Sequence record: NC_048673.1
Direction: 5' to 3' (one strand)
DNA length: 64,000 nt
In this document: positions 1 through 64,000 of the stretch, in pieces
Position numbering within the stretch: position 1 is the stretch's first letter
Layout of the letters: the number at the start of each line of letters is the position of its first letter
Translations under genes and position numbers: made by a program
The notes under the pieces: generated by a model
The model's database searches: none
What the model was told of the DNA's origin: nothing
Seen by the model: only the letters and a program-made list of their open reading frames with translations

Positions 1-327
1 CTTCGGTGAGTCATTTGTTTTACTATGTGTATATCGAAACGACGGAGGTTCTTATGGTAAACGAAATGATGAATGCAATCGCTGTCAAGCTGGAAGAAGC
101 AAAATCCAAAAAGCGTCAAGGTCTGGTTTATCGCAACGCATATGCGGTACTGGAAAACGGCCCGGATAGTTCTGACTATGTTGTTTCGGTCCACGTAGAG
201 TCTACCGACGAATATGATGGAAAAGCGCGTGATGAAGCTCAACGCCGAGCTGATGCAATGCAATATGAGCTTGGATATCTTGGTTACGGTTATACTGTTG
301 TTCGTGTTGAAGTCTAAGGAGAATATT

Positions 328-624
328 ATGGAAATCACCATCACCCTGCGCGAAGCTTTCGAATCCGTTAAATGTTTGTCCAAGAAATTTGATGTTTCTG
401 ACTGGGATTATGTTGATAACATGAATACCCTCTCCAACATCTACATCGCTGTTCCTATGGGTGAGGATGAGATCCGGGGTTATATTGATTCCGCCATTCG
501 TAATATCGATGATGCAAAAACTGTTTTTGACCGTGGTGATTCTTATGAGGATGATCTGATTGGTATTCACCTTGATATGGCTCTGGTAAATCTCCGGGCT
601 GCAATTTATTACGCTTCCAAGTAA
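328..624 (+). CDS. Hypothetical helical protein, paralogue of 22952..23269
   Basis: RBS AAGGAG before ATG 328; C-terminus IHLDMALVNLRAAIYYASK. Confidence 0.7.
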   Translation: MEITITLREAFESVKCLSKKFDVSDWDYVDNMNTLSNIYIAVPMGEDEIRGYIDSAIRNIDDAKTVFDRGDSYEDDLIGIHLDMALVNLRAAIYYASK

Positions 625-1458
625 GGAATCAATATGAAACTGAAATTCAAATCCCCTATTATCCGCTCCAAATTCATGTCTCGTTTTGGATTGACTGAAT
701 GGGGTAAGAAAGCCATTGATGCCATTGAGAATGGTGCTAATTGGCAGAAGGAAACTAAGTATGATGGTTATTACACACGGGATTACTCGTTTGGTAAGGA
801 CTATCTGACCATCATAGAAAGTGCATCTTATTTTGAAGTTGTTCTGGAAGAAAACGCTTGGTTGATTGCTAATGAATATGGAGCTGTTACAACCACAGAT
901 GAGAAGGTTGCAGAACACTATTCTATCACCAATAAAACCCCTATGGTGGAAGTTCCATTTATTCGCGTTGATGGTGAGTTGTATGTGTCTATCAATGAGG
1001 TTAAGATGGATGAATCTGTACAAGCTCAAATCGATAAGCGAATCAAGAAACAGGAAGTTGCCAATAAAGCTGGTATGACAGTACAAGAAATGGAAAATCT
1101 TTTTCGGAATTGATTGACTCCATTTGGTGATCTGGTAATATACACATATACCCACTGAGGAAGAAAAGGAAATTGCCATGAACTACGTCGCTTCCCTTGC
1201 CAAGAAAGTTATCAACGTTGCAGAGAACAATATCACTGATGAAGTGTATGATGCAGCTCAAACCGTGTGTGGTGTCGATTATGACTGGGCTTGCGAAATG
1301 ATTTATCTCGGTGATGTGGAAGAATGTATCGAGGTTATCCGGGCTTATATGGAGTTCCTGAATTGCTTCCCTGCTCAATATTGGATTAGCGATCTGAAAG
1401 ATGAGATGGAAGAAATCAAAAATCTTTTGAAAAATTGATTGACTCTGAAAGCGTGTTT

Positions 1459-1490
1459 TGAGATACTAGCTTTGTCGGGAAATGGTTCCC
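1459..1490 (+). repeat. Promoter -10 plus stem-loop cassette, copy 1
   Basis: TGAGATACTAGCTTTGTCGGGAAATGGTTCCC; 30/32 identical to 23302..23333; hairpin GGGAA-ATGG-TTCCC. Confidence 0.8.
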
Positions 1491-1511
1491 TCTCTTAAAA
1501 AGGAAATTGTC

Positions 1512-1730
1512 ATGACTGCACAAATCTTCTTCGCCACTCGTTCCGCTGCTCGTGTTGCTGGTTTTGGTAAAATGACTGACAACGGTACTCAGGCCACCAA
1601 TCGTTGGGCTCGTACTGTTGATGTGAAATCTACCGGGAACAAAACCCTGTCTGTTGGTCGTGGTGTTCGCAAGAACGGTTGCAAGGCCGTTACCATCATC
1701 ACCAAGAAAGCAAAAACTCTGGTTCACTAA
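1512..1730 (+). CDS. Small basic hypothetical protein
   Basis: RBS AAGGA before ATG 1512; K/R-rich; follows promoter and stem-loop. Confidence 0.7.
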   Translation: MTAQIFFATRSAARVAGFGKMTDNGTQATNRWARTVDVKSTGNKTLSVGRGVRKNGCKAVTIITKKAKTLVH

Positions 1731-1741
1731 GGAAAACTGAT

Positions 1742-1984
1742 ATGAAGATTCGTTTCAAAGATACCGACGCTCAATATGAATTCGTGTGTATGTCTGATGC
1801 AAATTCAGCTATTGCAGAGTATATGGGAATGGATACCCATGACGCCATTTCGTATGAAGAGTGTGGACAAACCATCATTGCTCTGGTAGACGTTAACGGC
1901 GACCCAATCACTGTTGGTGAATTCGACCAGTGGGAAGCACAGGTACATCAAGGTGAACAACAGTTCTTTATCATTGAGGAATAA
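1742..1984 (+). CDS. MKIRFK-family paralogue 1
   Basis: MKIRFKDTDAQYEF...ANSAIAEYMGMDTHDA; start moved to ATG 1742 after AAGGA. Confidence 0.75.
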   Translation: MKIRFKDTDAQYEFVCMSDANSAIAEYMGMDTHDAISYEECGQTIIALVDVNGDPITVGEFDQWEAQVHQGEQQFFIIEE

Positions 1985-2437
1985 TTTAGTGTCAAAGACC
2001 AATCACATTCCGAGCATAAAAAGCGTCTGGGACCAAGGCCGTCATCCAGCAAACTCACGAATCATTGGCCTTGAATCATTAGCACGAAGTGGTTCAACTA
2101 GTGAGGTAAGGCGCAAGGCTATTGTGGCACTAAAGAGGGATTTCGGAATTGAATTCAAGGGGTGAATACTGTTCGCCAACTATTAGAGGAATAAGATATG
2201 CTGAACAAGAAATTCAAAATCATCGAAGAAGTAAGCCCTATCATGAAATCAGAGTTTCCACTGATGGTAGTTGGTAACTATTTCACAGTAAAAGAAACCC
2301 TCAAGACGGGCTACACCGAAGGGATTACGGTGATTGAGATGGATGATGGTACTATCTACAATATCCAAGATAGCTCAATGTCTTGGTGTTTCTATACCAT
2401 TGGTATGATCCCGTGGCGTCTGGTGGAGATTAAGTAA

Positions 2438-2686
2438 ATGAAAATTCGTTTTAAAGATGAACAAGCCCGTCAGGAATTCTCTAATTGTCGTGCTAACGTT
2501 GCTATTGCATACTATATGGGAATGGATACCCACGAAGCATATAACCATTGTAGCGGGGATATTGGGCTGATAGACGATAATAATTGTGGTATCATTATTC
2601 CAGATCCATATATCTCTGGGTTTGATGGATGGAATGCGGTTATCCATAAGGGTGAGCGTCGTTACTTTGTTATTGAAGGGGAATAA
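2438..2686 (+). CDS. MKIRFK-family paralogue 2
   Basis: MKIRFKDEQARQEF...ANVAIAYYMGMDTHEA. Confidence 0.75.
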   Translation: MKIRFKDEQARQEFSNCRANVAIAYYMGMDTHEAYNHCSGDIGLIDDNNCGIIIPDPYISGFDGWNAVIHKGERRYFVIEGE

Positions 2687-2689
2687 GAT

Positions 2690-2986
2690 ATGAAGATCCG
2701 TTTCAAGTCAGAACAGCATCTACGCGATTTTAAAGCTGCATCGGTAGAAAATTTGGAAATCGCGGATTTTATGAGAATGCACCCAGTTGAAGTAGTTAAG
2801 ATCCATGGTCATTACTACATCGAAACAGACATTCTTGATTGTACTCTCATCCTTGAATCCGAACACGATTTCTTTGATTGGATTGAAGATGATCCCAAAA
2901 CCCTTTTTGATATCATGTTAGAAAAGAAGGCTGAATACGACAAGGCTTTCAACGACTACATCCAATCGGTTAAAGAAAACAGTTGA
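2690..2986 (+). CDS. MKIRFK-family paralogue 3 with C-terminal coiled coil
   Basis: MKIRFKSEQHLRDF...ENLEIADFMRM; tail LFDIMLEKKAEYDKA. Confidence 0.75.
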   Translation: MKIRFKSEQHLRDFKAASVENLEIADFMRMHPVEVVKIHGHYYIETDILDCTLILESEHDFFDWIEDDPKTLFDIMLEKKAEYDKAFNDYIQSVKENS

Positions 2987-3289
2987 CCATCTATTAGGTT
3001 ATCTGTATATTGGTACTTGTCCCACTATCAAAAGGAAATTTAAATGGATATTCGTACCATCTATTACTCATTCGTTGATAAAGGTTATACCAATCCAACT
3101 CATAACCTCTTTGTTCCTGTTGAGAATCTTTCCTCTACCAATCACAAAGTAAAAATGTCAGTTGCTAATACCAACTCAAATCTGGCCTTTACTTACGAGG
3201 ACGATTCAGGTATTCTCAACGTGTACATTGATGGGGAAGTAGATTTCATTCCCAACGGTAAAGCCCAAGATAATAAAGGAGAATAAATT

Positions 3290-3661
3290 ATGACAGATAT
3301 TATGCGTATCCGTTTCCTCAGCGAAAAGGACAAAGAACATTTTGTATCCCGCAGTGTACACGCAAACACCCACATCGCCAAACATATGGGTATGGATTGG
3401 AATCGTGTATCATTCAATGGTCGTCGTTGGTCTCTGGTGGATGAGAACAATAAGGATGTGGTTATTGGTGGTATTGATGTTGCCACTACTATCCTTCCTT
3501 TGGAATATCAATTTTTCGAATGGGATATTCTCCCAGTAGAAAATAAACCTTCCATTAAATCTCTCTGGGATATTGCACAACAGAAGAAAGCAGAGTATGA
3601 TGATGCTATGGTTGAATACAACAAAGCAGTAATGGAGAAGCTTGATGAAAGTGCGATTTAA
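3290..3661 (+). CDS. MKIRFK-family paralogue 4 with C-terminal coiled coil
   Basis: MRIRFLSEKDKEHF...ANTHIAKHMGMD; tail LWDIAQQKKAEYDDA. Confidence 0.75.
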   Translation: MTDIMRIRFLSEKDKEHFVSRSVHANTHIAKHMGMDWNRVSFNGRRWSLVDENNKDVVIGGIDVATTILPLEYQFFEWDILPVENKPSIKSLWDIAQQKKAEYDDAMVEYNKAVMEKLDESAI

Positions 3662-3902
3662 AAATATCGAATCCAAGTATGCGTTTACCACTGGTGGACG
3701 AGCTAATATGTCTATCGCAGAATACATGGGTAACGATTTCCATGAAGCTCAAACGTGCTTTGATGGAAGCATCGAACTCGTGGATAGTAAAGGGAATAAT
3801 ATTACTCTCAATACGTATGGTAAAGCGGTTCCGGATAATGGGTGGAATGCTTGCTTCTTTGAAGATGAAACTCAATATTTGGAGATGCATTATGAAGATT
3901 AA
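3645..3902 (+). CDS. MKIRFK-family paralogue 5
   Basis: MKVRFKNIESKYAF...ANMSIAEYMGND. Confidence 0.7.
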   Translation: MKVRFKNIESKYAFTTGGRANMSIAEYMGNDFHEAQTCFDGSIELVDSKGNNITLNTYGKAVPDNGWNACFFEDETQYLEMHYED

Positions 3903-4227
3903 GTTTAAAGACGAACAATCTCGACTCAATTTCCGACAGTGTGACAATCTTAATAAAGATATAGAATTTAAGATTGGTAATGAACCACATGAAGTAATCC
4001 AGAATGAACATGGTTGGTATCTCTCCAATGATGGATTAAAAATAATCATCAATGGGTTTTATGCTTTCATCAGTTCCCGCGAAATGAAGTATTTTGATAT
4101 TGTTGAAGACAGTATCAATCCCATGGATACCATTGAAGCTCTATGGGACGATGTACAAGAAAAGAAAGCTGCTTTTGAACGTAGCTTGGAACTTTACCAC
4201 GCTGAATATAATCGAATGTTCCGCTGA
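3892..4227 (+). CDS. MKIRFK-family paralogue 6 with C-terminal coiled coil
   Basis: MKIKFKDEQSRLNF...NKDIEFKIGNE; tail LWDDVQEKKAAFERS; start moved to ATG 3892. Confidence 0.7.
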   Translation: MKIKFKDEQSRLNFRQCDNLNKDIEFKIGNEPHEVIQNEHGWYLSNDGLKIIINGFYAFISSREMKYFDIVEDSINPMDTIEALWDDVQEKKAAFERSLELYHAEYNRMFR

Positions 4228-5147
4228 ATCATCAAACGATCATGAGAGGGGTAAAATGCACTTTTTTGGTGCATTTTCTTTTTATACAACCATCAAAACA
4301 TTTTCTCTCTATCCCTTGTGGTATAAGGGATTCTGTTAATATTCTTTCACATTATTTCATAACTTTTCATATCTGTTAACATTCTTTCATATTTTGATAA
4401 TGTTTGGTTCTTAAATTAAAAAGTTTGATTCTGGAACAAAAAAGTGTGGACACACATTAGGTGATGTAGTACCATGTTCTTACTGACTGATTGGAGATAG
4501 ATATGAAAAACATTCGTGAAATTGCTGCTGAAATGAAAACCCTGCTGAACTCCCGTGGTTATGGTATCACTTCTGTTTTTGGTATGTATCTTGATAACAA
4601 TGCTATGATGGTTATCAAAGGCCGTGAGTTGGAAAAGGTAGCGCGTGACTTTGCGTTAGTTCGTGGTATTCATTCTATTGTTATCGCAGAAGAACTTTGC
4701 TATGATAATGTTGACTTTGAAGACCCGACTAGTGAAGCTGAGTTGGTTCGTGTGTTGAAGTGCTGCATTGACTATGTGGAGTAAGATATGGAATGGGTTA
4801 TTGGTGTTGTTGTTGCTCTGGTGTGGTGTTTCTTGATGTTTGCTTATATCACTGAAAACAAGTTTAAGAACGAGCGGTATTCTATTCGCGATTGGTTGAA
4901 GTATCATGGATTTGGTGTTCATATTCATCGCAATGACTTTCTTCTTGATAGTTGTCAAATGGTTCGTCTTGGTGGTATATCTCAATGTAATAAATGTCTT
5001 TCTTGGGTTGTGTACTGGAAACTGTACAATATCCGTCGAAAGAAATTGAGTCGTGAAGATACTATTAAGAAACTGAATGCGTTGGTTAATGGTATGGTTG
5101 TTGAGCGTGTAGAGCGTGAGAGTAAGAAAGATTTTTGGAAGGATTAG

Positions 5148-5456
5148 ATGAAGAATCTCATTGCTTTATTGGCTGTGATTGGTTTGGTTGGTTGTGTTCC
5201 CAAAGTAGTTCATCAAGAAACTTATCGAGATACTGTTGTTGTTACTGAGTTTGTGAAGAGGCATAAGCGACAGCGGATTAAGGTACGAACATCTGATGGT
5301 ATTTTGATTAATCAATATGTTGCTAAACGCTGTAGTGGGTGTTATGCTTATAAGGGTGATAAGTTCTCTGTGACTGTTACCAAGAAAACTTGGGATGATG
5401 GTGATGTTACTTATAGTATCAACCGTTATGAGACTAAAGAATTTTTGAGGAAATGA
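5148..5456 (+). CDS. Predicted lipoprotein, CxGCY family copy 1
   Basis: Signal peptide with lipobox LVG-C; motif CSGCYAYKGDK. Confidence 0.8.
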   Translation: MKNLIALLAVIGLVGCVPKVVHQETYRDTVVVTEFVKRHKRQRIKVRTSDGILINQYVAKRCSGCYAYKGDKFSVTVTKKTWDDGDVTYSINRYETKEFLRK

Positions 5457-6046
5457 TTATGACTGCTGCTGAATTGGTAAAGGCCGTTCGTGAGAAAGAA
5501 CAAGCTCGTGTAGAACTTCGTAAGGCTATCGTGCAAGGGATTTATGATGAGACGGTTGAATCCATGCTCGATCAAGATGAATTAGAAACAGACCTCAGTA
5601 TTTATAATATCGAGCGCATTTGTAATACTGAACTTGATGGGGTTATGTTCTATGATCTTATCCGTGATGACATTATCCCGTTGTTTGTTAAGAATGGTTT
5701 CTCTGCTGTTTGGAATGAGGATGAAGGCGATAACCGTATTTTGATTTGGGCACCTATTGGAGAATAATATGAAAGTTATTGACTATATCAAAATGTATCC
5801 TAACGCTTATGCATGTGCTTGTGTTGAACGTTCGCATACTACTCCCAATTATGTTAACTATCTTAACCATTGTGCACTGGCTACTTTTATCAATGCAGGT
5901 AGTTGGGATAAGGTTGAGGATTTGATTAACAGCTCTGATTACTATAAGCCTCTTGAGGGTGTTGTTCTTGTTGCGGCTGATTATATGGATGATGACAATG
6001 ATGATCGCTGGAAAGCTTATGATGCATATCAATCAGGGGAAATTGT

Positions 6047-6358
6047 GTGAAAGCACTAATTGTTGGTCTAACTTTGTTATTGGTTGGGTGTGTGCCTGTT
6101 TCTGTGGTTAACACTTTTAGCGTTAGGGAATCAGTAACCGTTATCAAATGGGATCCTGTCAATCGGTATATTAGCTTTGTTTCTGATAGTGGATTGGTAG
6201 TGACTAACGTTTACATCTGGGACGCATGTAAGGGGTGTTATTCTATCATTGGTGATAAGATGAATGTTACTATCACCCAACAGGTGAAAAGCGACAATAC
6301 AACCGAACTTGTTGTAGATCCAAACGAGGTCGGAAAGCAGATGAGAAAGTTTAAATGA
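6047..6358 (+). CDS. Predicted lipoprotein, CxGCY family copy 2
   Basis: Lipobox LVG-C; motif CKGCYSIIGDK. Confidence 0.8.
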   Translation: MKALIVGLTLLLVGCVPVSVVNTFSVRESVTVIKWDPVNRYISFVSDSGLVVTNVYIWDACKGCYSIIGDKMNVTITQQVKSDNTTELVVDPNEVGKQMRKFK

Positions 6359-6593
6359 AGAAAAAATATAGTCAGAAAGAGATAAACGCGCTACTTAAAC
6401 TTGCTAAGGGTATCAAGGCCGGTGACCAGATTGAAGCAACTGACAAGATGCTCTCTGACTTGGGTAAGATTTCTTTTCCATTGTTTCGTGAGCCTTGTAC
6501 TGGTAAAATGTTTTTTGCGTGGAGAGGCTGTTCATATGTATTCAAAGACCGTATTAATGAGATGCTTGATTCACTGAGAATGGAATAAAGTAG

Positions 6594-6635
6594 TTGCATC
6601 GGTCTTTGGTTATGGTATTATATCTACATCGAAAC
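6594..6635 (+). promoter_or_regulatory. Early promoter cassette, exact 42-nt repeat copy 1
   Basis: TTGCATCGGTCTTTGGTTATGGTATTATATCTACATCGAAAC: -35 TTGCAT, extended -10 TGGTATTAT; identical to 7089..7130. Confidence 0.85.
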
Positions 6636-7088
6636 AAAGGAGACTGTTATGAAAATCGAATGCGAATTCAAAGCCGTACCCAACAATACCAAGTTTTACG
6701 TTCTTCGTTATGTTGGTGCACCAACCAGTGACTCTATTAGTTTCTTCAAGGGTGATTCTAATATTTGTCATGATGTATATGGTGAGTGGAAAACCCCGGT
6801 CGATTTTGATAACACTCATCCATGTTGGTATTTTAAGGATTGATAATGAATGTAATTGTACGCGAAACGAATCATGGGAAGGATTTGATCTATTCCCATG
6901 ATAATGGATTTACTCGCCACGTTGTTCAAATTTATGATGGTGGTTACGCTTGTTATCTTAATGAGAGTCGATGCTTTAAGAGAAAAACACACGAGGTGAT
7001 GATGACTCAATGTGGTATTGATCCAAAAGAGATTAATCCTTTACCATGGAACTCTGATGCATATTATCGAAATTGTGTGATTTAGTAC

Positions 7089-7130
7089 TTGCATCGGTCT
7101 TTGGTTATGGTATTATATCTACATCGAAAC
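7089..7130 (+). promoter_or_regulatory. Early promoter cassette, exact 42-nt repeat copy 2
   Basis: Identical to 6594..6635. Confidence 0.85.
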
Positions 7131-7155
7131 GAGATACCTAACTGAGGAAGAGATT

Positions 7156-7503
7156 ATGAAACACGTACTGATTGCTCTGGTTGCTTTGTTCGTTCTGGTT
7201 GGTTGCAAAAAAGAAGTTAGCGAAGTTTCTTTCGTTGATACTGTGACTGTTACCAAGTTCGTTAAGAAGCATTCCGATAGCCAGCGTGTGAGCGTTACCA
7301 CTTCCGAAGGTATCGAGATGAACAACCACGTTGTTTCTCAGAAGGGTACAAACTGCCTTGGTTGCTATGCTAAAGCTGGTGATAAGCTGGAAGTCACTGT
7401 TAAGAAAACTACCTATGAGGATGGTTCTGTTCATTACTCTTTCAATAAATCTGAAATGAAAACCGCTCTGAAACTGAACCGTCGTAACAACTATGCCAAC
7501 TAA
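7156..7503 (+). CDS. Predicted lipoprotein, CxGCY family copy 3
   Basis: Lipobox LVG-C; motif CLGCYAKAGDK. Confidence 0.8.
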   Translation: MKHVLIALVALFVLVGCKKEVSEVSFVDTVTVTKFVKKHSDSQRVSVTTSEGIEMNNHVVSQKGTNCLGCYAKAGDKLEVTVKKTTYEDGSVHYSFNKSEMKTALKLNRRNNYAN

Positions 7504-7971
7504 GGGGGTAATGATGAAACTAATTGAACTGATTGAGATTGTTAGTAGTGGACAGTCTGAGGTTTTGGTTGACCAATCTGGCTTTCATAATGTCTTAACC
7601 AAGCTTGGTATTAATGATTGTGTGTTTGAGGACTTCATCGAAGCAGAAATTTGGGTAGAGAAAAACATTGTTCTTCATAAGGTGGATGGAGTTATCTATC
7701 TGTTCTATAAGGATTTGTATCTCGCTAAATGGAATTCCTATTGCAATCAATCTGGTTGTAATCTGTGTAACCGCGCTACACTTGAAAGTAAACAAAACCG
7801 TAACATTTCTAAGTTCATGTATGACCTGATGGAACTGTATATGGACAAAGATGTTTATAAACAAAATCCATTCAAAAACTTGGAAATGAATGACGAAATT
7901 TAGTTGACGGGGTATCCCATTTATGGGATACTCTTTTTGTCGATTGGGACATAACTATTGAGGAAGAAATC

Positions 7972-8826
7972 ATGACTATGAACAAATGGGAATCTCAAGG
8001 TGTTGGTAAGGCTCCGTTCCGTTGTGTTGGTATGTTCAAGATGCCTAACAAGGATACTGCAACTATGCAGGATTATGCGGCACTCCCTCAAGGTTATGGT
8101 GCTGGCTCCTGTCATGTGTGTGGTACTGGTATCATTTACAACTACATGATCCACGATGCAGACGGCCAGAAATTCGTGGTTGGTTGTGAGTGTGTGAACT
8201 ACACCAACGACACAACTCTGATTGATGCTGTCAAGGCCGAGCGTAAAGCTTTCAACAACGCACAGAAGGCCGCAGAAACTCGCAAACGCAACGAAGAGGA
8301 ACGAGCGCGTAATGGTGGTCTAACTGATAAAGAAATGGCTCAGAAGGCCGTACAGGACGAATGGGACGCAAAGCGTAAAGTTTATCGTGAGACCAACAAA
8401 GAACTGTTCGATGCTGGGTTGGCTACTGGTTACGAATGGATTGAAGAGATCATCGAATCCTGTATCCATTACTGCTCTATGTCCGAGGCCCAAAAGACTG
8501 CAATTGAAAACGGTATTGCTGACTTTGAGTTCAAGAAAAATCAGTTGAATGAATTCTTTGGTGCTGTTGGTGATCGGGTGAAGAAAGTAGAACTCACCAC
8601 CACTTTTGAGATGTGTGTTAAACAGGCTCAATATTACGGTGATTATGATGTTTACCTCGCTGTGTTGATTGACGCGGAAGGTCGGACTTACAAATACATG
8701 GGTTCGTCTTTGAAGTCCATCCCAACCAAGGGTTCTACCGCTGTTATGTCATTCTCTATCAAGGCTCACGAAGAATATAAAGGGGTCAACCAGACTGTAA
8801 TCCAGCGCCCCAAAATGCACGATTGA
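7972..8826 (+). CDS. Putative nucleic-acid-binding protein: N-terminal Zn-finger, coiled coil, C-terminal OB-like domain
   Basis: CHVC...GCEC; charged helical middle; FFGAVGDRV...HEEYKGVNQTVIQRPK tail typical of phage OB-fold proteins. Confidence 0.55.
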   Translation: MTMNKWESQGVGKAPFRCVGMFKMPNKDTATMQDYAALPQGYGAGSCHVCGTGIIYNYMIHDADGQKFVVGCECVNYTNDTTLIDAVKAERKAFNNAQKAAETRKRNEEERARNGGLTDKEMAQKAVQDEWDAKRKVYRETNKELFDAGLATGYEWIEEIIESCIHYCSMSEAQKTAIENGIADFEFKKNQLNEFFGAVGDRVKKVELTTTFEMCVKQAQYYGDYDVYLAVLIDAEGRTYKYMGSSLKSIPTKGSTAVMSFSIKAHEEYKGVNQTVIQRPKMHD

Positions 8827-11800
8827 GTTGACGACTTACCGGGAGTGTGTAACAATACTCCCGCAACCTAACAAAGGAAATATTATGAAGACTATCAAAG
8901 AAGTTTACGAAGAATATAAATCAAAAGAAAATGCAAGCATCCATATTGATCTTCTGGAACAAATTCGCAACCAAACTGAATACAATTTTTATCGTGGTGT
9001 CGATGGTGCCGCTGATTTCTTTGAAGATCAATCAGGGACTATGTTTATTGATGTAGATGGGAAAAATTGGTTTGTTTCTGCTCCACAAGTCAACATCCAA
9101 CCCCGAATCTGGGCAACTAATCTCAAGGCTGATGAACCGTATGATATTGTTGCTCTTATCGATGGTGTTCTTTATGAAAGTCCAGAGACATATTCGCGAA
9201 AAGAGTTTGTTATCGCATCTGTCAATCGTCTTAGGGAAGAACTGACAAAAGAATTTGTCAAGGAGAACTGGAACAAAACAGGTTATAACAAACTGGCTTT
9301 CGATGTAGCAATTAAAGATTGGGATGATGATAATGCGAACTCTTAACATTTATGAAATCGGGGTAGACGAACCACCAATCCCCGGTTTAGAGATCTGTTA
9401 TTTGGATCGTGGTTATTCGTTTGGCTTTGTGAACGACCATCTTAAAATGGGTATTGTTGGTGTAGCCTGTAAGCCCGGTGATGAAGACCGCGATGATTAC
9501 TTTTACGGTGAAATCGATTGGGCCGACTGCGATGACCAATTCTTTAACGAAGAAGGATATCCCCATTCTCCATATCTCTATATTGATGATATGGAGAACC
9601 AACTTGAGGAAGGTGACAAGTGGGCTTACTTCCACGAATATAATGATGCGTTTGGGGTGACTGATATTTTTCCTTTCCAAGAGGGTGAATCTTTGGAGAT
9701 CGCAATCAAGCATAGCATCGTAGAGGAACTAAGTAGGGAACAGACTGTTATCAAGAAAGGATCTATTAGTAACGATGGATATCCACGACCAGACTGCGAT
9801 TTGTATTACACATACATTAAAGTTTGGTATAATGGGGAACGATATCTGTTGAAATTTAGCTCAACAAAACCAGATGTTCTGGGTGGTCGTTTGTTTAGTT
9901 ATGAATCTATTGATGAGGTATAAAAATGAGTAGTGGAAAAGCAGTATTACGCAACGCAGCTAAACAAGCACGATGGGAACGGAATACTAGTCGTCTCATC
10001 AAAAAATACCTTCTCCGTGGTTATGATGGGGAATATAATTGTTCATCTGCAAAATCAAGATTTGATTTGTTTGTCAATTATTGTGGTATATATTCACTCT
10101 ATCGTTACGAGCCTGCATCTGGTATTGGTACAAAAATAGAAAATCTTTGTAAAAAGAAAGGGATAGATACAAAACTTTTTAGTTTTTCAAAATGTTTGAT
10201 AAATGGCCCGTTTCTATCCATCTATGGTCACAGTAAAGAATTTTTAAAATTCCTAGATCTGATTGATATTAGGTACATGTATGAAACATTTGGTAAACAA
10301 CCGCATATTAGTATTATTTTGAATCAGGATATTGGGGATAAGGTTAAAAAACCGAAGTCCAAGAAGCCCGTTAATGTTTCAACCGAAACCATCACACTAC
10401 AAAATAAATCCGAGTTTGAATACATCAAGGATACAATCGATAATATCATCAAAGAGAAAGCGATTGCAGAAAACAAAGTAATTTTCCTTAACTCTCAACT
10501 CGAAGAGGCAAAGGGTATGATGCGTCGATTGGTCAAGGATTACATCTGATGTGTTCGAAAGAAGAACTTAGATTTTTCTTAATGTCAAACTATCGACATT
10601 CAAGGTTCAAAGATAGAAATACTGGATTTTGGATTGACTATCAGGATATTATCACAGATAATCACAACGAGGCTCTGTTAAAGTATGGGAGGTCGATGAT
10701 CTCCCAACATGATAGTATCAATGGGCAGATTTTGGTGTTTGACAAAGACCTAAACAAAAAGTATATTGATTATGTCGAGACACCGAAACAGTCTCAAACC
10801 CTTACACACTTATTTTGAGGTTAAAAATGAAACTTGTTCAAGTTGATGGTATTCCGAAAAAAGGTTACTTTGTTGTTACTGGTATAAGTAATTTTCAAGA
10901 AACTCCGTTCCCGTTTGGTGAATCTTTTTATGCAGACGGGAACGGTCGTATTTTTGAATATGAAAATGAATATGACACATGGGAACATGATATTACCGAT
11001 TCTCTTTATTTCAAGGACTGGGCTGATGTAAAATATTTTGTAATCGAGGAATAATTATGGATTTCATTATTCGTTATTGTCATATGTTCGCCTCTTTCCT
11101 GTTCGCCTTTCTGAACAATATTTATTATTGGGTTCCTGCTTATGGTATCGAATGGTTCCTGATCATCGTTGTGATCACTATCATTGGTGTTGGTATTGGG
11201 AAAAAATACGAACAAAAGAAACAACAAGATGAGCAATTCGATTTCGGAACTCCATCAAAATAAGGGTTTGATATGTATATTCAACATAATCTAAAAGTGG
11301 ATGAACTGGTTAGGATAATTGATGAGATCTCCCCTGACCTAGCGCGTCGAGTTGATGATATGATTGAATCAGAAATTGAAGCGGCTATGGATTCTTGGGG
11401 TGATCAGGAAGAGTTTGAGAAGGGGTGTCATAAGGAATCTGTTCGTGCTGCAATCCACTTCTCCAAGTACCCAGAATGGTTAAAAGACAATGATGCATCA
11501 AAAGAAACGTATTACGTGAACTACGTATATCGTCCTTTTCATATGGATAACCACAACGTGTCTATAACGCGATTTAACAACGACACATGGTCAATTGATA
11601 TCAGTATGGGTACGGTTGGTCAAGATGGTTGGAAAGGATTTCTGAGGGGTTCTGTTGAGGATGTACAGCGCGAAGTAGTTGACACGGTTCTTGATTTACT
11701 TCAAGATGGTTTGTATCTAAAAATTAATGATTGAGGGACTTTATGATCGTATTTATTGGTTTTGATGATGATATGAATGTGGTTGAAATTACAGAATGTA

Positions 11801-12947
11801 CCCCTACTCGTATTGAAGTTATGGACATGATGGTAAAATCTCACCATACCGTTTGTGTGGTTGTTGATGTGAAAGAAGAACAGATCGACACTTGGATTGA
11901 TAGTGATTGTTCAACCCTTAACGACGACCTAGCAGACCTAGATATGTGCGGTATGGTAATAGCAAAAATTGACAATCGGAAATTTTAAAATGAAAAAATT
12001 AGAACTCCCAATCGGGACTGTTATCCCCCGTGGTTACATTGTAGGGATCACTAGTTGGGAAAACGACGGTGATTATTACCATACCATTTACCATACTGGT
12101 CTGACTCGCGATGATGTCGATTTCTTCCGTGTTATTGCTCCGTTTTTTAACAGCGCAAATGATTGGAAAGAGCCGGGTTATGGTAATGATCCTTACACAG
12201 ATGCATTAGTTTTTGAGTTGTTTGATAAACTCGAAGAAAATCCGCATATGGCTAACCAGTTCAAGCGCTTTCTTGATATCGATTGCAATGTGATTGATGA
12301 AGAAGAGGGTGTTCCTAATTGGGTAACTATCCTAGAAACTATCAAGAAAAATATCACTCATGAAGCAACCTATTATGACGGTGATTTTATTCGTGTTGTA
12401 GAAAGTATTGATGTTTGGTTCATTCATGATGAATTTGAGATCAAAGAAATTCCAGCTAATTTTGTAGAGAGTATAAAATGAAAATGTTTTCAACTGTAAC
12501 AAGTCTATTAACTGTACGAAACATCAAATTCTTTGAGTTCTACATCAAAGATATTTGTAGTGGTGAACTGAGTTGGTTTACTTATGATGGTTTTGTGTAT
12601 TTATTCAAAAAAGATACAAACGAATTCATTGATGGCGAAATCGATTATGAAGACCCAGAAAACTCACAAAATGTTGTAGATTCTTTTATCAACAGTCATT
12701 GTGACCTACCTCATCGATTCTCTCTTGTAGACCAGATCGATCAGCTTCAAGAGGAACTGAAAGACCGGTTGTATCAAGATTTTCGTTTTAATCGCGACAT
12801 GACAGATAAAAAGTAGTTGACGTAGATTAGGGGGTATGAGATTATACCCCTGTACCAACAAAGGAGAGAAAAGATGATTAACGCAGAATTCAAAAAAGCA
12901 GTTGCTGAGTTTTTCAACACTCATATCGAAGATCAGAAACTGACCTT

Positions 12948-13001
12948 CGGATCCTTTGATGCCAAAGTTTTGTGCGGATCCTTTGATGCCAAAGTTTTGT
13001 G
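12948..13001 (+). repeat. Perfect in-frame 27-nt tandem duplication in ORF 12874..13080
   Basis: CGGATCCTTTGATGCCAAAGTTTTGTG x2; protein GSFDAKVLC GSFDAKVLW. Confidence 0.95.
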
Positions 13002-16000
13002 GTGTGGTAAGCAGATCAATGATAAAACTCCTGTTGGTCGTGCGGCCATTATGTTTGCAATGTCTAAAGTAAAGGTGTAATCATGAAATTTAAAGAAAAT
13101 CAAGAGATTGTATGTGTTAATAACCTTGAGATGGAAGGTGTTTTAGTTGTAGGTAAAACATATGTTGTTGACAAATACATAAGTCTTATGGCTGGTGACC
13201 TTGTTCAACTATCTGGGGTTAAAATTCAATTATCCCCAACTCGTTTTCTTCCGATTGGTCATAAAAACGAGTTGGAGATTATGAGTCTGTATTATAAAGT
13301 TCGTGAACTTGATGGCGAAATTGAAGAATGTTTTAATATTGAAGCATTAACAGGGGTTGACCATTATTGGAAGCGGGAAAAACTCAGGGGACAGATTGAT
13401 GATATCGAACAAGACATCGAAAAATTGAGGGAAGACGTATGATTTTCTGGAAAAAGAATACTTGGGGTAAGTTGGCTATTGGCGATTCATTTAATGATGG
13501 TAACCTCAAGTCGAAAATCGTTGATATAAACCATATGTATGGTCAGATCAAACTAGATAACGGTGTAGAGGTCAAATTTGATTCTGTGCATAGTTACTAT
13601 TACAAAACACAAACATCTCACTGTAACACAACTCAGTGGCACTACGCCTTTATTGACGGCTGTTTGTATACGTTTGGTGAACGTGAAGAACTTAAGGTTG
13701 GTGACGTTGTACGAGCTTCTTATTATGACGACGCAGACCGTCTTAAACATGTGTGTTTTGTGGTAAAAGATTTCTTTAAGTCCGACTCTATTATCGTTGA
13801 AATTGAAGGTAATGAAGAGATCTTGACGGTCGGTTATGGTCATTTGATTACACTTTACAACGACGACCTACCTTCTTATTTTTGTAACGACCTTGAGGTT
13901 GGTGTTGGTGGTCTGGTTGAGAGGATCCGAGATGAACGACGGGCTTGTTAAACTTGAGGTTGAAGGTAAAGAGGAATGGGTTGACTCATTCCTCAACCTG
14001 AATAAAATTCCTTATGTATCAATTGGTTCGGCTAGAATCTTTAAGATGAACAAAGAAAGTGCTTGCTATATGACGAAATGTAGTTCATCATACATTACCG
14101 ATGACGATATTGAACTTTACAAAAGAGAATATGGGGTGTAAAGTGCATTATACATTGTGGTTTGACTACTGGAATAATTCAGCTTCTGTGTTTGAAACTC
14201 ATCTCGAACTATCAGGAATAAAATACGAATGGGAAGAACGAGAGGGGGATGAATCCACCATGGGGCTGGATGGTCTTGTTTATGGGTTTTTCAGTGAAGA
14301 AGACCTAGAAAAAGCAAGTAATATTTATTTGGATATGTGAGATTTTATGACATTTCTTAATGTTTTTGTTCTTGAAACCGTGATTGGTGTTGTAGTAATA
14401 TTTGGTCTGTTGGTCTGGCTTGAAGTTCGTAAGGAAAAGTAGCTATGAAGATCGTATCAGTAGATTTCGTTAACATCATCAAAAAAGAACTTGTTGATAA
14501 AAACCTTCTTCGATATGGCGTTGACGTCGGTGTAATTACTGACGTCAAAGTAACCATTGGTGGAAGCTATCGCATATTCGTCGGAAGAAAATCATATGTT
14601 TATCGACATTGTGATGAAATGGCTATTGCTTTTTAAAAATAGATAGATTATATTATCCATATCGAAACCAGAGGAAGAAACCATGACTGCTAATGAATAT
14701 GAAGTAAACAAGGCCACCCGTATCGCAGAAATGCAAAAGAATGCGGATTATATCCTTTCTAAGGTAGATCCTGTTCTTCTCCCATACATTCAGGCATATC
14801 CTAGCTGGTGTATTGGGCAAGCCGATACTACCGTTGCATTCATTGCAACTGGTAAAGAGGTTGAAACTGGAGTCGAATACTTCAATGGGCGAATCATTCA
14901 ATTCATCATGCACGAAGATGAAACAAAGTTTAAAGTCCTTTTGAGTAGTGTTGGTAAGCCGGTACTTCGTAAGAAGAAAACCCAACTCGAAGCATGTGAT
15001 GCAGTAATCAAGTTCTTTAATGAAAACGTCGAAAACTTTATGGCTGTTGTAGCCAAATTTAACTGAGGAAATTATTATGTTCGAATCTATCAATACTTGG
15101 TTGTTTACTTTGTCTGGTTGGGAATGTTTTTCTCTGGCACTTATGGTTATTGGTACATACTTCTATTGGAATTCCCCAATTCTTCGTATTGCGATAATCA
15201 ACAACAAGCTGTTTGGTGATGGAAAACTGACGATCAATCAACACCCAATTGGTACTATTACCGAGATCCTTTGGTATTACGGCATCTATTACTTTGTTAC
15301 TCTGTAAGGACTTGTGATGAATATAAAGCTAAATGATTTTGTCAAGAAATTGACTTTCGGTTATTACACTGTTTTTATGAAAGGTGATGTACAACTTTTA
15401 GTTCGGGTTCACGAGACTCGACAAATCACAACAAATCCACTAGGAAACAAACCTGTTTATATGTCCAGTATCGAGTTTCAAGAGAAACATGGAGATGATA
15501 TAGTACATATTGAACATGGACTTAACACACTACCCGGTCATGATGTGAATCTGGTTATAACAGAACGGTTACAGAGTGGGTCAACTGGGAAAATCATTGA
15601 GTATGGATATGATGATGTATATGATTTCTTTGTGTCTGAAATGAATATCCATGGCGAAGACGTGTTAGTAATGACATACTACACCAGTAAAGACGTCATC
15701 AAGTCATGTTCTATTGATACGGTAAACGATATTATATTGTCATATCACGAGGTACAAATATGAAAGATACAATCGAAAAAATAGATAAAGGTACTGTTTT
15801 TTGGGACGGTCGGTTTGGCCCATTTACATGCACAAAGAAACCGGAATTTACCAAAGTCAACGCAAATAGAGACGATGGATATATCTGGAAAGCATCAGAT
15901 AAATTTGGTCTGGAACATGAATTTTTGTGGATTGAGAAATATTCTCATTATGGCCCAAAAATTTACCTTTATCAAGCTTATATGAATTCGGATAGTTTCT

Positions 16001-18024
16001 AAAAAATAGTAGTTGCATTTATAAGCCCATTCATATAGAATGGGCTTTGTTGATTCGGAGGAAACTATATGAACCATTACGTTAAACTGAACATGGACAA
16101 GCTAGAGACTTTAGGTAAAAAGGCGGCATATGTTCGAAATGAGTTGGAAAAAGATCTTGACCCTTGGGAAATCAAAGAATACACTGAACTTCTCAAGCAG
16201 TACGATAAAGAGATTATCGACACACAATTCCAACTTCAAGAAATGATTGATGACCCTTGGTTTAATTAAGGAGATACAACACGATGTTTGAACTTCTTCC
16301 AACAGGTGCTTATGCTGTTGAACTTCGTTGGTTGTCTGGACACTGTGAAGAAATGGCAGAACGTTTCTTTAAGCGTCACGATATCAATTACCAAAAGGTA
16401 TCTATTGGTTGGGGTAACTCCTTCGTCATCACAGACGGCCAGTATAAAGGGTTCTATGATGTTCACGCAAACCCAGCAAACCGAACCATGCTCATCCTTC
16501 AAGACCTCGGATAATTAGGAGATACAATATGACTTACGAACAATCCCATAAAATCATTGAACAGATCAAAGTTTTGGAAGATATTATCAAAAACGGTATC
16601 TCTGTAACAACTTCTGGTGGCACCGACAACCATTGGATCTATAGCAATACTATCCGAGAAGAAGCTAATAAGGCTGCCAAGGCTCAAGCTCGTATCGAAC
16701 TTGACCAATACAAAGAACAACTGAAACAATTTTTGAACGGGAAATAAGATGAAAAAGAAATATAAGTTTAAAAGTCAAGCCACTTGGGATTTGTTTGTCA
16801 TCAACAATAACGATAATTTGTACAATAGTATCATTTCCGTATGTGAATACCCCAAATGGTTTACTATTGAAGAGGATGAACTCTTTCGACCGGTTGTCAT
16901 TAGTGAAGATCGAAAAACCGTGAATTATCATCCGGGGTACAAAATGCCATTTACCAAAACTGAGATGGAATCTTTTCTTGATTCAGAAGAAATTAATTTG
17001 AGCGGACAACCGGAATTTACAAAGACTATGATGATGGAATGGGCTATGAACGACCCAGAAGTATCTGAGTATGTCAAGGATAAATTCGTTCAGAGTCATA
17101 TTAAAAGTAAAGAAAGTATGTTGACAAAAGAACTACAACAGCTTAAGATTCGAGAACGTGATATTTACAAAGAACTTGAGTCGGTAGGCTCGAATATCAC
17201 CCCATCAAATTTTATTATTGACATTGAGGAATAAAATATGCGCAATTTTAACAGCAATCAGCCTTGGTTTTTCCGCCACTTCAACAAGATCTTTACCGTG
17301 TTCTTTATCGGTGTTCTCTTGATGATTGCAGCACAAGTCGCTCTTGTTGGTTATGCTGCCGTTAACGTACAGGAACAGGGCCTTAAAGGCGTTGCTGAGT
17401 CTATCTGGTGTGGTAGCAACCAAAACACCGATGAATGCAAGGAATCGATTCGTGGGGCGTTTATCGATATGCTGAAAGAGGGTAAGTGATGGAGATTAAT
17501 CTGAGTAGTTTTTCACCTTATACACCAAAAACCCCCGGAACCTACTTATGGAATAGCGGATCCACTAACAAGCCAGATATTCGTTCTATTATTGTTGTTC
17601 TTTTCCCACAGAAATCTCAGTACGGACTTGATTGGGATGCATATCTGGGTGTTCCGTCTATGGGTGGCCGAAACGTCGGTCATCTCAAAGGTTCTTTCCT
17701 TAAATTGGAGTTTGTGTAATGCAATACATTTTGACAGAAGAAGAGTATAAAGAACTGAAAGCCTTTCAAAAACGTAATGTAATGGACAATAAGGAGAAGC
17801 TTCAACAACTTTGCACCAAGATTGCTAACACAATGCCTGTGTTTTACTGGAACCGGAAAGAAGCAGAAATCTGGGGCTGTATCCATAACGAAGCAATCGA
17901 TAATGAGGTCTGGGAAGAAGTGACCGAACCCGGTGTAGAAGTCAAGTACACATCCGGATACTGTGATGAATGTCCGGTACAAGACATCTGCCCTACCGAA
18001 TACAAGCGATGGAGTAAATGACCA

Positions 18025-18741
18025 ATGGCTAAGATCAGCAAACAGGCGTTGAAACTCCATAATAAGGCTATGGATCTTGTTCACTCGGATAAAGTCCTCT
18101 CATGGGATGAACGTTGTTTTATCCTTGAGAATTACCAAGAAGGTGCTACCCAGATGAATGGCCTTGCTGGTGCATTCTTCACCCCAGTTATGTTAGCTCG
18201 TGATGCTATGATCGAAGTTAACCAAGACCGTTCTGTATTGGATCTATGTGCTGGTATTGGTGGTCTGTCTTTCTGGTTGTATGACAACGATGTCACTTGT
18301 GTTGAGTTGAACCACGAATATTTTGAGGTTGGTAAACGAGTCGTACCTCATGCAAACTGGATCCGTGGTGATGCACTGGAATACTGTGATAACACTAATG
18401 ACCGGTTTGATTTTTGTATTAGCAATCCACCTTTTGGAAACATCAATACATCTGGTTATAAAGGTCGGTATACTGGCGCAGAATTCGAATATAAGGTAAT
18501 AGAGGCCGCTAGTAAGGTATCTGAATTCGGGGTCTTTATTATCCCTCAGATGAGTGCTGGATTTAAATATAGCGGAGTACGTTCGTTCTGTGATAAAGAA
18601 CCGTCAAATAAGTATTTGAAGTTTACCGAGCAAACAGGGATCCGTCTTGAACCGGGATGTGGTGTAGACACTTCGATTTATCTTTCTGAATGGCATGGGG
18701 TAAGTCCCATGGTCGAAATAGCAACAGCGGAATTTTATTGA
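18025..18741 (+). CDS. Orphan amino-DNA methyltransferase (N6-adenine type)
   Basis: SAM-binding VLDLCAGIGGL and catalytic ISNPPFG motifs. Confidence 0.85.
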   Translation: MAKISKQALKLHNKAMDLVHSDKVLSWDERCFILENYQEGATQMNGLAGAFFTPVMLARDAMIEVNQDRSVLDLCAGIGGLSFWLYDNDVTCVELNHEYFEVGKRVVPHANWIRGDALEYCDNTNDRFDFCISNPPFGNINTSGYKGRYTGAEFEYKVIEAASKVSEFGVFIIPQMSAGFKYSGVRSFCDKEPSNKYLKFTEQTGIRLEPGCGVDTSIYLSEWHGVSPMVEIATAEFY

Positions 18742-21700
18742 TGAAACATACGTACCAAGTAGTAACAACAAAAACAATTGATATTACAGTTTCTCAATTT
18801 GTCAAGAAATATCTTAAAGAAATTCGTGTATGGGAAGATGAATATGATTTCTTTGTTGATGACCCCACGAGTCGAGGTGATGGGTTTTTAATGCGCAAAT
18901 TTTCTCTCCCAAAAAGTCTTTTCTCTATGGATATCAGACACTTTAGTTGGGAAAAGGATAAGAACAAAGCTATGGTTTCTCATATCATTGATGTACTTGA
19001 AAAGAATTATCAGGGGTAAAAAGATGAGTCAGATGAAAGAGTATGAGGTAAGAAAAGAGATTAGTGGATACATTCGAGGACACAAGACTGCTTATGTATA
19101 TGCAAACTCAGAAGAGGAAGCAATCGAAATTGCGAAGAAAACTGATTGTTGGGGTGAACTAGATATAGTTCGGGATGACACAGAGACTCAAGATATTTGG
19201 TGTTTGTAAACAGTATAAGTAGTTGACAAAAGGTGTATTGGATGAGACCATATCAATACACCGAATGGAGAAAAGTATGGTTTATATCACTTCGTATTAT
19301 AGTAATGTACTTGGGAAAACCACGATCAGCCTTTCTGGAAAAAAGGTTCGTGGGAAAACTCATAGTGTTAAAGATGACCTCAAGGAGATCCGGAAGGAGA
19401 TTAACCGTCTTGTCCCAGTCGAGGATCGAATGGTTAAAGGGGTTGATACCTTGACAATCACGTACTTCCCACATATGGATGTCGAAAGTTATATGGTTTC
19501 TCCTAGTATTCAATTTTAAGGTGATTTATGATTGATTTCGATAATGTAAACGAGTTTTATGGTGAAAGTTGGCATGTAGATTCATATAAGTATGTTAAGT
19601 GTGAACATGCATTGGCTAACCTGAAAGGGTTGTTTCCTAACATCAAATGGGTTTATGTTCTGAAACAGATCCCGTTTGATGGTCAAGAGGCTTATAATCC
19701 ACCAACAGTAGATGGTGATTGTTTGGATATTTGTGCTCGTGATTACGTGATTGTCACAGAAGAAGGGAAAATCATCTCGTTGGGTACTAGTGAATGGGGT
19801 CATCTCGAAGAGATGAACACAGACAAGTTTGAGGTGATAAATGAGTAAGAAAGAAAAAGTAGAAAAACATGCACATCTAGTTGATAAATGGGTTTTAACC
19901 GAATCCATTAATGTTGGTGGTGTTGTTGCGTCAAAACCTCGCCTTGTAACCAAAGTTTCTGGGGATCGAGTTTATATTTCTCGACGAATACCAGCAGGTT
20001 TGAATCGACAATCTACTGAATTAGAGGAAGATTCTTTTGTGAGTTCCAAGAAAGTTCTGTATGTGTTTGATTCGGAAGAGGTTGCGTTTGAGGCAGCCAA
20101 TCAATGTTATACTTTGTGGAGTTCTTGGTTTTTTAATCAGAAACAAAATATGATTAATGAAAGTCAGAGGATCCTAAAGGAACTCAGTAATGGATAAGGT
20201 TTATACTTATAAATTTTATGAACACCCGATCACACAGCTATATCGTATCCGGATTTATGATGGGCATCCAAAAGGTGGTTGGTATCGTCAACTCACCTCC
20301 ATTGAGGGGTTTGTTGGTCGGATCCTAAACAGATGGTATGATAAACATATGGGAGTCATTGACAAGGGTGTGTTTGGTCGATATGATACGAGCGACCACG
20401 GTAGCAATGAACGGATGAATAAAGCCATAGGGGAAACAGACTATTACAAAAATCAAGAAATTTATTTTGATAGTGTGTGGGACTTCTATGATCATATAGG
20501 TTATAATCGCGGTGACAAAAAGGTGAGTACGTTAGATAATCTCATCATCAACTGGAAAATTGAAAAGGAATAAAAATGAATATTAATAAATCAAGCTGGC
20601 ACTATCGTCTACTCAACTCACTGTTCGACAAAATCCCAACTAGTTTGTGTCCATATTTCTGGAAAACTGTTTGGGCTTTGGTTATGGTATCCGGTATGTC
20701 AACCCTGTTTATTTTTGCCCTATCTGGGATTGGACTGTCGATTCTAAAAGCATTTGGTATCACCAGTGGTCTCGTTTTGATAACTTCTCCTTTGATTGGT
20801 TTTGTATTTGCTGTGATTGCGATTGTGATTATAGTTGGGTTTTTCTTCCTTTGTGACCATATGAAGAGTTCTATGCGCCGAAAGAAATGGCAGCGAGACG
20901 CTAAGAGACTTGAAGAAAAAGCCAATGGGGAATACAAAGAATCGTTGATTACATCTTTCCTGAAAGCGAAGAAAGAAAAATTATGTCCTTCTCTGAAATT
21001 TGTTGATTAAACATGTTGACAAGAGGATATCAATAAAGGTATCCTCTTTTTGTTGAAACAAAACACACTTAAGGAATTTTTATTATGAGCGTATCTACTT
21101 CTATTTTTGTTGACATCAGCAATCACAACATGAACATCACCGACATAGGCCACGTTGTTCATCGTCTCATTCAGAAAATCAACATAGCGAACACAGTTGG
21201 TAACGTTGGTGGATTTGCAACAATTCACTCTTACGATTTCCAAAGCTTTGTAATCGTATTTAACACGGAAAGCGGAAAGCGAAGTGTGTTTATGTGTACA
21301 GTTTCTCAAAAAGAGGAAATTGATGGTTTGGTTTATGATGGTGATAAAGTTTATATATCCCTTGGTCACAACCAAGAAGGTATTCGTATCATGAAGATGG
21401 TTGCGGAAAGCCTTGTTCAAGAATTTGATGACCTTCCGGTATTCTTCCGCGAATCCAACTCTTTCTATCATGAAAATAACGAATGGGTACAAGTAAAATG
21501 AAAAATTTCGATAAATGGCCCAATGCTAAAGTAGTAATGGAACACATGGATAACCTTATGTGGTTGATTGGTTATCGCCCAAACAACGGAAAGGGTTGGA
21601 CTGGTTACTACTACGATGGGATTATTAAACAACAGAAGGTTATGATTAACCTATCTTGGCAGGAAGCTCGTACCTTGTGTGTTAATGTATTTGATACCGT

Positions 21701-22951
21701 ATCGATGCCGTTATACCGAGTTGTAAATGGGGTTCGAATTTCTGCCGATTCCATGATGGATCTCGACAACTATATTCGAAATCACGTTAAAGAGGTTGAT
21801 GTTATCCGACAACTGGTATACCATAAGAAAGAACGTAAAATCTCTCTTGTTGGTTATAACGAGTTCAAAATCGAGGGTTAATGATGAAGATTGGTTACTG
21901 TCACTACAGCACGTTCATGAGTCAATGGACTGTTTGGATAGGCGAAAGTGGTGAATTCAAAGACGCAGTTAGGTACAATCCGGATGATTGTGTTGTCGAT
22001 CACAAAGCAGGTACAATCGAGATAAACAACGATGGTGTTATCTCTCGTTGGGAATTTGAACCTAACTCTTCTATTGGAGATACCGTTTATAAAGCGTTTG
22101 TTCGCGAAGAAAAGGAATATATTGTAGGTCGCGAATATACCAAGGTGTGGATTACCTCAGAAATGAGTATCACTATTCCAACCGAATTTCTGAAACGAAC
22201 TAAATTCCGTTCTCAGGAATGGTTCATCAAGGAATACAAACGGTATATCGGTAGCAAATACCCAAGTGATATCAAGACGATTACCAGTAGCGTCATTGAT
22301 ATGATGATTCGCCATCACCTGTATCGTCATCGGGGTTTGGAGGATTGTCAGACCATCCCAACAGTATACAAAACAGTTGATATCCTCAAAGAAGCATTAG
22401 GTTCCATCAATTTCACTATGGAAGATGTATTTGTATGAAACAATATTCGTGGAATCAAGGGGTTACATTCATCCCACTGGAATTTGACGATCAAGCATAT
22501 CTGATTGATAATTTCCAGCTAATGATCGATATGTTGACAGAACATCTGGAAAAGAATCCGGACCCTGTTCATCGTCACTGGTTAGATTGCTTAGAAGTAC
22601 GATATAAAAATATTTGCAAACAATCGCAATTAGAGCGTTGACATCCAGTCGTATTCTGATAATATAGGTCTTGTCGAAACGGGGAGTGTTCCCCCTTAAG
22701 GAGAGAGAGAAATGAAAAAGTTCAATTACGCTGTGTCTATCAAGGTTCTGGGTTCTACCAATATGAAAGATTTCTTAGTGGAAGCAGTAAGCTTGAAACT
22801 TGCATATATCACCGTGTTAAATTATCTCGAATCTCAGGGGATCACTCACAGTCCAGACTTTTCAATGAACACCGTTGGTCGCGTTGGTTCTAGTCAAGTT
22901 GAAAGTCTGGTACAATCTGGTTTCACCATCGTTAAATAAGAGGATAACACT

Positions 22952-23269
22952 ATGACTCATATCACTATGCAACAACTCCGTGAACTCATTATGGGTATTC
23001 AGTCCGAACTGGTAATGGTAAATGCCAAGGTTGTTACTGGTATTAGCTCCAACTTCACTTTTTCCCAAACCGCCAACGACATGAAAGAATTGATGAACAA
23101 CTTGGGGCCTTGTGAATCACGCAACTACGTAGGGAAGGCCACAATCGAGTTCAAGAACTGTCACGATGTATGTGCGGCTCATGACGGAGAGATTACTGAA
23201 GAGTTCAGTATCTATATGGATCTGGTTGTTGCCAATCTTCGGGCTGCTTACATCAACCTCGGAAAATAA
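22952..23269 (+). CDS. Hypothetical helical protein, paralogue of 328..624
   Basis: C-terminus IYMDLVVANLRAAYINLGK. Confidence 0.7.
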   Translation: MTHITMQQLRELIMGIQSELVMVNAKVVTGISSNFTFSQTANDMKELMNNLGPCESRNYVGKATIEFKNCHDVCAAHDGEITEEFSIYMDLVVANLRAAYINLGK

Positions 23270-23301
23270 TTTAAAAAGTTGTTGATCGGTATTCCGGCCT
23301 A

Positions 23302-23333
23302 TGAGATACTAACTGTGTCGGGAAATGGTTCCC
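23302..23333 (+). repeat. Promoter -10 plus stem-loop cassette, copy 2
   Basis: TGAGATACTAACTGTGTCGGGAAATGGTTCCC. Confidence 0.8.
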
Positions 23334-24578
23334 AAAGGAGATTAAGATGGATAACGTATTGCTTGCTCTGCATGATGTTAAAGGTTTCAAGCATATTGAT
23401 CTGACTCAATTTGAGGACAAGATCGTTGTTGTTCTTGAATCTGGTGTCGAAATGGTGTATGAAAGCTATTACGATGAAGATTTTGAGGGTGATGTACATT
23501 GCTACTATGACAAAGTGACTGGTGGTGGTGTTGAATCCTTTGACTTTCAAGATGTTCTGGATTACGAGGTCTGATATGAAAAAGAAAATCATTGATGATA
23601 TCAATAGTGCAATCGATATTTTCGAAAACGAATCTCGGTTCAAAGGTACTAATGATTGTATTGGTGTGACGATTTTCTCTTTGAATGGCGGTCCTTATTT
23701 CGAACACCATACATTTGCTTTTCAGGCTTTAGTACGGGCAAGTGAAGTTTTCAATAAGTACCAGATCGCAACAGAAAACGAATTTTTTAATGTTCAAGAT
23801 GTGGATGTACGACAAGCGTACTTTGATGTAATCGTTTCTGAACTAAAATTGGCTAAAACTTTTGTAGAAAAGTACTTGATCGAATAATCACGTTATGAGA
23901 TACTATCCCTGTTGAGACTAGACACCAATTAGGAGAATGACTATGATGAATCAAATCGAAGTAATGGTTGCTGAAATGATGGCCTTCTCAGAAGAAGTAT
24001 ACTTCAACAAGGTTATCCCTGATATGAAAGAACGTTTCGATGAGGAACATGTTGAGTCTTTCGTTAGTCAAAACCTGAATCGCAATTCTTACTCCATCAT
24101 GAAAGGTCGTAAGTTTGCCCGAATCGTCCGTCACGACTTTGGACGTGAGGATACTACCGGTTCCGTTGTCTGGTTTGTTAACATGGAAAACGGTAATATC
24201 CACAAGGCAAACGGTTGGGCTTCTGCATCCAAATATGTTCGTGGTAACGTGAGCAACTGGAAAGACGCGATGCATGTTGGTTCTCGCTCCGGTATCTACG
24301 GTTTCATCGCGATTCGCTAAGAGGAAAAATTATGATTATTAGTCTGAATATGCATGAGTTTTATGAACTTTACCCGTGTTATCAAGAGTGGGTTTGTAAT
24401 GAATCCCCTTCCCAATATTCTATCAATGCGGTTTATAATCGTATGATGCATAAGAAATCTCTAAACGTTATGGAAGCTCAGGAAGTTATGGCGTTTATTG
24501 CTTGGGTTGAAAACAACTCTTGCAAAGAAGATCTGGAAATCCTCAAATCAACTATCCAATATATGAAAGGTGTATTAA

Positions 24579-24995
24579 ATGCTGCTTGAACAAATTAAGA
24601 AAGACCAAATTAAAGCGCGTAAATCGTTCTCTCGTTCTACCGAAGTAGGACAGATGCATATCAAGGCTCTCACCACTCTTCTCGGTGAGGCAAGTCCATC
24701 TGGAAACGCCACAGTAACCGATGAACAAGTACAAGCCGTTGTAAGTAAGTTTGTAAAGAACATCGATGATACTATCAAAGAGGTTGGACCAACAGAACTA
24801 CTCCTAAAAGAAAGGGCTCTTTATACTTCGTATCTTCCCCAAGTATTCGGAGAAGATGAAATCAAAGAAGTACTCAATAAACTAGTGGATGGTTCTACCA
24901 TTGGTCAAGTGATGGGTGCATGTAAGAAAGCTGCGGCGGCTAAAGGTCTTTTGTTTGATGGTAACCTTGTTAAAAAAGTACTTAATATCAAATGA
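24579..24995 (+). CDS. GatB/YqeY-domain protein
   Basis: LLEQIKKDQIKARK...LTTLLGE...YLPQ..EDEI...IGQVMG pattern of YqeY. Confidence 0.8.
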   Translation: MLLEQIKKDQIKARKSFSRSTEVGQMHIKALTTLLGEASPSGNATVTDEQVQAVVSKFVKNIDDTIKEVGPTELLLKERALYTSYLPQVFGEDEIKEVLNKLVDGSTIGQVMGACKKAAAAKGLLFDGNLVKKVLNIK

Positions 24996-25000
24996 AATCA

Positions 25001-25161
25001 AATTATAGATCTCCTATAAGTATTTATATAGAAGATCTATAATTAGAACGAGTGAAACGAGTACGGCGTAGCCGGTTCGCTAAAGCTCACCAATCTTTCT
25101 AGAATCAATTCCTCGTTATCTCATACAATGTTATGTATTCTCCATAGGAATTGATTCTAGA
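25001..25161. repeat. Intergenic double inverted-repeat element; core shared with 55136..55170
   Basis: 18-bp IR (1 mismatch) at 25001-25044 and perfect 16-bp IR TCTAGAATCAATTCCT / AGGAATTGATTCTAGA at 25098-25113 / 25146-25161. Confidence 0.85.
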
Positions 25162-25618
25162 CACCATACACGAGGTTTAATCATGGTTTCTATAGAGAGT
25201 TTCGTAAACATTAAGAAAAGTGAAGGCTATAAGGAAGTAATACCGTTTGTGTCTGGTTATACAAGCCTTCAATTAAAGGTTAAAGACTGGGTATATTCCT
25301 TTCATGTGAATCACGATACCAAAGACGTCGAATATCGTGTTGTTACCCCATATGAAACCAAAGGGTTTATCATTTATAATTTGGATCATGTACTGGTTCG
25401 AGACGGAAAATTTTTTCGGGTGGGTGAATGAGATATCAACCATACGATGAGGATGAAGGCCCTAGGCTGATGGATACTCACGACCGTTATGGCAATAAAA
25501 GAGATATACCAGAAGAAATGTATCACCCGGAATCAATGATGACCACTCCCACCGGTTGGTTTATTAAAATATTGGGTCTTGGTATTGTCTTGTTTTTAAT
25601 TTTTAATATGGTGAAATA

Positions 25619-26023
25619 ATGAAAAAGAATTTAACTACAAAGGAGCTTGTCAAGTCTGGTGCGGTTGTTGTTGGTAACTTTGATGGTATCAACCTTAACG
25701 AAACTGGTGATGTAACGAAAGAGGGGTTTTACTTCATTTCTGCCCCCGCTAGTTCTGTTGTTTATATGACTCATGTTGGAAATCAACAGCGAAAACGTGG
25801 TTTTGGTGAAACCATGATCCGACTTCGAAAACCACGTACCGGACAGGCTAAAGATGTTCATGATTATCTGATGACAGGAAAAACCGTAAAACTATATTTC
25901 CTTAAATATAGCCAAGCCCGACACCTCCTTGGGATTGAAGAATACGGACAGATGAATAATGGTCATGAGTTGACTGGCAAGATCCGAAACAAATTTATCA
26001 TCCATGGTCGAATGGTAAGTTAG
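25619..26023 (+). CDS. ndd: Nucleoid disruption protein
   Basis: GAVVVG, GFYF and VGNQQRKRGF match recalled T4 Ndd; sits upstream of gene 52 as in T4. Confidence 0.8.
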   Translation: MKKNLTTKELVKSGAVVVGNFDGINLNETGDVTKEGFYFISAPASSVVYMTHVGNQQRKRGFGETMIRLRKPRTGQAKDVHDYLMTGKTVKLYFLKYSQARHLLGIEEYGQMNNGHELTGKIRNKFIIHGRMVS

Positions 26024-26106
26024 AACAAAGCCCGTCTTTTGATGGGCTTTACAGTTTATATTCATATGTGGTATGATACATAAAATAAATTAAAATAAGG
26101 AATGAT

Positions 26107-27453
26107 ATGAAATTCGTAGATCGTACTATTTCAAGTTATATTCATAATGAAGCAAAAGAATATACATTTTATACCATCGTCAACCGGGCATTACCTTCCA
26201 TGGTAGATGGGTTCAAACCATCTCAGCGTTTTGTTTTGTACTCCACAATCAAAAACGCAAGTAAGGACTTCAAGAAATCCGCATTTCTTTGTGGTGTTAT
26301 CTCCGACTATGGATATCCCCATGGCGAAGCGAGCGGGTATGCTGTTCTTGCTGGCATGGCAACTGAATACGCAAACAACTTCCCAGTTATCAAGGGTCGC
26401 GGTAACTTTGGTTCACGACAGAACCCAGCCGCAGCAGAACCACGTTATATCTTCGGTAAGTTGGATGATAATTTTGACCTACTTTTTAAAGATTTGGATC
26501 TAGTTTTACCAAGTGAGATAGATTCTTATTCTATTCCAAAATTTTATCTTCCCGTTATTCCGTTTGTTCTGATCAATGGGGTTCATGGTGTTGCAACTGG
26601 TTACGCGACTCATATCCTACCACATGACATTCACAGCGTTATTGATGAGTGTATTTCTTATGTTAAGACTGGTAAATGTAAAGATCCAGAAATCAAGTTC
26701 CCTTCTTTTATTGGGAACGTTAATACATCAGGTGAACAATGGACAAACGAAGGGGTTTATGAACTTCAAGGTAAAACCAAGCTTTTGATCACAGAAATTC
26801 CAGTTAGTTTCAATCGAATAAAATATGTGGCGATTTTGAATAATCTCATTGAAAAAGATCAGATTGTTAGTTATGATGAGATTGAAGGTGATGGTGATTT
26901 TACATTCCGAGTCACTTTGAAACGTGATTTTGATACTTCTCATGAAAATATCATGAAACAGTTCTCTCTATCTGAGAATATCTATCAGAATATCAACGTA
27001 ATCGGTCCAAACTCCAACATGGTTACGGGGGATATGGACCTGAGAAAATACGACAATACTAGTCAACTTGTGTGTGAATTTGTTGATTATCGCATGACAG
27101 TTGTTGACCGTCGCATTGAAAATATGATTGAAAATCTGACTATTCTTATCCCGGAATTGAAAGCGAAGGCAGAATTTATTCGTCTGGCTCGTGATGGGAA
27201 AATCGGTTATAATCAACCGAAGAAATCTATGATCCAACAAGTTAAAACTCTTCTGGACCCAGAGCTTTCGGTTTATGCTGATAAGGTGGTTGGTCTTCCA
27301 ATCTTTAACATGACAGAAGACGAAGTAGAAAAGCTGGTTAAAGAATATGAACAAGCAGAAAAAGATCTAGCTTATTGGAAAAGTACAAACTCCAAAAAAG
27401 AATATCTGAAAGATTTGACTACTTTGAAAAATAAATTGAAGGATAGTAAATAA
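26107..27453 (+). CDS. 52: DNA topoisomerase II medium subunit (GyrA/ParC-like)
   Basis: RALPSMVDGFKPSQR, YPHGEAS, GRGNFGS, catalytic AAAEPRY. Confidence 0.97.
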   Translation: MKFVDRTISSYIHNEAKEYTFYTIVNRALPSMVDGFKPSQRFVLYSTIKNASKDFKKSAFLCGVISDYGYPHGEASGYAVLAGMATEYANNFPVIKGRGNFGSRQNPAAAEPRYIFGKLDDNFDLLFKDLDLVLPSEIDSYSIPKFYLPVIPFVLINGVHGVATGYATHILPHDIHSVIDECISYVKTGKCKDPEIKFPSFIGNVNTSGEQWTNEGVYELQGKTKLLITEIPVSFNRIKYVAILNNLIEKDQIVSYDEIEGDGDFTFRVTLKRDFDTSHENIMKQFSLSENIYQNINVIGPNSNMVTGDMDLRKYDNTSQLVCEFVDYRMTVVDRRIENMIENLTILIPELKAKAEFIRLARDGKIGYNQPKKSMIQQVKTLLDPELSVYADKVVGLPIFNMTEDEVEKLVKEYEQAEKDLAYWKSTNSKKEYLKDLTTLKNKLKDSK

Positions 27454-27454
27454 A

Positions 27455-27883
27455 ATGTCTATAGAAATAAACATTATGAGACAGGCAGAAACAGAAACAA
27501 ACGGGATGTTACCTGCGTTTATCCCATCTTGTATGGGGGCATTGGTGGCAAGTGTACTTGTTGGTTGTGGGTTTGTGTCGGATGTCAATCTATACATACT
27601 GCTATGTGCCATATTTTATGTTCTCCTTGATATTGTGTTCATGGTAGTTGTATGGATTAAGCGCCCCAATTATGGCAAAGAGTTTAAACATCCATTATCT
27701 ATGTGTATGCTATACTCATTTTGCGATAATAACGTTGGGAAATATATTCATATTTATAAAAATACACCAAACTTTAATCTACGAATTACTATTGCAGGAA
27801 TAGTAATATACTTTTGTGATTTTGTATTTTATCTTGGTTTATTTGGTGTTCCTGTAATGGTATCATCTTGGTTGTTCCTCTAA
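27455..27883 (+). CDS. Membrane protein (about 3 TM), paralogue of next gene
   Basis: Hydrophobic segments; loop YGKEFKHPLSMCMLY. Confidence 0.65.
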   Translation: MSIEINIMRQAETETNGMLPAFIPSCMGALVASVLVGCGFVSDVNLYILLCAIFYVLLDIVFMVVVWIKRPNYGKEFKHPLSMCMLYSFCDNNVGKYIHIYKNTPNFNLRITIAGIVIYFCDFVFYLGLFGVPVMVSSWLFL

Positions 27884-27910
27884 ATATAGTTTTGTAAAAA
27901 GGAAAATGAA

Positions 27911-28360
27911 ATGTCTATTGAAACTCGTGTAACAAAAGTAAAACAACGTATTCATGAAGAAACCCAACGGGTTAAATCGAATGCAATTGTTACTTGGGGC
28001 CTGTTCTTCATGGCAGCAGCCCTTGCATCAATCCCCGCATCCACTATGTATGGTCCTATTATCGTTGGCGCTATCGTCATGGTGATGTTCCAATATCTTA
28101 CCATGATATCTTATGCTAAAGAACGGGTAGGTTATCTTGGTAAAGCATATGCTAACCCAATGACATTAATCTATATCGAGAGTGGTATTGATGGGGTTAA
28201 AGATCTGGAAGAGTCTATTCGGAAGTGGGAAGCAATGACCGACAATGAGCGTGAATCTGCTAACAAACGGATCAATGTAATCACTGTTGGGGTTCTTTTG
28301 GCTCTTATTTCTGCTGTTTCTGGATTCTTCTGTGGTCTTTTCTGGATTCTTCCAGTATAA
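27911..28360 (+). CDS. Membrane protein (about 3 TM)
   Basis: Hydrophobic segments; loop YLGKAYANPMTLIY; CTAAATA at 27880. Confidence 0.65.
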   Translation: MSIETRVTKVKQRIHEETQRVKSNAIVTWGLFFMAAALASIPASTMYGPIIVGAIVMVMFQYLTMISYAKERVGYLGKAYANPMTLIYIESGIDGVKDLEESIRKWEAMTDNERESANKRINVITVGVLLALISAVSGFFCGLFWILPV

Positions 28361-28791
28361 ACCACTTGCAAACATGTATTGGTTATGAGACTATAACCAC
28401 ATCAAAGGGGGTTCGCCCCCTTCATAACATAAGGGATAGAAAATGAATCCAGTAGCTAAACATAATTTCAATCGCCCTTCTGTTATGAAGGACAAGAAAG
28501 AGAATTCCAAGAAAATTCGTGGTAAAAAGCATAAGAAATCAGAGGGTTGGTGATTATGATTGATATGACATTATTTGGTGGTGGGGTAGTGTCTGGTCTT
28601 ACAAAAGATGGAAAACCTACCCATATCAACCTTAAAGACCATTCAATGGAAACGGTCAAACTGTCTATCCAAAAAGATGCGTTTGGGTATGAAGTAAGTA
28701 TTATTATTTTTCCATGTGGTAGTACTGCAAGATTTATTGGTGATGTTCGAAATCGAACTGATGTGATCCTAAGAGACAAAGATTATAAAAT

Positions 28792-29064
28792 ATGAAAATT
28801 ACAAAAGTTGAATTGATGAAAGATATTGTAGCTACCGCATCTATCTTGGCAAAATATGGCTGTGATGACATTCTAGATACTCAATCTGGGTTTGTAGATT
28901 TTCTAAATGAACTAGGGTTTACTACCGTGCGAGGTAAACCATTAACGATTTTTAATTTCAGAGTTATGGTTAGTAGTCTAACCCCATATCAGAAAAAAGA
29001 GATTATAAAAGAATTTGATGCTGGTAGAATTGATCATTTGATTAACTGTATGGTTGACGAATAA
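28792..29064 (+). CDS. asiA: Anti-sigma70 factor
   Basis: 90 aa; IVATASILAKY..DDI....FVDFLNELG...FR..V..LT...KK.II.EF aligns with recalled T4 AsiA. Confidence 0.9.
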   Translation: MKITKVELMKDIVATASILAKYGCDDILDTQSGFVDFLNELGFTTVRGKPLTIFNFRVMVSSLTPYQKKEIIKEFDAGRIDHLINCMVDE

Positions 29065-29091
29065 AAAAGGGATCCTGTGAGGATCCCTTTT
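29063..29091 (+). terminator. Intrinsic terminator, GGGATCC family
   Basis: AAAAAAGGGATCC-TGTGA-GGATCCCTTTT. Confidence 0.85.
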
Positions 29092-29549
29092 GTTTTATTT
29101 AAACTGATAATATATATCATCAGTTGCTCATTTATATTTAGGGTACTAAAATGTATACACCACCTTTTAAGAGTTTTAACATTCCTGTTATAATTGATAA
29201 TTTGGTTCTCGACCTCCCAGTAAACGAACACAAATATGACAAATTTGCTGTAACTGTAAACAATGATGGTCTGGTTGAACTTTGGCCCGAATCTTGCGTT
29301 TGTGTTGGTATTGTTTACAGTAAACAGTGTGGTTTCTATGTATGTGATGATTACAAAGGGTTTTGTTACGACAGTGAGATCCCAGTGGGTCGTGTTGACC
29401 ATGAAGATCCCAGTTCACTGGGATATCTAAATTGCATTTGGTTGTTTGAACGTCCAGATGATGGGGTAATAAATTTTATTTCTAAAAACATATTGACACC
29501 AGACGACGAAAGTGTAGAATAAGGGTCGTAACGTTGATGGAGAGAAGAT

Positions 29550-29888
29550 ATGACAACTATTCACTGCAAACCAGATTATGTTGAGTTCTACCATGGCTCC
29601 TGTACTCTTGGTTTAAAAGGTAATATGTTGCTTCCTCCTGAGATGACTGATACAATTTCAGAGAAAGGTCGTAAGAAAAACTTAGACCGTGTGTTCTTTA
29701 CTAAAGACCGTGGATTGGCTAAAGTATATGCACGACGGGCGGCTCGCTCGATTGGCGGAGAGCCAACTTTGTTTCGTGTTGTGGCCCCAGTTGACACCGT
29801 ATTTATGAGTGAAACCCCCGGTGCTACCGTTTATCATGCCGCTTGGGCTTTTGTTGAACAAATCCCATTCGGTAAACTTAGTGATTAA
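29550..29888 (+). CDS. Arr-like (rifampin ADP-ribosyltransferase-fold) mono-ADP-ribosyltransferase
   Basis: FYHGS...LLPP...RVFFT...AKVYA...LFRV layout of the Arr family. Confidence 0.65.
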   Translation: MTTIHCKPDYVEFYHGSCTLGLKGNMLLPPEMTDTISEKGRKKNLDRVFFTKDRGLAKVYARRAARSIGGEPTLFRVVAPVDTVFMSETPGATVYHAAWAFVEQIPFGKLSD

Positions 29889-32542
29889 GAGGAAATTATT
29901 ATGAAATTTGGACTTGATGAAGCTAACCTTGTTGTGAATCACCTGTTGCTTGACCAATCCGATGAAATTTTGGAAAAGATCCGGGACACTCGAAAGGGTG
30001 ATATCAAGGATGAACCTTTCAAACTGACTGTCTTGATCAACGGCATCGAGATCGAACATGTTGAATCTTACGAAAACTTCATGAAATACCAGTATGAAGT
30101 TATGGAAAATCGGGTTAAAAAACAATACAACGTTGAGGCGTTTGACCAACGGGTACGAGAAGCAGCGGAACAACTTATCAAATCCAAGTTTGGTGATTTG
30201 ATGAACAAAATGTATGATTTTGAAAATTCAGTTGATTTTTGCAACGACGTAATTCAAAAAGAATGGGGTATGTAATGAAAAAACTTTATGTAGAAAAACG
30301 AGTCACGAAAGACGTTGAAGGGATTGTGATTGAAGAGGGTAGCGGATTCAACTATAAATCAAAGCGTTTGGTCGTCTCCGTTATTAACAAAAATAATGGT
30401 GTTGTATCACAACTTATTGCGTGTATTACAGGATTAACTATTATTTTAGACCATTTTAATCTGAGTGGTGGTGTCCGTGTTACTGAGTATCATTCAGGGG
30501 GTACTGTTACTTATGAAACTGATGTATCTGAGTTTGGAATGACTCTGAACGGTAATCTGTTTACAATCAAAAAAGAGAAAGTATCAGAATTTCGGGAACT
30601 GGAAGTTGGTGATATGCTCACTATTGGTCTTCGCCGAAACAAAAACCCGAAAGACATTTCTGTATCGTTTATCGGTCACGATGGTTCCGCAATTGCAACC
30701 GATTGCAATGGTAAATCATACTTCATCAACCGGAACGACCGAGATCAACTAAAATCACTGAAACTGAAACTGATGTAATAAAAAGTGTTTGACATAGCCA
30801 ACCACACTCTGGTATTCTCTATCTCGTAAACAACAACGAGGAAATGACTATGAAAGAAGGTAGCAACGTACAGATCAATAGCAATGTGATGAATGACGAA
30901 AGTCAACGTCATTTGTTTGGTATGGTAGGTGTGGTTTCATACTACAATCCAGAGGTTTGGGTTGAGGTTACTTGGCCCAATGGTACTATCAGCGCATATG
31001 AAGAGAATGAACTGATCTGCATCGACAAAGAAGAGAAGAAACCATTACCGGAAGTAGTACAACCAGAATCTGGATATGATGTTTCTTTTGTTGAAAAAGT
31101 AATCGAGAAAATCAATGATTATCATCGGGACTACCTTGAGCGTCATCCCAACGATTGGGACTGTTGTGGATTTTCCTCTGTGTATGTTGAATTTGGAAGA
31201 AAGAAAAAAGTAAAAGACCTTGTTTTGGGTCTCGGGTTTGACATTGCGTATAAATCAGGTAAAGAATCTTTCTTGGAACCAAAATTTAGAATTCCGTATT
31301 GTGGTCATCAGTCGTTGACCTACAAAGAGGAAATCATGCAGATTATTTGTGACGAAATTAATAATGTGGTTGGTGAAAAAGTTGCATACCGCAGCTCTTA
31401 CATGGACTAATAAAAGGAAAAATAATGAAAGCATTTGTTTATAAATTCAAAAATCTGAAAGAGCGGAAAGAATTTATCGGTCTAGCCAAAATTAATGATT
31501 GGATTGTTTCTAATTATCTGGTTGATTATCGTCTGACAGTTAACCAAGATAGCTTGAACAGACTTAACAGCGATGGTTATATTAGCCGTTTTATTGTTAA
31601 TGGTGTATTGAAGGTGGACGAATTCAACACTATTGACAGTGACGAATTTTATAAATATTTCGTACTCGATAAAGAGATTGAAATTGAAGATCTTCCGAAG
31701 CCTCGTCAGATTAGTGACGAAGAACTAATGGGGGCGGTGACTAAGGAAATCCTTCTTGATAATAGTCTTCCAACCCGGTCTAAATTTGGTGAGATTAAAC
31801 CCGCATCTTTTGGGGATGTAACTAAACCCTTGAAGAAAAAAGACGAAGGTCTTAACATAACAGGTAACCTAAAAATTGGAAATTGTCAGTTAGCACCACT
31901 AGATCAAGCAATTTTCAATCTAGTTAACACACAAGGTAAACTTTCTCAAGATATGGAAATCAAAATTTCCATTAAAAATGGTAAGGTGACATTCAGTGTA
32001 TCCAAATGATCAATATCCACGTATGAACTTTGATACCATTTACCGTTTTCGGTCTACCGAAGCGGCTCAAGAATATCGTACTAGTTGCGAACGTAATTTT
32101 TATAATTATGAAATTCTTAAGAATGGATTCATCGTGTTTCATATCGACGACGATGAAAATGTAATTGCGGTTTGTGATATTGAAGATAAGGAAAAGAAAA
32201 ATCCAATCTATATCAATGACGGAACCGTTTTTATTAACCAAAAAGAGAGTTTTCTTTTTATTCCGTGTCGGTGTTAAATATGACAGTTAAAGAATTGAAG
32301 GATAAAGCCCGGTCTTTCGGGCTTGCTGCTGAAATTATTTTGAACAATGCAAAATATCGCGGATTCAACGATTGGATGTATGATTTCGTAACCCTTGACG
32401 AATCTCGTGGGATTACAGAAACAAACGTAGTTAAATTTTATTTTGTTAGCGGTGTTCATACCATTTCCCACCCAGTCAATATGGTTGTCTTGGGTCATTC
32501 ACCAGAAAAAGTTATTGGTGAATTTCATAAGGAGGTTATCGA

Positions 32543-33202
32543 ATGACCATAAAATGGAGGGATTACGAATTATCTTTATGTGAAAGAAAAGAAATAAAGG
32601 AATTCGTAGAAGCTCATCATTACTCTCATAATATCAATGGTCTAAAAACATCATATTGTTTTCGGATTGATGATAAAAATGGAAAATTGGTTGGGTCTGT
32701 TATATTTGGACAACTTAGTACAACTGCATGGAAAAAGTTTTCTGATAAAGAGGATGATGTATTAGAATTACGGAGACTAGTGCTGTTGGACGAGCTACCT
32801 CATAATTCCGAATCGTGGGTCATTGGTTCTTGTCTGAGAATATTGAAAAAATTAAAAACTCATAAAGTTGTAATTAGTTATGCAGATCCGTTTCATGACC
32901 ATGTTGGTATTATATATCAAGCAACAAACTGGATATATGTGGGTGAAACGCCTAAAGATAAACTACTAAAAACACCAGATGGTAAGTTGTATCACAGTAG
33001 GGCATTGAGAACAAAATATAAAGGTATGTTGAAACCTTTTGCACAAAGACTACAATATATGAAAAATAATGGTCTTCTAGAAGAAGTAGTAGTACCGGGA
33101 AAACATAGTTATGTTTATCCGTTAGTTCATATTAAAAAACTTGATAAAGTTAACCAGATGGAACAAAAACAATATCCAAAGCAAAGAGATATAGAAAAAT
33201 GA
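32543..33202 (+). CDS. mom: Mom-family (GNAT-like) DNA adenine modification enzyme
   Basis: HHYS, LELRRL, NSESWVI, ISYAD..H.G.IYQATNW.YVG are Mom-family motifs. Confidence 0.8.
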   Translation: MTIKWRDYELSLCERKEIKEFVEAHHYSHNINGLKTSYCFRIDDKNGKLVGSVIFGQLSTTAWKKFSDKEDDVLELRRLVLLDELPHNSESWVIGSCLRILKKLKTHKVVISYADPFHDHVGIIYQATNWIYVGETPKDKLLKTPDGKLYHSRALRTKYKGMLKPFAQRLQYMKNNGLLEEVVVPGKHSYVYPLVHIKKLDKVNQMEQKQYPKQRDIEK

Positions 33203-33693
33203 AAATTCGTTATGTTAAAGGCGATATGATCGCCATGATGAAAGACCCAGAAGTATTGAAGATTCCAACTTTGTTCGTTCATGGGTGTAATTGTCATACC
33301 GCAATGGGCTCTGGTATTGCTGCTGGTATTGCCATGAACTTCCCAGATGCGCCTATTGTAGACGCACATTTCCAACGGCTGTTTAAGACAAACGGTCAAG
33401 TGGATATTGGAATGTTGGGTCAATATAGCTGGACTCCCTTAGATTATGACTCTCGATTGATTAACCTATACACACAATATTTCCCCGGTCGAGATCTTCG
33501 TTTGGATGCATTAGAGAATGGTTTCGTCCACTTAGCGGAAGATTTTGGATATGAAGGGTATCGACTTATATTCCCAAAGATTGGGGCTGGTGTTGCCGGT
33601 GGAGATTGGGATGTTATCTCACAAGTAATTGAAAATTGTTTTGACGAAGACGATTTCGAAGAATTGATTTGTGTCGAATGGGATAAAAAGTAA
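33199..33693 (+). CDS. Macrodomain ADP-ribose-binding/hydrolase protein (T4 Tk.4-like)
   Basis: KGD, HGCNC...MGSGIA, INLYTQ, FPKIGAGVAGGDW. Confidence 0.92.
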   Translation: MKIRYVKGDMIAMMKDPEVLKIPTLFVHGCNCHTAMGSGIAAGIAMNFPDAPIVDAHFQRLFKTNGQVDIGMLGQYSWTPLDYDSRLINLYTQYFPGRDLRLDALENGFVHLAEDFGYEGYRLIFPKIGAGVAGGDWDVISQVIENCFDEDDFEELICVEWDKK

Positions 33694-33717
33694 TCATTAT
33701 CTCCCAAAGGCTCTAAC

Positions 33718-33724
33718 CTAAATA
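33718..33724 (+). promoter_or_regulatory. Late promoter CTAAATA at the tip of a hairpin
   Basis: AAGGCTCTAACCT-AAATA-AGGTTGGAGCCTT upstream of the spanins. Confidence 0.65.
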
Positions 33725-33757
33725 AGGTTGGAGCCTTTTTATTTGGAGATATTAATA

Positions 33758-34135
33758 ATGGTAAGATACAAGGCAATTATATTTGGGATTCTTCTTATTT
33801 TGGTTGGTGGGTCTACTTGGTATATGTTCAACAAGATCGAATCACAGGCAATAACAATCGGAGAGATGACCCAACAACTAGAAACAATGACATCCAAATT
33901 ATCCGCCATGGAATTGAGTATAAGCGATTTCAAACAACAGTCCAGCGAGTATAGTCAGACGGAAGAGAAATCGAATAGAGAGCTTTCTAAGCGCATTGGT
34001 ACGCTGGAATCTAATGCTAGTCGCGGTAAGGATGCAATAGACAAGAAACCTAAGCTAGTAGAGAAGATAATCCAGAATGATTATGAAGAGTTTGGAAGCA
34101 GAATGGATTGCCTTACTCTGGGGGAATGTAAATGA
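33758..34135 (+). CDS. Inner-membrane spanin (Rz-like; T4 pseT.3 equivalent)
   Basis: N-terminal TM plus long coiled coil; 4-nt overlap with a lipoprotein gene. Confidence 0.8.
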   Translation: MVRYKAIIFGILLILVGGSTWYMFNKIESQAITIGEMTQQLETMTSKLSAMELSISDFKQQSSEYSQTEEKSNRELSKRIGTLESNASRGKDAIDKKPKLVEKIIQNDYEEFGSRMDCLTLGECK

Positions 34136-34431
34136 AAAAAATTCTAATTATGATGTGTATAGTGGTTCTTGCTGCATGTTCAACACCACCGAGACCAGAC
34201 CCGGTATTAGTGTTTCATCCAAATAGACCAATCCCTGTAAAAACTTATATTCCTAAATGGACTGTTATTAAGGAAGGTGAAACAACTTATGTCGGGATGA
34301 CATATGAGGACAGTTTAAGGTATAGGGCTTGGCTTGAAAAAATAGGTGTTTATATAGATTCACAAAATAGAATGTTATGTTCTTATAGAAAGGATCTGAA
34401 AGAACCACAATGTCAAAAAGTCCCCAAATAA
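34132..34431 (+). CDS. Outer-membrane spanin lipoprotein (Rz1-like; T4 pseT.2 equivalent)
   Basis: Lipobox LAA-C, Pro-rich linker, YVGMTYEDS and C-terminal Cys pair. Confidence 0.8.
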   Translation: MKKILIMMCIVVLAACSTPPRPDPVLVFHPNRPIPVKTYIPKWTVIKEGETTYVGMTYEDSLRYRAWLEKIGVYIDSQNRMLCSYRKDLKEPQCQKVPK

Positions 34432-34447
34432 GGGACTTTTTTGTTAC

Positions 34448-34454
34448 CTAAATA
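34448..34454 (+). promoter_or_regulatory. Late promoter CTAAATA
   Basis: Upstream of the tail fibre gene. Confidence 0.7.
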
Positions 34455-34492
34455 AAAGAGTAGAAACAATTTCAAAATAGAGGAATTTAAAA

Positions 34493-37400
34493 ATGGCAGA
34501 CCTTAAGAGTTCGTCTACCGCTGGGGGTGGATTAGTTTGGACACAGACTAACCTACCATTTTCCCCGCAAGACGTTAAGCTGTTTTATAATGGTAATGAG
34601 GTTATTGATAGTGTTAGTAATCAATCTATTGGTGGGGATAAAACCTTTACCGGAACATTGACATATAAAACTCCTGTCAATTCTAATGAAGTTGCCATTA
34701 AAGGTTATGTTGATAACCTAGATAGTACATCGGTGAAATCTGTAACCGGGACTCTCCCAATCGTCGTTACTACTGGTGTAAGTCCGCGAGTTTCAATTAA
34801 TAACGCAACGCAATCCGCCCATGGGGCAATGAGTAAAGAAGACAAAACAAAACTTGACGGTTTGCCTGTTCGAGCTGTTAATAGAGATGGTGATACCATG
34901 ACTGGAAACCTAATGGTTAATGGTCAGGTTGAAGCAAATAGAATCAAGTCCAACGGTCAAGTTGAAGTTTATGATTCTGCTACCAATACATATGCACAAC
35001 GTCTAGTTGCATCTGGTTCCTTACTTTATTTCCAAGGTGGTAAAGTAGATAGAGACGTTACGGATCAACGAATTGCTTTTAGTGGTTGGTATGGTACACC
35101 ACTAACTCAAGTAAGATTTAATATGGCTGCCGGGGTTAATCCTCAAGTATCTTATGGAAATACAAACTATGATATTTTCCATAAAGGTAATTTGCCTAGT
35201 GCGGAAGAAGTAAAGGCAATGGCGGTATATGATCGTCCACCAGAAGATGATTGCGATAAAGCAATTATGCCCGGTAACTATGGTGTTTTCGCCAACACAA
35301 AAAATACTCCCGTTGCTGGTGGTATAGGACCTAGTGGTTCAACCCTCCTTGTTACTCGTTGGGGTAATGGGGCAAACGCACAAATATTCTTTTCTTATAC
35401 TGAAAACCGTGTATGGGTGCGCAGACAATATATCGGTGTTTGGCAGCCATGGGCTGAAATGTATACCTCTCTGAACAAACAGCCGGTGGGTGGTATGGGT
35501 CTTGGTGTTGGTGATAGCCCCAACGCGATCACAGTAACCGGTGGTGTTCGTGACTTCAACCTAATTAAGACCAACGGTGTTTTTACAGTTGATGGTAACT
35601 GGGCTAATGGAACTGACAATACCGCAACTGCAACTACTCATACGGGTATTGTTGAGGTTAAACAACGATCTTTCGATAACTTGACTGTTCAGAAATTCAG
35701 TAACTGGGTAACAGTCGGTGGATTTGTAGAACCAAGAGAGTTTACAAGGGTATGGATTAATGCAGTTGAAGGTTGGCAACCATGGTTACCGACTGGTGTG
35801 TGGGAACAGGTAAACACATATAGAACTGGTATTCTAAGACACAATAACTCTACTAATGACGATTCTGTTTATCCTTACGTATCTTATACCAAGGAAAAAT
35901 ATCGTGATGGTGTTGCTGCTGGTATTCCATACACAATAGGTGAGGTTAGTTTTAGAGTTGGTGCTACAAACCGATATGATCCCCATAGTGGCGATCAGTT
36001 GTCTAGAATTATAGGTCAAGCAACAAACACAACCACAACCGGTGAATATGAAGGTACTTTGTTCTTAGCTTCTAGATATCGCAAAGGGTCTGATGGTTCG
36101 ACTGCTGACACTAGTACACTAAGAATAAGTAGAGATGTTGGTGCTGAATTTACCCATGCAGGTAAGAAAGTACAGATCGAAACCGGTAATGTGAATGCAG
36201 AGAAATTTATTGTAACCACAACTGGTTATGCACTTCAATATTCCGGTAATGCAAACCAAGGAATCTATTTAGATAATAGAACAATTATTGGTGGTGGTTC
36301 ATCTGGTGTTGTGATTCGTCCAAATGGTTCGGGAACTGTAACTGGGGAAACTGTCTTTAATGCAAACGGTACTATATCAAATAACCAAGTTCCGACGTTG
36401 GCAATGCATTTAACAAACAAGGCATATGTTGATGGTGTTGCTCTTGGTGGTTTTAGTTCTATTATCACACTGAGAGATACAGATAACCTCAACGATATTA
36501 AAACCGCTGGTATATATAGCCAAGTTGCTAACGCTAAAGCATTAACTAGTTTGAACTATCCAGTTGAGAAAGCTGGTAACCTTATTGTTACTACTTCCGC
36601 TGGCGTTATTCAAAAATATTGGGTATATAACTCGTCCGAAGTTTGGTCTAGAGCACAATATTCAAGTGGTGCGTGGAAGCCTTGGTATCGTGACTATAAC
36701 GAAGAGTTTAAACCTACTTCCGCTGATGTTGGGGCGTTGTCTTTAACTGGTGGTACTGTAACTGGGGATGTTAGATTTAACTCTGGCAACACCACTAGAT
36801 TGACTCTTGGTAGTGGTTCTGATTATTACGTCGAACGCTCACCATCTGGATTGACATTAGCTTCTGGAACTATCAATCCGAAGGTTAAAGTTAATAACAC
36901 AGATTATGACATATATCATACCGGCAATAAACCATCAGCCGCCGACGTTGGTACATTAACAACTACACAGATAAACACAGAGCTTAACAAAAAGCTTAAT
37001 CTGTCTGGTGGTATCATGACTGGCGCAATTCGTTGGGATGCAACAGATGAATATATCAACGCCGCGAGCAACAATATATATCTGGCTGCTAAGACTGGTA
37101 CTGTATATCTTGAAAGCAAAAATAACCCAATGGTAAGGATTGGAAGTAACGATTACACCATATATCACACTGGTAATAAACCTTCTGCTGGTGATTTTAA
37201 TGCATACACAAAAACTGAAACAGATAATTTACTTAATACTAAATTAAATCTGTCTGGTGGCACTCTAACTGGAGCGGTAACTACTGCAACCATAAAGAAT
37301 GCTGTTATGATTAATAATGGTGCATCGATTAGTTTCCAAGACGGAGCTAATGCTAGATTCCATATACTGACAGAAGGTAACACCTTTAAACTAAAACATG

Positions 37401-38443
37401 GAGACAATGCCGATAATCAGCTACTATACGTTAGCCCCACAGTAATGGAATTACAAACACAATTAAGTGCAAGAACTGCAATGTTTGTGAGTGGAGCTGA
37501 TGGAACTCGGGTGTTTGGGATTGGTGCTCAAGAATCCAACGGAATAAACCCATACGTGTATGTACGAAGATCTGGTGATACTGGAAACATACGTGTTCTG
37601 ACATTTGATCAGGGTGAGATTATTGCTAACCAAGATCGAATCGCTGCTCCAACTTTCCGAGTTATTAACAACGCAGGATTACAGTTCTCCCCAAATAGTA
37701 ACCGGAGTGGTGTGACTTGGGGGATGGGTATGGATCTATCTAATGGTAACCTTGGTATCCATCGTTATCAAGATGGTGTATGGAATCTCCAACCATTTAT
37801 GATAGGTTCGAACGGTGTGGTTACTATGAGTACGGGTTTCAACACAACCAGCGGAACAATGTCTGGTTCCCTAAGTGTTAATGGAAACATTGAGGTTGGT
37901 GGATCTGTAGGTGTTAATAGTGGTTATGCCTCTATCATTAGCAATAATAATAACAGACTAGAATTTCATCGTCCCGGATTTTGGGCAACAATGATTTACA
38001 TGAACACAGACGGTCAACTTCGATTTACATCAAGTAATGGTGCCGGTGGTGAAACTAAACTCAGAATGTCTATTGATAACAATGGTAATACCGGAATAGC
38101 AGGTTCTGTTAACGCTAATGGTGGTGTTCACGACGTAGGTCAACGAGTTTATTCACCAAGTAACCCAATTCCAGATGGTGTAATACTGAGATCAGTCGTC
38201 AACGGCGGCGGCAATATGGATATTGGTTCATATGCGATGGTCACAGTCAAATCCAACCTTGGTCCACAAGGTCCGGGGACTGTTCTCCAAGGTACTCAGA
38301 TTGCATTCTCGAACGCGGAAGGTACTAATATGGTTGCCTGTAACTATGGTACATGGCGTCTGATGGGTGTTTCTAGAGCAAATTCCCAAAACGGCGACGG
38401 TTGGGGTTCTTGGAACGTAACATTGGCACAGCGGATAACTTAA
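34493..38443 (+). CDS. Long tail fibre protein with gp36-type N-terminus (1316 aa)
   Basis: MADLKSSSTAGGGLVW resembles T4 gp36 start; repeated IYHTGNKPSA motifs; three knob-like modules ending WxPW; fibre-type C-terminus. Confidence 0.9.
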   Translation: MADLKSSSTAGGGLVWTQTNLPFSPQDVKLFYNGNEVIDSVSNQSIGGDKTFTGTLTYKTPVNSNEVAIKGYVDNLDSTSVKSVTGTLPIVVTTGVSPRVSINNATQSAHGAMSKEDKTKLDGLPVRAVNRDGDTMTGNLMVNGQVEANRIKSNGQVEVYDSATNTYAQRLVASGSLLYFQGGKVDRDVTDQRIAFSGWYGTPLTQVRFNMAAGVNPQVSYGNTNYDIFHKGNLPSAEEVKAMAVYDRPPEDDCDKAIMPGNYGVFANTKNTPVAGGIGPSGSTLLVTRWGNGANAQIFFSYTENRVWVRRQYIGVWQPWAEMYTSLNKQPVGGMGLGVGDSPNAITVTGGVRDFNLIKTNGVFTVDGNWANGTDNTATATTHTGIVEVKQRSFDNLTVQKFSNWVTVGGFVEPREFTRVWINAVEGWQPWLPTGVWEQVNTYRTGILRHNNSTNDDSVYPYVSYTKEKYRDGVAAGIPYTIGEVSFRVGATNRYDPHSGDQLSRIIGQATNTTTTGEYEGTLFLASRYRKGSDGSTADTSTLRISRDVGAEFTHAGKKVQIETGNVNAEKFIVTTTGYALQYSGNANQGIYLDNRTIIGGGSSGVVIRPNGSGTVTGETVFNANGTISNNQVPTLAMHLTNKAYVDGVALGGFSSIITLRDTDNLNDIKTAGIYSQVANAKALTSLNYPVEKAGNLIVTTSAGVIQKYWVYNSSEVWSRAQYSSGAWKPWYRDYNEEFKPTSADVGALSLTGGTVTGDVRFNSGNTTRLTLGSGSDYYVERSPSGLTLASGTINPKVKVNNTDYDIYHTGNKPSAADVGTLTTTQINTELNKKLNLSGGIMTGAIRWDATDEYINAASNNIYLAAKTGTVYLESKNNPMVRIGSNDYTIYHTGNKPSAGDFNAYTKTETDNLLNTKLNLSGGTLTGAVTTATIKNAVMINNGASISFQDGANARFHILTEGNTFKLKHGDNADNQLLYVSPTVMELQTQLSARTAMFVSGADGTRVFGIGAQESNGINPYVYVRRSGDTGNIRVLTFDQGEIIANQDRIAAPTFRVINNAGLQFSPNSNRSGVTWGMGMDLSNGNLGIHRYQDGVWNLQPFMIGSNGVVTMSTGFNTTSGTMSGSLSVNGNIEVGGSVGVNSGYASIISNNNNRLEFHRPGFWATMIYMNTDGQLRFTSSNGAGGETKLRMSIDNNGNTGIAGSVNANGGVHDVGQRVYSPSNPIPDGVILRSVVNGGGNMDIGSYAMVTVKSNLGPQGPGTVLQGTQIAFSNAEGTNMVACNYGTWRLMGVSRANSQNGDGWGSWNVTLAQRIT

Positions 38444-38449
38444 TAATTT

Positions 38450-38467
38450 GGACTCCTTCGGGAGTCC
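38450..38467 (+). terminator. UUCG-tetraloop hairpin after the tail fibre
   Basis: GGACTCC-TTCG-GGAGTCC. Confidence 0.75.
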
Positions 38468-38489
38468 ATAATTTTAGAGAGAATATTAT

Positions 38490-38990
38490 ATGTTAGAAAA
38501 AATGCTTAAATTCGACGAGGGTTCGAAGCTTACTGTTTATTGGGATACCGAAGGATATCCGACTATCGGTATTGGTCATTTAATAAAGAAACTTCGTACG
38601 AAAGATATGGGGGAAATTAACCGTGAGTTAAGTTCCCATGTTGGGAGGGTTATTACCGACGGTAAGATTACTCAATCAGAAGAAAGTCAACTTTTTGCTA
38701 AAGATCTTGAAGTAGTTAGAAATTCTATGAAAGGGTATGTCGATTTATGGTCTACATATGTTGGATTAGATGAAGTCAGAAAAACCGCATTGGAAAATAT
38801 GGTTTTTCAGATGGGGGCCAAAGGTGTAAATGGCTTCCCGTCGATGCTTCGCGCTATGCGCTCCAAGAACTGGGTAGAAGCAAAGAAGCACGGTCTTGCT
38901 AGTGCTTGGGCGAGACAGACACCAAATCGTGCTAAGAGAGTTACAGACGTTATTGAGACTGGTACTTACAAAGGTTATCCATTCGCATAA
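38490..38990 (+). CDS. e: Endolysin, T4-type lysozyme
   Basis: DEG...WDTEGYPTIGIGHL catalytic E/D/T region; NMVFQMG; WARQTPNRAKRV. Confidence 0.95.
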   Translation: MLEKMLKFDEGSKLTVYWDTEGYPTIGIGHLIKKLRTKDMGEINRELSSHVGRVITDGKITQSEESQLFAKDLEVVRNSMKGYVDLWSTYVGLDEVRKTALENMVFQMGAKGVNGFPSMLRAMRSKNWVEAKKHGLASAWARQTPNRAKRVTDVIETGTYKGYPFA

Positions 38991-38993
38991 AAC

Positions 38994-39024
38994 AAAAAGG
39001 GATCCCAAATAGGGATCCCTTTTT
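38994..39024. terminator. Bidirectional terminator, GGGATCC family
   Basis: AAAAAGGGATCCC-AAATA-GGGATCCCTTTTT between convergent e and tk. Confidence 0.9.
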
Positions 39025-39599
39025 CATTTTCCACTCATACCAGCAACCCAGTGTTTACGACAAACAGAAATATATCTATCGTTCCCACCAATACAAACTT
39101 GATCACCAATAACTTTTTTGCCGTTCTCATCAACACGAAGGTTCATCGTTGCTTTAGAACCACACCAACAAATTGTTTTATGTTCCACAATTTGTTCAGC
39201 CATAACCACAAGTTGACGACTTGCATCAAACATCTCTCCATTGGAGTCAGACATAAGACCATAACACATAACAGGAACATCGTAGTTATCAACAATAAAA
39301 GCCAGTTGCTTTACTTGTTCGACCGTCATAAATTGGGCTTCATCGATAAGAATACAATCTATTTTCTTTCCGATCTTATAACTCAAATAAAGATCAGTTA
39401 AATTCTCCTTATCAGAAAACATAATTGATGGACGAGAAACCCCCAATCGTGAAGAAACCATTTCCCCATCACGAGTATCAATGCAAGGTTTTAAAACTAA
39501 AACTCCCATCCCCCTTTCTTCATAATTATAAGCAACTTGCAATAAATGAGAACTCTTTCCCGCATTCATTGCGGAATGATGGAAATGCAAACTAGACAT
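39024..39599 (-). CDS. tk: Thymidine kinase
   Basis: SAMNAGKS, ILIDEAQF, YGLMSD, ICWCG, YISVCRKH. Confidence 0.97.
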   Translation of the reverse strand: MSSLHFHHSAMNAGKSSHLLQVAYNYEERGMGVLVLKPCIDTRDGEMVSSRLGVSRPSIMFSDKENLTDLYLSYKIGKKIDCILIDEAQFMTVEQVKQLAFIVDNYDVPVMCYGLMSDSNGEMFDASRQLVVMAEQIVEHKTICWCGSKATMNLRVDENGKKVIGDQVCIGGNDRYISVCRKHWVAGMSGK

Positions 39600-39607
39600 A
39601 TCATACC

Positions 39608-40024
39608 TCAGATAAAATCAGAAAACTTTTTACGACTCTCTTTGAGCCCTTTATAAAATGTTAATGGAAACTTATGAGCAGCAATCAATAGATCCACAAT
39701 ATCACAACGAACCCGATATATTTCAATCAGGTTATCACCATCATTGGCTAACAATGCACTATACCGATGGTGTCCGTCTAGAATGTAGTTATCATCAGAA
39801 ACAACAATAGGTTTTGATAACACACTATATGGTGCACTTCTCATCTTTTCCACTTTTTCTTCATTATACTCTGATTGAGTCGGAAGTAAAGTCTTTACTT
39901 TAACCCTTTCCTTAATAAACCCAACCCCGTTTGTTGTACACCAATCCAAAAATCCGGGGACGTTCTCGGCTGCAATTTGAGGCATATTTTGTCTATCTAT
40001 ACCTTTACTGTTTTCATATTTCAT
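39608..40024 (-). CDS. ParB/Srx-like N-terminal domain protein
   Basis: LLPTQ...KPIVVSDDNYILDGHHRYSA; CTAAATA at 40047-40053. Confidence 0.8.
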   Translation of the reverse strand: MKYENSKGIDRQNMPQIAAENVPGFLDWCTTNGVGFIKERVKVKTLLPTQSEYNEEKVEKMRSAPYSVLSKPIVVSDDNYILDGHHRYSALLANDGDNLIEIYRVRCDIVDLLIAAHKFPLTFYKGLKESRKKFSDFI

Positions 40025-40066
40025 TTCAATTCTCCTTAATATAACATATTTAGAGATTAGGAAATG

Positions 40067-40091
40067 AAAAAAGAGCCCGAAGGCTCTTTTT
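40067..40091. terminator. Terminator hairpin downstream of hoc
   Basis: A-tract, GAGCC-CGAA-GGCTC, T-tract. Confidence 0.8.
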
Positions 40092-40857
40092 ATTTTAAGT
40101 CACTTACCTTTAGAATCCGACCATTTCTGGATTCTTGAAGTTCAACTTCTCCATATTCATCAAACGCTTTAACTATGGTTTCTATTTCGTCTTTATATTT
40201 CAGAGAACTATAGTCTGTAAACCAAGATGGATTTTTCTTTATTTCGTCAATAACCCAGTACCCAATCCAAGTAAAGCTAGTTCCTCTATACTCAAGAGGG
40301 ATAACTTTCCATAAAGACTCAAGAACCTTCGTAATAACGGTTAGGTCAACCATTCTAGTCGAAATCATTTGCCCAGAAGTAGTTTTATCCATAAGAGTCG
40401 TTTCGACCAGATAATTACCAGAGTCCGCAACAACGACGTTGCTTTTTGTTAATACCGCAGAAGTTGCACCGGATACGTTAATGGGTCCTTTCTTCCATTG
40501 ATATTTGATCGTAAAATCAGACTTGTTATCACCAGCGGTATCAGGGGTAAATTTAACGACTGCTGTCATAGTAGACGAAAAACCATCACCTTCCTCAAGG
40601 GTAATGGTCTGTAGTGGTTGTGGTGTAAGGTCCAATTCAGCCATACCGATCTCAAAAACAGTGTCTGTGTCGGTAGTATCTACCGTTGCAGTTACTGTAT
40701 AAGTGGCAACATCAGAAGCACCGAAAGAACTAAGAATAAGGTCTTTTTCTGTTTTACCGGAAATGACGGTAGATCCCTTTTTCCACACATAGGTTGCACC
40801 TTCTGTGGTAATTTCTGAACTCAAGGTGACAGACGAACCTTTAGAATAAAATTTCAT
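40090..40857 (-). CDS. hoc: Hoc-like head outer capsid protein (Ig-like domains plus Hoc capsid-binding domain)
   Basis: YVWKK/YQWKK Ig motifs; C-terminus FTWIGYWVIDEI...EVELQESRNG matches recalled Hoc C-domain; CTAAATA at 40899-40905. Confidence 0.85.
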   Translation of the reverse strand: MKFYSKGSSVTLSSEITTEGATYVWKKGSTVISGKTEKDLILSSFGASDVATYTVTATVDTTDTDTVFEIGMAELDLTPQPLQTITLEEGDGFSSTMTAVVKFTPDTAGDNKSDFTIKYQWKKGPINVSGATSAVLTKSNVVVADSGNYLVETTLMDKTTSGQMISTRMVDLTVITKVLESLWKVIPLEYRGTSFTWIGYWVIDEIKKNPSWFTDYSSLKYKDEIETIVKAFDEYGEVELQESRNGRILKVSDLK

Positions 40858-40910
40858 TTATAATACCTCAAAACGATAAAGGGGCATTATGCCCCTTTTA
40901 TTTAGTACCT

Positions 40911-41762
40911 TTATTTCTTCATTACCATAGCCCATGTTTCTGGGTTTGGAATATAATCAGAAATCTTATTCACAATCTGTTTATCAAGTTCAGTTGCTTT
41001 CATCGGAGCTTTACCCTGTTGTTTAACTCTTATGTAGTTTGCTTCTTTAACATAAGAACCACCTTTACCAGATTTAACAATAGAAGAGTCAACACCAATT
41101 TTATTGAATGCAATATACCAATCACCATCGGCATAACTCCGGGCACCTTCACCCATAGCCATTAGGTTTTTGAAGGTCATACTTGCACCCTCATGGGTTG
41201 CAACAAGAATTTCAACCGGTACAGTACGGGAACGTTCGGCGTTTTGTTTCATAGCAACGTTGATATCATTCATCACCCACACGATATGAACGTTTTCCTT
41301 GTTATAACCTAGTTCACGAACCTGTTTTGCAATTTGAGCCATCTTACCCATATCTTTAAGGGTAACGTCAAAGATCAAATTAGGTTTACGATCCTCTGGT
41401 GCAGCCAATACACCATTAAAAACACGTTTATCCATGTTCTTGGTTGTCTTGTATACATCAGATAGAAGGCTATGCAGAGTAGAAACGTTTTCTGGCTTCT
41501 TCAAGTCAAACTTGGATATATCGTGCCCGGTTTCTGCTTTAATGCGTCCAGCGAGCTTTGTGGAAGCCATAGCAAGCTCTTTTACACGGTCTACGTCTAG
41601 GGTAATACCTTCCAGACCAACTAGTTTAGAAGTAACAAATCCCTTTCCTGAACCGGCCCCACCAGCCAAGATCAAGACGTTGTTAAACTTAGGATATGCC
41701 TTCTTTCCGAATACCATCAATTTTTCTTCCAATTGAACGAATTCACTAAATTTCATTTTCAT
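40911..41762 (-). CDS. P-loop kinase (zeta-toxin/AAA_33-like), possible internal head protein
   Basis: LILAGGAGSGKGFV, LDVD, NLIFDVT; N-terminus FSEFVQLEE; CTAAATA at 41793-41799. Confidence 0.7.
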   Translation of the reverse strand: MKMKFSEFVQLEEKLMVFGKKAYPKFNNVLILAGGAGSGKGFVTSKLVGLEGITLDVDRVKELAMASTKLAGRIKAETGHDISKFDLKKPENVSTLHSLLSDVYKTTKNMDKRVFNGVLAAPEDRKPNLIFDVTLKDMGKMAQIAKQVRELGYNKENVHIVWVMNDINVAMKQNAERSRTVPVEILVATHEGASMTFKNLMAMGEGARSYADGDWYIAFNKIGVDSSIVKSGKGGSYVKEANYIRVKQQGKAPMKATELDKQIVNKISDYIPNPETWAMVMKK

Positions 41763-42125
41763 TTTAATTTTCCTATAGGTTGATTACCTTGGTATTTAGG
41801 CACCTACCCAATAAGAAAACTCTTCAATCGTCTTGAATACCATCATCCGTTTGTCTTTGAATCTAGTAACAACAATACCGGATTCCATAACACCAACAAT
41901 ATATTCACATACCATTTCACATGGTTCATCAAAAAAGCAAACTTTAGTGTAGAAAGTTTTGATCTTGGTATAGTTACCCATATCAACAACTTCTACCTTT
42001 TCGTAAGCTTCTTCGCAGATTTCAATAACACGTTTTACATCGTACATCTTTATATCCCTTTTTATTCTTATAGTTTCTTCACTATACACAAATGAAAATC
42101 CCCCGTCAATAGACGAGGGATGTTT

Positions 42126-42527
42126 TTATTTGAAACGTTTTACCTTGTAGATCACCAGCTTAATGAACTCCAATGAATCCTCAAGTGCGTTTAAAGTTCC
42201 TTTAAACTCTGGTTTTCCATCAAGTAACTCAGCCAACTCAGAGCCGTTGTCGTAAAGTCCCTGTAACACACTCAGAGCGTCGTCTGACGCAACTTCAAAG
42301 TGGTTGTATACCAACTCGATGTCGTTAGCCAAGGCGCTCTCTGCAACCGAATCTAGGTAGTCATCTGGGAATTCCTTATAGAACTCATCAAGTGCCATAT
42401 GGAGCGCATAATTGTTGGTTGTAAGATGGAGATAGTGGATCTTTGCAACCGTCTTTAATCCAAGAGTCACAAATCTAGATACTCTATCTGAGATTCGTTT
42501 CATATCATATTTATAAGCTATTTTCAT
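42126..42527 (-). CDS. Ferritin/Dps-like four-helix protein
   Basis: IHYLHLTTNNYALHMALDEFY motif typical of phage ferritin-like proteins. Confidence 0.65.
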   Translation of the reverse strand: MKIAYKYDMKRISDRVSRFVTLGLKTVAKIHYLHLTTNNYALHMALDEFYKEFPDDYLDSVAESALANDIELVYNHFEVASDDALSVLQGLYDNGSELAELLDGKPEFKGTLNALEDSLEFIKLVIYKVKRFK

Positions 42528-43078
42528 TGCATTCCCAATTTAACGATTAATGATTCCATCCTGAATGCGGCATAACTAATTAGACCGTATGTGGTATTTA
42601 TTTGTTTACCACCATCCAAGTGATATGAACAACTACTACGATTAGTGAATTGTCTCTGACCATTGGTACATGTGAAATAAGGTTCATCAATAATGATCAT
42701 ACTATATTTTTCAATCCTACTTCCATGAATAACATGATTGTATGTACCACGAGAATAAAACCTATTAACAAAGTCGCTAATTGACAACACTTGGTCTTTT
42801 AAATGTGGTGCCACCGACAATATAGATCTGATAGTAGGATGGTTGTGAACAACATACAAAGCGTCTTTATGTTCTTCTAACAACATAATAGCAGCAGATG
42901 TTTTTCCTGTTTGTCTTCCCATATCCAAGCATATAGTCCCCAACTCTTGTTGGAATGCATCAGGAGATATCATCAATCGACTCCTGTCTAGATATTCGGA
43001 ACTTTTAAATAATTTTAATTTTTTGTTTACCATACTAACATATTCGTCTCTAAAGAAACTGTTTGGCGATATCATCAT
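42524..43078 (-). CDS. Small P-loop NTPase-like protein (resembles T4 vs.8 family)
   Basis: DMGRQTGKT Walker A, IIIDEP Walker B, C-terminal LGMQ. Confidence 0.6.
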   Translation of the reverse strand: MMISPNSFFRDEYVSMVNKKLKLFKSSEYLDRSRLMISPDAFQQELGTICLDMGRQTGKTSAAIMLLEEHKDALYVVHNHPTIRSILSVAPHLKDQVLSISDFVNRFYSRGTYNHVIHGSRIEKYSMIIIDEPYFTCTNGQRQFTNRSSCSYHLDGGKQINTTYGLISYAAFRMESLIVKLGMQ

Positions 43079-43560
43079 ATCTGTTTTACCTTCTTATTAG
43101 TTTATTTTAATAAGCCATCGCGAACATACGACGCTGTTTTGCTCGAAGGTCTTCACCTTCTTTCTCTTTCAACAGTTCATCCGGCTTTGCATCCAGACTA
43201 ACCTGTTTGGCTTCTACGTTTTCCCACAGTTTGGAGTTATACCATTTTTCATTACCACCATTGGCACCACCACGACCCTCACGGGCATGACTTTTCTCAT
43301 GAATATTCTTAGCCATTTAAAACTCTCCTATAGTTGATATGAACATATTTAGGGATTAAAGACTACGAATAATCGACATAGCAATCAAAACGGGCCAAAT
43401 TGCTGATACAGAAAGATAATCCATAACTTCTTTAAAAGTAGGGGTCCTATCCTCTTCTCGGTCTTGATGATCGGTAATCCCAAATGCGGTAATGAATACC
43501 AGAACACCAATCAAATACACAATAAAAATTCCAGTCAACATATCAAATTCTCCGTTAATA

Positions 43561-43800
43561 AAAAGAAAAACGGGGACTATATCAAGCCAGTCAAAGCAAG
43601 ATAAAGTCCCCGTTGCCGAACGTTGTCTTTGGTGTCAGACAACAACCTTGTGATAGTGGTAGGTCACACCACCCTCTTTAAAACGGGGACCATAATCGAG
43701 GCAATATGGTCTCTTTTCGTCTAGTGACAATACAGGGTATCACCTTTACCCTTGACTCGTATTGTTTGACGCCGCTGCGCCACTCTTGGGGCGCGTACAC
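43561..43800 (-). ncRNA. Structured non-coding element with terminator/anti-terminator potential
   Basis: No credible ORF; GC-rich; at least five hairpins ending in GGGGAC/GUCCCC plus U-tract. Confidence 0.6.
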
Positions 43801-44344
43801 TTTAAAATCTTAACTATATTGATAACCGGCGTTAGCCTTTTTCATTTCGTAATCATCATCAACAAAAACATCGTGATTACCGTGCATGATATCATGTTTC
43901 AATTTACGATCTCGCTGACGACTCAATGTATTATAACGATCTTTGACACCCGATTCTGGATAACTAGGATATTTATCTCCCAGATCCCGATTCACTTTAA
44001 GTTCATCACCATACCAACTGTCCAGATGTTTTTCATTTTTACGACGAAATGTCTTACCCATATATCATTCCTTACAGGCTTTCTATGTATTTAATCACTC
44101 GGTTTAGTATTTCATCTGAATCATTTATCTCAATATCATCAAATGCATACTTTATCTTTTTTATTACAGTTTCTTTCTTCCATCCGATCTCGAAAGCATC
44201 ATTAACGAAAGAAACCCAATCAATAATATAACCGGAATTATAAAATTTCTCTATCAGAATATCCAACGGAATACCATTTGTTTCAAACTGATAAAATATA
44301 TTACATAAAACCGGAATACCACTATTGGTATAACCATTTACAAA

Positions 44345-44885
44345 AACACTATTTTTACCTTTACGTCCTAACGGCTTGCGTTTAGCGGTGACATATACAA
44401 CCTCTCTTTTTAAGTTTTAGCTTCATGTGCGGCTGCAAAGCAGGTCGAACCACCAAGGCACATACTTGTTGATGTGGTTCCGTAAATCGATCCGGTCGCA
44501 CCATCACCGGACTTAATAGCATTGGCTATCCGAGCCCAACATACAAACATCATCACCCCAATGGACTACGCCTGCAAAACGGTCTTGCTCGTTACTTTTA
44601 CGCTTAGGCCCTTATGGGAATCTAAGCCTTATATTTAACGTCATAACGGACGAGCTTATGTGATGGCTTGAATCAGTGGTCATTCACAAGCAATACTCCC
44701 TATGTAACCTTTTACCCGTCACGGACTAGAACCTTATTACAGGGAAGGAACCTACATCACCATTTGAGTAATGGGAGAGGTCGGGGTTCGGTTTTTATTT
44801 TCTAGCTTTCACTAGATTTTTTACAAATACCGGTGGGCTACTTAAAGCGTCGATTCTCATAGACCGGACTATTGACGAGAATCCA
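44345..44885 (-). ncRNA. GOLLD-like large structured RNA
   Basis: About 540 nt, ORF-free, directly 3' of tRNA-Thr; blocks GAACCCCGACCUCUCCC, GUGACGGGUAAAAGGUUACA, CGUAAAAGUAACGAGCAAGACC and GCGUAGUCCA match GOLLD as recalled; many helices. Boundaries approximate. Confidence 0.7.
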
Positions 44886-44890
44886 AAATT

Positions 44891-44966
44891 TGGTGCCGAA
44901 TGTCCGACTCGAACGGACCACCCCAGCGTTACAAAGGCTGTGCTCTACCAGATGAGCTAATTCGGC
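44891..44966 (-). tRNA. tRNA-Thr(UGU)
   Basis: Cloverleaf; loop TTTGTAA; encoded CCA. Confidence 0.95.
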
Positions 44967-45244
44967 AGCGGATTATAATCAGGATCGTTAGACTGTGATT
45001 ATATCCTAATGTAGTTGACATGCTATCACAAGGAGGAAGGACGTTCAACTGATTTTGTCCATCTGTTCGTTGTTTGGTAAAGGACAGTTACCTCAAGTTC
45101 AACCCTGCTTGTCAAGGAGTAGTTACCATATCGTCTTTATACTACCAATCCCGCCTGAAACCTAAAGGCACGTTTCAGGATATCCAGATTCTCTATGGCT
45201 GGCTTATTCCGGGGCATACGTCGTTACCCGTTCTTTGTGCTAAG

Positions 45245-45320
45245 TGGTCGGTGATACAGGACTCGAACCTGTGACCCTCTGGTCCCAAACCAGACGCGCT
45301 ACCAACTGCGCTAATCACCG
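45245..45320 (-). tRNA. tRNA-Pro(UGG)
   Basis: Loop TTTGGGA; encoded CCA. Confidence 0.95.
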
Positions 45321-45474
45321 AAAAGTTCCAAACCAACTGTATTTTACATACCAGATGACCACATCCCTATAATGGTTGATTTGGATTACCCCGTGCTTAT
45401 CCGTAACGGTTTAAAACCGCAAGGGGGCATCGTCTCCGAGGATTTTATCAGAACGTCTTCTAACTTCTTCTATT

Positions 45475-45565
45475 TGGTGGATGCTGTTGGATTCGAACCA
45501 ACTTGTTTACCCAGAGGGAACGGATTTACAGTCCGCCGCTACACCGCCATCGTAGCCGAACATCC
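45475..45565 (-). tRNA. tRNA-Tyr(GUA)
   Basis: Loop CTGTAAA; long variable arm; CCA. Confidence 0.95.
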
Positions 45566-45571
45566 AGAATT

Positions 45572-45647
45572 TGGCTGGCGAGGTGGGATTCGAACCCACG
45601 ACATACGGATTAACAGTCCGCTGTTCTACCTACTGAACTACACGCCA
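45572..45647 (-). tRNA. tRNA-Asn(GUU)
   Basis: Loop CTGTTAA; CCA. Confidence 0.95.
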
Positions 45648-45648
45648 T

Positions 45649-45726
45649 TGGAAGCGGGAGGTGGATTTGAACCACCGATTTCCAGATAATGAGTCTGGCG
45701 AGAACTCCTGACTTCTCCACCCCGCT
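45649..45726 (-). tRNA. tRNA-Met(CAU) with atypical U37
   Basis: Loop CTCATTA; acceptor AGCGGGG; CCA. Confidence 0.85.
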
Positions 45727-46107
45727 ATGATATTTAGGGTGGTCTTTCACCCTTCATGAATCTTGGTCATTATAACCCGGCTACATACGCGCATCAACAT
45801 CCCTTTTGATATTTTTAGAAGCGATGGGACTCTGTATCGCTTCATTATTATCGTAAGGTCAACGACCATTAAATTCGTGAGAGCTTACAACTATAGAATA
45901 TATGCATTAACTATGGATTTTTCGATCTGTCTTACTGATGTAAGTTTACTCTTACCTTTAAACTTAAAGGCAGGTTCTCCATTTGGAGCAAACCCAAAGA
46001 CTACTAAACTATGGCGTCCATTCTTCCAATGGATTATACCATCACCAACTGACCAATTTTCAATTATGGATTTTATACCAGACATAATATAGCTCTCATC
46101 AAAAATT

Positions 46108-46184
46108 TGGTGGCCCCTACTGGACTCGAACCAGTGACCAACCGATTATGAGTCGGTTGCTCTAACCAACTGAGCTAAGGGGCC
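46108..46184 (-). tRNA. tRNA-Ile2(CAU, lysidine type)
   Basis: GGCCCCTTAGCTCAG...CTCATAA...GGGGCCACCA closely matches the enterobacterial ileX pattern. Confidence 0.9.
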
Positions 46185-46268
46185 AAATGATATGTTCTTT
46201 AGTCGAGCCGACTTATCCGTATTCTTTCAACGGTGAGCTGATAGCTGTAACACATCAATTTTAAATCT

Positions 46269-46344
46269 TGGAGCGGGTAGCCGGTAACGATCCGGTCTAC
46301 TCAAACTTGGAAGGCTTGCATGTATCCATAAACACCTTACCCGC
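46269..46344 (-). tRNA. tRNA-Gly(UCC) with atypical T-loop
   Basis: Loop CTTCCAA; T-loop ATCGTTA; CCA. Confidence 0.85.
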
Positions 46345-46345
46345 T

Positions 46346-46429
46346 TGGTCGGGATGGACGGACTCGAACCGTCACGCCTATGGCGCTAGAACCTAAATCT
46401 AGTGTGTCTGCCAATTTCACCACATCCCG
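46346..46429 (-). tRNA. tRNA-Leu(UAG)
   Basis: Loop TTTAGGT; variable arm; CCA. Confidence 0.95.
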
Positions 46430-46506
46430 TGGTGCGCCGTACTGGATTCGAACCAGTGACCCACGCTTTAGAAGAACGTTGCTCTATCCAACTGAGCTAA
46501 CAGCGC
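46430..46506 (-). tRNA. tRNA-Arg(UCU)
   Basis: Loop CTTCTAA; CCA. Confidence 0.95.
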
Positions 46507-46507
46507 A

Positions 46508-46557
46508 ATTTATATAAACATCATATCATAGTTAGAAAGGATGTTTAACTTTTATTT
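46508..46557 (-). promoter_or_regulatory. tRNA-block promoter, 50-nt repeat copy 1
   Basis: TTAAAC-17-TATGAT followed by TATAAAT; 49/50 identical to 47622..47671. Confidence 0.8.
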
Positions 46558-47526
46558 GAAGTATTTTTCGAAGTAAGCGACTGGATGTCTGGCTTCTTCA
46601 TCATACTCGTATTTAGGGGTGTCAGAAAACAATACCCTATAAGCAGTTTTCATCCCCGAACCATATGGTATCTCAATTTCATCGTTAAAGTCAAATGCTA
46701 TATAACCTTTTTTACGGAGAGACCGACAACTAACACTCAACCAAGGTCCACAACAGGATCTAAGTCTACCAATTGCATAGATATCCTTACCATCATTGTT
46801 AATATAGCAATAAATTTTGTCTACATCAACACCATGGATATTTTTCCATTCTTCGCTGGTTTGTTTGAAGACCAAACTTGATTGAATCTCAGTAAGATCT
46901 TTCATGCTAAACCACCATATATTTCCACATCCCAAGAAATGATTTCTGTAACTTTGTAATTAGCACAGTCACCATTAGCCAAACCACGGATACAGAAAGA
47001 AGGAAGACACCCATGAACATCATACACTTTGTCATTGGTTATTTCTACGTCACCCGTAACAATAATGATATTACCTTTCTTGTAAGTTTCTACGGAATTC
47101 AGAATACCAACCGGATCGGGGGTATCTTTAGCATTATCGACGTTAAAACATTTTTGACCAAAATTGATTAGAACTGGTAGCTTTTCAGAGAATTCATCTA
47201 CAACTTGTTCACTCAAAATGAATTTTTGACCATTAGTATTGACCAATAAACCTTTTTCATTAAGGTTATAGGCACCAAGCTTCACTTTCATTTTAATATC
47301 TCGATTTTTGATAGAAAGGCTTCAAATGTTTACCACGCATAATCTTAACGCATTTACCTTTACAGTGATCTTCATTGAAGATACTACTCCAAAGGACATC
47401 GCGCATGTAATTTCTGATGTATACGTTCATATTAAGCATCTCATATTGAATTTTGGAGATGATAAACTCATTTTACGTTCAAAAGCTCATTCAACAAAAA
47501 GGAATTTGGGTTTATCATCTCGTATT

Positions 47527-47619
47527 TGGTGCGTGAGGTGGGAATCGAACCCACGATGTGCCATTATGCAGTATCGGATTTTAAGTCCGATGCGTTTCAA
47601 CCAACTTCGCCACTCACGC
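47527..47619 (-). tRNA. tRNA-Leu(UAA)
   Basis: Loop CTTAAAA; long variable arm; CCA. Confidence 0.95.
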
Positions 47620-47621
47620 TC

Positions 47622-47671
47622 ATTTATATAAACATCATATCACAGTTAGAAAGGATGTTTAACTTTTATTT
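47622..47671 (-). promoter_or_regulatory. tRNA-block promoter, 50-nt repeat copy 2
   Basis: Near-identical to 46508..46557. Confidence 0.8.
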
Positions 47672-47908
47672 TTACTTTCTTTTATACCAAGTCGATACGC
47701 TTCCACACAGTATGCATCTATCCTCGATACAGGGACCATAAAAGCTTTAGAAAGCCGAATCTTAATACGTTCGTTCTCTTTAGCCCGCTCATATAGTTTT
47801 CGAAATGGCTCAGGGTCTATAGGCTGAACAGAACATATTTGGTTTGCTATATCTAGCGGGTGTATTCTTCCCACCAAATTTACTTTTTCTGTTTCTAAAA
47901 ACATCATA

Positions 47909-48967
47909 TCATTTCTCACTCAGATAAACATCATCATGCTTATACTCTTTGAACTCATTGTATTTAGAGTCCGTAATTTCAAGACAGTCGCCAACTCGAA
48001 TCAAATCAACTTCATTTGACCAATTTGGTTTAGTTGATTCCACAACCATAGAGTAAGGAATCTTAACATCCCATTCAACCGGAGTCAACTGAATTTTTTC
48101 TGTTTGGTTAAACCCAGCAATCTGGATTTTTGTCATCATACGAACCTTTTCAAACTGCTTGCATGTCTGACGACCATATTCCTGTGATGTTAGCACAATA
48201 TCCAAGTTATTACAACCAGCATAAAAATTTTCTAATTTTGCAAATTCTTCAATATTTTTGAAGATTGCATAAGTTGTATCGTCGTGATGAGCATAATCAT
48301 TAATCTGATCTTGAGTTTTAATCAATCTGCTAAGTTCATAATGTTTTGCATTACCAATATGAACATTATCAATCATGATCTTAACATGATTCACAAGGAT
48401 ATCATCTTCTGGGTCTTCACTATCTTCGATCAACTCTTTCAGTCTTTCTTGGAGAGTTTTAAGATGTCTAGCGACTCGTTCCGGTGTTACCGGTAGCCAG
48501 TCATCTGCATCAGAAACGTCGTATACAGGTTTCTCCCACCAACAAGTAATACCAAACTCCGAAACGAGATCGTATACATCAGACTTTACTACAATAAAAG
48601 AAGTCTCGTATTTTGTTTTGCTCCATAGGTCTGGGATTGTCCAACGATTTTCATCGTATGGATAAAATCCATGGGCTAAGTTCTCTTTAGAGACACCATC
48701 GTTAAACATGGATACGTTTTTCATTAAGCATTCTAACGCAAGATTATCATCAATGTCAAACTCACCATAATCGTCATACACCGCAGTAAGTGGGAAAGCA
48801 CTAATACAGTGTTTACCAGCAACTGGGATCAAGCGAACTTTATCACCACCTTGAACGATTTGACGACTAACAGAACAAACAGTATTAAAACTACCCATAT
48901 CACCACCAAACCACGGTTTTGATTTCTTTGTTATCAATCCAAAATGCAGCACGTTCAGTAACAACAA
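47909..48967 (-). CDS. Hypothetical protein (352 aa)
   Basis: Long open frame in a co-oriented block; no motif recognised. Confidence 0.7.
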   Translation of the reverse strand: MLLLNVLHFGLITKKSKPWFGGDMGSFNTVCSVSRQIVQGGDKVRLIPVAGKHCISAFPLTAVYDDYGEFDIDDNLALECLMKNVSMFNDGVSKENLAHGFYPYDENRWTIPDLWSKTKYETSFIVVKSDVYDLVSEFGITCWWEKPVYDVSDADDWLPVTPERVARHLKTLQERLKELIEDSEDPEDDILVNHVKIMIDNVHIGNAKHYELSRLIKTQDQINDYAHHDDTTYAIFKNIEEFAKLENFYAGCNNLDIVLTSQEYGRQTCKQFEKVRMMTKIQIAGFNQTEKIQLTPVEWDVKIPYSMVVESTKPNWSNEVDLIRVGDCLEITDSKYNEFKEYKHDDVYLSEK

Positions 48968-49383
48968 GGTGATCGTATTTTGATTTTACTACATCTTTCG
49001 CTTCGATTTCTTGACCATTTTTAAGAACTACTTTCATAAACCATCCTATCAAAAAAAATAAACCCCTAACGAAAATCGCTAGGGGTGTTAATACGTTTTA
49101 CTGGCTAAGTTTGATCCGTTCATCAAACTGCATATATGAGAAAATTGCTTCGAAATCCTGATGGACTGCAATCGTTTTTTGCTTATCGGTTCCACGAACA
49201 TCAAAGGTGATATAAGAAACACCGTTCTTCTCAGAGAGACCTTTGATCAGTTTGGTGTCAATAACGGTACGAGACGCACCACCAAATTCAGACGGATCTA
49301 CAATATCAGCAATAAAAATCATTTATCTTTCCTTTTGTTATTTTATAAGGAGATTATAACACTATAATCTCCTGTTTTTAATT

Positions 49384-50397
49384 TTAAACTTTGTTAGCTT
49401 TCAACATAAATTTCTTGACAAGAGCTTCCATCTGAGCACCACCAGAAGAACTATGAGATTTCATAGTCTGTACAAGTTCTTTCATCACATCCATGTTTTC
49501 CGGTGTTTCAGTTTCATAGAACGGAGTAGTTACAGACCAACGTTCTTTTGTTCCTGTACGACCACTGATATTCCATACACCCTTTCGCATCCATGTCATA
49601 CGAGAAAAATAAATCACGGAACCGTTACCAATGTCAACTGCGAAATCATCACCGCCCAAATGTTTTCCTTCAAGTTCTTTTTTGACGAAAAGAACATAAT
49701 CGGCTTTCTTGAGCGGTTTAACCTTTTTATCACCAGAAAAAGCTTTCTTTAGCTTGGTTTCTGGGAAAAGGATTTTCGGATCCTTCATAAACTTTTCAGT
49801 TTCGGATTGGTTGTAATTGCTTTGGGTCATTTTTACTTTTTTACGGTCAATCAGAACCTCAGTGAAAACACCCATCTTATCCAACTCAGGTTTATCAATA
49901 CCTGCACCCAGAGCTTTGGTGATAAACACATGAGCCATTGCATTCAGATCAAAGAAAACTGTACGGTCTTCCGACGTAAATTTATAATCGACAGAAGAAG
50001 TTCCCCAAGTACCAACGGTAATTTTACGTTCAAATGTGAACTTTTTACCGCTCATCTTTTGGAAGTAGTCGAGATAAGCCTGAGTATCAAAAAACTTGTC
50101 AAACATATGGGTTACGAAGTTAGTTACAACATGTTTCTCTTCTTCCTGTTTCTGTTTTCGCTGTGCCCATGTAGCTTCTTGGGTTGCAGGAGAACCAGAT
50201 TTTCTCAGTTCTTCGTAAGCTTGGTTTACTGCCTGCATTTTTTCGGTGGAACCACCACGGTCTGGGTGGTTATCCTTTGCTGCCTTGCGATATGCAGCCT
50301 TTAGTTGGTCATCAGTAAACTTACCAGTCAAACCAAGAGCCTTCATCGCGACTGCTTGAGTCATAGATTCAAACAGCTCATTAAACATCTTAGACAT
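49384..50397 (-). CDS. J-domain (DnaJ-like) protein with large unknown C-terminal part
   Basis: LKAAYRKAAKDNHPDRGG...MQAVNQAYEEL with intact HPD; CTAAATA at 50421-50427. Confidence 0.9.
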   Translation of the reverse strand: MSKMFNELFESMTQAVAMKALGLTGKFTDDQLKAAYRKAAKDNHPDRGGSTEKMQAVNQAYEELRKSGSPATQEATWAQRKQKQEEEKHVVTNFVTHMFDKFFDTQAYLDYFQKMSGKKFTFERKITVGTWGTSSVDYKFTSEDRTVFFDLNAMAHVFITKALGAGIDKPELDKMGVFTEVLIDRKKVKMTQSNYNQSETEKFMKDPKILFPETKLKKAFSGDKKVKPLKKADYVLFVKKELEGKHLGGDDFAVDIGNGSVIYFSRMTWMRKGVWNISGRTGTKERWSVTTPFYETETPENMDVMKELVQTMKSHSSSGGAQMEALVKKFMLKANKV

Positions 50398-50636
50398 AAA
50401 ATCATTCCTTTATAAAACAGTATTTAGGCAACAACTATAGGTTACATCTCTTTGTTTTCGTTGTCAACTGTTTTTAACCAATCCAACCACTCCCGCACGG
50501 TCATACCTTCTGGTTTATAGATTGTATCTCCTTCAACTGCGATTCGCATCCGTTCTAGATCAAAATCAAAGTAGTCATCCATTTGAATATCTTCCATAAA
50601 ATAAAGGGGTTGCTTAATAGCAACCCCTTTATAACA

Positions 50637-50882
50637 TTATTCTTTTACAACTTCAACCTGATTTTGTTTCAGATGATTGATTTTATTCAGATAGAACTGA
50701 ATGTCGGAAGATTCTTCTTTGTCTAGTTCGAGTGCTTCTGCGAGCATACTAAAGATTTTAGCATTTTGTTGACTAATTGCTACTGATTCTTCACTCATAT
50801 CAAAAATACGGGCTTTCAGTACGATGATGTCACTAGACAGTTTTTGAATTTGTTCTTGCATTTTATTTTTCCTATTAAACAA
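50637..50882 (-). CDS. 57A: Tail fibre assembly chaperone
   Basis: QKLSSDIIVLKARIFD matches recalled T4 gp57A; adjacent to gene 1. Confidence 0.8.
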   Translation of the reverse strand: MFNRKNKMQEQIQKLSSDIIVLKARIFDMSEESVAISQQNAKIFSMLAEALELDKEESSDIQFYLNKINHLKQNQVEVVKE

Positions 50883-51618
50883 TTGATTTGATATTTTTCT
50901 TAAGAGCTTCTAATGTACCATCATTAAAAACTATAATATCACTTGCTGATGGTTCTAAACCACGCTCGGTGATATGTGAATCGGTTGATACGATTCCAGT
51001 CTTACAAATAAAGATTACTTTAGCACCATTATCACGACAAAATTGCATTTCGTGAGCCTGTCTGACATCGGTTATAATGATGTCTTTCCCATCATCCGGG
51101 ATACACTCTAACCAATAATCACGTCTTACATTGACAACTAGATCCGTACCAAGAACTTGCATCAGTCTACGAATAGACCATTTATATTTATTTTCAATTT
51201 CTGCTGCTTTTTTCTTATTACCAAAGAATTCAGCAAAGCCAATACACAACATATCTTTTATTGTCATTTTGTCACTAGATCTAAATTCAGAGACAGAATT
51301 GAAAAGTTTGTGCATTTCACCGAATGTGAAATTGTTGTGTCTATGGCAGAACATTATAGCATTATTCAGAAGACTCTTTAATTCTAAAGTAGTCAAGCCC
51401 AAATCTTGCTCTCGGTCATATTCAGTTTCTCCATTAACATCAGCAAAGCTGATATCTTTTGTTTTCTGAATACGTTGTAATCCATTATGGATGGATTTTT
51501 TAATTGGGTGAGCTAAAGCATATGGAACAGCCCCAGTAAGTTCTTGGATGAACTTCGAGGCTGTGTCTTTACCCGTCCGTTTCAAACCAGAAATAGCGTA
51601 TATCATATAGTACCTCAT
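50875..51618 (-). CDS. 1: Deoxynucleoside monophosphate kinase
   Basis: ISGLKRTGKDT, RRLMQVLGTD, IITDVRQAHE, DSHITE. Confidence 0.95.
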   Translation of the reverse strand: MRYYMIYAISGLKRTGKDTASKFIQELTGAVPYALAHPIKKSIHNGLQRIQKTKDISFADVNGETEYDREQDLGLTTLELKSLLNNAIMFCHRHNNFTFGEMHKLFNSVSEFRSSDKMTIKDMLCIGFAEFFGNKKKAAEIENKYKWSIRRLMQVLGTDLVVNVRRDYWLECIPDDGKDIIITDVRQAHEMQFCRDNGAKVIFICKTGIVSTDSHITERGLEPSASDIIVFNDGTLEALKKNIKSIV

Positions 51619-51652
51619 CTTTTTGTTTATTATACCTCAAGACGAAGAACCT

Positions 51653-52216
51653 TTAGATTTTACTTTGGAATGGGTGTCCTGCACCGATACCGACCGGGTT
51701 TTGTTTTGGTAGGATTTCCAAATCGTTTACACCAACAACACTCATAGATGAGTAACTAAATGTTACATTACCTATAAGGGCTGGGTTTCCGTCATCAACA
51801 TAGGACAATTCTATATCGTCCAATGAACTCGGGAATGGGTCATGAAACTTGAAAGTCAATACTATATTCTTTTTTGAGTTATCCAGAATATGAACCAAAA
51901 TAGATCTAGGTCTAGCACCCGGTAGATGGGCGGTGGAATTGAAAGTTCTACTATCAGTAACAGAGATCATCCATTGATACAACTCTTTATAAGATTCGAA
52001 ATTTTCATCAATCAAAAATCTAATCCTAAATGGTTCGTAAATGATCTTCGAACCCGGCATAAGTCCGGACGTCATCTGATTTATCGAAACTCTTGTTATA
52101 TCCATTTCCATAGTTGGAAGAACAACAGATTGAGCTGATGTTACAAAGTTGGCGGTTGTGTTTGCGTCTGGGATTTCCAGACGCATGTTTGTTATGTGTG
52201 CTTGATTATGTATCAT
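51653..52216 (-). CDS. 3: Tail completion / tube terminator protein
   Basis: PGSKIIYEPFRIRFLIDENFESYKELYQWM...ILDNSK. Confidence 0.9.
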   Translation of the reverse strand: MIHNQAHITNMRLEIPDANTTANFVTSAQSVVLPTMEMDITRVSINQMTSGLMPGSKIIYEPFRIRFLIDENFESYKELYQWMISVTDSRTFNSTAHLPGARPRSILVHILDNSKKNIVLTFKFHDPFPSSLDDIELSYVDDGNPALIGNVTFSYSSMSVVGVNDLEILPKQNPVGIGAGHPFQSKI

Positions 52217-54081
52217 GTTGACGGTTGAACCCCATATGAATATTGTGGTTGGTCTGGTCTAAATTCACCAAAACCAGACGGTAGAACGGAATTCATACTA
52301 TTATATGTGGTATTATTTACAGCAGCCATTAACGCACCTTCTTGACGTCGTGCATCTCGTTCTTCCTTTTCACGTTGTTGTTTAGCTCGGAATTCTTCAA
52401 CCTCTTGGTTTCTTTTCTCAAGGGTTTTAAATACAGGCTCATTTTCACCCGCCTTAATTTCATTCCCTAATTTAGATTCCGGTTGAGCTTCACTAGCATT
52501 AGCTTTTCCAAACAATGACCCGGTAAGACTTTCCCAAGCACCCTTCGCAGCATCAACACCCTTATCCAACAGATCTGGATTCTCTTTGGCGAAGTTATAC
52601 AACTCATAAGCCATCAAGCCAGCACCAACAAAAGGAATTGCTCTACCGGCGACACGTACCGCCATACCAGCACCAGTTAATGCGCTTTTTGGTATAAATT
52701 TTGAGGCTGATTTTGCAGCATCGGTAGCAACAGACCAACCCTTTTTACCAAGATCAGCAGCCCTTGACAAAATACCAGCCTTCCCTTTAGGGGTAGGTGT
52801 CTTTGTTTTAGGTGTCTCAATTTTTGCTGGTTGCCCCGGTCTTGGTTCTGGTGTAGGTGGCTTCTTTCCATCCGGTTGTGTAGTTTTCGGAGACTTCTTA
52901 GGATCCTTAGACACATCGTTTGGATTAACACCACCAGAGCCAGACGATGGTGTAGGGGTCTTACTTCCCAATCCCGGTATCTTATCAAACAACCCCGAAA
53001 ACTTAGCAATTAAACCACCAACAGCAGCAGATAGGGCACCCGCAATCATAGGAGCCAAACCAAGAACCGCACCAGATAGAACACTGATACCAGAAACAAG
53101 ACCACTAAGAACAAATCCAACACCACCAATCAGTTTACCGATCAACATGGACATCTGGATACCTTTAAGAACATCGATTAAGCTTTTATGACGCTTTTCG
53201 TTGTTCTCTCGTTCTCTTCCATTTTCTTGTCTTTCTTTCTTTTGCTCTTGGTTATTTCTATCTGTTTTTACTTTGTCTTCTGGTTTGTTTTGTGGGATCT
53301 GTTGGAATCTAGAAGTAGCATCAGCCTTCTTCTCTTCATAAGCCGCATTCGCTTTTGCATCTAATTTCTTTTCCTTACGGGCGTTATGTGCATCAATAAT
53401 AGACCCACCAACAAACTTCGTTGCATTAGCGGCCTGATTATAACCGGGAATAGTTGATAACAAATCGTTTATGGTTCCAGTAACCATACCGATACCAGCG
53501 GACATAGTATGACCAAGTATTTTCGCTGTTGCTGATGTTTCTGATTTCTTCATTCGATCAACTATATTAGCTTTTTTTGCTATCTCTCGAACAAATTTAC
53601 CAGTTTTTTGATTTTCTTCTTTGAAATTTTCCACAAATTCACGACGATCACCAACTTCGCGTTGTATAAATTCTTTCAAAGTCTCCCTAGTGTCTTCCTG
53701 CATAGGTTTGGCAGTTTCCCCCTGTTCCGGGTTCTGACTTTTTACACCTTGGCTATAATCCACTAGGGGTTGTTTATTATTTAAAATGTCTTCCAGTTGC
53801 TTTCGTCTAGCTGAAACTAATTCGTTTTCAACCTTATTACTACGCTTATTATCCTTTCTGGCACCTTTTATCTGGTTCGCTAATTTTTCTTGTTCTTGTG
53901 CGACTTCCAGACTGGAATCAGAGGTAATATCATAAGACGCGGTAAGGTCTTTTGTTGAGTTGGACAACTTTTCTGTCTTGTCGTCCAACTTAAGCATCGA
54001 ATCAGAAACAATATCCATAGCATCCGTGACATCTCGAACCGATTTATCAAGTTCGTTCTGTTTCTGCTTGTCAATCATCAC
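52213..54081 (-). CDS. Probable tape measure / baseplate hub protein (gp29-like)
   Basis: 622 aa, coiled-coil and low-complexity with central hydrophobic stretch; GTG start; lies directly after the 26/51-like locus. Confidence 0.6.
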   Translation of the reverse strand: MMIDKQKQNELDKSVRDVTDAMDIVSDSMLKLDDKTEKLSNSTKDLTASYDITSDSSLEVAQEQEKLANQIKGARKDNKRSNKVENELVSARRKQLEDILNNKQPLVDYSQGVKSQNPEQGETAKPMQEDTRETLKEFIQREVGDRREFVENFKEENQKTGKFVREIAKKANIVDRMKKSETSATAKILGHTMSAGIGMVTGTINDLLSTIPGYNQAANATKFVGGSIIDAHNARKEKKLDAKANAAYEEKKADATSRFQQIPQNKPEDKVKTDRNNQEQKKERQENGRERENNEKRHKSLIDVLKGIQMSMLIGKLIGGVGFVLSGLVSGISVLSGAVLGLAPMIAGALSAAVGGLIAKFSGLFDKIPGLGSKTPTPSSGSGGVNPNDVSKDPKKSPKTTQPDGKKPPTPEPRPGQPAKIETPKTKTPTPKGKAGILSRAADLGKKGWSVATDAAKSASKFIPKSALTGAGMAVRVAGRAIPFVGAGLMAYELYNFAKENPDLLDKGVDAAKGAWESLTGSLFGKANASEAQPESKLGNEIKAGENEPVFKTLEKRNQEVEEFRAKQQREKEERDARRQEGALMAAVNNTTYNSMNSVLPSGFGEFRPDQPQYSYGVQPST

Positions 54082-54252
54082 TTAGTCCTTTTCTCTCGCC
54101 TGTTCTTTGAGATCGTTTAGGTAGAGGTGAACATAAACACCAAATTCAAAGGGGGTCATATCCTCAAGATCCGAATGGCTCCATCCATCTTTTCTAAGCT
54201 TATATACCGTATTAAAATGATCGTATATGGTATGGTTAACAAGCGTTATGCG
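54082..54252 (-). CDS. gp51-like C-terminal domain in the -1 frame of the gp26-like gene (56 aa, no credible own start)
   Basis: RITLVNHTIYDHFNTVYKLRKDGWSHSDLEDMTPFEFGVYVHLYLNDLKEQAREKD*; absent from the ORF track; entered via T TTT TTC at 54258-54252. Confidence 0.7.
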   Translation of the reverse strand, partial: RITLVNHTIYDHFNTVYKLRKDGWSHSDLEDMTPFEFGVYVHLYLNDLKEQAREKD

Positions 54253-55031
54253 AAAAAACTTTCTACCCCTTTAAGTGTAACAATTTCTTGGTGTCCACAT
54301 TTTTTACACTTTACAGGTATATTTAGAGTATGTTGGGGGAGGGATGTTACAAATTTACCCATTTTGGTCAAAGCAACTGAATCGGCGTATTCCATAATTT
54401 CAGAAATATCCTCATACGGAATATCAACACCAACCTTAACAACCTGATCTCCCATATGAACTTCGTCAATACAGCGATTGATTAAGTTAAACAAGTCGGA
54501 CTCAACTTCTACGTTGAAATATTCAACCTCGCTGATATTAGGATATCTCATATAAACTGTCATGTTCTCATTCAGAACAATTTTGTTATCTGGTGCATCC
54601 GACAATTTAGCGTTATTCAAGTTTACGTTTACTTTGATATCAGAGCCACAACGAATAATTTCACCATATTGGTCATATTGAACATTACCATCTTCATCAA
54701 GAATTTCGTTGGCGCAAGTAAACATAACCGGAACAGTAGGACTTGCTTTTGATAACTTATACAAAGCTAGATAAACTGCTTCCAAGTCAAACACAGGTAA
54801 AAGGTCTACATCAACATTATCAGTTAGGATACAGTTTTTTACGATTTGGATGATTGCATCATCGATTCCAGTATTGGCTTCGTTAGCTAACATCAACAGT
54901 TTCATTTCTTTCATCAAGAAAGCACGAACCTTGATCTTTCTACCATCTGATAAAGTTACATTGGTCTGCTGTACGTTTTTCTGCATAGCAGCAAGAAGTA
55001 CACTCTTGTCAATTGTGGTTTTGTTTGTCAT
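54246..55031 (-). CDS. 26: Baseplate hub assembly protein, gp26/gp51 family
   Basis: KVRAFLMKEMKLL, LPVFDLEAVYLAL, MRYPN, CKKCGH...KGVESFF; CTAAATA at 55060-55066. Confidence 0.85.
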   Translation of the reverse strand: MTNKTTIDKSVLLAAMQKNVQQTNVTLSDGRKIKVRAFLMKEMKLLMLANEANTGIDDAIIQIVKNCILTDNVDVDLLPVFDLEAVYLALYKLSKASPTVPVMFTCANEILDEDGNVQYDQYGEIIRCGSDIKVNVNLNNAKLSDAPDNKIVLNENMTVYMRYPNISEVEYFNVEVESDLFNLINRCIDEVHMGDQVVKVGVDIPYEDISEIMEYADSVALTKMGKFVTSLPQHTLNIPVKCKKCGHQEIVTLKGVESFFA

Positions 55032-55125
55032 AGTTAAAAATCCCTTATAGATCTATACTTATTTAGTACATTGTAACATGATGTTCTTCAAGACTTAATC
55101 TTAGATAGTTTCACTTGCAATCAAA

Positions 55126-55200
55126 CTATAAAGTCTCTATAAGTATTTATATAGAAAATCTATAATTAGAAAGAGTGTGAGCGAAGCGAACAGGCGGCTA
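55126..55200. repeat. Second copy of the AT-rich hairpin element
   Basis: CTATAAGTATTTATATAGAAAATCTATAATTAGAA at 55136-55170 matches 25014-25048 at 34/35. Confidence 0.85.
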
Positions 55201-55239
55201 NGTAGATATGAAAAAGCCACCCCGTAGGATGGCTTAGTA

Positions 55240-56196
55240 TTAACGAATGGCTTTCACAACGCCTGTAGTACGTCTTATGATACTCTCTATAGAGTCGATG
55301 GTGTTCTCTTCACCCTTAGTAGGAACATGCACTGTAGTTGATACAGCGAATGTGACGGTAAAGGTTGCTACCTGAGAATTGTTCTCAAAATCTAGTTGAA
55401 CTTCACCTACCTCTATGGGAAAGCACCCTGTATTATGTACAGTGGATTGCTTAACTCCATGACGGTCTAACGTGATGACGTCAATATCCTTTGCATACGT
55501 ATTATAAAATCCAAATTGTCCATTTCTTGGGTTGACAATTGTATTCTGCCATGTTAACATCAAAGAACGTTCCTCATAAGAAGGGGAACAGTAAAACGTC
55601 ATACTCATGGTTCCGTAGTTTCTACCTCTTACTTCGTGTCGAGGTAGTTTGTCTGTACGGTTGATTGTCGTTTCCAAAGTAGAACTAGGGAGTCCGACGC
55701 TTTTTACCATAAGTGCAAGATCGCGGTTTACATCATAATCGGTTCCCAGAAATCCATCAAGGATCTCTCCTGCTCCCGGTATGATCCGGATCAAGGACGG
55801 ATCCCAAGCACCAAAAATCTTCTTCATGCTAGGCGTGAGGATTTTGTGTGCTTGTCCCAAAGCAATGTCCTGAACTCTATGCCAAGCATAACTTGTACCA
55901 GAGAAAAGACTATCATTGACGTCCATCCCGCTGCTTGAGTCCGGAAATATCGGTAAATCCCTATCAAAAACACCATCACTGAATATAGAGGTTCGGAAAT
56001 CTCCGAACCTTACAATAAACATGTTTGGTCTAGCCAAATCGGTATTCTCAACTTTCCGCATAAACCTAGTTAGATCGGGGATCTCGCTTGCATCCCCACC
56101 ATCGTTTAATAAATCTTCACCAAACCCGATAGTACTATCTATCATACTATCTATGGTTGGAATAGGTGGTATTAAGTTCATTAGTATGATCTCCAA
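55240..56196 (-). CDS. 54: Baseplate tail-tube initiator
   Basis: DLARPNMF, MSMTFY, WQNTIV, GCFPIEVGEVQLDFENNSQVATFTVTFA. Confidence 0.88.
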   Translation of the reverse strand: MEIILMNLIPPIPTIDSMIDSTIGFGEDLLNDGGDASEIPDLTRFMRKVENTDLARPNMFIVRFGDFRTSIFSDGVFDRDLPIFPDSSSGMDVNDSLFSGTSYAWHRVQDIALGQAHKILTPSMKKIFGAWDPSLIRIIPGAGEILDGFLGTDYDVNRDLALMVKSVGLPSSTLETTINRTDKLPRHEVRGRNYGTMSMTFYCSPSYEERSLMLTWQNTIVNPRNGQFGFYNTYAKDIDVITLDRHGVKQSTVHNTGCFPIEVGEVQLDFENNSQVATFTVTFAVSTTVHVPTKGEENTIDSIESIIRRTTGVVKAIR

Positions 56197-57179
56197 ACGG
56201 AATTCGTATTATAGGTCTTCGGAGGAACACCAGATACAAACCGTTGAGTCGGTAGATTAATAACAGAACTCCAATCCTGCGGTTTAATCTCCATTAATGG
56301 ACCCTTAATATGACCCGGCAAATACGCTTTGATCATATGGTCTGCACCTCTCATTCCCTTAACCTTACCCCAGTTGATATTTAGGGATGTACGGTTGGTA
56401 ATCCTCTCTGTGGTTGCATGTTTCAGCAACTCTTCCATAAATTCTTTACGGGCTTTGATCGGGATGTAGTGAAGGTTGAGACCCAACATCAAACCTTTGT
56501 GTTTTGCACTTAGGCCAAGATATACGATCAGGGGGAATTTATCCCAGTATGGTAGTGTTGCCTTATGTTTTGCGTCATATGCGAAAGTATACAATCGACC
56601 AGCAATTGGTCTTGTTACTTGGTGACCACGAACGTTTTTCTTTATGAAATTGTTAAACCATTCCGTTGACTTCTTCTGAGACTTCACAGGCTCTTTTTCG
56701 TGTTGCCTTACTTTATTTCTAAAGTCAGCCAATAGCATCTGATATTTTTCGGCTTTAGATAGTTTTCTTCCGCTTATTTGTGCGTCTTTTAATTTCTTAG
56801 CCAGTAGAATATCTTGCTTGAATCTTCTGAATGCCCGTTCCGTGGTTTCTTTATTAAGTCCACGTCCTTCAATATAATTTTTTAGAGTAATGCTACTCTT
56901 TTCTTTTTGTGTCAAATAATCAACACCAAGCTCAATCCATTGTTGTTTATTCTTGTTTGGGTTTACCAGAGAATAATAAGTCTTTATTTCTTCTCTGTGT
57001 CTGCGCATAGCTCTACTGAATGTTTCATAATTCAACCCTTTTTCCTCTGCATATTTCTTTGCAGTAAGACTTGGGTTCTTTTTCTTGGCGTTCATATAAT
57101 CAACACCAACATCAATCCATTGTTTTCTATTGCGTTTTTCTGTTGTGGACTCTGCACGTTCAGTTATTTCGAATATCAT
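56181..57179 (-). CDS. 2: DNA end protector, with duplicated N-terminal module
   Basis: GRLYTFAYDAKHKATLPYWDKFPLIVYLG...GLNLHYIP...IKAYLPG. Confidence 0.95.
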   Translation of the reverse strand: MIFEITERAESTTEKRNRKQWIDVGVDYMNAKKKNPSLTAKKYAEEKGLNYETFSRAMRRHREEIKTYYSLVNPNKNKQQWIELGVDYLTQKEKSSITLKNYIEGRGLNKETTERAFRRFKQDILLAKKLKDAQISGRKLSKAEKYQMLLADFRNKVRQHEKEPVKSQKKSTEWFNNFIKKNVRGHQVTRPIAGRLYTFAYDAKHKATLPYWDKFPLIVYLGLSAKHKGLMLGLNLHYIPIKARKEFMEELLKHATTERITNRTSLNINWGKVKGMRGADHMIKAYLPGHIKGPLMEIKPQDWSSVINLPTQRFVSGVPPKTYNTNSVWRSY

Positions 57180-57646
57180 TTAGTAAGTCCTTTGAAACCC
57201 ATTGCTCTCAATGAGTCCTCATTAATTATATTAAATCTCCACCCTTTTTTCTTGCATAATTCAGCGGTGGTTTTCCATTTGTCGTTATTGACTTGCCATG
57301 TATACACAGCTTGAATATAAGCATTTTTTGCTTTTAATGTATTTCTTTTTGGTGGTACTGGTGGAAAGCATTCTTTTTTAGGCTTAACTTCCCAGAGAGA
57401 AATAGAACCGTCGGACCACTGTATCCACATATCCATAAAATAACGTCGTTTCTTTCCATCTGCATTAGAAAAATACGGAATGACCATACATTCGCTGTTC
57501 CAATATCTAACGTCTGGATTATTATCCAACATCTCCATTATATACTTTTCCCACGAACTACGGTAGGTAACCTTTTTTGGGTCTCCTTTATATTTTTCTC
57601 TATTCTTTACAAAGTATTGACCTTTGTATGTATTATTTCCGGCCAT
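57176..57646 (-). CDS. 4: Head completion nuclease
   Basis: KYKGDP..VTYRSSWE, WNSE..VIPY, RRYFMD, EVKPK, NNDKW. Confidence 0.95.
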   Translation of the reverse strand: MAGNNTYKGQYFVKNREKYKGDPKKVTYRSSWEKYIMEMLDNNPDVRYWNSECMVIPYFSNADGKKRRYFMDMWIQWSDGSISLWEVKPKKECFPPVPPKRNTLKAKNAYIQAVYTWQVNNDKWKTTAELCKKKGWRFNIINEDSLRAMGFKGLTK

Positions 57647-57667
57647 AATAAATTCTCCTATTTGTTT

Positions 57668-57690
57668 TATTTAGGGTTTGCCCCTAAATA
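57668..57690. promoter_or_regulatory. Back-to-back late promoters forming a perfect 9-bp inverted repeat
   Basis: TATTTAGGG-TTTGC-CCCTAAATA between divergent genes 4 and 48. Confidence 0.8.
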
Positions 57691-57715
57691 CAAGTAAACA
57701 ACATGAGGTTTAAAA

Positions 57716-58774
57716 ATGAAAGTTAATATTCTCAATGGGGTTAATAGAGCTACTGGTGGTAGTTTCAACCCACTCACTGACACTAAGTCAGAGGGAACTG
57801 ATCTTATTATAGAAAATAAAAACTCTAAGAAACCCGGTATAAAGGCTTTACAGTACCCATTAACCATGAAGGGTAGTGACAACAAACACTCTTCCTATTT
57901 AGTTTTCTATGCTGTGAAACCAACAAATGGGGGGCTTAAAAACAGTGATATCCACGAACGTTCTATGAGGTCTGTTAAGGGTAAATTCAACGAAGAAACC
58001 CTAGCCGTTATTCAGCTATATATGCCAAACATGAACGAAAACATTAGCCATAATTATGAAGATAACGATGGTGGATTCCTTCAAGATATAGTTATGAACT
58101 ACCAAGCCAACGCATCAGAAAGAGATGGAACATTAGATAGCATTGCAAACGGTGGTAAAGCCGTTGTAAACGCAATGGCACAAAAGGTTATCGTCTCCAC
58201 TGGTGGTATTGCACAGCGATATAATTCTCAGGTAACTGGTAATTTGCTTGGTGATCGAGCCGCCCAAATGTATCGTGGTACTGGTGTACGTTCCCAAACA
58301 TTTATATTTCAATTCCGACCGAGGTCTATGGCAGAATTAAAAGAGGTTGGACAAATAATTAAAACTTTTATGGTTCTTAGTGCTGCCGAAAACAAAGGGG
58401 CTGTAGATCTTGCTTCTCTTGGAATTGGTACTGATTCAGAACTTGGTGCGGGTGAAGGGTATACTTATCTCGAAGTACCACCTTTGTGGTTTATAGAAGA
58501 AAGGGTAAGTCAAAGTCAAGAACAGAAGATTAGATTTACACCTAAATTCGCAATGGGTCCAGCCGGTATTAGTAATATCCGGATCAACAAAACCCCAGAC
58601 CAAATATATGATACATTCGCGTCAACGGCTGCGGATTCCGTCGCAATAGATCTAGAAATAACTGTTACAGAACTTCGTCCGGTTTATCGCGATTACTGGG
58701 AAGCTCTTACATCAGATTTGGGTAATCCTGATTCTGGTGAATTCTTCTTCGGTTCGTATGGAGGTAAGAGATAA
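57716..58774 (+). CDS. 48: Baseplate tail-tube cap
   Basis: IQLYMP, QMYRGTGVRSQTFIFQFRPRS..E, GPAGISNIRINKTPD, LEITVTE. Confidence 0.85.
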   Translation: MKVNILNGVNRATGGSFNPLTDTKSEGTDLIIENKNSKKPGIKALQYPLTMKGSDNKHSSYLVFYAVKPTNGGLKNSDIHERSMRSVKGKFNEETLAVIQLYMPNMNENISHNYEDNDGGFLQDIVMNYQANASERDGTLDSIANGGKAVVNAMAQKVIVSTGGIAQRYNSQVTGNLLGDRAAQMYRGTGVRSQTFIFQFRPRSMAELKEVGQIIKTFMVLSAAENKGAVDLASLGIGTDSELGAGEGYTYLEVPPLWFIEERVSQSQEQKIRFTPKFAMGPAGISNIRINKTPDQIYDTFASTAADSVAIDLEITVTELRPVYRDYWEALTSDLGNPDSGEFFFGSYGGKR

Positions 58775-59340
58775 TGCTATTTAACTATTTCCCCCCTATA
58801 AAATATAATGGGGCTCAAACTGCTGATATATTTCGTCCACATGGAAACTATTTTGATGATATTTTAAGCAAATTCATTGTAAGAAAATATATCGTCTCTG
58901 GTTCTCCTAGACCAGAAGTTGTTTCCTACGATTTATATGGGGATACGAAATATTATTGGATCCTACTATTTCTTAACCAAGTATACGATCCTTTTTATGA
59001 TTGGATATGTGAAGAAGAAATAGTTCATCAATATACAGCGCAAAAATATAAAAACCTACCAGCAAAAGAGGGAACTGTTTTATATCATATTGATGAAAAT
59101 GGTGAGATGTATTTTCGTATGAAAGAATATCCGGTTGGTTCTGGTGTTTGGTATGATGAAGGGGATACCGCTCATCTATATAAACAGTATGTCGGGACTT
59201 TAGTCCCTGTTACTGCCATAGAACATGAATTAGCAACCAACGAATCCAAGAGAACCATAAACGTTTTAAATCCGTCAGATTTGGGTAGGTTTATGGATGA
59301 ATACACAAGATTAATGGAGCGTATCCGTGGGAATAAGTAG
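58774..59340 (+). CDS. 53: Baseplate wedge subunit (LysM-like)
   Basis: LFNYFPPIKY, RPEVVSYDLYGDTKYYWILLFLNQVYDPFYDW. Confidence 0.93.
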   Translation: MLFNYFPPIKYNGAQTADIFRPHGNYFDDILSKFIVRKYIVSGSPRPEVVSYDLYGDTKYYWILLFLNQVYDPFYDWICEEEIVHQYTAQKYKNLPAKEGTVLYHIDENGEMYFRMKEYPVGSGVWYDEGDTAHLYKQYVGTLVPVTAIEHELATNESKRTINVLNPSDLGRFMDEYTRLMERIRGNK

Positions 59341-60565
59341 ACGCAGTACGGCGGCGTATGAAAACTTTACCATTGAGCGTATTGTTTTCTTTCAAAGCCT
59401 TGATAGTGAAGGGTTTGATATAACTGATATATTCAAATCCTTCTCCATATATGAAGGGATTAGTCAAGGGTTGCTGAAAGGCACCCTTGAATTTGTTGAT
59501 TTCATGAATTTAATAAACTCAATTAATCCAAGAGGTGATGAGAAGGTACAAATAAGTTTTAGATCCGTACATTTAAACGGGGTGGATGCAAAAACGTATT
59601 CTAAAATATTCAAAGTTACTCGTTACGAAGATATTACAAACCCAAATACACAAACTCAAAAGTTTGTAAGACTTCATCTTGTATCCGAACAAGATCACAA
59701 GAATGAATATAGTCGGATCAGTAAAAGTTATAAAGGGACATCCATTCATGCAATCGTTTCTGATATGCTCCGGGTGATTGGGTTCACTGACGAAACCATA
59801 TTTGTCGAACCAACGCTTTATAACCGGGATATTGTAATCCCAAATTTAACACCGATATCAGTTATTAATTTCTTAGCTTCTTCTGCACAATCATCGGATG
59901 TTAATTCAAAGGGTGATAGTAATTTCTACTTTTATGAGGATGTAGATGGAGCCAAATTCAGAACTGGTACATCCATGATGGTTGGAGACCCGGTTGTTGA
60001 CCTGATATTTGAAGCAACCCACGACACTACAATGTATAACAAGATAATCAAGATGCAGCGTGTTAAGGGATACAACATACCAGAACAATATAGGAATGGT
60101 GGTTTAGGCGTTAACGTTCATTCGATGTCTTTGGATAAAAAGCTTTATACAAATAATTATCAGGACTATACGTCTGTAAAAGATGTATATCCAACACTAA
60201 ACCCAGAACCGTGGTTTGGTGGTGATATAAAACCAGAAAGAAATGCATGTGTTTATTTCACAACAGAAGACCAGATGTATAAGTATATCAATATGGGTTC
60301 AAATGGTAACTCTCTTGGTATAAGAGCAACAAACCGAACATCACTAAACGCAAAAAGAATGCTTATTCAAGTTGCCGGTAATTCGGACCTGAGTTGTGGT
60401 CAGGTGGTAAATATTATTGCTGGTGATATGAATGGTGAAATGACATCAAAAGATGCAGGGCGCTGGCTTATCAACTCAATAAATCATGTCTGTACACAGG
60501 GCTCTTATATCATGAACTTAGAATTGATATCTGATTCCGATACTAGAGGGAAGGATATACAATGA
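59327..60565 (+). CDS. Baseplate hub protein, gp27-like
   Basis: 412 aa between 53 and 5; DITDIFKSFSIYE, FYFYED, GRWLINSINH are hub-family-like. Confidence 0.65.
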   Translation: MGISRRSTAAYENFTIERIVFFQSLDSEGFDITDIFKSFSIYEGISQGLLKGTLEFVDFMNLINSINPRGDEKVQISFRSVHLNGVDAKTYSKIFKVTRYEDITNPNTQTQKFVRLHLVSEQDHKNEYSRISKSYKGTSIHAIVSDMLRVIGFTDETIFVEPTLYNRDIVIPNLTPISVINFLASSAQSSDVNSKGDSNFYFYEDVDGAKFRTGTSMMVGDPVVDLIFEATHDTTMYNKIIKMQRVKGYNIPEQYRNGGLGVNVHSMSLDKKLYTNNYQDYTSVKDVYPTLNPEPWFGGDIKPERNACVYFTTEDQMYKYINMGSNGNSLGIRATNRTSLNAKRMLIQVAGNSDLSCGQVVNIIAGDMNGEMTSKDAGRWLINSINHVCTQGSYIMNLELISDSDTRGKDIQ

Positions 60566-62400
60566 AATTTGAATTCTTTTTTGGCGTTGTAGAGGATCGG
60601 TTTGATCCTCTTAATCAAGGTAGATATAGAGTTCGTGTGATGGGATACCACACTGACCAAAAATCAAAAGATGATTTGATTGGTATACCTACTGATGAAC
60701 TTCTTTGGATGCGCTGTGCCACGTCAACGGATTCAGCCTCTATATCTGGTGTGGGAAATAGTCCAACAAACCTAGTAGAGGGTGTGTGGGTTATGGGGGT
60801 TTTCAAGGATGAATTTAAACAGGATGGTTTAATACTTTTTTCTATCCCCGGATCTTATGTCCAAAAACCAAATACTCTACGGGGATTCTGTGACCCAACA
60901 GGTCAATACCCTCGTTATATTGGTAACGACGTTAATATATTAGCCGGTGGTGGACAAAAAGGGGCTGGTATTCATGGAACTGCCCCGGTGTCTATTGATG
61001 GAAAGCCGTTATCGGTTTATACTCAGGATGAAAATACTTCTGGTGCATTAGCCCCTGATGACAAATCATTTGACGATGCAATCGCAGATGACGATCCGGA
61101 TTTCACAATTGAAAAAATGTTGAAGGGGGACGAAGGGGTTAGGAACAAATGGTATCTCGATTCTCTTGGATATCCAACCATAGGTATTGGTCATCTAATC
61201 ATACATGAGAATACACGAAACGTAGCCCGTATAGATGCGATTCTAACCCAACAGTTGGGTCATCCTGTACAAGGGGGTGTGATCTCCCCAGAAGACGTTA
61301 CAAAGCTGTTTAACGAGGATATCCAAAAGACTCGTGCTGATATGATGAGATTCGAAAATATACGTCGTGTCTACGTCAAAGAAAATAGAAGTCGTCAAAT
61401 GGCTTTAGAAAATATGGCGTTTCAGATGGGGGCTGGCGGATTAGCGAAATTCAAAAATACACTAAACGCTATGTATGAAGAACGTTGGCGAGATGCATAT
61501 AATGGTATGCTCGACTCTCTTTGGGCTAGACAAACTCCGGGTCGAGCGAATCGGGTTGCCAAGATTATTTTAACCGGAAACCTAGAGTCTTATGGAGTAA
61601 AACCAAAACCAGAGGAACCGCCTATTATCCCAATATCTGGGAGAATGAAGCGTTCTATTATGGCATTGTCCTCTCCGGTTGTTTTTGCTGACGAAGTAGA
61701 CCCAGATGATCCGTCCGTTCCACCACCACCTCGTACTGATGGTCTTCTTTTCGAAGAACCACCTAGCGCATATGCTGCTGAATACCCATATAACCATGTA
61801 TATGAATCGGAGAGTGGTCATATTCAGGAATTTGATGATACTCCGGGGAAAGAACGATATAACCTGAAACATACATCAGGGACGTATATTGAGATTTCTG
61901 GTGGTGGTCGTCAAGTAAACAAAGTTATGGGTGATGACTATGTTATCGATATGGCAAACCGGATGATCAACGTAAAGGGTGATTATCAGGTAGTTGTTGA
62001 AGGTAACGCGACTGTATACGTTATGGGTAACTGTACCCAGCAAGTTGATGGAAACTTGACTCAGGTTGTCAAAGGAAACGTATCTGAATCGGTTTATGGT
62101 AACGTTGAACAGTCGGTGAAGGGGAACGTTAAGCAAACTGTTAACGGTGGCTTAGAATCGCGTATAGACGCTGATGTGACCCTATCTGTCGGTGGTAGTG
62201 TTGTTAGTGATATAGAAGGGAATTTAACTGCAACAGTTCAAGGTAATTGCAACGAGAACGTAGAAGGTGATATGAACCTTAATGTTTTTGGTGATTATAC
62301 AGTTACTGTATCTGGTGACTATAAATCGCAAGCTGCTCAATCTCTTATTACCTCTCAAGGTACGACCGAGATTAGTGGTTCTACTGTTAGTATTAACTAA
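60562..62400 (+). CDS. 5: Baseplate central spike / tail lysozyme
   Basis: OB-fold GVVEDRFDPLNQGRYRVR; lysozyme DEG..YLDSLGYPTIGIGH; VxGN beta-helix repeats. Confidence 0.97.
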   Translation: MKFEFFFGVVEDRFDPLNQGRYRVRVMGYHTDQKSKDDLIGIPTDELLWMRCATSTDSASISGVGNSPTNLVEGVWVMGVFKDEFKQDGLILFSIPGSYVQKPNTLRGFCDPTGQYPRYIGNDVNILAGGGQKGAGIHGTAPVSIDGKPLSVYTQDENTSGALAPDDKSFDDAIADDDPDFTIEKMLKGDEGVRNKWYLDSLGYPTIGIGHLIIHENTRNVARIDAILTQQLGHPVQGGVISPEDVTKLFNEDIQKTRADMMRFENIRRVYVKENRSRQMALENMAFQMGAGGLAKFKNTLNAMYEERWRDAYNGMLDSLWARQTPGRANRVAKIILTGNLESYGVKPKPEEPPIIPISGRMKRSIMALSSPVVFADEVDPDDPSVPPPPRTDGLLFEEPPSAYAAEYPYNHVYESESGHIQEFDDTPGKERYNLKHTSGTYIEISGGGRQVNKVMGDDYVIDMANRMINVKGDYQVVVEGNATVYVMGNCTQQVDGNLTQVVKGNVSESVYGNVEQSVKGNVKQTVNGGLESRIDADVTLSVGGSVVSDIEGNLTATVQGNCNENVEGDMNLNVFGDYTVTVSGDYKSQAAQSLITSQGTTEISGSTVSIN

Positions 62401-62402
62401 CG

Positions 62403-62431
62403 AAAAGGGATCCCAAATCGGGATCCCTTTT
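62403..62431. terminator. Bidirectional terminator, GGGATCC family
   Basis: AAAAGGGATCCC-AAATC-GGGATCCCTTTT. Confidence 0.9.
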
Positions 62432-62434
62432 GTT

Positions 62435-62710
62435 TTAGATGTCGTCTGCACTTCGTTTGATATATTCTTGGAGTGCTTCTTTTTCAAGTCCCCACACAAA
62501 AGATAGAGTGCCGCCACCTACATCAATTTCAAATGGACAGAAATCCCAATAAATGGTTTCTTTCATCTTTACTTCCATCAGAAGTTCTTCGTCTTCAACT
62601 TTATCAAAGTTCTTTTCGATAAAGTTTTTTAGTTCTCGACGAACTCGAAAATTATGAACCTGATTTTCTTTAAAACCAGCAAAATTAGTTCCTACATAAA
62701 TTAGTTTCAT
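62435..62710 (-). CDS. Hypothetical protein, antisense insertion in the late cluster
   Basis: RBS upstream; ends at the shared terminator. Confidence 0.65.
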   Translation of the reverse strand: MKLIYVGTNFAGFKENQVHNFRVRRELKNFIEKNFDKVEDEELLMEVKMKETIYWDFCPFEIDVGGGTLSFVWGLEKEALQEYIKRSADDI

Positions 62711-62721
62711 ATTTATTTTCC

Positions 62722-63087
62722 TTATAGAGATTCCAACATCTCGTCAATTCGATGTACTTGCTTCATCAATTCTTTGCGCAAAACCAATAAATCATTTTTG
62801 GTTTTGTTTACCTTCGGAGGTTCGTACGATTCCACTTCATCTGGTTCCGCGATCATAAGGTATTCTTTCATCTCTTTCGAAGTAAAGATTGGGTTGAATT
62901 CATTTAGATTTTCATATCCTTCTATTTTATAGATTTCATCTTCCTGTTTTTCATCGACAAAAAAGATATCCATACCAAGTGTTTCCACTATGATGCGATT
63001 ATTTTCCTCGTTGCCATCTTTTTCTCCAAACTGGATAAATTTTTCCATTGCTTCTTCGTTTTTGAATTTAAATTTATTATACATCAT
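62722..63087 (-). CDS. Distant MKIRFK-family member, antisense insertion
   Basis: KFKFKNEEAMEKF...NNRIIVETLGMD; C-terminal coiled coil. Confidence 0.65.
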   Translation of the reverse strand: MMYNKFKFKNEEAMEKFIQFGEKDGNEENNRIIVETLGMDIFFVDEKQEDEIYKIEGYENLNEFNPIFTSKEMKEYLMIAEPDEVESYEPPKVNKTKNDLLVLRKELMKQVHRIDEMLESL

Positions 63088-63117
63088 ATTATACCCTATA
63101 TTTTATATGAACAACCC

Positions 63118-63124
63118 CTAAATA
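63118..63124 (+). promoter_or_regulatory. Late promoter CTAAATA
   Basis: Upstream of 5.1. Confidence 0.75.
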
Positions 63125-63131
63125 CTCCATA

Positions 63132-63659
63132 ATGGAGGATTTTTATATGGCACAAATTAACACACCTACCAACTGGAAGTCAACCATTTTTGATGGAGAA
63201 ACTTCTGTGGATAGCTTGTTTAGCTATACACTAACCGCATCTGAACAACTGGTGAGTTTTACGGTGGTTCCATCAGAAGACCTATCACCAGATGGAATTT
63301 TTCTTGATGGTAACAGATTGCATGGGAAAGTCAATGACTATTTTGATGGGAAAGTAGATTTGGTTCTAAAGTATAGAGATAGGACATCTCTACAGATATC
63401 ACAAACAAATTCGTTCGCTTCTTTACCAGAACCAACTACTTGTGACCTCATAGCATTTAATCCACCAAGCGAATTAAAAAAGGTTGTTACTTATACACAG
63501 ACATTGGTTTATGACGATATTACTGACCCCACACTACCAATTAGAAAAACAGTTAGGGATTCTATAAATATGACTATCATAGGTTCTTTTGATGGTTGGG
63601 TTGTAAAATTTAGAGCGTATGTATCTTCGTCTGGGCCTTTTCCAAAATTGGGGATATGA
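63132..63659 (+). CDS. 5.1: T4 5.1-like conserved protein
   Basis: NRLHG...F..LKYR...FASLP...KKVVTYTQTLVYD...PIRKT aligns with recalled T4 5.1. Confidence 0.75.
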   Translation: MEDFYMAQINTPTNWKSTIFDGETSVDSLFSYTLTASEQLVSFTVVPSEDLSPDGIFLDGNRLHGKVNDYFDGKVDLVLKYRDRTSLQISQTNSFASLPEPTTCDLIAFNPPSELKKVVTYTQTLVYDDITDPTLPIRKTVRDSINMTIIGSFDGWVVKFRAYVSSSGPFPKLGI

Positions 63660-63958
63660 AAATGGCAGGTTTAGTATTAAATGGCGCAAAAACTGTTGGG
63701 CCGGGGCCTTGGTTACCAAGTCAGGTTATTGGAACCACAACTACGGTTTTTGCTAACGGAAAACAAATTCTAGTTAGAGAAGATGATAGGGTGATTACTC
63801 ACATAAAGCCCGGTGATGACCCAAGTCCGAAGTCTGGACTTGTTATCGCCAGTAGCGCGAAAGTATTCATCGAAGGGAAACGGGTTGCGCAATTAGCAGA
63901 TCTTTGTACAGAAGGGGAAGTTATTGTGGAATGTTCATCTAATGTATTTGTTGTTTGA
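63656..63958 (+). CDS. 5.4: PAAR-like spike tip protein
   Basis: About 100 aa; TVFANG, KVFIEGKRVAQLAD, SSNVFV; syntenic after 5.1. Confidence 0.85.
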   Translation: MKMAGLVLNGAKTVGPGPWLPSQVIGTTTTVFANGKQILVREDDRVITHIKPGDDPSPKSGLVIASSAKVFIEGKRVAQLADLCTEGEVIVECSSNVFVV

Positions 63959-64000
63959 GGTTTATTATGGCTGGATTTTTTGGAAACAGATTAAAAATTA

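Follow-up and report, generated by a model that had tools for sequence, protein, structure and literature searches.

Some small phage lipoproteins are known to jam receptors from the periplasmic side (PMC9586334). T5 Llp and the Cor family (phi80, T1, N15) are small phage-encoded lipoproteins with a signal-peptidase-II lipobox. They sit in the outer membrane on its periplasmic side, contain one intramolecular disulfide (PMC9586334), are transcribed by the host polymerase, and lie outside the lysis cassette. Few means are known by which a lytic phage can reshape the outer membrane from within, and phage lipoproteins are among them. To our knowledge, Llp/Cor is the only phage-lipoprotein type understood structurally. 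Rz1-type o-spanins are likewise phage outer-membrane lipoproteins.

In this study, a window of 64,000 nucleotides from record NC_048673.1 was analysed. The source DNA is Aeromonas phage AS-zj (Straboviridae, Ceceduovirus), a T4-like phage. Three annotated CDSs on the + strand were investigated: LP1 (gp248, 5148..5456, 102 aa), LP2 (gp251, 6047..6358, 103 aa), and LP3 (gp255, 7156..7503, 115 aa). The sequence-only reading had described the ORFs at 5148, 6047, and 7156 as paralogs interleaved with unrelated ORFs, and both statements held. Pairwise identity was 50% between LP1 and LP3 (E 4e-30), 34% between LP1 and LP2 (E 1e-14), and 26% between LP2 and LP3 (E 2e-9). All three matched PHROG 9091 (106 profile positions) over their full length, with E values of 2.9e-50 for LP1 (1-102), 4.5e-41 for LP2 (1-103), and 1.3e-45 for LP3 (1-108), and the ORFs between the copies fell in unrelated PHROGs. 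By sequence comparison, LP1, LP2, and LP3 are true paralogs, and the whole AS-zj genome holds exactly three copies. They lie beside goF-like genes, where small ORFs of the same strand form a hyperplastic block.

The N-termini of LP1, LP2, and LP3 consist of M-K, 11–13 hydrophobic residues, and then L-V-G-C. Lipoproteins were sought by a pattern of an N-terminal positive residue, a hydrophobic core, and a lipobox [LVI][ASTVI][GAS]-C within the first ~25 residues, applied to every possible ORF start (at least 40 aa) in the whole 230-kb genome. Because only seven matches were obtained genome-wide, three of them LP1–LP3 and one the o-spanin, a chance lipobox is excluded; the LVG-C lipobox of the sequence-only reading stands far above chance. 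All 30 of the family and superfamily proteins inspected retained the lipobox, and its −1 residue was Gly in every case. Judged by these N-termini, LP1–LP3 are pre-lipoproteins whose Sec signal peptide ends in a signal-peptidase-II lipobox. The lipobox cysteine is Cys16 in LP1 (signal peptide residues 1-15), Cys15 in LP2, which has a GTG start overlapping the gp250 stop, and Cys17 in LP3. The mature parts comprise 87 aa (pI 9.7), 89 aa (pI 7.9), and 99 aa (pI 9.2), respectively. The N-terminal Cys would be acylated after export. Since the +2 residue is Val in LP1 and LP2 and Lys in LP3, with Asp in none, the E. coli Lol rule predicts sorting to the inner leaflet of the outer membrane, facing the periplasm.

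LP1–LP3 resemble Llp/Cor in being small phage-encoded lipoproteins with such a lipobox, outside the lysis cassette, and probably also in periplasm-facing location, a single disulfide, and host-polymerase transcription. Differences were also evident. The mature part of Llp is ~60 aa, whereas those of LP1–LP3 are 87–99 aa; the predicted LP fold is an OB-like barrel with a helix; there are 2–3 paralogs per genome; and the LP genes do not adjoin a receptor-binding protein gene. Neither T5 Llp nor Cor showed sequence homology to the LP proteins past the signal peptide. Alignment with T5 Llp by hhalign covered 18 signal-peptide columns only (39% probability), and the matches to Cor PHROG 1119 (E 0.012–0.22) covered mainly the signal peptide (LP1 1-21, LP2 1-18, LP3 1-49). 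An o-spanin (Rz1-type) identity was rejected. The AS-zj o-spanin is a separate, proline-rich gene product (34132-34431, PHROG 812, E 4e-33), so LP1–LP3 are not the lysis lipoprotein. LP1–LP3 are not proline-rich and gave only signal-peptide-level matches to spanin PHROGs (E 0.1–0.22). Unlike Rz1-type o-spanins, they are predicted folded barrels, and no i-spanin gene is paired with them. The T4 exclusion proteins Sp and Imm have no detectable homolog in AS-zj, so an exclusion role in this phage is not filled by those proteins.

The three-dimensional structures of LP1 and LP2 were modelled independently with AF2. The LP1 model (pLDDT 87.4) had strands at residues 20-36, 42-47, 53-59, 72-82, and 87-91 and a helix at 93-101; the LP2 model (pLDDT 88.0) had an identical strand order. 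The models suggested a small OB-like barrel of five strands with a C-terminal helix. The mature 87–99 aa of all three copies are predicted to form this five-stranded barrel under a C-terminal helix cap, consistent with the beta-rich body of about 85–100 aa proposed earlier. The shared fold was found for LP1 and LP2, and both cross-matched BFVD models of their orthologs with TM 0.73–0.88. They also matched BFVD phage lipoproteins from Pseudomonas phage VCM and entry G4KK15 (121 aa, nameless in the tables), which we take to be g076 of phiR1-37. Foldseek against the PDB returned nothing at E ≤ 0.001. The matches to solved structures were S1/CSD/OB domains (Z 5.0–5.9, 62–70 residues, rmsd ~3 Å); the best Z values, 5.9 for NusA S1 and then 5.5, were under the tool's confidence range and were classed as a 'common arrangement'. 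Such generic OB/S1/cold-shock matches (Z 5–6) say nothing about function. These domains have the five-stranded small barrel predicted for the LP proteins but are cytoplasmic nucleic-acid binders, whereas the LP proteins are exported and have the extra C-terminal helix.

The motifs in the loop that joins strand 3 to strand 4 were CSGCYAYKGDK in LP1, CKGCYSIIGDK in LP2, and CLGCYAKAGDK in LP3, the CxGC pair lying in this loop in the AF2 models. The CxGCY..GDK motif was therefore present in the three copies as the sequence-only reading had quoted it, but it was not family-wide: 3 of the 13 aligned members had N-W-[YF]-Y in place of CxGC and G-Q in place of G-D-K. This cysteine-free orthogroup is LP4 (phage 65 p229 type), containing 65p229, avDM6_072, and Aswh_1_383. 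In distant jumbo-phage relatives, the first Cys was kept and paired instead with a C-terminal Cys. Since the pair is missing in LP4 and its partner is shifted in the distant relatives, it looks like a movable structural disulfide and not an active site. The suggested periplasmic disulfide is plausible: the two Cys are 3 apart in the strand 3-4 loop, and export would place them in the oxidising periplasm. Such a bond would brace that loop locally. CxxC spacing is typical for redox and metal sites, CusF and the CxxC of NlpE being copper/redox parallels, and the weak fold matches included CusF and molybdate-binding Mop domains (E 0.13; Z 5.7). However, a redox or metal site through which the LP proteins would detect or buffer copper or redox state in the periplasm is very improbable, given that LP4 has N-W-[YF]-Y instead of the pair and that the distant relatives retain the first Cys only and gain a C-terminal one, which fits a movable structural disulfide.

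Orthologs of the LP proteins were present in 20 phage records. The UniRef 'Lipoprotein' entries of Emmerichvirinae Aeromonas phages (65p233, 65p229, CC2 gp272/gp279) and PHROG 9091 are the same family, with no differences, and neither has a Pfam model or a known function. Profile-profile comparison by hhalign (probability 99%, E 8e-18) linked the family to lipoproteins of Yersinia jumbo phage phiR1-37 (g076), Ralstonia phage RsoM2USA, and many metagenomic phage contigs. From these profiles, the LP family is part of a broader, unnamed superfamily of lipoproteins found in large lytic phages with Gram-negative hosts, which connects the Yersinia and Ralstonia jumbo-phage homologs with those of Aeromonas T4-like phages. 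The 75 unnamed clusters found were all on phage-like contigs. The jumbo/large-phage proteins have the same length, lipobox, predicted barrel, and first Cys, but their disulfide partner is C-terminal, compared with +3 in the Aeromonas copies. The superfamily motif P-K-H-F-Y-V-D-L ... Y-V-S-K-H-C was strongly conserved across phages of unrelated hosts, and its P-K-H-F-Y-V part was degenerate in the Aeromonas clade. LP1 retained Y-V-x-K-R-C, followed by the second Cys at +3; LP2 and LP3 had lost most of the motif.

Sequence searches of Pfam, NCBIfam, and the PDB gave signal-peptide-level noise only. The ESM Atlas gave only unnamed clusters, the nearest named families being DUF5818 and DUF3221 at 0.81–0.82, which is chance level. 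An IMG/VR pattern search found phage CC2 only, and no relative turned up when 185,579 species genomes were searched by pattern. In NCBIfam, one distant relative weakly matched the lysozyme inhibitor MliC (E 0.017; 15 bits, cut-off 168). This match was dismissed as noise, and MliC, being a larger barrel, would not fit the five-strand model. In the big profile search, matches P0014 and P0017 were repetitive proteins unrelated to the family.

The conservation of the copies was compared by dN/dS. LP3 was the most conserved copy, with 96.5–100% identity across Ceceduovirus and dN/dS of 0–0.23; it was near-identical in phages whose isolation hosts were A. salmonicida, A. hydrophila, and A. dhakensis. 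LP1 had a dN/dS of 0.07–0.42. LP2 was the fastest-evolving copy, with a long tree branch and dN/dS of 0.20–0.38. Its slot was held by an unrelated gene in phage CC2 and was replaced at 6050-6338 in a metagenomic contig; on this comparison, LP2 is the accessory copy. Judged by dN/dS (0–0.42), all three copies are under purifying selection, and dN/dS gave no sign of positive selection in any orthogroup. The earlier description of the family as 'diversified' was thus partly true: the copies have diverged, but each orthogroup is conserved. Non-functional gene calls or decaying duplicates, for which absence of annotation is the sole point, have next to no probability, with dN/dS well below 1 in every comparison, reading frames intact in 20 phages, and the lipobox conserved in relatives. 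Conserved, non-diversifying orthogroups, the lack of homology to Llp or Cor past the signal peptide, and a mature domain larger than that of Llp speak against receptor jamming.

The LP proteins act most plausibly on the host cell envelope, perhaps shutting out competing phages. As a whole explanation, it is proposed tentatively that they are envelope lipoproteins binding different targets from the periplasmic side. Each paralog would bind a different envelope component, and the best precedent is outer-membrane receptor jamming of the Llp/Cor type, which would exclude superinfecting phages and would also keep released progeny from being lost to cell debris. Receptor blocking is a hypothesis by analogy with these systems. 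If jamming holds, the 2–3 diverged copies kept per phage suggest several targets.

That the superfamily motif is conserved among phages whose hosts are unrelated points to a conserved ligand and away from variable receptors. The LP proteins may accordingly be envelope effectors whose ligand is not a receptor and is shared by many Gram-negative hosts; peptidoglycan, lipopolysaccharide or lipid, Lpp/OmpA-type tethers, and a periplasmic hydrolase are examples. Their effect would be on envelope integrity, on lysis timing, or on a tail lysozyme (Spackle-like), and they would not block specific receptors. This is possible but somewhat unlikely. The purifying selection, the near-identity of LP3 across phages of three Aeromonas species, the undetectable Sp and Imm homologs, and the OB-like barrel, a typical ligand-binding module, are consistent with it, but the loss of most of the motif in LP2 and LP3 is not, and 2–3 diverged copies for one conserved ligand are hard to explain. 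It is rather doubtful that the LP genes represent a previously unrecognised OB-like outer-membrane lipoprotein superfamily of T4-like and jumbo phages that forms a new class of periplasm-side effectors, for example one of Llp-unrelated receptor or transporter jamming in which each paralog disables a different host outer-membrane protein.

Beside Llp/Cor, the LP proteins are a second family, sequence-unrelated, confidently modelled, and present in 2–3 copies per genome. If they are receptor-blocking, they would widen the exclusion repertoire and give a lead to the receptors of the Aeromonas phages now used for biocontrol in aquaculture. If they bind a conserved envelope component, an LP protein would be a compact probe for that component.

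The timing of expression was judged from promoters. An extended −10 sigma-70-like element was found directly upstream of LP3. A weak sigma-70-like site (4447..4475, + strand; TGGACA, 17 nt, TACCAT; 9/12 matches) lay downstream of a terminator-like hairpin (4253-4277). This site is suggestive of the start of a gp246-gp252 unit containing LP1 and LP2; sites like it were not enriched relative to shuffled sequence. The T4-type late promoter (TATAAATA) was absent from the + strand at 4000-8200. Because sigma-70-like promoters are present and late promoters are absent, the LP genes would be transcribed from sigma-70-type promoters early or pre-late. A search of public runs found no AS-zj RNA, and contigs over 4400-8000 represented only relatives and the LP2-slot replacement.

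The sole transcript data for any family member are those for the distant homolog phiR1-37 g076, which was classed as late. Its normalised counts rose from 159 to 243 and then to 498, and it was co-transcribed in one unit with the virion protein gene g074. This late timing, which speaks against envelope binding by the LP paralogs, would suit a late or virion-associated role at or after assembly, such as a lysis/release accessory or a particle-associated factor. Such a role is improbable for AS-zj. Its genes are in the block of small ORFs by goF-like genes, in a region with sigma-70-like promoters and without TATAAATA; the o-spanin is a different gene, and a lipid-anchored periplasmic protein is unlikely as a virion part.

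A duplicated 42-nt element before LP3 had been noted, and it was confirmed as exact at 6594-6635 and 7089-7130, where zero copies are expected by chance. Extended to 47 nt with one mismatch, the repeat covers 6589..6635 (copy 1, + strand, upstream of gp253) and 7084..7130 (copy 2, + strand), the latter ending 26 nt upstream of the LP3 ATG. Copy 1 is promoter-like, with TTGCAT (6594-6599), a 16-nt spacer, and TG-n-TATTAT (6613-6621), which suggests that the repeat acts as a promoter; copy 2 is likely that of LP3-gp256. The PeSL early-promoter consensus is TTGYVH / TAWWAT with a published spacer of 17 nt (PMC4122927). The hexamers of the repeat fit this consensus, with a spacer of 16 nt versus 17 nt. 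A PeSL cassette is recognised by a repeated early promoter with a stem-loop bordering indels between sister T4-type phages. No stem-loop was found at the repeat, and the stop codon of the upstream gene abuts it. The two copies bracket a 495-bp two-gene cassette, gp253-gp254, which is precisely missing from sister phages AS-szw and P19, where a single repeat copy is present. The repeat thus sits exactly at the borders of the 495-bp indel between the sister phages.

Bases 4400-8000 of the window, which covers genome positions 124001-188000, were 100% identical to Aeromonas phage AS-zj (NC_048673; Straboviridae, Emmerichvirinae, Ceceduovirus). Three plus-strand CDSs, LP1 (gp248, 5148-5456), LP2 (gp251, 6047-6358, GTG start) and LP3 (gp255, 7156-7503), are each annotated as 'hypothetical protein'. 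The sequence-only reading had described them as paralogous early lipoproteins and proposed a receptor-blocking or envelope-sensing family; its observation was confirmed, and its interpretation was partly supported. Pairwise identity was 50% for LP1-LP3 (E 4e-30), 34% for LP1-LP2 (E 1e-14) and 26% for LP2-LP3 (E 2e-9), and all three matched PHROG 9091 ('unknown function') over the full length (E 1e-41 to 1e-50), establishing the paralogy. No Pfam or NCBIfam model matched any of them. A three-copy profile searched against the 230-kb AS-zj genome returned LP1, LP2, LP3 and no further copy. The interleaved ORFs belong to other PHROGs of unknown function, consistent with their having been called unrelated. 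The family is already catalogued, as PHROG 9091 and as UniRef 'Lipoprotein', and its genes are uncharacterised. New here are the predicted fold, a history of four orthogroups, a connection with lipoproteins of jumbo phages, the putative movable disulfide and the reading of the promoter-like duplicate as a cassette border.

The N-terminus of each protein consisted of M-K, 11-13 hydrophobic residues and L-V-G-C. When every possible start was considered in ORFs of at least 40 aa, the genome gave only seven lipoprotein-pattern matches, three of them the paralogs, so the LVG-C lipobox read in all three is not due to chance. The o-spanin, also among the seven, is a separate gene (34132-34431, plus strand) encoding a 99-aa proline-rich lipoprotein (PHROG 812 'Rz-like spanin', E 4e-33), and a lysis lipoprotein identity of LP1-LP3 was ruled out. 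Another clear lipoprotein of the seven (84 aa, lipobox L-S-A-C), unrelated to LP1-LP3, was encoded 17.9 kb ahead of the window at genome positions 106088-106342 (plus strand). The +2 residues of LP1, LP2 and LP3 are Val, Val and Lys. In E. coli, lipoproteins without Asp at +2 are sorted by the Lol system to the outer membrane. By this rule LP1-LP3, which have no Asp at +2, would be sorted to the inner leaflet of the outer membrane.

With tblastn, 20 phage records contained the family; each has 2-3 copies, and all are T4-like Aeromonas phages belonging to Ceceduovirus or Ishigurovirus. A word search of 5.8 billion proteins gave 12 clusters, every one from these phages and carrying the automatic UniRef name 'Lipoprotein'. 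The maximum-likelihood tree of the mature parts showed four orthogroups: LP1, which takes in 65p233; LP2, a long branch; LP3; and LP4 (65p229, avDM6_072 and Aswh_1_383), which is sister to LP3 with support of 84/84. Phage Aswh_1 has LP1, LP3 and LP4 together, so the duplications took place before Ceceduovirus and Ishigurovirus diverged. LP2 is an accessory gene and its slot is a replacement hotspot: in CC2 LP2 is missing and the slot holds an unrelated 94-aa non-lipoprotein ORF (L035:3167-3451), and in a metagenomic contig (run X11) 287 bases at 6050-6338 are swapped for 330 others. In phage 65, orthologs of gp247 (65p235, 47% identity) and gp250 (65p234) lie immediately 5' of the LP1-type gene, which could be a conserved module or mere inherited synteny. 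The gp247 product (4788-5147, plus strand; 119 aa) begins with a transmembrane helix, after which comes a basic, Cys-rich and probably cytoplasmic domain.

The LP1 AlphaFold2 model (15-sequence alignment) had a mean pLDDT of 87.4 and a pTM of 0.74, with low confidence in the signal peptide only. It contained strands at 20-36, 42-47, 53-59, 72-82 and 87-91 and a helix at 93-101. The model of LP2, the most divergent copy, had the same element order (24-sequence alignment, pLDDT 88.0). Both models matched independent BFVD models of other orthogroups (TM 0.73-0.88), the Pseudomonas phage VCM 'Lipoprotein' and BFVD G4KK15 (121 aa, nameless in the tables), which is presumably phiR1-37 g076. These concordant models and cross-matches supported a shared fold. 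Foldseek against solved structures gave nothing at E <= 0.001. In exhaustive structural alignment, S1, cold-shock and other OB domains ranked at the top (rmsd about 3 Å over 62-70 residues) with Z of 5.0-5.9, a range that the tool states may mean a common arrangement only. We call the predicted fold a small OB-like barrel that carries an extra helix at its C-terminus. The data support LP1-LP3 as exported, lipid-anchored, folded binding-type domains.

The CxGC..GDK motif was common to LP1, LP2 and LP3, as had been read, but it was not invariant in the family. Only Met1, the lipobox Leu/Gly/Cys, one Val and two Gly were invariant in the 13-member alignment, and LP4 has N-W-[YF]-Y where the others have C-x-G-C, its sole Cys being that of the lipobox. 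When 1.84 billion representatives were searched exhaustively with a profile, only 16 hits were obtained, among them distant lipoproteins of 100-118 aa with P-K-H-F-Y-V-D-L, Y-V-S-K-H-C and an extreme C-terminal Cys. These are true relatives, since profile-profile comparison with the family gave a probability of 99% and E 8e-18 over 97 columns. The first Cys of CxGC in the window copies aligned with a conserved Cys of these relatives, in which the second Cys is at the C-terminus instead of +3. CxGC lies in the modelled loop joining strands 3 and 4, and the relatives' C-terminal Cys sits after the helix; by implication, the end of the helix would pack against this loop. From the alignment, we read the Cys pair as a probable structural disulfide whose partner moved in evolution and can be lost outright. 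A CxxC could instead be catalytic or bind metal, but a pair that shifts partner and is lost in LP4 argues against this, and a redox or metal role is very improbable.

The combined alignment, used as the query of a word search, gave 75 clusters, none with a name or Pfam domain. The inspected contexts were phage-like, with long same-strand runs of small ORFs and with PhoH, ClpP, ribonucleotide reductase, SLT, NUDIX or tRNA synthetase genes near the relatives. A pattern search of 185,579 species-representative bacterial and archaeal genomes found no close relative. The named superfamily members are g076 of Yersinia jumbo phage phiR1-37 and an ORF of Ralstonia phage RsoM2USA. The g076 gene (L036:2974-3339) ends the g073-g076 unit, which contains virion protein g074.

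Among precedents for LP1-LP3, T5 Llp is the best characterised: it binds FhuA on the periplasmic side and refolds the outer loops of this protein (PMC9586334). It is tentatively possible that LP1-LP3 jam a receptor or transporter. However, the likeness of Llp and Cor to LP1-LP3 was limited to the signal peptide, which speaks against a simple analogy with Llp. The orthogroups were also conserved rather than diversifying, against both this analogy and a full acceptance of the family as diversified. With AS-zj codon-aligned against six or seven sister phages, dN/dS was 0.07-0.42 for LP1, 0.20-0.38 for LP2 and 0-0.23 for LP3, similar to or below that of adjacent genes, and whole-gene dN/dS gave no signal of diversifying selection in any of the three. 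LP3 identity was 96.5-100% across Ceceduovirus phages isolated on three Aeromonas species, and LP2 identity was 82-92%. LP1, LP2 and LP3 are real genes under constraint. The superfamily motif is kept over phages of unrelated hosts, which again speaks against the simple analogy; a conserved envelope ligand fits this at least as well, and some other envelope-directed binding role is only slightly less probable than jamming. Searches of the whole AS-zj genome for T4 Sp (Spackle) and Imm, both exclusion proteins, detected no homolog (single-sequence tblastn-type searches and Pfam PF14373, E <= 1), which leaves exclusion without an assigned gene in this phage.

The duplicated 42-nt element reported ahead of LP3 was present as exact copies at 6594-6635 and 7089-7130 (47 nt if one mismatch is allowed; 6589-7130 overall), and no such duplicate is expected by chance. 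It reads TTGCAT, a 16-nt spacer and TG-n-TATTAT, a putative extended -10 sigma-70-type site. A simple promoter scan with a threshold of 4 missed it, TTGCAT agreeing with TTGACA at 3/6 positions by hand count. At genome position 121265 lies a third, less exact copy, in which the two hexamers and the block downstream are retained but the spacer differs. AS-szw and P19 have one copy between the gp252 end (left) and the LP3 leader (right), with the 495-bp gp253-gp254 cassette precisely missing; CC2 has both copies. The repeat thus delimits a cassette, which was probably acquired or lost when promoter copies recombined. From its coverage pattern, vB_AdhaM_G2 probably lacks the cassette too. Such cassette shuffling has been described for PeSL elements of T4-type phages (PMC2839356, PMC4122927). 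The AS-zj hexamers fit one published PeSL promoter consensus, TTGYVH-N17-TAWWAT (PMC4122927), but the AS-zj spacer is 16 nt instead of 17 and no stem-loop accompanies the repeat.

LP1 and LP2 lie within the tightly packed unit gp246-gp252, upstream of which are a terminator-like hairpin (4253-4277) and then a weak sigma-70-like site (4447-4475). No late promoter TATAAATA was found on the plus strand of 4000-8200. Early expression of LP1-LP3, as first proposed, can reasonably be inferred from these signals; a search of public runs turned up no RNA data set of this phage. Table S2 of PMC4848604, the sole source of transcript data on a family member, lists phiR1-37 g076 among the late genes; a late or virion-linked role of LP1-LP3 is improbable. 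Between the hairpin and the gp246 operon lies a direct repeat of 22 nt (4332-4353 and 4372-4393, 91% identical), and the two elements together (4253-4393) may be regulatory.

Follow-up and report, generated by a model that had tools for sequence, protein, structure and literature searches.

A Mom-family GNAT gene carried as a dispensable, gene-sized cassette by Aeromonas phage AS-zj and other Ceceduovirus phages

[quoted passage not shown] 2026, PMC13219725). Mu Mom can draw on any of the three E. coli tRNA-Gly isoacceptors, TCC among them, and mom is expressed late; two homologues of Mu Mom are also reported as active (PMC13219725). An HTH-like insertion at residues about 175–209 is needed for activity. 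R111, S124 and R151 are essential, while H58, Y59, W48, Y159 and W181 are strongly important; R151A leaves no detectable activity, and changes at W181 or W48 reduce activity drastically (PMC13219725). Independently, Karambelkar et al. found H58, Y59, R111, S124, D149 and Y159 to be important (bioRxiv 10.1101/861617; their numbering is 10 lower), and R111 to be conserved in Mom homologues but not across GNATs. A first-pass annotation of the DNA considered here had given the Mu product as N6-methylcarbamoyladenine. Adenine as the modified base is correct; the name is an older one, the product now being described as 6-NcmdA made from Gly-tRNA-Gly (PMC13219725).

Mom-family genes have already been reported in jumbo phages, where Mom–endonuclease fusions were described by Iyer, Aravind and colleagues (PMC7824862). 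Within Straboviridae, the family that also contains the phage studied here, T4 has the hmC/glucosylation pathway (genes 42, 56, alpha-gt and beta-gt). Its presumed role, protection of the whole genome from host nucleases, would be shared with Mom, whereas the enzymes and the chemistry are unrelated: T4 acts pre-replicatively on the cytosine nucleotide pool, and Mom would act post-replicatively on adenine.

The DNA analysed (the window) is a stretch of 64,000 nt, and coordinates below refer to it unless marked as record coordinates, which for AS-zj are the window coordinate plus 124,000. Positions 31400–34500 are 100 % identical to Aeromonas phage AS-zj (MF448340.1 / NC_048673.1), which has a genome of 229,929 bp and belongs to Straboviridae, Emmerichvirinae, Ceceduovirus; the T4-like phage proposed in the first-pass annotation is therefore borne out. 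The gene of interest, HWB28_gp321, carries the RefSeq product name ‘Mom-like DNA modification protein’. Its counterparts in AS-szw, AS-yj and AS-sw are labelled ‘Mom’ in GenBank, and the counterpart in the vB_AdhaM_G2 record is named ‘mom-like DNA modification protein’. The Mom identity of the AS-zj gene is thus already known from public records, and its recognition from the bare sequence is a sound re-discovery. In the literature searched, neither DNA-modification data nor any mention of Mom was found for AS-zj, P19 or any Ceceduovirus. The features of the locus are collected in Table 1.

Table 1. Positions of the AS-zj mom gene and of associated features in the window
Feature	Position	Strand	Basis
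Mom-family GNAT gene, HWB28_gp321	32543..33202	+	ORF, 219 aa, ATG start; Pfam, PHROG, 8bv8, AF2, RefSeq label
Shine-Dalgarno-like AAGGAGG, 7 nt before the mom ATG, within the end of the upstream gene	32529..32535	+	Read from sequence
Left AATGA, left indel edge; upstream-gene stop overlapping mom start	32542..32546	+	Alignment with CC2 and four other mom-less phages
Right AATGA, right indel edge; mom stop overlapping macrodomain start	33198..33202	+	Alignments
Terminator-like hairpin, 14 pairs and T run, closing the unit after the macrodomain gene	33706..33738	+	Consensus scan; putative function
Two-way terminator-like hairpin, putative upstream bound of the unit	29065..29091	both strands	Consensus scan
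Sigma-70-like match TTGACA-18-TATTCT, intergenic, candidate early promoter	30789..30818	+	Consensus scan
Other sigma-70-like matches, candidate early promoters for the mom unit	29167-29194, 29493-29520		Consensus scan
Phage tRNA-Gly(TCC), possible co-substrate source if the enzyme is Mu-like	46269..46344	-	ARAGORN; putative link to mom

Membership of gp321 in the Mom family is evident at the level of profiles. Pfam PF25680 ‘Mom’ matches the protein with E 1.2e-39 and 136.5 bits (cut-off 27.1) over profile positions 2–202 of 202, and PHROG 1384 ‘Mom-like DNA modification protein’ matches it with E 3e-68. The motifs quoted in the first-pass annotation are present, with HHYS at residues 25–28, ELRRL at 75–79 and NSES at 88–91, and because of these two profile scores they are not chance matches. 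No generic Acetyltransf-type Pfam family matched gp321 at E ≤ 0.1, Mom being the only family found, and the lone NCBIfam match, XF1762_fam, scored 28.8 bits, under its cut-off of 50.

Structural comparison leads to the same family. When the single gp321 sequence was searched against all PDB sequences, the sole significant match was 8bv8 (E 4e-8), the crystal structure of phage Mu Mom S124A. This entry was matched at E 3.9e-17 by a profile built from 53 close relatives and at E 2.2e-29 by a profile built from 45 diverse relatives, the latter aligning chain 29–218 with the insertion included. An AlphaFold2 model, for which the 53-sequence alignment served as input, has a mean pLDDT of 94 and a pTM of 0.86. 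In a Foldseek search of the PDB the top match of the model was 8bv8_A (E 5.2e-14, TM 0.74/0.73), followed after a wide gap by generic GNATs with E of at least 1.7e-6 and TM ≤ 0.52. An unrelated GNAT fold, the outcome against which the first-pass annotation had set its Mom-like reading, is thus not what the model resembles; Mu Mom ranks first, well above the generic GNATs. In the BFVD viral structure library the best match was ‘Mom’ of Salmonella phage FSL SP-031, with TM 0.87. By sequence, profile and predicted fold, gp321 is a true Mom-family enzyme, an assignment for which sequence and fold could hardly give firmer grounds.

Residues were mapped to Mu Mom through HMMER alignments, in which the 8bv8 chain index plus 9 gives Mu numbering; the offset is anchored by S124A, equivalent to the second S of NSES, and by the HY pair H58/Y59. 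The two proteins share the GNAT core with an HTH-like insertion and are of similar single-domain size (219 aa in AS-zj, 232 aa in the 8bv8 chain). Counterparts of six residues important in Mu are present: H26 (Mu H58), Y27 (Y59), R78 (R111), S91 (S124), D115 (D149) and Y125 (Y159). Among 45 diverse relatives at 28–55 % identity to AS-zj Mom these positions are 93–100 % conserved; Y27 is kept in all 45, H26 and Y125 in 44 each, S91 and D115 in 43 each, and R78 is R in 42 and K in 3. In the close clade the same six are found in 53/53 sequences, except for S91 (S in 44, T in 9). The HTH-like insertion appears in the model as helices 152–156 and 165–175, lying between strands. It is strongly basic, with R153 represented by R/K in 45/45 relatives and H151 present in 36/45. 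Judged from alignment and model, AS-zj Mom thus retains both the catalytic core and the DNA-binding insertion known from Mu.

Other positions that matter in Mu are not kept. Mu R151 corresponds to F117, Mu W181, in the insertion, to L149 and Mu W48, at the dimer interface, to K16, and each of these is a variable position in the clade. Additionally, the AS-zj clade has invariant features of its own, namely H120 (45/45), where Mu has R154, and G122 and K187, where Mu has G and Q. With H120 in place of Mu R154 and no counterpart of R151, W181 or W48, this clade may differ from Mu in how its active-site loop and dimer interface work. Absence of the R151 and W48 equivalents makes it less probable that the protein works exactly like Mu Mom; it does not lower the case for a Mom-family enzyme. 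In alignment terms, the absence of R151, W181 and W48 is a departure from Mu and not from the Pfam family.

The family to which these proteins belong is large, with 4,957 representatives of 50 %-identity clusters matching at E ≤ 1e-3 and 2,481 at E ≤ 1e-10. The closest relatives of AS-zj Mom are metagenomic and Salmonella-phage proteins, at 54–62 % identity over 81–98 % of the length. A tblastn search of a phage collection with E ≤ 1e-5 picked up 208 records, among them ICP1-type Vibrio phages, Listeria and Staphylococcus myoviruses, RaK2/K64-1 and a T4-like cyanophage; only nine are Aeromonas records, all from the seven mom-carrying phages described below. The Mom-like proteins of Salmonella phages FSL SP-031 and VSiA and of metagenomic phages share the clade motifs, the single domain and a length of about 200 aa with AS-zj Mom, and their genes likewise lie among early or nucleic-acid-metabolism genes, whereas the phage types and hosts differ; no experimental characterisation of these proteins was found in the literature searched. 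Many other Mom relatives are fused to endonuclease domains. AS-zj, itself a 230-kb phage, has the Mom domain in common with the jumbo-phage fusions, but its Mom is a stand-alone protein without a restriction-endonuclease-fold domain.

On two large metagenomic phage contigs the Mom homologue is a lone gene amid nucleic-acid-metabolism genes. On one, SRR33375183_15796 (134 kb), the homologue (6602–7264, 57 % identical) is followed by an overlapping gene of the PolyA_pol/CCA-adding-enzyme family, and several DNA methyltransferase genes flank it. A CCA-adding gene beside Mom fits the need of Mom for a tRNA CCA end, which is suggestive as a single instance.

Twelve Ceceduovirus genomes were aligned over the mom region. 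Seven carry mom (AS-zj, AS-szw, AS-yj, AS-sw, P19, G2 and AsSzw2) and five do not (CC2, Aszh-1, Asswx_1, Assk and AP1); in AsSzw2 the gene is present and only the left flank has diverged. Carriers and non-carriers differ by exactly 657 bp, with AATGA at each edge, and where mom is missing, the same ATGA joins the stop of the upstream gene directly to the start of the macrodomain gene. As read from the alignment, this difference fits either a precise deletion via the 5-base repeat or cassette exchange by recombination in the flanks. In a neighbour-joining tree of the flanks, carriers and non-carriers are interleaved, with Assk grouping with AS-yj and AS-sw, and the presence of mom therefore does not follow the local phylogeny. 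Between AS-zj and AsSzw2, identity is 92 % for mom but only 68 % for the gene at 31425–32009, two to three positions upstream, a local mosaic of the kind that recombination in the mom region typically leaves. A cassette bringing its own ribosome-binding site was considered, with GGAGGTTATC in AS-zj against GGATATTATT in CC2, and was rejected, as the same variants occur in the mom-less phages AP1 and Assk; the Shine-Dalgarno-like stretch varies among relatives independently of the presence of mom.

Each of the seven Ceceduovirus alleles has an intact reading frame of 219 codons, and no substitution occurs among them at the six catalytic-site residues. Between AS-zj and P19/G2, dS is 0.48 and dN/dS 0.056; between AS-zj and AsSzw2, the values are 0.36 and 0.069. 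By these estimates mom is under strong purifying selection, with dN/dS of about 0.06. With dS values of 0.36–0.48 between alleles, mom is an old resident that has been gained, lost or exchanged, and it is dispensable because five close relatives do without it. On the evidence of the alignments, mom is an accessory gene that is long established in the genus, under selection and dispensable, rather than a recent import. The first-pass annotation had called the gene acquired; its foreign-looking composition and its presence or absence as a cassette agree with that description, whereas the divergence of the alleles shows that any acquisition was not recent.

Composition was compared across 112 ORF-level genes picked greedily in the window. 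The GC content of mom (0.320; mean 0.382) and its GC3 (0.214; mean 0.353) are both the lowest of the 112. The codons AGA, ATA and TTA together make up 8.7 % of its codons against a window mean of 2.9 %, ranking it 6/112. Fisher tests gave enrichment of AGA among Arg codons (p 0.014) and of ATA among Ile codons (p 0.003), while TTA among Leu codons was not significant (p 0.15). The seven genes upstream of mom and the macrodomain gene have only 0–2.4 % of these codons; the two spanin genes just downstream, at 7.2 % and 10.1 %, are rich like mom. A richness in AGA, ATA and TTA relative to the neighbours had been noted in the first pass. It stands for AGA and ATA and in comparison with the upstream genes and the macrodomain gene, but not for TTA, and not in comparison with the spanin genes. 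Even so, a composition this extreme speaks for a foreign origin of mom.

A cluster of 10 tRNA genes was found by ARAGORN on the minus strand at 44891–47619; it is not in the RefSeq feature tables returned for AS-zj. Its members are Thr(TGT), Pro(TGG), Tyr(GTA), Asn(GTT), two with CAT anticodons, Gly(TCC), Leu(TAG), Arg(TCT) and Leu(TAA). With tRNA-Arg(TCT) and tRNA-Leu(TAA) of its own, AS-zj can therefore itself decode AGA and TTA, codons found in mom, and its tRNA-Gly(TCC) is of a type that Mu Mom accepts.

The overlap of mom with a macrodomain gene, also recorded in the first-pass annotation, is a 4-base ATGA at 33199–33202; the macrodomain assignment of the neighbour, 33199..33693, comes from a Pfam Macro match of E 7e-5. 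The mom start overlaps the stop of the upstream gene likewise, and mom is translationally coupled to both neighbours. The coupling to the macrodomain gene was considered as a sign of a functional unit with mom and rejected as such, since phages without mom have the macrodomain gene at this position too, with an identical overlap. The macrodomain gene (plus strand) is Tk.4-like according to a note in the CC2 record and matches PHROG 335 ‘phosphatase’. Its NCBIfam similarity to the DarG antitoxin, a DNA ADP-ribosyl glycohydrolase, is weak and stays below threshold (E 4.9e-6, 26 bits; cut-off 250). Its product, present with or without mom, could counter DNA ADP-ribosylation.

Mom lies within a tightly packed plus-strand unit. 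The late tail-fibre gene at 34493 is set apart from this unit by the closing hairpin of Table 1 and by a second small hairpin seen by eye. The late promoter TATAAATA has 7 matches in the window against 6.1 expected, none of them just upstream of mom. Given the hairpins and the lack of TATAAATA just upstream, early or middle expression of mom would be expected, unlike the late, heavily regulated mom of Mu. The sigma-70-like matches of the region do not exceed those in shuffled sequence and serve as leads. In Mu, Com overlaps the mom start and the late promoter is under Dam/OxyR control, an arrangement not seen in AS-zj: a Pfam search of the upstream protein of 88–93 aa gave no Com-family match, only a weak SAP match, and this protein is also present in mom-less relatives. 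The two phages differ in lifestyle as well, AS-zj being a lytic T4-like phage and Mu a transposable temperate one.

The preferred reading, with a probability of roughly 0.6, is that AS-zj gp321 is a functional Mom-family GNAT enzyme with Mu-like glycyl-transfer chemistry. By homology to Mu Mom, double-stranded DNA would be held in the cleft between the GNAT core and the HTH-like insertion. A glycyl group would be drawn from charged tRNA-Gly, either that of the host or the phage's own tRNA-Gly(UCC), and placed after replication on N6 of selected adenines; rearrangement of the adduct on the base would then give N6-carbamoylmethyl-adenine, a bulky major-groove mark that would impede restriction endonucleases. 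If the motif were the same as in Mu, the adenines in S-A-S context, 13.3 % of those in the window, would be the candidate sites. For AS-zj Mom we infer the donor, the acceptor, the product, the early or middle timing and the anti-restriction benefit, all by analogy. An identity of only about 20 % to Mu Mom counts against so close a likeness in chemistry. It is unlikely, and yet conceivable, that gp321 is an active Mom-family enzyme with chemistry unlike that of Mu, using another aminoacyl-tRNA or acyl donor, or making another adduct, or acting at another motif, base or nucleic acid. Such an enzyme would be in keeping with the missing Mu-essential R151, the replaced W181 and W48 and the invariant H120, G122 and K187 of the clade, and Silva et al. 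state that neither co-substrate nor substrate can be predicted from structure alone (PMC13219725); conversely, all six acyl-transfer-site residues are kept and the basic DNA-binding insertion is present. A bolder proposal, which we hold to be distinctly doubtful, is that the AS-zj Mom clade may install an adenine adduct that differs chemically or in sequence context, as the main protective mark of the hmC-less, mom-carrying Ceceduovirus phages, written early and with help from the phage tRNA-Gly.

The generic GNATs found as weaker fold matches, the great functional diversity of GNATs, and the label of just ‘acetyltransferase’ given to some relatives in phage records could be taken to mean that gp321 modifies no DNA at all, being Mom-like by ancestry only and acetylating proteins, small molecules or, in the manner of the TacT/AtaT toxins, charged tRNA. 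This is quite improbable in view of the Pfam match to Mom alone at E ≤ 0.1, the rank of Mu Mom as by far the best structural match, the presence and conservation of the Mom-specific insertion that is required in Mu (PMC13219725), and R78, whose Mu equivalent R111 sets Mom homologues apart from GNATs at large. That mom is a decaying passenger with no present role might be suggested by its atypical composition and by its absence from 5/12 relatives without visible consequence. However, 7/7 copies are intact and of equal length, dN/dS stays at about 0.06 over dS of up to 0.48, and the gene is preceded by a strong ribosome-binding site and coupled to both neighbours through overlapping start and stop codons, so that decay is highly improbable.

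The first-pass annotation had proposed an adenine-based strategy in place of hmC and had named genes 42 and 56 as those to look for in the rest of the genome. In the AS-zj record no dCMP hydroxymethylase or glucosyltransferase is annotated, and when td was searched with phmmer --max against the 715 stop-to-stop segments of the complete AS-zj genome, no td paralogue came up, and thus no gene 42 homologue; td, confirmed by Pfam, is the sole thymidylate-synthase-family protein. AS-zj has a dUTPase-family protein at the gene-56 position, together with td and a dCMP deaminase. In a genome with no detectable hmC pathway, an adenine-based mark is a plausible candidate for what protects the DNA. AS-zj, AS-szw and Asswx_1 have been described as T4-type phages with DenA and Alc homologues and without known base-modification genes, and it was suggested that some unknown protein modifies their DNA, Mom not being mentioned there (PMC8056088). 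Mom, if it modifies DNA, would be such a protein in AS-zj and AS-szw but would leave Asswx_1, which lacks mom, unaccounted for.

The Alc-like gene of AS-zj, annotated ‘inhibitor of host transcription’ and located outside the window at record coordinates 57806–58321, matches phrog_1253 with E 6e-42 and Pfam ALC weakly, with E 4e-4. T4 Alc spares only cytosine-modified DNA. An Alc-like gene in an hmC-less genome poses the question of how AS-zj spares its own transcription, a point also raised in PMC8056088. Within the window, a DNA methyltransferase-like gene at 18025–18741 (plus strand) matches phrog_3820 with E 4.5e-118 and, weakly, the Pfam families MTS and N6_Mtase; an adenine N6 methylase, should the gene encode one, would share its target atom with Mom.

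Should the virion DNA of a mom-carrying Ceceduovirus contain momylated adenine, this would be the first case of tRNA-dependent hypermodification in Straboviridae. The seven carriers and five non-carriers, being near-identical phages, form a ready natural comparison panel. AS-zj Mom would also sample a part of the family that does without a Mu-essential residue, and could thereby help to explain how tRNA and DNA are recognised by these GNATs. For Aeromonas phages considered for aquaculture, such a modification, if present, would bear on sequencing, on cloning and on restriction typing.

Two annotation points concern other parts of the AS-zj record. An intact ORF of 622 aa with a GTG start lies on the minus strand at 52213–54081, between the tail completion gene and the baseplate hub gene, in a 2-kb gap of the RefSeq annotation; it matches phrog_11300 (unknown function) end to end with E 2e-265, and its absence from RefSeq is probably an annotation omission. 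The DNA polymerase (record coordinates 34411–37103, outside the window) is annotated as two overlapping CDSs, 34411–35931 and 35928–37103.

Follow-up and report, generated by a model that had tools for sequence, protein, structure and literature searches.

A predicted ~240-nt folded non-coding RNA ending in a terminator hairpin near the tRNA region of Emmerichvirinae Aeromonas phages

Locus, neighbouring genes and distribution

The window analysed here, by which we mean the whole 64,000-nt stretch of record NC_048673.1, belongs to the genome of an AS-zj-like Aeromonas phage (Straboviridae, Emmerichvirinae, Ceceduovirus), AS-zj itself being a 230-kb T4-like phage. On its minus strand a block of tRNA genes is followed by a non-coding stretch, two small ORFs, a gap of some interest to this study and further small ORFs leading to hoc (Table 1), and the order tRNAs, 83-aa ORF, RNA, small ORFs, hoc is constant across lineages. 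The 801 nt around the element that fills this gap match AS-zj and a dozen or so near-identical isolates at 100% identity, CC2 at 96% and phage 65 at ~75%.

Table 1. Features of the locus and of the predicted RNA, in window coordinates
Feature	Coordinates	Strand	Remarks
10-tRNA cluster	47619-44891	minus	ARAGORN/Rfam; upstream of the element
Non-coding stretch	between the tRNA cluster (ends 44891) and the two small ORFs	minus	
Two small ORFs between tRNA region and element	44266-44072, 44061-43810	minus	
83-aa basic ORF (phrog_1774)	43810..44061	minus	upstream; stop codon 15 nt before P1
Gap holding the element	43809-43542	minus	unannotated in every record inspected
Whole conserved RNA, ~240 nt	43561..43800	minus	5' GUGUA leader, P1-P9, U-tract; putative ends
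P1 hairpin	43794-43790 / 43781-43777	minus	GCGCC/GGCGC, flush against P2
5' domain	43682..43776	minus	three-way junction closed by P2
P2	43776-43772 / 43686-43682	minus	AGCGG/CCGUU
P3	43771-43768 / 43721-43718	minus	CGUC/GACG
P4-P5 arm	43764-43728	minus	nested ACAAUAC..GGGUA/UACCC..GUAUUGU; loop AAGGUGA 43746-43740
P6	43711-43688	minus	GACCAUA/UAUGGUC
Second GUCCCCGUU	43682..43690	minus	proposed anti-terminator strand; end of P6 3' arm plus P2 3' strand
3' domain	43622..43676	minus	GAGG, P7, AGGUU, P8
P7	43672-43656	minus	GUGGU/ACCAC, loop GUGACCU
P8	43643-43622	minus	GUUGUC/GACAAC, loop GACACCAA
P9 terminator hairpin and U-tract	43561..43614	minus	5' arm 43614-43605, 3' arm 43578-43569
P9 apical loop; U-tract	43594-43589; 43570-43561	minus	loop UUGACU
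PK1	43701-43698 / 43676-43673	minus	P6-loop CCUC with GAGG; CCCC/GGGG in Aswh_1
PK2	43757-43752 / 43594-43589	minus	J4/5 internal loop AGUCAA with P9 apical loop UUGACU
PK3	43665-43661 / 43648-43644	minus	P7-loop GACCU with AGGUU; GACCC/GGGUU in Aswh_1
61-aa small membrane-protein ORF	43356..43541	minus	downstream; starts 27 nt past the terminator stem
Small ORFs past the element	43541-43356, 43316-43107, others	minus	running towards hoc

The genes on either side of the element differ in how faithfully they accompany it. The upstream 83-aa ORF always adjoins the RNA, yet its product is only 31% identical in amino acids to the Aswh_1 homologue, and the RNA was not found after the homologues of this protein in three unrelated phages. 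Downstream, the 61-aa ORF, whose product is 34% identical to phage 65 p137, directly follows the RNA in four genomes and is missing, with no remnant, in Aswh_1/ZPAH1; the extra 145 nt that Aswh_1 carries, examined as a potential leftover of this ORF, gave no tblastn signal. In a 44RR-like Aeromonas phage, a relative of this two-helix membrane protein (~33% identity to the phage 65 homologue) is encoded among the clustered tRNA genes, flanked by tRNA-Thr and tRNA-Trp (L162:330-482). A small membrane protein seems to accompany T4-type tRNA islands. The nearest tRNA gene ends about 1 kb from the element, with two ORFs between. In the 44RR-like Aeromonas phages, reached through synteny of the downstream 69-aa protein, the RNA is absent and the 69-aa gene directly follows the last tRNA, which places the RNA at the distal edge of the tRNA/stable-RNA region.

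A sensitive blastn search with the 256-nt element alone recovered it in 21 phage records from three lineages, namely Ceceduovirus (the AS-zj group and CC2), phage 65 with 65.2 and avDM6, and Aswh_1 with ZPAH1, which together hold only four distinct element sequences. None of the 21 GenBank records annotates it, and the literature on these phages makes no mention of an RNA at the locus. Since the same 21 records alone carry the downstream 69-aa gene, every sequenced genome with the locus has the RNA. Wider pattern searches returned little else: of the 113 loci found by scanning viral contigs with 14-mers, all but phage 65 itself are attributable to chance; two-block patterns run over viral contigs, metagenomes and bacterial genomes and filtered with the covariance model gave only AS-zj, CC2, phage 65 and one 65-like metagenome contig; and an independent three-block pattern scan gave nothing new. 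Judged from these searches, the RNA is restricted to Aeromonas phages of the Emmerichvirinae, which comprise two genera plus unclassified members. Public sequencing runs with the element consist of low-depth assembler contigs that carry no strand or end information.

Near the element, sigma-70-like promoter matches occur at chance level, and no T4-type late promoter TATAAATA was found nearby. As the RNA lacks an evident promoter, it is probably made as part of a transcript that also covers the tRNA region and the small ORFs upstream of it. In the Ishigurovirus relatives, the space separating the 83-aa ORF from the RNA holds a mini-ORF that has a Shine-Dalgarno sequence of its own and ends 7-8 nt before P1 (L002:2944-2976 in phage 65 and L004:2949-2975 in Aswh_1; also in L003 and L127). 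Its 8-10 codons read M-[Y/I/F]-R-E-E-(N-E)-[D/G]-W-F-stop, and, with three Arg codons (AGA, CGC, CGT) and two Glu codons (GAA, GAG) in use, it is conserved as a peptide rather than as nucleotides. AS-zj and CC2 have lost the mini-ORF, the deletion lying between 43809 and 43801 in the window. Where present, its product may act as a leader or arrest peptide and so link translation to the folding of P1.

Several further observations concern the surrounding region. The AS-zj GenBank record has no tRNA features across the 10-tRNA cluster (window 44891-47619). In Aswh_1, the "hypothetical protein" ASwh1_272 (L004:2473-2667) is likely a spurious CDS, because it overlaps two tRNA genes (L004 2463-2547 and 2557-2630) and reads like translated tRNA sequence. 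Phage 65 carries a tRNA with a long variable arm (L002:76-165) that scores 47.7 bits against the Rfam tRNA-Sec threshold of 47 and is more likely a class II tRNA than tRNA-Sec. Between tRNA-Pro and tRNA-Thr lies a spacer (window 44967-45243, minus strand) that shares 88% identity with L002 1323-1600 of phage 65, a stretch partly annotated there as the small CDS 65p135. A 283-aa protein conserved in all lineages (window 40911-41762, minus strand) matches Pfam Zeta_toxin at 31 bits (cut-off 22.3) and matches AAA_33 and AAA_19 below their cut-offs, which makes it a P-loop kinase.

A second non-coding block (window 44416-44887, minus strand) starts right after tRNA-Thr and is 88% identical to Aswh_1 and 88-95% identical to phage 65, which makes it better conserved than the flanking ORFs. 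It contains several conserved hairpins and a few compensatory changes and has no Rfam match, and a 44RR-like phage retains a recognisable version of its 3' hairpin that carries a compensatory change. An extra tRNA directly follows the block in CC2 and Aswh_1, which puts it within the tRNA precursor, the place that rnaC/rnaD occupy in T4. The block probably represents a further stable RNA not described before.

Fold, covariation and long-range pairings

The element shows no sign of coding capacity: all four distinct sequences have 1 to 6 stops in each of the six frames, and indels of 1 and 2 nt separate the lineages. The identity of the RNA core between lineages is 70-73% (71% between the window and phage 65), against amino-acid identities down to 31% in the adjacent 83-aa protein. 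Read on the minus strand, where RNA position i corresponds to window coordinate 43801-i, the 256-nt stretch has a minimum free energy (MFE) of -84.9 kcal/mol (z = -3.95), and none of 200 shuffled sequences was equally stable. An earlier note made from the sequence alone had described a chain of hairpins on this strand; every one of them is found where it was placed, and the MFE fold includes them all. The minus strand is taken as the transcribed one because G.U pairs occur only in the minus-strand sense.

By folding the three lineages independently (MFE), we recovered the same helices in each despite their rewritten stems. The RNAalifold consensus computed on a raw MAFFT alignment was distorted, since stems replaced wholesale are misaligned there, and it was dropped in favour of the folds made lineage by lineage and of an alignment fitted to a covariance model. 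This model, which covers the 162-nt core and leaves P1 and P9 outside, was built from the two closer lineages; the RNA of the third, Aswh_1/ZPAH1, had been held out and was recovered at 114 bits (E about 7e-28), and a single copy is found in the window. In the alignment fitted to this model, 98.8% of cells fall in standard pairs and 19 of the 43 core pairs are changed on both sides, versus 2-3 when the partners are slid by 1-3 columns, and none of 500 shuffles reached values of pairing or covariation as high; these counts are to be read as those of an alignment fitted to the structure and of four distinct sequences.

The changes are distributed unevenly over the fold. Pairs with double changes number 10 in P4, P5 and P6 together, 2 in P7 and 6 in P8, while P2 and P3 are invariant but for one G.U to A-U change and the loops of the 3' domain are near-invariant. 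P1 and P9 have each been swapped for a different hairpin at the same place across lineages; the P1 stem is fully rewritten with the hairpin kept, as GGGGU/ACCCC in phage 65 and GUCCCG/CGGGAC in Aswh_1.

All unpaired segments were searched for complementarity kept in every lineage, which yielded three long-range pairings (PK1-PK3), of which PK1 was also picked by RNAalifold. PK2 changes from AGUCAA/UUGACU in the window, CC2 and phage 65 to AGCCGA/UUGGCU in Aswh_1 with all six pairs kept, and each of the three pairings is maintained in Aswh_1 by a U-A to C-G double change. Across the 30 nt involved, 7 of 7 substitutions preserve pairing, an outcome that chance would produce in 0.02% of cases under random placement and in 2.9% with random bases at the same sites. 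Because all of the changes are transitions and come from a single lineage, this tertiary covariation is only suggestive (p roughly 0.01-0.03), and PK1-PK3 are accordingly presented as candidate long-range pairings. A further contact of the P5-loop GGUG(A) with either the P8-loop CACC or J4/3 UCAC(U) is possible, but both sides are invariant. Taken as a whole, the comparative evidence identifies the element as a real, previously undescribed folded non-coding RNA of ~240 nt.

The terminator hairpin and its alternative pairing

At the 3' end lies the arrangement of an intrinsic terminator that the earlier note had pointed out, a stable G+C-rich-based hairpin with the arms AACGGGGAC (43614-43606) and GUCCCCGUU (43577-43569) followed by the U-tract UUUUUCUUUUU. 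The basal helix of this hairpin, P9, has a probability of 0.97 in the full-length fold; a simple terminator scan missed it because its loop exceeds the 8-nt limit of that scan. An equivalent hairpin with a U-tract is present in all lineages, and in Aswh_1 the P9 stem is replaced, the loop is kept and a second hairpin with a U-tract stands further on. The conservation of the apical loop despite the exchange of the stem, together with its pairing to the core, suggests that the terminated molecule itself is the selected fold. Between the window and phage 65 the identity of P9 is 97.9%, while that of the core is 71%. Seen between AS-zj and phage 65, the 47-nt hairpin (window 43568-43614 versus L002:3165-3211) forms an island of 98% identity, which reflects either a very strong constraint from multiple partners or a short gene-conversion tract.

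An exact second copy of GUCCCCGUU overlaps the P6 3' arm, as had also been seen earlier, and the identity of the repeat runs to 11 nt (GUCCCCGUUUU). Over the 64 kb of the window there are three occurrences of the 9-mer or its complement, each of them in the element, where 0.19 copies are expected and none of 100 shuffles reaches three. This repeat beyond chance is part of the case for a riboswitch-like conditional terminator controlling read-through into 43356..43541 and beyond. Under such a scheme, an unfolded sensor (the junction closed by P2) would leave 43690-43682 free to pair with 43614-43606 and permit read-through, while a folded or liganded core would hold the strand in P2 and let the terminator form, an architecture that fits a classic OFF switch.

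Folding energies lend this scheme physical plausibility in part of the family. The competing helix (43690-43682 with 43614-43606) has an energy of -17.8 kcal/mol in the window, which none of 300 shuffles reaches, and of -13.9 in CC2 and -11.3 kcal/mol in phage 65/avDM6. For the window, CC2 and phage 65, partition functions of the nascent transcript at the stage before the 3' arm emerges give a probability of 0.6-0.99 that the region of the second GUCCCCGUU is paired with the terminator 5' arm, and a probability of about 0 for P2; in the full-length RNA of the same three phages the terminator then wins over the competitor by 9-16 kcal/mol. A switch is thus physically plausible in the genus of the window and in the phage 65 lineage. 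The high conservation of P9 between two lineages whose other stems have diverged points the same way, because a sequence doubly constrained by switching would look so, and it would equally suit a hairpin constrained by PK2 and by a bound partner. In addition, the only lineage without the competitor also has no ORF directly after the terminator and possesses a second terminator-like hairpin.

The comparison of relatives weighs against the switch. In Aswh_1/ZPAH1 the whole terminator stem is replaced and the competitor has no counterpart; nascent folds of Aswh_1 contain no defined competing helix (probability at most 0.38 when the 5' arm is just out), and the core there is still strongly constrained. 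Because that core is maintained without the competitor, the switch is not a conserved property of the family, and the conservation of the alternative pairing among relatives, whose absence the earlier note had named as a refutation, breaks down in one of the three lineages. Within Ceceduovirus, the C92U/G111A double change of CC2, found again in a CC2-like wastewater variant, leaves P6 intact and makes the competitor less stable (-13.9 kcal/mol instead of -17.8). The phage 65 competitor is an 8-bp version that has lost its outer pairs without compensation and whose energy is matched by 18% of shuffles. The two supporting lineages moreover amount to one evolutionary observation, since they share one terminator sequence.

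The layout of the element is also atypical for an expression platform, in that 67 nt with two hairpins, conserved loops and a pseudoknot separate the two strands, and the terminator loop is conserved and paired with the core. The mutually exclusive pairings expected of an attenuator are neither conserved nor co-varying across the relatives, and the element does not hold a constant position before the same regulated gene. The downstream genes, which encode small proteins of unassigned function, suggest no ligand, and no riboswitch or T-box family matches. A T-box reading, prompted by a GGGUGGU..ACC resemblance, was rejected, as UGG is UAG in phage 65 and RF00230 has no match. Of the switch proposed in the earlier note, the competing helix therefore stands as plausible in the nascent folds of the window, CC2 and phage 65 and is absent in Aswh_1/ZPAH1; likewise, the proposed read-through into 43356..43541 agrees with the four genomes in which the ORF follows the terminator and finds no target in Aswh_1/ZPAH1, where the ORF is absent. 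Overall, we regard a conditional terminator as possible but doubtful.

Candidate roles and comparison with known RNAs

The other alternative in the earlier note, a stable non-coding RNA of no known class, is the better fit, given the strong covariation, the integration of the terminator into the fold and the result of the Rfam comparison, in which no family covers the element. Our preferred reading, to which we assign about an even chance, is a stand-alone ornate non-coding RNA of ~235-240 nt with an integral terminator, most likely acting in trans as a binding scaffold. Such an RNA would end at its own intrinsic terminator and would fold into nine helices, with P1 leading into the three-way junction of P2, P3-P5 and P6, followed by P7, P8 and P9, the terminator hairpin. 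The helices would be linked by as many as three long-range pairings, in which the P6 loop meets J2/7, the P7 loop meets J7/8 and J4/5 meets the P9 apical loop. Docking of the terminator hairpin into the core would make the terminated RNA itself the functional, selected molecule. As a compact scaffold, it would use its near-invariant loops and junctions to bind a protein, a small molecule or its own copies. As an add-on restricted to some lineages, the P2 3' strand may capture the nascent 5' arm of the terminator and so tune read-through into the membrane-protein gene.

A purely cis-acting role, in which the element would be a 3' UTR module that ends the tRNA/small-ORF unit, protects it from exonucleases and insulates it, with no function as a free RNA, was considered as well. 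The element does end a co-directional block of tRNAs and small ORFs directly after a stop codon, its terminator is strong, and Aswh_1 adds a second hairpin with a U-tract further on. A stabiliser, however, needs just a hairpin, and nine helices, near-invariant loops and three co-varying pairings exceed that role; the RNA is also much better conserved than the ORF that it would protect. We consider this explanation very unlikely.

Two readings are more speculative, and either of them being correct seems distinctly unlikely to us. The RNA might be a miniature counterpart of ROOL and GOLLD that self-assembles into an RNA-only oligomer, in which case the contact of J4/5 with the terminator loop, and possibly the GGUG-CACC contact of the P5 and P8 loops, would be partly intermolecular. 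Alternatively, it might represent a new class of sensor, whose efficiency of termination would be set by the terminator loop docking onto the core when a ligand is bound there. Either reading, if true, would make the element a tractable ~240-nt model for phage non-coding RNAs associated with tRNA islands.

Structured RNAs beside phage tRNA islands are a long-standing puzzle. T4 rnaC and rnaD have been known for about 50 years, ROOL and GOLLD more recently, and to our knowledge none of them has an assigned function. The element adds to this puzzle a small, well-delimited and heavily pseudoknotted family. Since the Aeromonas phages are lytic and cultivable with their host, deletion, structure probing, partner pull-down and termination assays would be straightforward. 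The locus also provides a cautionary case, in which a textbook-looking terminator/anti-terminator of one genome is no conserved feature once relatives are compared.

Membership of a known stable RNA family, as a divergent relative of T4 rnaC/rnaD, ROOL/GOLLD, a tRNA-like RNA, tmRNA or RNase P RNA, is suggested by the position near a phage tRNA island, which resembles that of T4 rnaC/rnaD and of ROOL/GOLLD. Against it stand the searches of Rfam 15, whose families include riboswitches, T-box, ribozymes, tmRNA, RNase P, 6S, SRP, Y-RNA-like, ROOL, GOLLD and others. At gathering thresholds the whole window gave tRNAs only; at E<=10, the region 43300-44900 gave only chance snoRNA-type matches away from the element; and at E<=1, the phage 65 and Aswh_1 relatives (L002 and L004) gave nothing over the RNA. 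ARAGORN finds no tRNA or tmRNA at the element, and a T-arm motif and a CCA end are absent. Homology to T4 rnaC/rnaD was rejected separately, there being no meaningful alignment, no covariance-model match at the T4 tRNA-rnaD-rnaC locus and no local blastn match. On this evidence, we hold a known-family identity to be extremely improbable.

Comparison with known systems places these results in context. OFF riboswitches with a junction aptamer (purine, TPP) resemble the element in that the 3' strand of the closing helix can pair with the terminator 5' arm before an ORF. They differ from it in that here the alternative pairing is not family-wide, the two strands lie on either side of a large conserved domain, the terminator has a conserved loop that pairs with the core, the downstream gene is variable and no model matches. 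Leader-peptide attenuators find a parallel in the conserved Shine-Dalgarno-preceded mini-ORF just before P1 in the Ishigurovirus relatives; unlike theirs, this mini-ORF has no run of regulatory codons, is deleted in the genus of the window and is dispensable for conservation of the RNA.

T4 rnaC and rnaD (the species 1 and species 2 stable RNAs), described as "RNAs of yet unknown functions" (PMC9697503), are likewise structured, lie at the distal end of the tRNA region and run in the same direction as the tRNAs. They directly abut tRNA-Arg, and the 3' end of rnaC is a tRNA-like T-arm, whereas the element neither abuts tRNA genes nor carries a tRNA-like 3' module, being about 1 kb from the last tRNA with two ORFs between, ending in an intrinsic terminator and being pseudoknotted. 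ROOL and GOLLD are phage and prophage RNAs "often near tRNA islands", with multiple pseudoknots and conserved loops, that form RNA-only cages via kissing loops, their covarying contacts being partly intermolecular (bioRxiv 10.1101/2024.12.08.627333). With these the element shares a phage origin, proximity to a tRNA island, a pseudoknotted multi-helix fold and loop-loop covariation, while at ~240 nt against ~580 nt and >800 nt it is 2.5-4 times smaller and unrelated in sequence. In kind, rather than by homology, the element thus sits with the ornate phage RNAs, having 10 tRNAs upstream, nine helices, three co-varying long-range pairings and no coding capacity.

Follow-up and report, generated by a model that had tools for sequence, protein, structure and literature searches.

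Results

A Structured Noncoding Stretch in a Phage tRNA Cluster

What kind of RNA fills the ~540-base stretch that lies on the minus strand, immediately 3′ of tRNA-Thr, in Aeromonas phage AS-zj? The original prediction saw in it one minimised GOLLD RNA, embedded in the tRNA cluster of a lytic T4-like phage. The 64,000-nt stretch of record NC_048673.1 that we analysed (hereafter the window) is identical to AS-zj (100% match), a T4-like member of the Straboviridae, which bears out the predicted type of phage. The upstream neighbour of the array is tRNA-Thr (UGU; 44891..44966, minus strand), which has an encoded CCA and was identified by ARAGORN and by the Rfam tRNA model (55.7 bits). The location after this CCA had been correctly recognised, and ARAGORN places ten tRNAs within 3 kb around the stretch, on the same strand. 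The stretch is richer in GC than its surroundings, as predicted (0.442 vs. 0.385 for the window), and it is devoid of conserved ORFs: the longest encode 46–48 aa (44382–44522 and 44410–44556), neither is conserved, and both are interrupted in phages AP1 and CC2 by the insertion of a tRNA-Trp.

Prediction of minus-strand terminators over 43800–48200 found none, including between tRNA-Thr and the downstream genes, and a σ70-like promoter is predicted directly upstream of tRNA-Thr. The terminator-free span makes cotranscription with the tRNAs plausible. The evidence supports a structured noncoding RNA within the tRNA cluster, on the strand of the tRNAs. The folding energy of the whole region is mildly unusual (z = −1.95). 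Of the modules described below, only Z stands out from shuffled sequence (z = −2.32); in energy models of nested structure, X and Y have no advantage over it (z = −0.6 to +0.2).

The Stretch Is Neither GOLLD nor ROOL

GOLLD RNAs are often >800 nt long, combine a universally conserved 3′ domain with a variable 5′ domain, and form a 14-mer RNA nanocage (Weinberg et al. 2009; cryo-EM, 10.1101/2024.12.08.627333). Their linker sometimes carries tRNAs. The field collects GOLLD members with Rfam profiles at E < 1e-5. With the same Rfam 15 covariance models for GOLLD and ROOL, applied at the gathering score and at E ≤ 10, we obtained no match in the window, in 4 kb, in the 566-nt stretch, in a T5-like copy, or in the ~1-kb version from CC2. 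The stretch is not GOLLD or ROOL. Its architecture is also different, consisting of ~480 nt of modules without either a common 3′ domain or long-range helices. What it shares with GOLLD is that it is a large noncoding phage region beside tRNA genes, with a tRNA inside the array in relatives as in the GOLLD linker. However, a location in a phage or prophage tRNA island is common to many RNAs and is insufficient on its own, and GOLLD comes from Lactobacillales or lake sources, whereas the RNAs described here come from gammaproteobacterial T4-like and T5-like phages. ROOL (PMC5737381) has a similar size range (~580 nt) and a similar phage and tRNA neighbourhood, but its Rfam model gives no match and the consensus fold of our whole region consists only of local hairpins and small junctions. 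The other Rfam families, including RNase P RNA, tmRNA, SRP, 6S, ribozymes, and riboswitches, gave chance-level matches only.

Four of the five helices named in the original prediction are genuine and show covariation. GAUUCUC/GAGAAUC makes up the outer stem of the first X copy, CCGG/CCGG corresponds both to the pseudoknot of that copy and to the terminal hairpin of Z, whose first hairpin is GCUUAG/CUAAGC, and CUAGU-GAAA-GCUAG forms a small hairpin at 44802–44815. The fifth, a long-range pairing of GCUCGU (44655–44650) with ACGAGC (44592–44587), is not conserved: four relatives have GCGCGU as the 5′ arm, phages 65 and avDM6 lack this arm altogether, and ACGAGC never varies. As an alternative, RNAalifold pairs CGAGC with GCUCG (44535–44531), within Z. 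The sequence blocks that had been quoted as matching GOLLD are present, with small errors of spacing, but they are the locus's own sequence and nothing links them to GOLLD. Covariation, which the original prediction had named as a check beside cmsearch, does exist, but for small local folds and not for a GOLLD architecture.

Comparison with Relatives Resolves the Stretch into Separate Modules

As judged by comparison with about 20 phages, the stretch divides into four or five folded RNA modules that are inherited separately; counted by independent presence/absence, there are at least five. Starting from tRNA-Thr, the order is X1, a hairpin, Y with its extension, Z, and X4, after which comes the ribosome-binding site for a small gene. 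Phages 65 and avDM6 are without Y, yet they keep X and Z. Y occurs without X or Z in the T5-like phages AhSzw-1, Akh-2, and AhP_Mru1, and also 3′ of the lysozyme gene in Citrobacter phage Ci1 and Cronobacter phages LPCS28/S13. In T5-like contig L104, X is inserted within the transcription unit of Y, immediately 3′ of its core, and phage 65 has X in a tandem duplicate. The position of tRNA-Trp varies: AP1 and CC2 have it between Z and X4, and in Aswh_1 and ZPAH1 it follows Z. Relatives also have insertions of 85 nt and 130 nt (range 85–130) between or within modules. The hairpin CUAGU-GAAA-GCUAG with its A-rich linker (44802..44815, minus strand) was delineated from the sequence and from a comparison of contexts; in every lineage, a hairpin and then AAAAA are found upstream of Y.

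Consensus folds of the relatives contain no conserved long-range pairing. Together with the separate presence/absence of the parts, this contradicts the idea of a single giant RNA, including the ~540-nt unit first envisaged. A compact large ornate RNA similar to GOLLD or ROOL, in which 480–540 nt fold as a whole and perhaps multimerise, would suit the helix-rich region, its site beside phage tRNAs, which is the habit of GOLLD and ROOL, and the tRNA-Trp found between Z and X4 in relatives, which recalls the linker tRNAs of GOLLD. We nevertheless consider it highly improbable because four scans at E ≤ 10 were negative, including that of the 1-kb CC2 version, the modules vary independently, most relatives cannot form the long-range pair first proposed, and the 3′ part is a ribosome-binding site and probably coding sequence (see below).

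Shuffling modules could also be seen as nonfunctional remnants (decayed tRNAs or recombination scars) or as cassettes acting at the DNA level (promoters or recombination hot spots). The tRNA clusters of large phages are hyperplastic, and GCUUUA and UGCUUU in X resemble T4 MotA-box promoters. Such an origin is hardly credible since compensatory changes preserve the helices and the pseudoknot, G-U pairs are invariant in Y and Z, which makes these structures strand specific, Y is kept across phage families, and ARAGORN and the tRNA model find no tRNA remnants.

X Is a Recurrent Pseudoknot Motif

X is a recurrent pseudoknot motif of ~75 nt that is absent from Rfam 15. Two copies were delineated in the stretch by a covariance model (R2), a scan for a hairpin plus pseudoknot, and covariation: X1 (44816..44890, minus strand; 83 bits; alignment A3) and X4 (44412..44488, minus strand; 73 bits). 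In X1, the outer stem pairs 44883–44877 with 44858–44852 and is extended by an inner stem, AUAG/CUAU, and a UCCGGU loop. On the 3′ side follow GAC (44851–44849), the hairpin GCU-UUAAGU-AGC (44848–44837), CC, and a tail, ACCGG (44834–44830), which pairs with the loop. X4 is built in the same way, with an outer stem of GAACCAC (44480–44474) and GUGGUUC (44453–44447), an inner stem CAAG/CUUG, and a UAUGUGC loop, followed by GAC, the hairpin CUGC-UUU-GCAG, CC, and the tail GCACAU (44430–44425), which again pairs with the loop.

This pairing of the 3′ strand with the hairpin loop is seen in 11 of 11 copies and gives a pseudoknot of 5–6 bp between the loop and its own tail. The outer stem measures 6–7 bp and the inner stem 3–5 bp, the G-C closing pair is invariant in all copies, and the loop has 6–7 nt in 10 of the 11 (4–5 nt in Aswh_1). 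Three unpaired elements are invariant, namely a G before the stem, where a U is usual, GAC after the stem (AAC in phage 65), where there is no RCCA, and a CC that separates the small hairpin from the pseudoknot strand. In the alignment, which was registered by hand with the structure as a guide, 97.5% of the cells are paired vs. 32–46% when the partners are slid. Changes on both sides occur in 17 of 22 pairs, including 5 of 6 pseudoknot positions, although these counts exceed the number of independent events since the source lineages are few. Six different loop/tail complements are found, one of them blind: a copy in Ahp1_CNU, detected by a model holding no pseudoknot information, has a loop (ACGAGC) fully complementary to a tail (GCUCGU) at the expected place. 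A pattern scan with the X string GACGCTTTAAKTRGCC gave 43 loci, which are unrelated coding sequence or the known AS-zj/CC2 genomes again.

X lies immediately 3′ of a tRNA in only about three of eight contexts. X1 begins 6–7 nt past the CCA of tRNA-Thr, after a spacer much like one that precedes a tRNA in the cluster: the CCA of tRNA-Thr is followed by AAUUUU and then GGAUUCUC (X1), and that of tRNA-Asn by AAUUCU and then GGAUGUUC (tRNA-Tyr). The dimensions of the X hairpin are those of a tRNA acceptor/T-arm minihelix, which has a coaxial stem of ~12 bp (7 + 5), a 7-nt loop, and a single-stranded leader. RNase P is known to cleave hairpin and pseudoknotted tRNA-like RNAs that are not tRNAs, such as pre-4.5S RNA, plant-virus tRNA-like pseudoknots, and phage C4 and M3 RNAs (PMC11143913). 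X resembles these substrates in its minihelix and in the inter-tRNA-like spacer before it, but it has no 3′ RCCA and its pseudoknot uses the loop instead of the acceptor end.

A different function for the same fold would be that of a new class of small self-cleaving ribozyme, which cuts near its own boundary and frees tRNAs or neighbouring RNAs, as theta ribozymes do. These HDV-like ribozymes (PMC10879173) are small pseudoknotted RNAs a few nucleotides from a phage tRNA end, and their elements follow each other as in X: a stem, an inner stem-loop, the stem again, a hairpin, a C-containing linker, and a final pairing strand. In the HDV-like fold, J4/2 begins, directly after P4, with the catalytic C, and P2 arises when the 3′ end pairs with the strand that follows P1. 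The compactness of the X pseudoknot, its invariant unpaired nucleotides (G, GAC, CC), the position of X1 6–7 nt after CCA, and the mobility of X, which is found at module boundaries, are consistent with such a function. However, the final strand of X pairs with the hairpin loop and not with a strand that links P1 to P3, its two stems stack coaxially, and the 4–6-nt bulge behind the outer stem has no complement in the tail, so that the nested double pseudoknot of P1, P1.1, P2, P3, and P4 is lacking. Since, in addition, the ribozyme families of Rfam show no match and conserved pseudoknots are mostly noncatalytic, we regard self-cleavage as unlikely. Assignment of X or Y by eye to the hammerhead, pistol, or HDV ribozymes was rejected as well, their topologies being unfit and Rfam negative.

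Y Is a Recurrent Junction RNA Found across Phage Families

Y (44695..44797, minus strand; ~103 nt) is a recurrent multihelix junction RNA without an entry in Rfam 15. It is the single match of its model (R1) in the window, with 114 bits, the model having an effective sequence number of 1.6 owing to the few lineages. Y consists of a closing helix P0 (ACC-N-N/N-N-GG), a variable hairpin, conserved junction strands (CCUCUC, UGAUGKAG, and UUACAUA), and a highly conserved core at 44708–44750, which reads CCUU...CCUGUAAUAAGG U UCYAGNCCGNGNCGRG UAA AAGG. In the alignments (A1 and A4), 97.7% of the cells are paired vs. ≤55% when slid, and 9 of 20 pairs are compensatory, a count that, as for X, exceeds the number of independent events. 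The closing helix occurs with five pair types, and newly added members bring further ones. The helix CCU/AGG is invariant and hence without covariation support. In AS-zj, Y is followed by a lineage-specific extension (44629..44694, minus strand; z = −1.55), which was defined by sequence comparison and has two hairpins, GCUUGUG...CACAUAAGC and CGUC-N6-GACG; the GCUCGU arm of the discarded long-range helix falls in it.

Two further structures were considered for Y. A loop-tail pseudoknot, UGUAAY/GUUACA, was rejected since it is invariant, its zero-nt linker leaves no room for the closing stem, which covaries, and L202 lacks it; the same pairing possibly represents an alternative conformer that is mutually exclusive with the closing stem. 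A T-loop in GGUUCYAGNCC is contradicted by the covariation of pairs 7–20 and 11–17. A pattern scan of metagenome and genome collections with an 18-mer of the Y core gave 141 loci, one of which was genuine (L104).

The distribution of Y extends over T5-like Aeromonas phages, T4-like phages of Citrobacter and Cronobacter, and metagenomic phages, nearly always adjacent to tRNAs. Identity between the T4-like and T5-like Aeromonas phages exceeds 80%, and the junction strands are nearly invariant between the two groups. In T5-like phages, Y is flanked by tRNA-Glu and tRNA-Ile and has no ORF that it could control, and in Ci1 and LPCS28 it lies between the stop codon of a gene and tRNAs.

This distribution bears on the possibility that the modules are counterdefence decoys, which soak up host tRNA-targeting nucleases or RNA-sensing defences and so complement the phage tRNAs. 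The tRNA-minihelix-like shape of X and the strict tie to tRNA clusters across phage families with common hosts are in line with it, and the >80% identity of Y suggests a recent exchange under common host pressure. However, these arguments are contextual throughout, Y is also present in Citrobacter and Cronobacter phages and so is not bound to Aeromonas, and no defence system is known to target such RNAs. Decoys thus seem quite improbable to us.

Z and a Probable Coding 3′ End

Z (44489..44628, minus strand) is a structured RNA of ~140 nt in which RNAalifold finds six pairs with compensatory change. It contains the hairpins GGCUUAG...CCUAAGC and GGAUAGC-CAAU-GCUAUU, a terminal hairpin at 44490–44512, and a domain closed by CGAGC (44591–44587) and GCUCG (44535–44531). 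Present in seven of the seven Aeromonas T4-like lineages compared, Z is lineage specific, and its 3′ end adjoins tRNA-Trp in AP1, CC2, Aswh_1, and ZPAH1.

The original prediction counted the 3′ end (about 44345–44406) as noncoding RNA, a claim that does not stand. The last ~50 nt are a ribosome-binding site, a mini-ORF, and probably coding sequence. Based on the sequence and on comparison with relatives, the segment 44368..44406 (minus strand) falls outside the noncoding RNA proper: it has a Shine-Dalgarno sequence, GAGAGG (44406–44401), and an AUG (44394–44392) that opens a frame of eight codons ending in UAG (44370–44368). It is near-invariant between AS-zj and phage 65, and its frame is −1 relative to the downstream ORF. 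This ORF is a gene for a small protein, phrog_22967 (44072..44347, minus strand), whose annotated start is UUG at 44266. The substitution pattern is coding-like beyond that start, substitutions of the synonymous type reaching ~44347, within the interval of the original prediction. A programmed −1 frameshift or stop read-through joining AUG 44394 to the ORF seems unlikely: there is no visible slippery site, AS-zj and phage 65 differ by A5/A6 so that their frames are inconsistent, and no protein is read through the stop.

X4 is located ~20 nt 5′ of this strong Shine-Dalgarno sequence, and an A/U-rich tract, CUAAAACUUAAAAAG, comes after it. An X copy is always found upstream of the same small gene in AS-zj, AP1, CC2, 65, and avDM6. 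The mRNA of T4 gene 32 has a 5′ pseudoknot that serves as a protein-binding operator. By analogy, the modules could be cis-acting leaders of downstream small genes, X4 being a pseudoknot operator or Y, with its near-invariant, aptamer-like junction strands, being riboswitch-like. We give this little credence since the next element after X1 and after the L104 and Ahp1_CNU copies is an RNA or tRNA and no gene, Y in T5-like phages lies between two tRNAs without an ORF, and Y in Ci1 and LPCS28 comes after a stop codon and before tRNAs.

Discussion

The closest match in kind to the stretch is provided by the stable T4 RNAs rnaC (species 1) and rnaD (species 2), ORF-free RNAs other than tRNAs that are on the strand of the tRNA operon and abut a tRNA, in the order tRNA-Arg, rnaD, rnaC. 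The AS-zj stretch is likewise ORF-free, lies in a tRNA cluster on the tRNA strand, and abuts a tRNA. The analogy is of kind only since the AS-zj array is longer, has repeated mobile units, and shows no homology in sequence or structure: the models of Y and X (R1 and R2) have no match in the T4 region (L155) at E ≤ 10. A homology of Y to rnaD, which had been suggested by UGAUGGUUCC..CUGAGUAAGG in rnaD, was rejected on the same result.

Our preferred reading, to which we give a probability slightly better than even (roughly 0.55), is that the modules, each folding and inherited on its own, are passengers in the tRNA operon, in which X would provide a punctuation resembling a tRNA minihelix. The array would share a transcript with the tRNAs and be processed into several stable RNAs of small size, as for rnaC/rnaD; cotranscription, processing, and stability are all inferred. 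In X, the 7-bp outer stem, the 3–5-bp inner stem, and the G-C-closed 6–7-nt loop would mimic the acceptor/T-arm minihelix, with the D and anticodon arms of a tRNA reduced to a 4–6-nt bulge, and the loop would be locked by the pseudoknot to its own tail much as the D-loop holds the T-loop. This minihelix-like form suggests that, at module boundaries, X may act as a handle for tRNA processing (by RNase P, on the 5′ side) or as a structural cap, which would give the neighbouring RNA a defined, protected end. Y would most likely work in trans, with a conserved factor of the host or the phage as its binding partner, and Z would be a lineage-specific companion.

A bolder version of this passenger-RNA reading, which we put forward tentatively and as a whole think rather doubtful, is that X is a mobile ~75-nt device that serves as portable punctuation, be it as a self-cleaving ribozyme of a new class or as a minihelix that is locked by the pseudoknot and recruits RNase P, while Y is a horizontally moved trans-acting junction RNA. 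As part of the same proposal, Y might have moved between the Straboviridae (T4-like) and the Demerecviridae (T5-like) because it targets a conserved host factor. If true, X would let a phage splice new noncoding RNAs or genes into its tRNA operon with the ends of the products still correct.

For up to fifty years, non-tRNA RNAs such as T4 rnaC/rnaD, GOLLD, and ROOL have been known from phage tRNA operons, and none has been given a function. Our findings indicate an annotation trap, in that proximity to phage tRNAs and many helices are insufficient for a GOLLD label. They also show that, in phages of Aeromonas, Citrobacter, and Cronobacter, such "dark" stretches are put together from small, exchangeable motifs backed by covariation. 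In place of an opaque 500-nt region, there are now compact, testable objects, a 75-nt pseudoknot and a 40–100-nt junction RNA. If X proves to act in processing, the tolerance of tRNA operons for inserted foreign RNAs would be accounted for, and X could become a part for synthetic biology. If Y binds a host factor, it would represent a new RNA interaction between phage and host.

Results

The window is identical (100%) to Aeromonas phage AS-zj, a 230-kb T4-like virus (Straboviridae, Ceceduovirus), which bears out the T4-like assignment of the original prediction. Around the interval in which a compact GOLLD-like RNA had been proposed (44345–44885, minus strand) lies a cluster of ten tRNA genes, and two small genes of unassigned function, phrog_22967 and phrog_1774, are found downstream. 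What had been noticed in this interval is in large part real. The tRNA gene map confirms that it starts directly after the CCA end of tRNA-Thr (44891–44966, minus strand), and it is indeed GC-richer than the window (0.442 versus 0.385). Since no intrinsic terminator is predicted on the minus strand across 43800–48200 and a sigma-70-like promoter is predicted just 5' of tRNA-Thr, joint transcription of the interval with this tRNA is plausible.

GOLLD RNAs are often longer than 800 nt and share a 3' domain that is conserved in all members, which have been gathered at E<1e-5 using the Rfam model (10.1101/2024.12.08.627333). ROOL RNAs average 581 nt and have six multistem junctions (PMC5737381). 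We ran the proposed search with both models as part of scans with all 4227 Rfam-15 families, performed in four ways: on the window at gathering score, on 4 kb at E<=10, on the 566-nt stretch by itself with the most permissive filters, and on the ~1-kb version from phage CC2, which is nearest to GOLLD in size and has a tRNA embedded. None of the four gave a match to GOLLD or ROOL, the yield being tRNAs and chance-level noise only. A GOLLD identity is therefore rejected, and the compact-GOLLD reading is not supported. The sequence blocks named as GOLLD-like are present, with no tie to GOLLD. The proposed long-range helix GCUCGU/ACGAGC also fails on comparison, its 5' arm being GCGCGU in four relatives and missing in two, while ACGAGC is invariant; RNAalifold pairs CGAGC with a likewise invariant GCUCG 55 nt downstream.

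Instead, the interval holds two copies of a pseudoknot motif, X1 (44816–44890, minus strand) and X4 (44412–44488, minus strand). In all copies, a U-rich lead with a final G precedes a 6–7-bp outer stem, an A-rich bulge of 4–6 nt on the 5' side only, and a 3–5-bp inner stem with an invariant closing G-C. The loop is 6–7 nt long in 10 of 11 copies (4–5 nt in phage Aswh_1). The stem is followed by GAC, a 3–4-bp hairpin with a mostly UUAAGU loop, CC (a single A in the X4b copies of phages 65 and avDM6), and a 5–6-nt segment complementary to the loop. When the 64 kb were scanned for a hairpin followed by UCGAC and a loop complement, X1 and X4 were the only sites with the complement at a fixed offset of 16–17 nt; two further sites, with complements at 13 and 37 nt, apparently arose by chance. 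Ten copies were aligned in structural register. In this alignment, 97.5% of cells pair, compared to 32–46% when partners are slid, both sides change in 17 of 22 pairs, and the pseudoknot covaries at five of six positions. Loop/tail pairs include CCGGU/ACCGG, CGCCU/AGGCG, CGCAC/GUGCG, AUGUGC/GCACAU, and AUGGGA/UCCCGU. A covariance model that carried no pseudoknot information recovered a copy on which it had not been trained, from phage Ahp1_CNU (35 bits, E about 1e-8); there, the loop ACGAGC has its perfect complement, GCUCGU, at the predicted site. We take X to be an established RNA motif. It matches no Rfam-15 family and nothing in the T4 tRNA region, and the X1-type conserved string is confined to these Aeromonas phages among the loci matched in pattern scans.

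For the second module, Y (44695–44797, minus strand), 11 distinct copies from five lineages could be aligned without forcing. A closing helix of 3 bp (ACC-N-N paired to N-N-GG, five pair types) is followed by a variable hairpin and by long, near-invariant junction strands (CCUCUC, UGAUGKAG, and UUACAUA). The core is a 5-bp stem around CCUGUAAYAAGG, in the forms CCUU/AAGG, CUUU/AAAG, and CUCU/AGAG, with ACU/AGU at one further locus (L202); in its bulged hairpin, pair 11–17 occurs in all four Watson-Crick forms. Paired cells amount to 97.7%, compared to at most 55% with partners slid, and compensatory change is seen in 9 of 20 pairs, with few lineages and an effective sequence number of 1.6. A 3-bp CCU/AGG helix is invariant, and a helix UGUAAY/GUUACA, mutually exclusive with the covarying stem, is a possible alternative. 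The model matches once in the window (114 bits) and at every Y-bearing locus (92–120 bits), with no match in 65, avDM6, or T4 rnaC/rnaD. Further copies came from a relaxed pattern scan: a Cronobacter-like UViG, one core-only copy, and two 88-nt short forms, one of them followed by tRNA-Tyr and tRNA-Ser. Separately, Aswh_1 (L008 1225–1249) and ZPAH1 (L009 1287–1311) carry the 5' half of a second Y, CCCUCUCCC-hairpin-GGUGAUG, some 260 nt 5' of the full one and not reported by the model.

The third module, Z (44489–44628, minus strand), which contains the GCUCG mentioned above, is shared by each of the seven Aeromonas T4-like lineages that were compared. Four local helical elements make up its RNAalifold consensus, with compensatory change in six pairs and several invariant G-U pairs. 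Its folding energy has a z of -2.3. In nested-structure models, X and Y alone are no stabler than shuffled sequence (z between -0.6 and +0.2), so their support comes from comparison rather than from thermodynamics. Covariation, proposed as a check on the whole element, is thus seen within X, Y, and Z, while the X-Y-Z consensus fold of the five phages having the full stretch contains local helices only.

When the interval was aligned across AS-zj, AP1, CC2, 65, avDM6, Aswh_1, and ZPAH1, with the tRNA map of each locus, it split into blocks that vary independently. Y and its extension (about 44629–44797) are deleted in 65 and avDM6, where the flanking blocks are retained. In ZPAH1, ~85 nt are inserted between Y and Z, and tRNA-Trp lies directly 3' of Z in AP1, CC2, Aswh_1, and ZPAH1 but not in AS-zj. 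A ~130-nt insertion in CC2 (L005 1770–1910) consists of a second copy of Z's first hairpin (GGCUUAG) and GCGUAAAAG; the inner stem of the duplicate differs by compensatory changes (CCC/GGG versus AUCCC../..GGGAU). The Y core occurs alone in the T5-like Aeromonas phages AhSzw-1, Akh-2, and AhP_Mru1, between tRNA-Glu and tRNA-Ile at the loci with flanks read, as well as in Ahp1_CNU and in metagenomic phage contigs. In Citrobacter Ci1 and Cronobacter LPCS28 and S13, it sits just 3' of a lysozyme gene and 5' of tRNA-Met. In one T5-like contig (L104), a homolog of the interval's first 75 nt, itself ~75 nt long, separates the core of Y from the hairpins downstream of it, in place of four bases of AhSzw-1. 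This 4.9-kb contig (JBOFFJ010000068.1) is binned as a Phocaeicola MAG; its Y and X are near-identical to those of Aeromonas T5-like phages, and the contig is probably a piece of phage DNA wrongly assigned to a Bacteroidota genome in binning.

The 3' end of the interval is not ncRNA, contrary to the predicted extent to ~44345. On the minus strand, a strong Shine-Dalgarno sequence (GAGAGG from 44406) lies 6 nt before an eight-codon mini-ORF (AUG 44394, UAG 44370), and coding-type sequence follows. The GAGAGG-to-UAG segment is near-invariant between AS-zj and 65. The phrog_22967 ORF frame is open from 44416, with UUG 44266 as its first and only canonical start. Since substitutions between the two phages are mainly synonymous from about 44347 onward, translation must begin upstream of this annotated UUG. 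In AS-zj, AUG 44394 lies in the -1 frame with respect to the ORF, whereas in 65 it is in the ORF frame through UAG, owing to one A in an A-run (A5 versus A6). We found no slippery site between AUG 44394 and the ORF; the discrepancy (44338–44406) could reflect non-canonical initiation, recoding, or a sequencing difference.

Several neighboring features were also seen. A second ORF-free conserved stretch (44967–45244, 278 nt, minus strand) separates tRNA-Pro from tRNA-Thr. It recurs in 20 records of Aeromonas T4-like phages, and its 64-nt core (query 110–173) also in the jumbo Escherichia phages vB_Ec-M-J and Turkey3. It has no Rfam match and shows compensatory changes relative to ZPAH1 (CCUGAAACG../..UUUCAGG versus CCUGUAAUG../..UUACAGG); it probably encodes a further structured RNA, so far unnamed, within the tRNA operon. 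In L012 (IMGVR_UViG_3300033069_000187, 1139–1409), a terminase-like frame is apparently split in Walker A by ~270 nt (..ILIYGGA, GSGKSRLL..), which by its sequence looks like a group I-type intron. The T5-like tRNA cluster of AhSzw-1 includes an ARAGORN tRNA with anticodon CUA (L002 437–511), labeled Pyl and of amber-suppressor type, and a second tRNA-like call with an odd 2-base anticodon. The deposited 64-aa "hypothetical protein" CDSs overlying tRNA-Ser and tRNA-Asp genes in Aswh_1 (L008 2285–2479) and ZPAH1 (L009 2068–2262) are almost certainly spurious gene calls.

Discussion

Together, these findings show that structured, strand-specific, and recurrent RNA motifs are exchangeable modules in a tRNA operon. 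By analogy with T4 rnaC and rnaD, which adjoin tRNA-Arg in T4, processing of the tRNA precursor would release the modules as several small RNAs. That the junction strands of Y hardly vary, and that its T4-like and T5-like versions are >80% identical, suggests that it binds a conserved partner.

For X, we favor a role as a punctuation element of the operon. Its two coaxial stems and G-C-closed loop match the dimensions of a tRNA acceptor/T-arm minihelix, its bulge lies at the position of the D and anticodon arms, and the 3' tail secures its loop in much the way that a D-loop secures a T-loop. The junction Thr-CCA-AAUUUU/GGAUUCUC resembles the genuine Asn-CCA-AAUUCU/GGAUGUUC two genes upstream, and RNase P cuts non-tRNA substrates, both hairpin-like and pseudoknotted tRNA-like (PMC11143913). 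However, X lacks RCCA, the base 5' of its stem is an invariant G, and it lies directly 3' of a tRNA in only about three of eight contexts. The main rival is that X is a self-cleaving ribozyme, for which theta ribozymes beside phage tRNAs are a precedent. In these, P4 is directly followed by the catalytic C (PMC10879173), and X has CC at the corresponding position after its hairpin, but its pseudoknot topology is different.

We judged the novelty of the motifs against Rfam 15; large uncurated catalogs of phage RNA candidates also exist (PMC10690425). At least two of the motifs lie outside Rfam 15, and what is found here is of a known kind: non-tRNA RNAs carried in phage tRNA operons.

What the first reader, a model, noticed from the sequence alone, without database searches (positions are those of the whole stretch)
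54082..55031. Predicted -1 frameshift makes both gp26-like and gp51-like proteins from one gene (lambda G/G-T logic in a T4-like phage)
Seen: the gp26-like ORF ends GAA AGT TTT TTC GCA TAA (minus strand), containing a canonical X XXY YYZ slippery heptamer T TTT TTC at 54258-54252. The -1 frame stays open for 56 codons (RITLVNHTIYDHFNTVYKLRKDGWSHSDLEDMTPFEFGVYVHLYLNDLKEQAREKD) and stops at 54082-84, abutting the GTG of the tape-measure-like gene. That frame has a TAA a few codons before the heptamer and no ATG/GTG/TTG until its last 25 codons, so it has no credible start. An SD-like AAGGGG lies 7 nt upstream of the heptamer. Known: tail assembly chaperones in lambda and many long-tailed phages are made as G and G-T by such a shift just before the tape measure gene; T4 has separate genes 26 and 51, and as I recall gp51 ends in a similar Y..N..L...YS...I..M.P.E domain. 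Inference: here 261-aa (gp26-like) and 316-aa (gp51-like) products come from one gene, suggesting T4 26/51 are a duplicated, fixed G/G-T pair.
Basis: partly seen in the sequence, partly recalled or inferred. Interest (0 to 1): 0.9.

Follow-up and report, generated by a model that had tools for sequence, protein, structure and literature searches.

The report
Frameshifted tail chaperone gene, already described
This Aeromonas T4-like phage very probably makes a short and a long tail-assembly chaperone from one gene by a ribosomal slip, where T4 uses two separate genes (26 and 51); the reading is well supported but was published for T4-like phages in 2022.

Summary
The gp26-like ORF (54246-55031, minus) ends xxT TTT TTC GCA TAA. 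The -1 frame is open for 56 codons, up to the start of the next gene, and has no usable start codon.

Comparative evidence for a programmed -1 frameshift is strong:
- Twenty of 21 lineages of T4-related phages, and 80 of 80 cyanophage contigs, keep T TTT TT(C/T) zero to two codons before the stop.
- In 66 distinct cyanophage genes, only 5 of 92 conserved degenerate codons have an invariant third base. Three of those five are the heptamer codons.
- The extension shows coding periodicity from its first codons.
- It matches the C-terminal tail of T4 gp51 (PHROG 634, E 1.7e-11; hhalign E 3e-5).
- T4 gp51 is a gp26-type domain (PF12322, residues 1-201) followed in frame by that tail.

The SD-like run is not conserved, there is no conserved downstream RNA structure, and the downstream 622-aa protein shows no detectable similarity to T4 gp29.

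The idea is not new. Vladimirov, Gautam and Davidson (Virology 2022) identified these genes as the tail assembly chaperones of T4-like phages. I know that paper only through two citing papers. None of the 15 GenBank/RefSeq records I inspected annotates a joined product. No expression data were available.

The parts
54246..55031 (-). gp26-like gene (0 frame, 261 aa); the short form of the proposed tail/hub assembly chaperone
   Evidence: PF12322 T4_baseplate E 2.5e-54. phrog_150 baseplate hub E 7.4e-59. BLASTP to T4 gp26 E 4e-13, aligned to the shared C-terminal FF. AF2 model pLDDT 89.5.
54252..54258 (-). Slippery heptamer T TTT TTC in X XXY YYZ register
   Evidence: Conserved in 20 of 21 lineages and 80 of 80 cyanophage loci. 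Its three wobble bases are invariant in 66 distinct cyanophage genes while neighbouring wobble bases vary.
54246..54248 (-). 0-frame stop TAA, one codon after the heptamer
   Evidence: The spacing is one codon in 17 of the 20 lineages that have a heptamer, zero codons in 1 and two codons in 2. It is one codon in 80 of 80 cyanophage loci.
54082..54252 (-). -1-frame extension: 56 codons plus stop TAA 54084-54082, homologous to the gp51 C-terminal tail
   Evidence: phrog_634 'baseplate hub assembly catalyst', positions 58-112 of 121, E 1.7e-11. An alignment of 13 extensions against T4 gp51 residues 206-243 gives hhalign E 3e-5, and nothing against T4 gp26. Nucleotide diversity by codon position is 0.21/0.11/0.43 in cyanophage relatives.
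54266..54271 (-). SD-like AAGGGG, 7 nt upstream of the heptamer; probably not a stimulator
   Evidence: Present in the window. It overlaps the conserved Gly codon, which varies among GGG/GGA/GGT/GGC in relatives.
52213..54081 (-). Downstream 622-aa gene (GenBank start ATG 54078); candidate tape measure by position and size only
   Evidence: phrog_11300, unknown function. No Pfam hit. No similarity to T4 gp29/PF25671. Weak coiled-coil-type hit at residues 5-220. Its start abuts or overlaps the stop of the -1 ORF in the window and relatives.
55144..55151 (-). TATAAATA octamer, 113 nt upstream of the gp26-like start; possible T4-type late promoter
   Evidence: Read directly. The promoter function is inferred from general knowledge of T4 late promoters and was not tested.
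55240..56196 (-). Upstream gp54-like tube-initiator gene (tube-fold protein preceding the chaperone gene)
   Evidence: phrog_45 tail tube E 1.1e-46. PF06841 weak hit. Annotated as baseplate-tail tube initiator in phage Assk.
51653..52216 (-). gp3-like tail completion / tube terminator gene, following the large gene
   Evidence: PF06841 E 1.3e-06. phrog_45. Annotation.

Best explanation
The window comes from an Aeromonas T4-related phage of the AS-zj/Assk/CC2 group (Straboviridae, Ceceduovirus). Its gp26-like gene is a two-product assembly-chaperone gene. Most ribosomes read ...Ser-Phe-Phe-Ala-stop and release the 261-aa short form. A minority slip back one base while the two Phe-tRNAs sit on UUU UUC within U UUU UUC. 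After the slip both tRNAs pair with UUU, so pairing is kept. These ribosomes continue in the -1 frame for 56 more codons and make a 316-aa long form. Its added tail corresponds to the C-terminal tail of T4 gp51. The long-form ORF ends at the start of the next large gene. By analogy with lambda G/GT and P2 E/E+E', the shared N-terminal part would hold the tape-measure or hub protein, and the tail of the rare long form would dock it to tube or hub subunits. In Tevenvirinae the same two proteins are made from two separate genes, 26 (short) and 51 (long, in frame).

Shown here: the sequence anatomy, the conservation, the coding signal and the homology to gp51.
Inferred: that slippage happens at all, its efficiency, and the division of labour between the two forms.
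For: 1. Anatomy.
2. Heptamer distribution: xxT TTT TTC one codon before the stop is found in Ceceduovirus, Ishigurovirus, Angelvirus, Chrysonvirus, Cinqassovirus, Citrobacter phage Ci1, Vibrio Schizotequatrovirus, Kyanoviridae, Pseudomonas Otagovirus, Xanthomonas X1 and 10 uncultivated contigs. T TTT TTT is found in RSP15 and two uncultivated lineages.
3. The codon supplying the first T is AGT, GAT, AAT, TCT or GCT. That is four different amino acids, always with T in the third position.
4. In 66 distinct cyanophage genes, 5 of 92 conserved degenerate columns have an invariant third base, and 3 of them are the heptamer codons. Elsewhere in the gene Phe uses TTT 526 times and TTC 236 times.
5. 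The -1 frame is coding. Diversity by codon position is 0.21/0.11/0.43, and 0.18/0.16/0.50 within codons 2-18. The other two frames carry 5-6 stops each.
6. No start codon. The second codon of the extension is ATA/TTA/TTG/CTG/CTA/GTA/ATT. The first canonical start is at codon 31 in the window and at codon 18-19 in most cyanophages.
7. Homology to gp51. The peptide hits phrog_634 at E 1.7e-11. T4 gp51 hits phrog_634 at residues 147-246 and PF12322 at residues 1-201. hhalign E is 3e-5 to gp51 residues 206-243. In alignment A2, gp51 continues past the FF column colinearly with the -1 peptide.
8. Tevenvirinae gp26 genes end TTC TTT plus three more codons. This is not slippery, and gene 25 follows.
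9. Literature.
Against: No expression evidence was available (no proteomics, ribosome profiling or RNA data). No conserved downstream RNA structure was found, and the window's 109 nt fold no better than shuffles (z +0.63). The upstream SD-like run is not conserved. About half of the lineages have ATG or TTG overlapping the 0-frame stop. Vibrio phage D493 has that overlap and no canonical heptamer, so a free-standing small protein is possible in some relatives. The run of six T could in principle also support transcriptional slippage, which would give the same protein. [quoted passage not shown] I could not read the paper to see exactly which phages that refers to.
Confidence: 0.85

Rival explanations
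1. The extension is translated on its own as a free peptide of about 56 aa (or 25 aa). This would happen by termination-reinitiation at the gp26 stop or from the internal ATG at 54159-54157, with no fusion to gp26.
For: Several relatives have ATG or TTG overlapping the 0-frame stop: Vibrio PG216, RSP15, L027, L029, L030, L033, L034 and PX29. Vibrio D493 has TAATG and no canonical heptamer. Annotators have called such small ORFs.
Against: In the window, Ishigurovirus, phiAS5, Aeh1, Ahp1, Ci1, S-RIM12-type cyanophages, Astolliot and X1, the codon overlapping the stop is ATA/TTA/CTG/CTA/GTA/ATT. The first canonical start comes 8-31 codons later, yet the earlier codons show coding periodicity. The heptamer (20 of 21 lineages) is more conserved than any start codon. 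T4 gp51 carries the same tail fused in frame to the gp26-type domain.
Confidence: 0.07
2. The long form arises by transcriptional slippage. RNA polymerase adds one extra U in the run of six, so a fraction of mRNAs carry the two parts in one frame. The protein products would be the same as with ribosomal slippage.
For: The site is a homopolymer of 6 T, or 7 T in three lineages. Both mechanisms predict conservation of the first T. The comparative data cannot separate them.
Against: From general knowledge, efficient slippage by bacterial RNA polymerase needs longer runs, about 8-9 or more. The base after the run is kept as C in 66 of 66 cyanophage genes and in 17 of the 20 lineages with a heptamer. 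Slippage by polymerase would be favoured by a longer run. The run sits exactly in X XXY YYZ register in every case, although the Phe-Phe codons force that register.
Confidence: 0.07
3. There is no second product. The 165-nt stretch is a non-coding spacer or a decayed gene remnant, or the frame change is an assembly error in a homopolymer.
For: Most GenBank records leave the stretch unannotated.
Against: The same arrangement appears in more than 100 independent assemblies from many laboratories and metagenomes. The stretch has strong third-position periodicity and no stops in one frame only. It also has profile homology to gp51.
Confidence: 0.01

Closest known systems
T4 gp26 and gp51 (baseplate hub assembly chaperones; PF12322), described as the tail assembly chaperone pair of T4-like phages by Vladimirov, Gautam and Davidson, Virology 2022 (PMID 34826709)
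   Same: The 0-frame product is a PF12322 protein that ends at the same FF as T4 gp26. The -1 tail matches the last 50 or so residues of T4 gp51, which is PF12322 plus that tail. The PRFect paper says some T4-like phages carry a short gene and a longer fused copy instead of frameshifting. The phage Adele paper says poly-T slippery sequences are known in the TAC-N genes of T4-like phages.
   Different: Here there is one gene with a slip site instead of two divergently transcribed genes. The gene lies between gp54 and a large unannotated gene, not next to genes 25 and 27. I could not read the 2022 paper, so I do not know whether Aeromonas Ceceduovirus was included.
Lambda G/GT and the conserved tail-assembly-chaperone frameshift of long-tailed phages (Xu, Hendrix and Duda, Mol Cell 2004; cited)
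   Same: There are two products sharing an N-terminus. A -1 slip occurs at an X XXY YYZ heptamer near the end of the short ORF. The gene sits after a tube-fold gene and directly before a large gene. No stimulatory RNA structure is evident.
   Different: The sequence family is different. Fold similarity to a solved TAC (HK97, 2ob9) is the top-ranked hit but not significant (E 0.094, TM 0.42-0.45). The protein is about twice the size of lambda-type chaperones and has four conserved Cys. The downstream gene is not demonstrably a tape measure.
P2 E/E+E' and Mu gp41 family (Pfam PF10109 Phage_TAC_7), the chaperone pair of contractile-tailed phages
   Same: It belongs to a contractile-tail phage. 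The slip site is T-rich (for P2 this is from my own recollection, not checked). Sub-threshold PF10109 hits occur in 6 of 36 gp26-like homologues, best E 0.052.
   Different: The hits are far below the Pfam threshold, so family membership is not shown.

Membership tests
PF12322 T4_baseplate (gp26/gp51 family) | Significant match to the family profile over its full length | tested here: met
   E 2.5e-54, 184.7 bits against a cut-off of 24.5, profile positions 6-219 of 219. T4 gp26 and gp51 both match the same profile.
gp51-type C-terminal tail (PHROG 634, 'baseplate hub assembly catalyst') | The -1 peptide matches the same profile region as the C-terminus of T4 gp51 | tested here: met
   The window peptide matches positions 58-112 of 121 at E 1.7e-11. 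T4 gp51 residues 147-246 match positions 2-103. hhalign of 13 extensions against gp51 residues 206-243 gives E 3e-5, probability 73%. The control against gp26 is negative. Pairwise BLASTP alone does not detect the similarity.
Programmed -1 ribosomal frameshift site | X XXY YYZ heptamer in the 0 frame, conserved beyond what the protein requires | tested here: met
   (20 of 21 lineages; 80 of 80 cyanophage loci; 3 of the 5 invariant wobble positions among 92).
Programmed -1 ribosomal frameshift site | Downstream stimulatory hairpin or pseudoknot, or an upstream SD-like stimulator | tested here: not met
   RNAalifold finds no consensus pairs in 13 lineages. The window's z-score is +0.63. The SD-like run is not conserved. 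These elements are not required in lambda-type chaperone frameshifts (general knowledge).
Programmed -1 ribosomal frameshift site | A trans-frame protein is actually made | not testable with these tools
   No proteomic or ribosome-profiling data were on hand.
Phage tail assembly chaperone (lambda G/GT type) | Gene order: tube-type gene, then chaperone gene with overlapping -1 ORF, then tape measure gene | tested here: inconclusive
   A gp54-like tube-fold gene lies upstream and a large 622-aa gene downstream. The same order is seen in Vibrio, cyanophage, Pseudomonas and Xanthomonas relatives. The large gene has no detectable similarity to T4 gp29/PF25671 or to other tape measure families. In RSP15 and D493 the next gene is something else.
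Phage tail assembly chaperone (lambda G/GT type) | TAC fold or TAC sequence family | tested here: inconclusive
   For the N-terminal domain, the top PDB hit is the HK97 tail assembly chaperone 2ob9, but at E 0.094, probability 0.84, TM 0.42-0.45. Hits to 3klu and 5ir0 are lower. PF10109 is sub-threshold in 6 of 36 homologues. There is no PDB hit by sequence profile.
Phage tail assembly chaperone (lambda G/GT type) | Binds the tape measure and tube proteins; absent from the virion | not testable with these tools
   The T4 review lists gp26 and gp51 as hub assembly chaperones and says gp51 is absent from the particle. Nothing is known for this phage.

The most novel reading that the evidence does not exclude
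The one-gene frameshift arrangement is the ancestral and by far the most widespread state across the whole T4 superfamily (Straboviridae outside Tevenvirinae, Kyanoviridae, Otagovirus, many uncultivated marine myoviruses). It appears to work without any RNA stimulator other than a stop codon held one codon after the heptamer. Lineages have left this state in at least two ways: gene duplication with an in-frame long copy (Tevenvirinae), and a free-standing small ORF coupled through a TAATG overlap (Vibrio phage D493 type). Whether the 2022 paper already covers this breadth, the fixed stop spacing and the D493-type solution I could not check.
Probability: 0.3. Interest if true: 0.4.

Novelty: already known. 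Interest (0 to 1): 0.25.

Why it matters
T4 was long the odd one out among long-tailed phages, because it had no recognised tail assembly chaperone frameshift. Loci like this one explain why: most T4 relatives do have it, and T4 itself has split it into genes 26 and 51. That point is already in the literature. The practical value here is for annotation. In all 15 GenBank/RefSeq records I inspected, the long form is missing. The extension is either left as an empty gap or called as a truncated small ORF with an arbitrary start, sometimes named 'baseplate hub assembly catalyst'. Gene callers will keep reporting that these phages lack gp51 unless the joined product is annotated.

Tried and rejected
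- Pairwise BLASTP of the 56-aa peptide and of the gp26-like protein against T4 gp51 found nothing. Only profile methods show the relation.
- Pfam and NCBIfam have no model for the extension.
- The search for a downstream stimulatory RNA structure was negative.
- The SD-like stimulator was rejected because it is not conserved.
- Tests of the 622-aa protein as a T4 gp29 or tape measure homologue were negative: hhalign probability 0.6% and no Pfam tape measure hit. tblastn with T4 gp29 finds 42 Aeromonas phage records, but I could not tell whether any is a Ceceduovirus.
- Sequence-profile searches of the PDB with the gp26 family gave no meaningful hits.
- The search for related loci failed with the broad alignment and found nothing with the D493 protein.
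- Seven literature searches found nothing. An eighth led to the PRFect paper, whose text named the 2022 paper. That paper itself is not held.
- A chromosomal gp26-like gene of Aeromonas salmonicida was checked as a possible further example. It lacks both the heptamer and the extension.

Full report
**What the window is.** The 1.2-kb region is 100% identical to Aeromonas phages AS-zj and Assk, and 97-99% identical to CC2 and other Ceceduovirus genomes (Straboviridae, Emmerichvirinae). The surrounding minus-strand genes run as follows:
- gp4 (head completion), then gp2, then gp54-like (55240-56196).
- the gp26-like gene (54246-55031).
- a 165-nt stretch that most records leave unannotated.
- a 622-aa gene (52213-54081), then gp3-like, gp1 dNMP kinase and gp57A-like.

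On the plus strand lie gp48, gp53, a hub protein, gp5 and a PAAR protein. An octamer TATAAATA sits 113 nt before the gp26 start.

**The observation.**
- The ORF ends AGT TTT TTC GCA TAA.
- T TTT TTC at 54258-54252 is in X XXY YYZ register.
- The -1 frame is closed by a TAA 13 nt before the heptamer. It is then open for 56 codons after it, and stops at 54084-54082, right against the GTG/ATG of the next gene.
- The first canonical start codon in that frame is at codon 31.
- The heptamer as a bare string is common: 23 copies in the window against about 34 expected. The case therefore rests on context and comparison, not on the string.

**Is the -1 ORF a real coding sequence, and what is it?** The 56-aa translation matches PHROG 634, 'baseplate hub assembly catalyst' (the name used for gp51), at E 1.7e-11 over profile positions 58-112 of 121.

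I fetched T4 genes 26 and 51 from record HM137666, which a tblastn search had returned.
- T4 gp51 (249 aa) matches PF12322 over residues 1-201 and PHROG 634 over residues 147-246.
- T4 gp26 (208 aa) matches PF12322 over residues 1-206 and does not match PHROG 634.
- An alignment of 13 extension peptides from different lineages (A1) aligns to gp51 residues 206-243 by hhalign at E 3e-5. It aligns to nothing in gp26.
- In a joint alignment (A2), gp51 runs through the column of the shared C-terminal Phe. It continues with residues that parallel the first residues of the -1 peptide. Two other Tevenvirinae gp51 proteins do the same.

So T4 gp51 has exactly the architecture that a -1 shift at the heptamer would produce here. 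I compared the two pieces separately and did not build the joined sequence.

**Conservation of the slip site.**
- The gp26-like gene ends xxT TTT TTC xxx stop in nine genomes of six lineages of Aeromonas and Citrobacter phages, which share only 31-82% identity in the extension.
- The same ending is found in a KVP40-type Vibrio phage, a marine cyanophage, Pseudomonas phage Astolliot (stop directly after the heptamer) and Xanthomonas phage X1.
- It is also found in ten uncultivated IMG/VR contigs at 25-32% protein identity.
- Ralstonia phage RSP15 and two uncultivated lineages have T TTT TTT instead.
- In total, 20 of 21 lineages carry a canonical heptamer.
- The codon that supplies the first T is AGT, GAT, AAT, TCT or GCT: different amino acids, always ending in T.
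- All 80 cyanophage contigs found with the S-RIM12 protein have the heptamer and a stop one codon later.
- Among their 66 distinct genes, 92 alignment columns hold a conserved amino acid with a degenerate codon. Only 5 of these have an invariant third base, and 3 of the 5 are the three heptamer codons. The codons on either side vary freely. Picking three named columns that all fall among 5 of 92 has a probability of roughly 1e-4. The sequences are related, so this is indicative rather than exact.

**Coding signal and lack of a start.**
- In 55 distinct cyanophage extensions, nucleotide diversity by -1-frame codon position is 0.21/0.11/0.43. Within codons 2-18 alone it is 0.18/0.16/0.50.
- The other two frames carry 5-6 stops each.
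- The first ATG/GTG/TTG is usually at codon 18-19 in cyanophages and at codon 31 in the window.
- The codon overlapping the 0-frame stop is ATA, TTA, CTG, CTA, GTA or ATT in about half of the lineages.

Independent initiation therefore cannot account for the conserved N-terminal third of the extension in those lineages.

The other half do have ATG or TTG overlapping the stop. One lineage (Vibrio phage D493) has that overlap and no canonical heptamer. A free-standing small protein therefore remains possible in some relatives, and I keep it as a rival.

**Stimulators.**
- RNAalifold finds no shared structure in the 100 nt after the heptamer across 13 lineages.
- The window's own sequence folds no better than shuffles.
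That codon varies among GGG/GGA/GGT/GGC in relatives, so the run is not under nucleotide-level selection.
- The only conserved local feature besides the heptamer is the stop codon, which follows after one codon in most lineages (zero or two codons in three of them).
- Transcriptional slippage on the T6 run would give the same protein and cannot be excluded by comparison. The short run and the conserved C after it argue mildly against it.

**Tail assembly chaperone logic.**
- Gene order supports the analogy with lambda V-G-T-H: a tube-fold gene, then this gene with its -1 ORF, then a large gene, then a tube terminator. The order recurs in distant relatives.
- An AlphaFold model of the short form is confident (pLDDT 89.5). 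It shows a fold that is widespread in large myoviruses.
- For its N-terminal domain, the best PDB match is the HK97 tail assembly chaperone 2ob9. However, E is 0.094 and TM is 0.42-0.45, so this is suggestive only.
- Six of 36 homologues give sub-threshold hits to Pfam Phage_TAC_7, the P2 E/Mu 41 family.
- The downstream 622-aa protein evolves fast and has no detectable similarity to T4 gp29 or to any tape measure family. Its tape measure role is inferred from position and size.

**Duplication in T4.**
- Tevenvirinae (T4, EcS1, NP4) have gene 26 ending TTC TTT plus three more codons, followed by gene 25. They have a separate, divergently transcribed gene 51 next to genes 27-28-29.
- A crude neighbour-joining tree of the shared domain groups Tevenvirinae gp26 and gp51 together, apart from all single-gene lineages (72% of 50 bootstraps).
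- This agrees with a duplication at the base of that subfamily, but long-branch effects cannot be excluded.

**Prior knowledge.** Seven full-text searches found nothing. An eighth search listed the PRFect paper (PMC10885494). That paper states that some T4-like phages, instead of frameshifting, carry one short TAC gene and one longer fused copy. It cites Vladimirov, Gautam and Davidson, Virology 2022;566:9-15. A 2025 paper on phage Adele (PMC12846349) cites the same work for poly-T slippery sequences in the TAC-N genes of T4-like phages. The 2022 paper is not held in the library, so I know its content only through these two sentences and its title. Pfam already groups gp26 and gp51 in one family. 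A KVP40-type GenBank note already remarks on a gp51-like stretch. The finding is therefore a correct, independent rediscovery of something published. What remains is an annotation gap: none of the 15 records I inspected carries a joined CDS.

**Verdict.** The mechanism is not yet shown by expression data here. The kind of feature is already known, so interest is low to moderate.

None was used as a query, and none is quoted in this report except where the window itself shows the letters. I built no sequence joined across the frameshift.

Noticed in passing
L037:8001-8732 (Aeromonas salmonicida chromosome, GCA_053365915.1); also protein P0032 (Photobacterium damselae): Bacterial chromosomes carry a PF12322 gp26-like gene that NCBI names 'T4 family baseplate hub assembly chaperone'. 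The Aeromonas copy has neither the heptamer nor the extension. It sits next to a PF21817 CapR-domain gene and two resolvase/recombinase genes, which suggests a mobile island rather than a T4-like prophage.
   Followed up: partly
L016:3140-3390 (Vibrio phage D493): This is the only lineage seen without a canonical heptamer (its gene ends TCA CTT TTC AAG TAA). The homologous extension ORF has an ATG overlapping the stop (TAATG), and the next gene is gp5-like rather than a large tape-measure-like gene. It may be a third way of expressing the tail.
   Followed up: partly
window 55144-55151 (-): A TATAAATA octamer lies 113 nt upstream of the gp26-like start, in the 208-nt gap after gp54. It looks like a T4-type late promoter that would head the gp26/extension/622-aa/gp3 unit.
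   Followed up: no
window 49384-50397 (-): A 337-aa phage protein with a DnaJ (J) domain at residues 20-66 (PF00226, E 6.9e-09). The rest of the protein matches only PHROGs of unknown function.
   Followed up: no
window 56181-57179 (-): The gp2 DNA-end-protector homologue (residues 137-332) carries an extra N-terminal part that matches an 'HTH DNA binding protein' PHROG (residues 1-69).
   Followed up: no
L014:3103-5325 (Xanthomonas phage X1): The large gene that follows the chaperone pair in X1 has peptidase- and endolysin-like PHROG matches at residues 257-398. This is a common feature of tape measure proteins and gives indirect support for that role in this gene position.
   Followed up: no
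L003:3855-3935, L005:4710-4883, L006:1555-1677, L012:3268-3405: Public records annotate the extension inconsistently. It appears as 26- to 57-aa ORFs starting at internal ATG or at TTG, is sometimes named 'baseplate hub assembly catalyst', or is not annotated at all. None is joined to gp26.
   Followed up: yes
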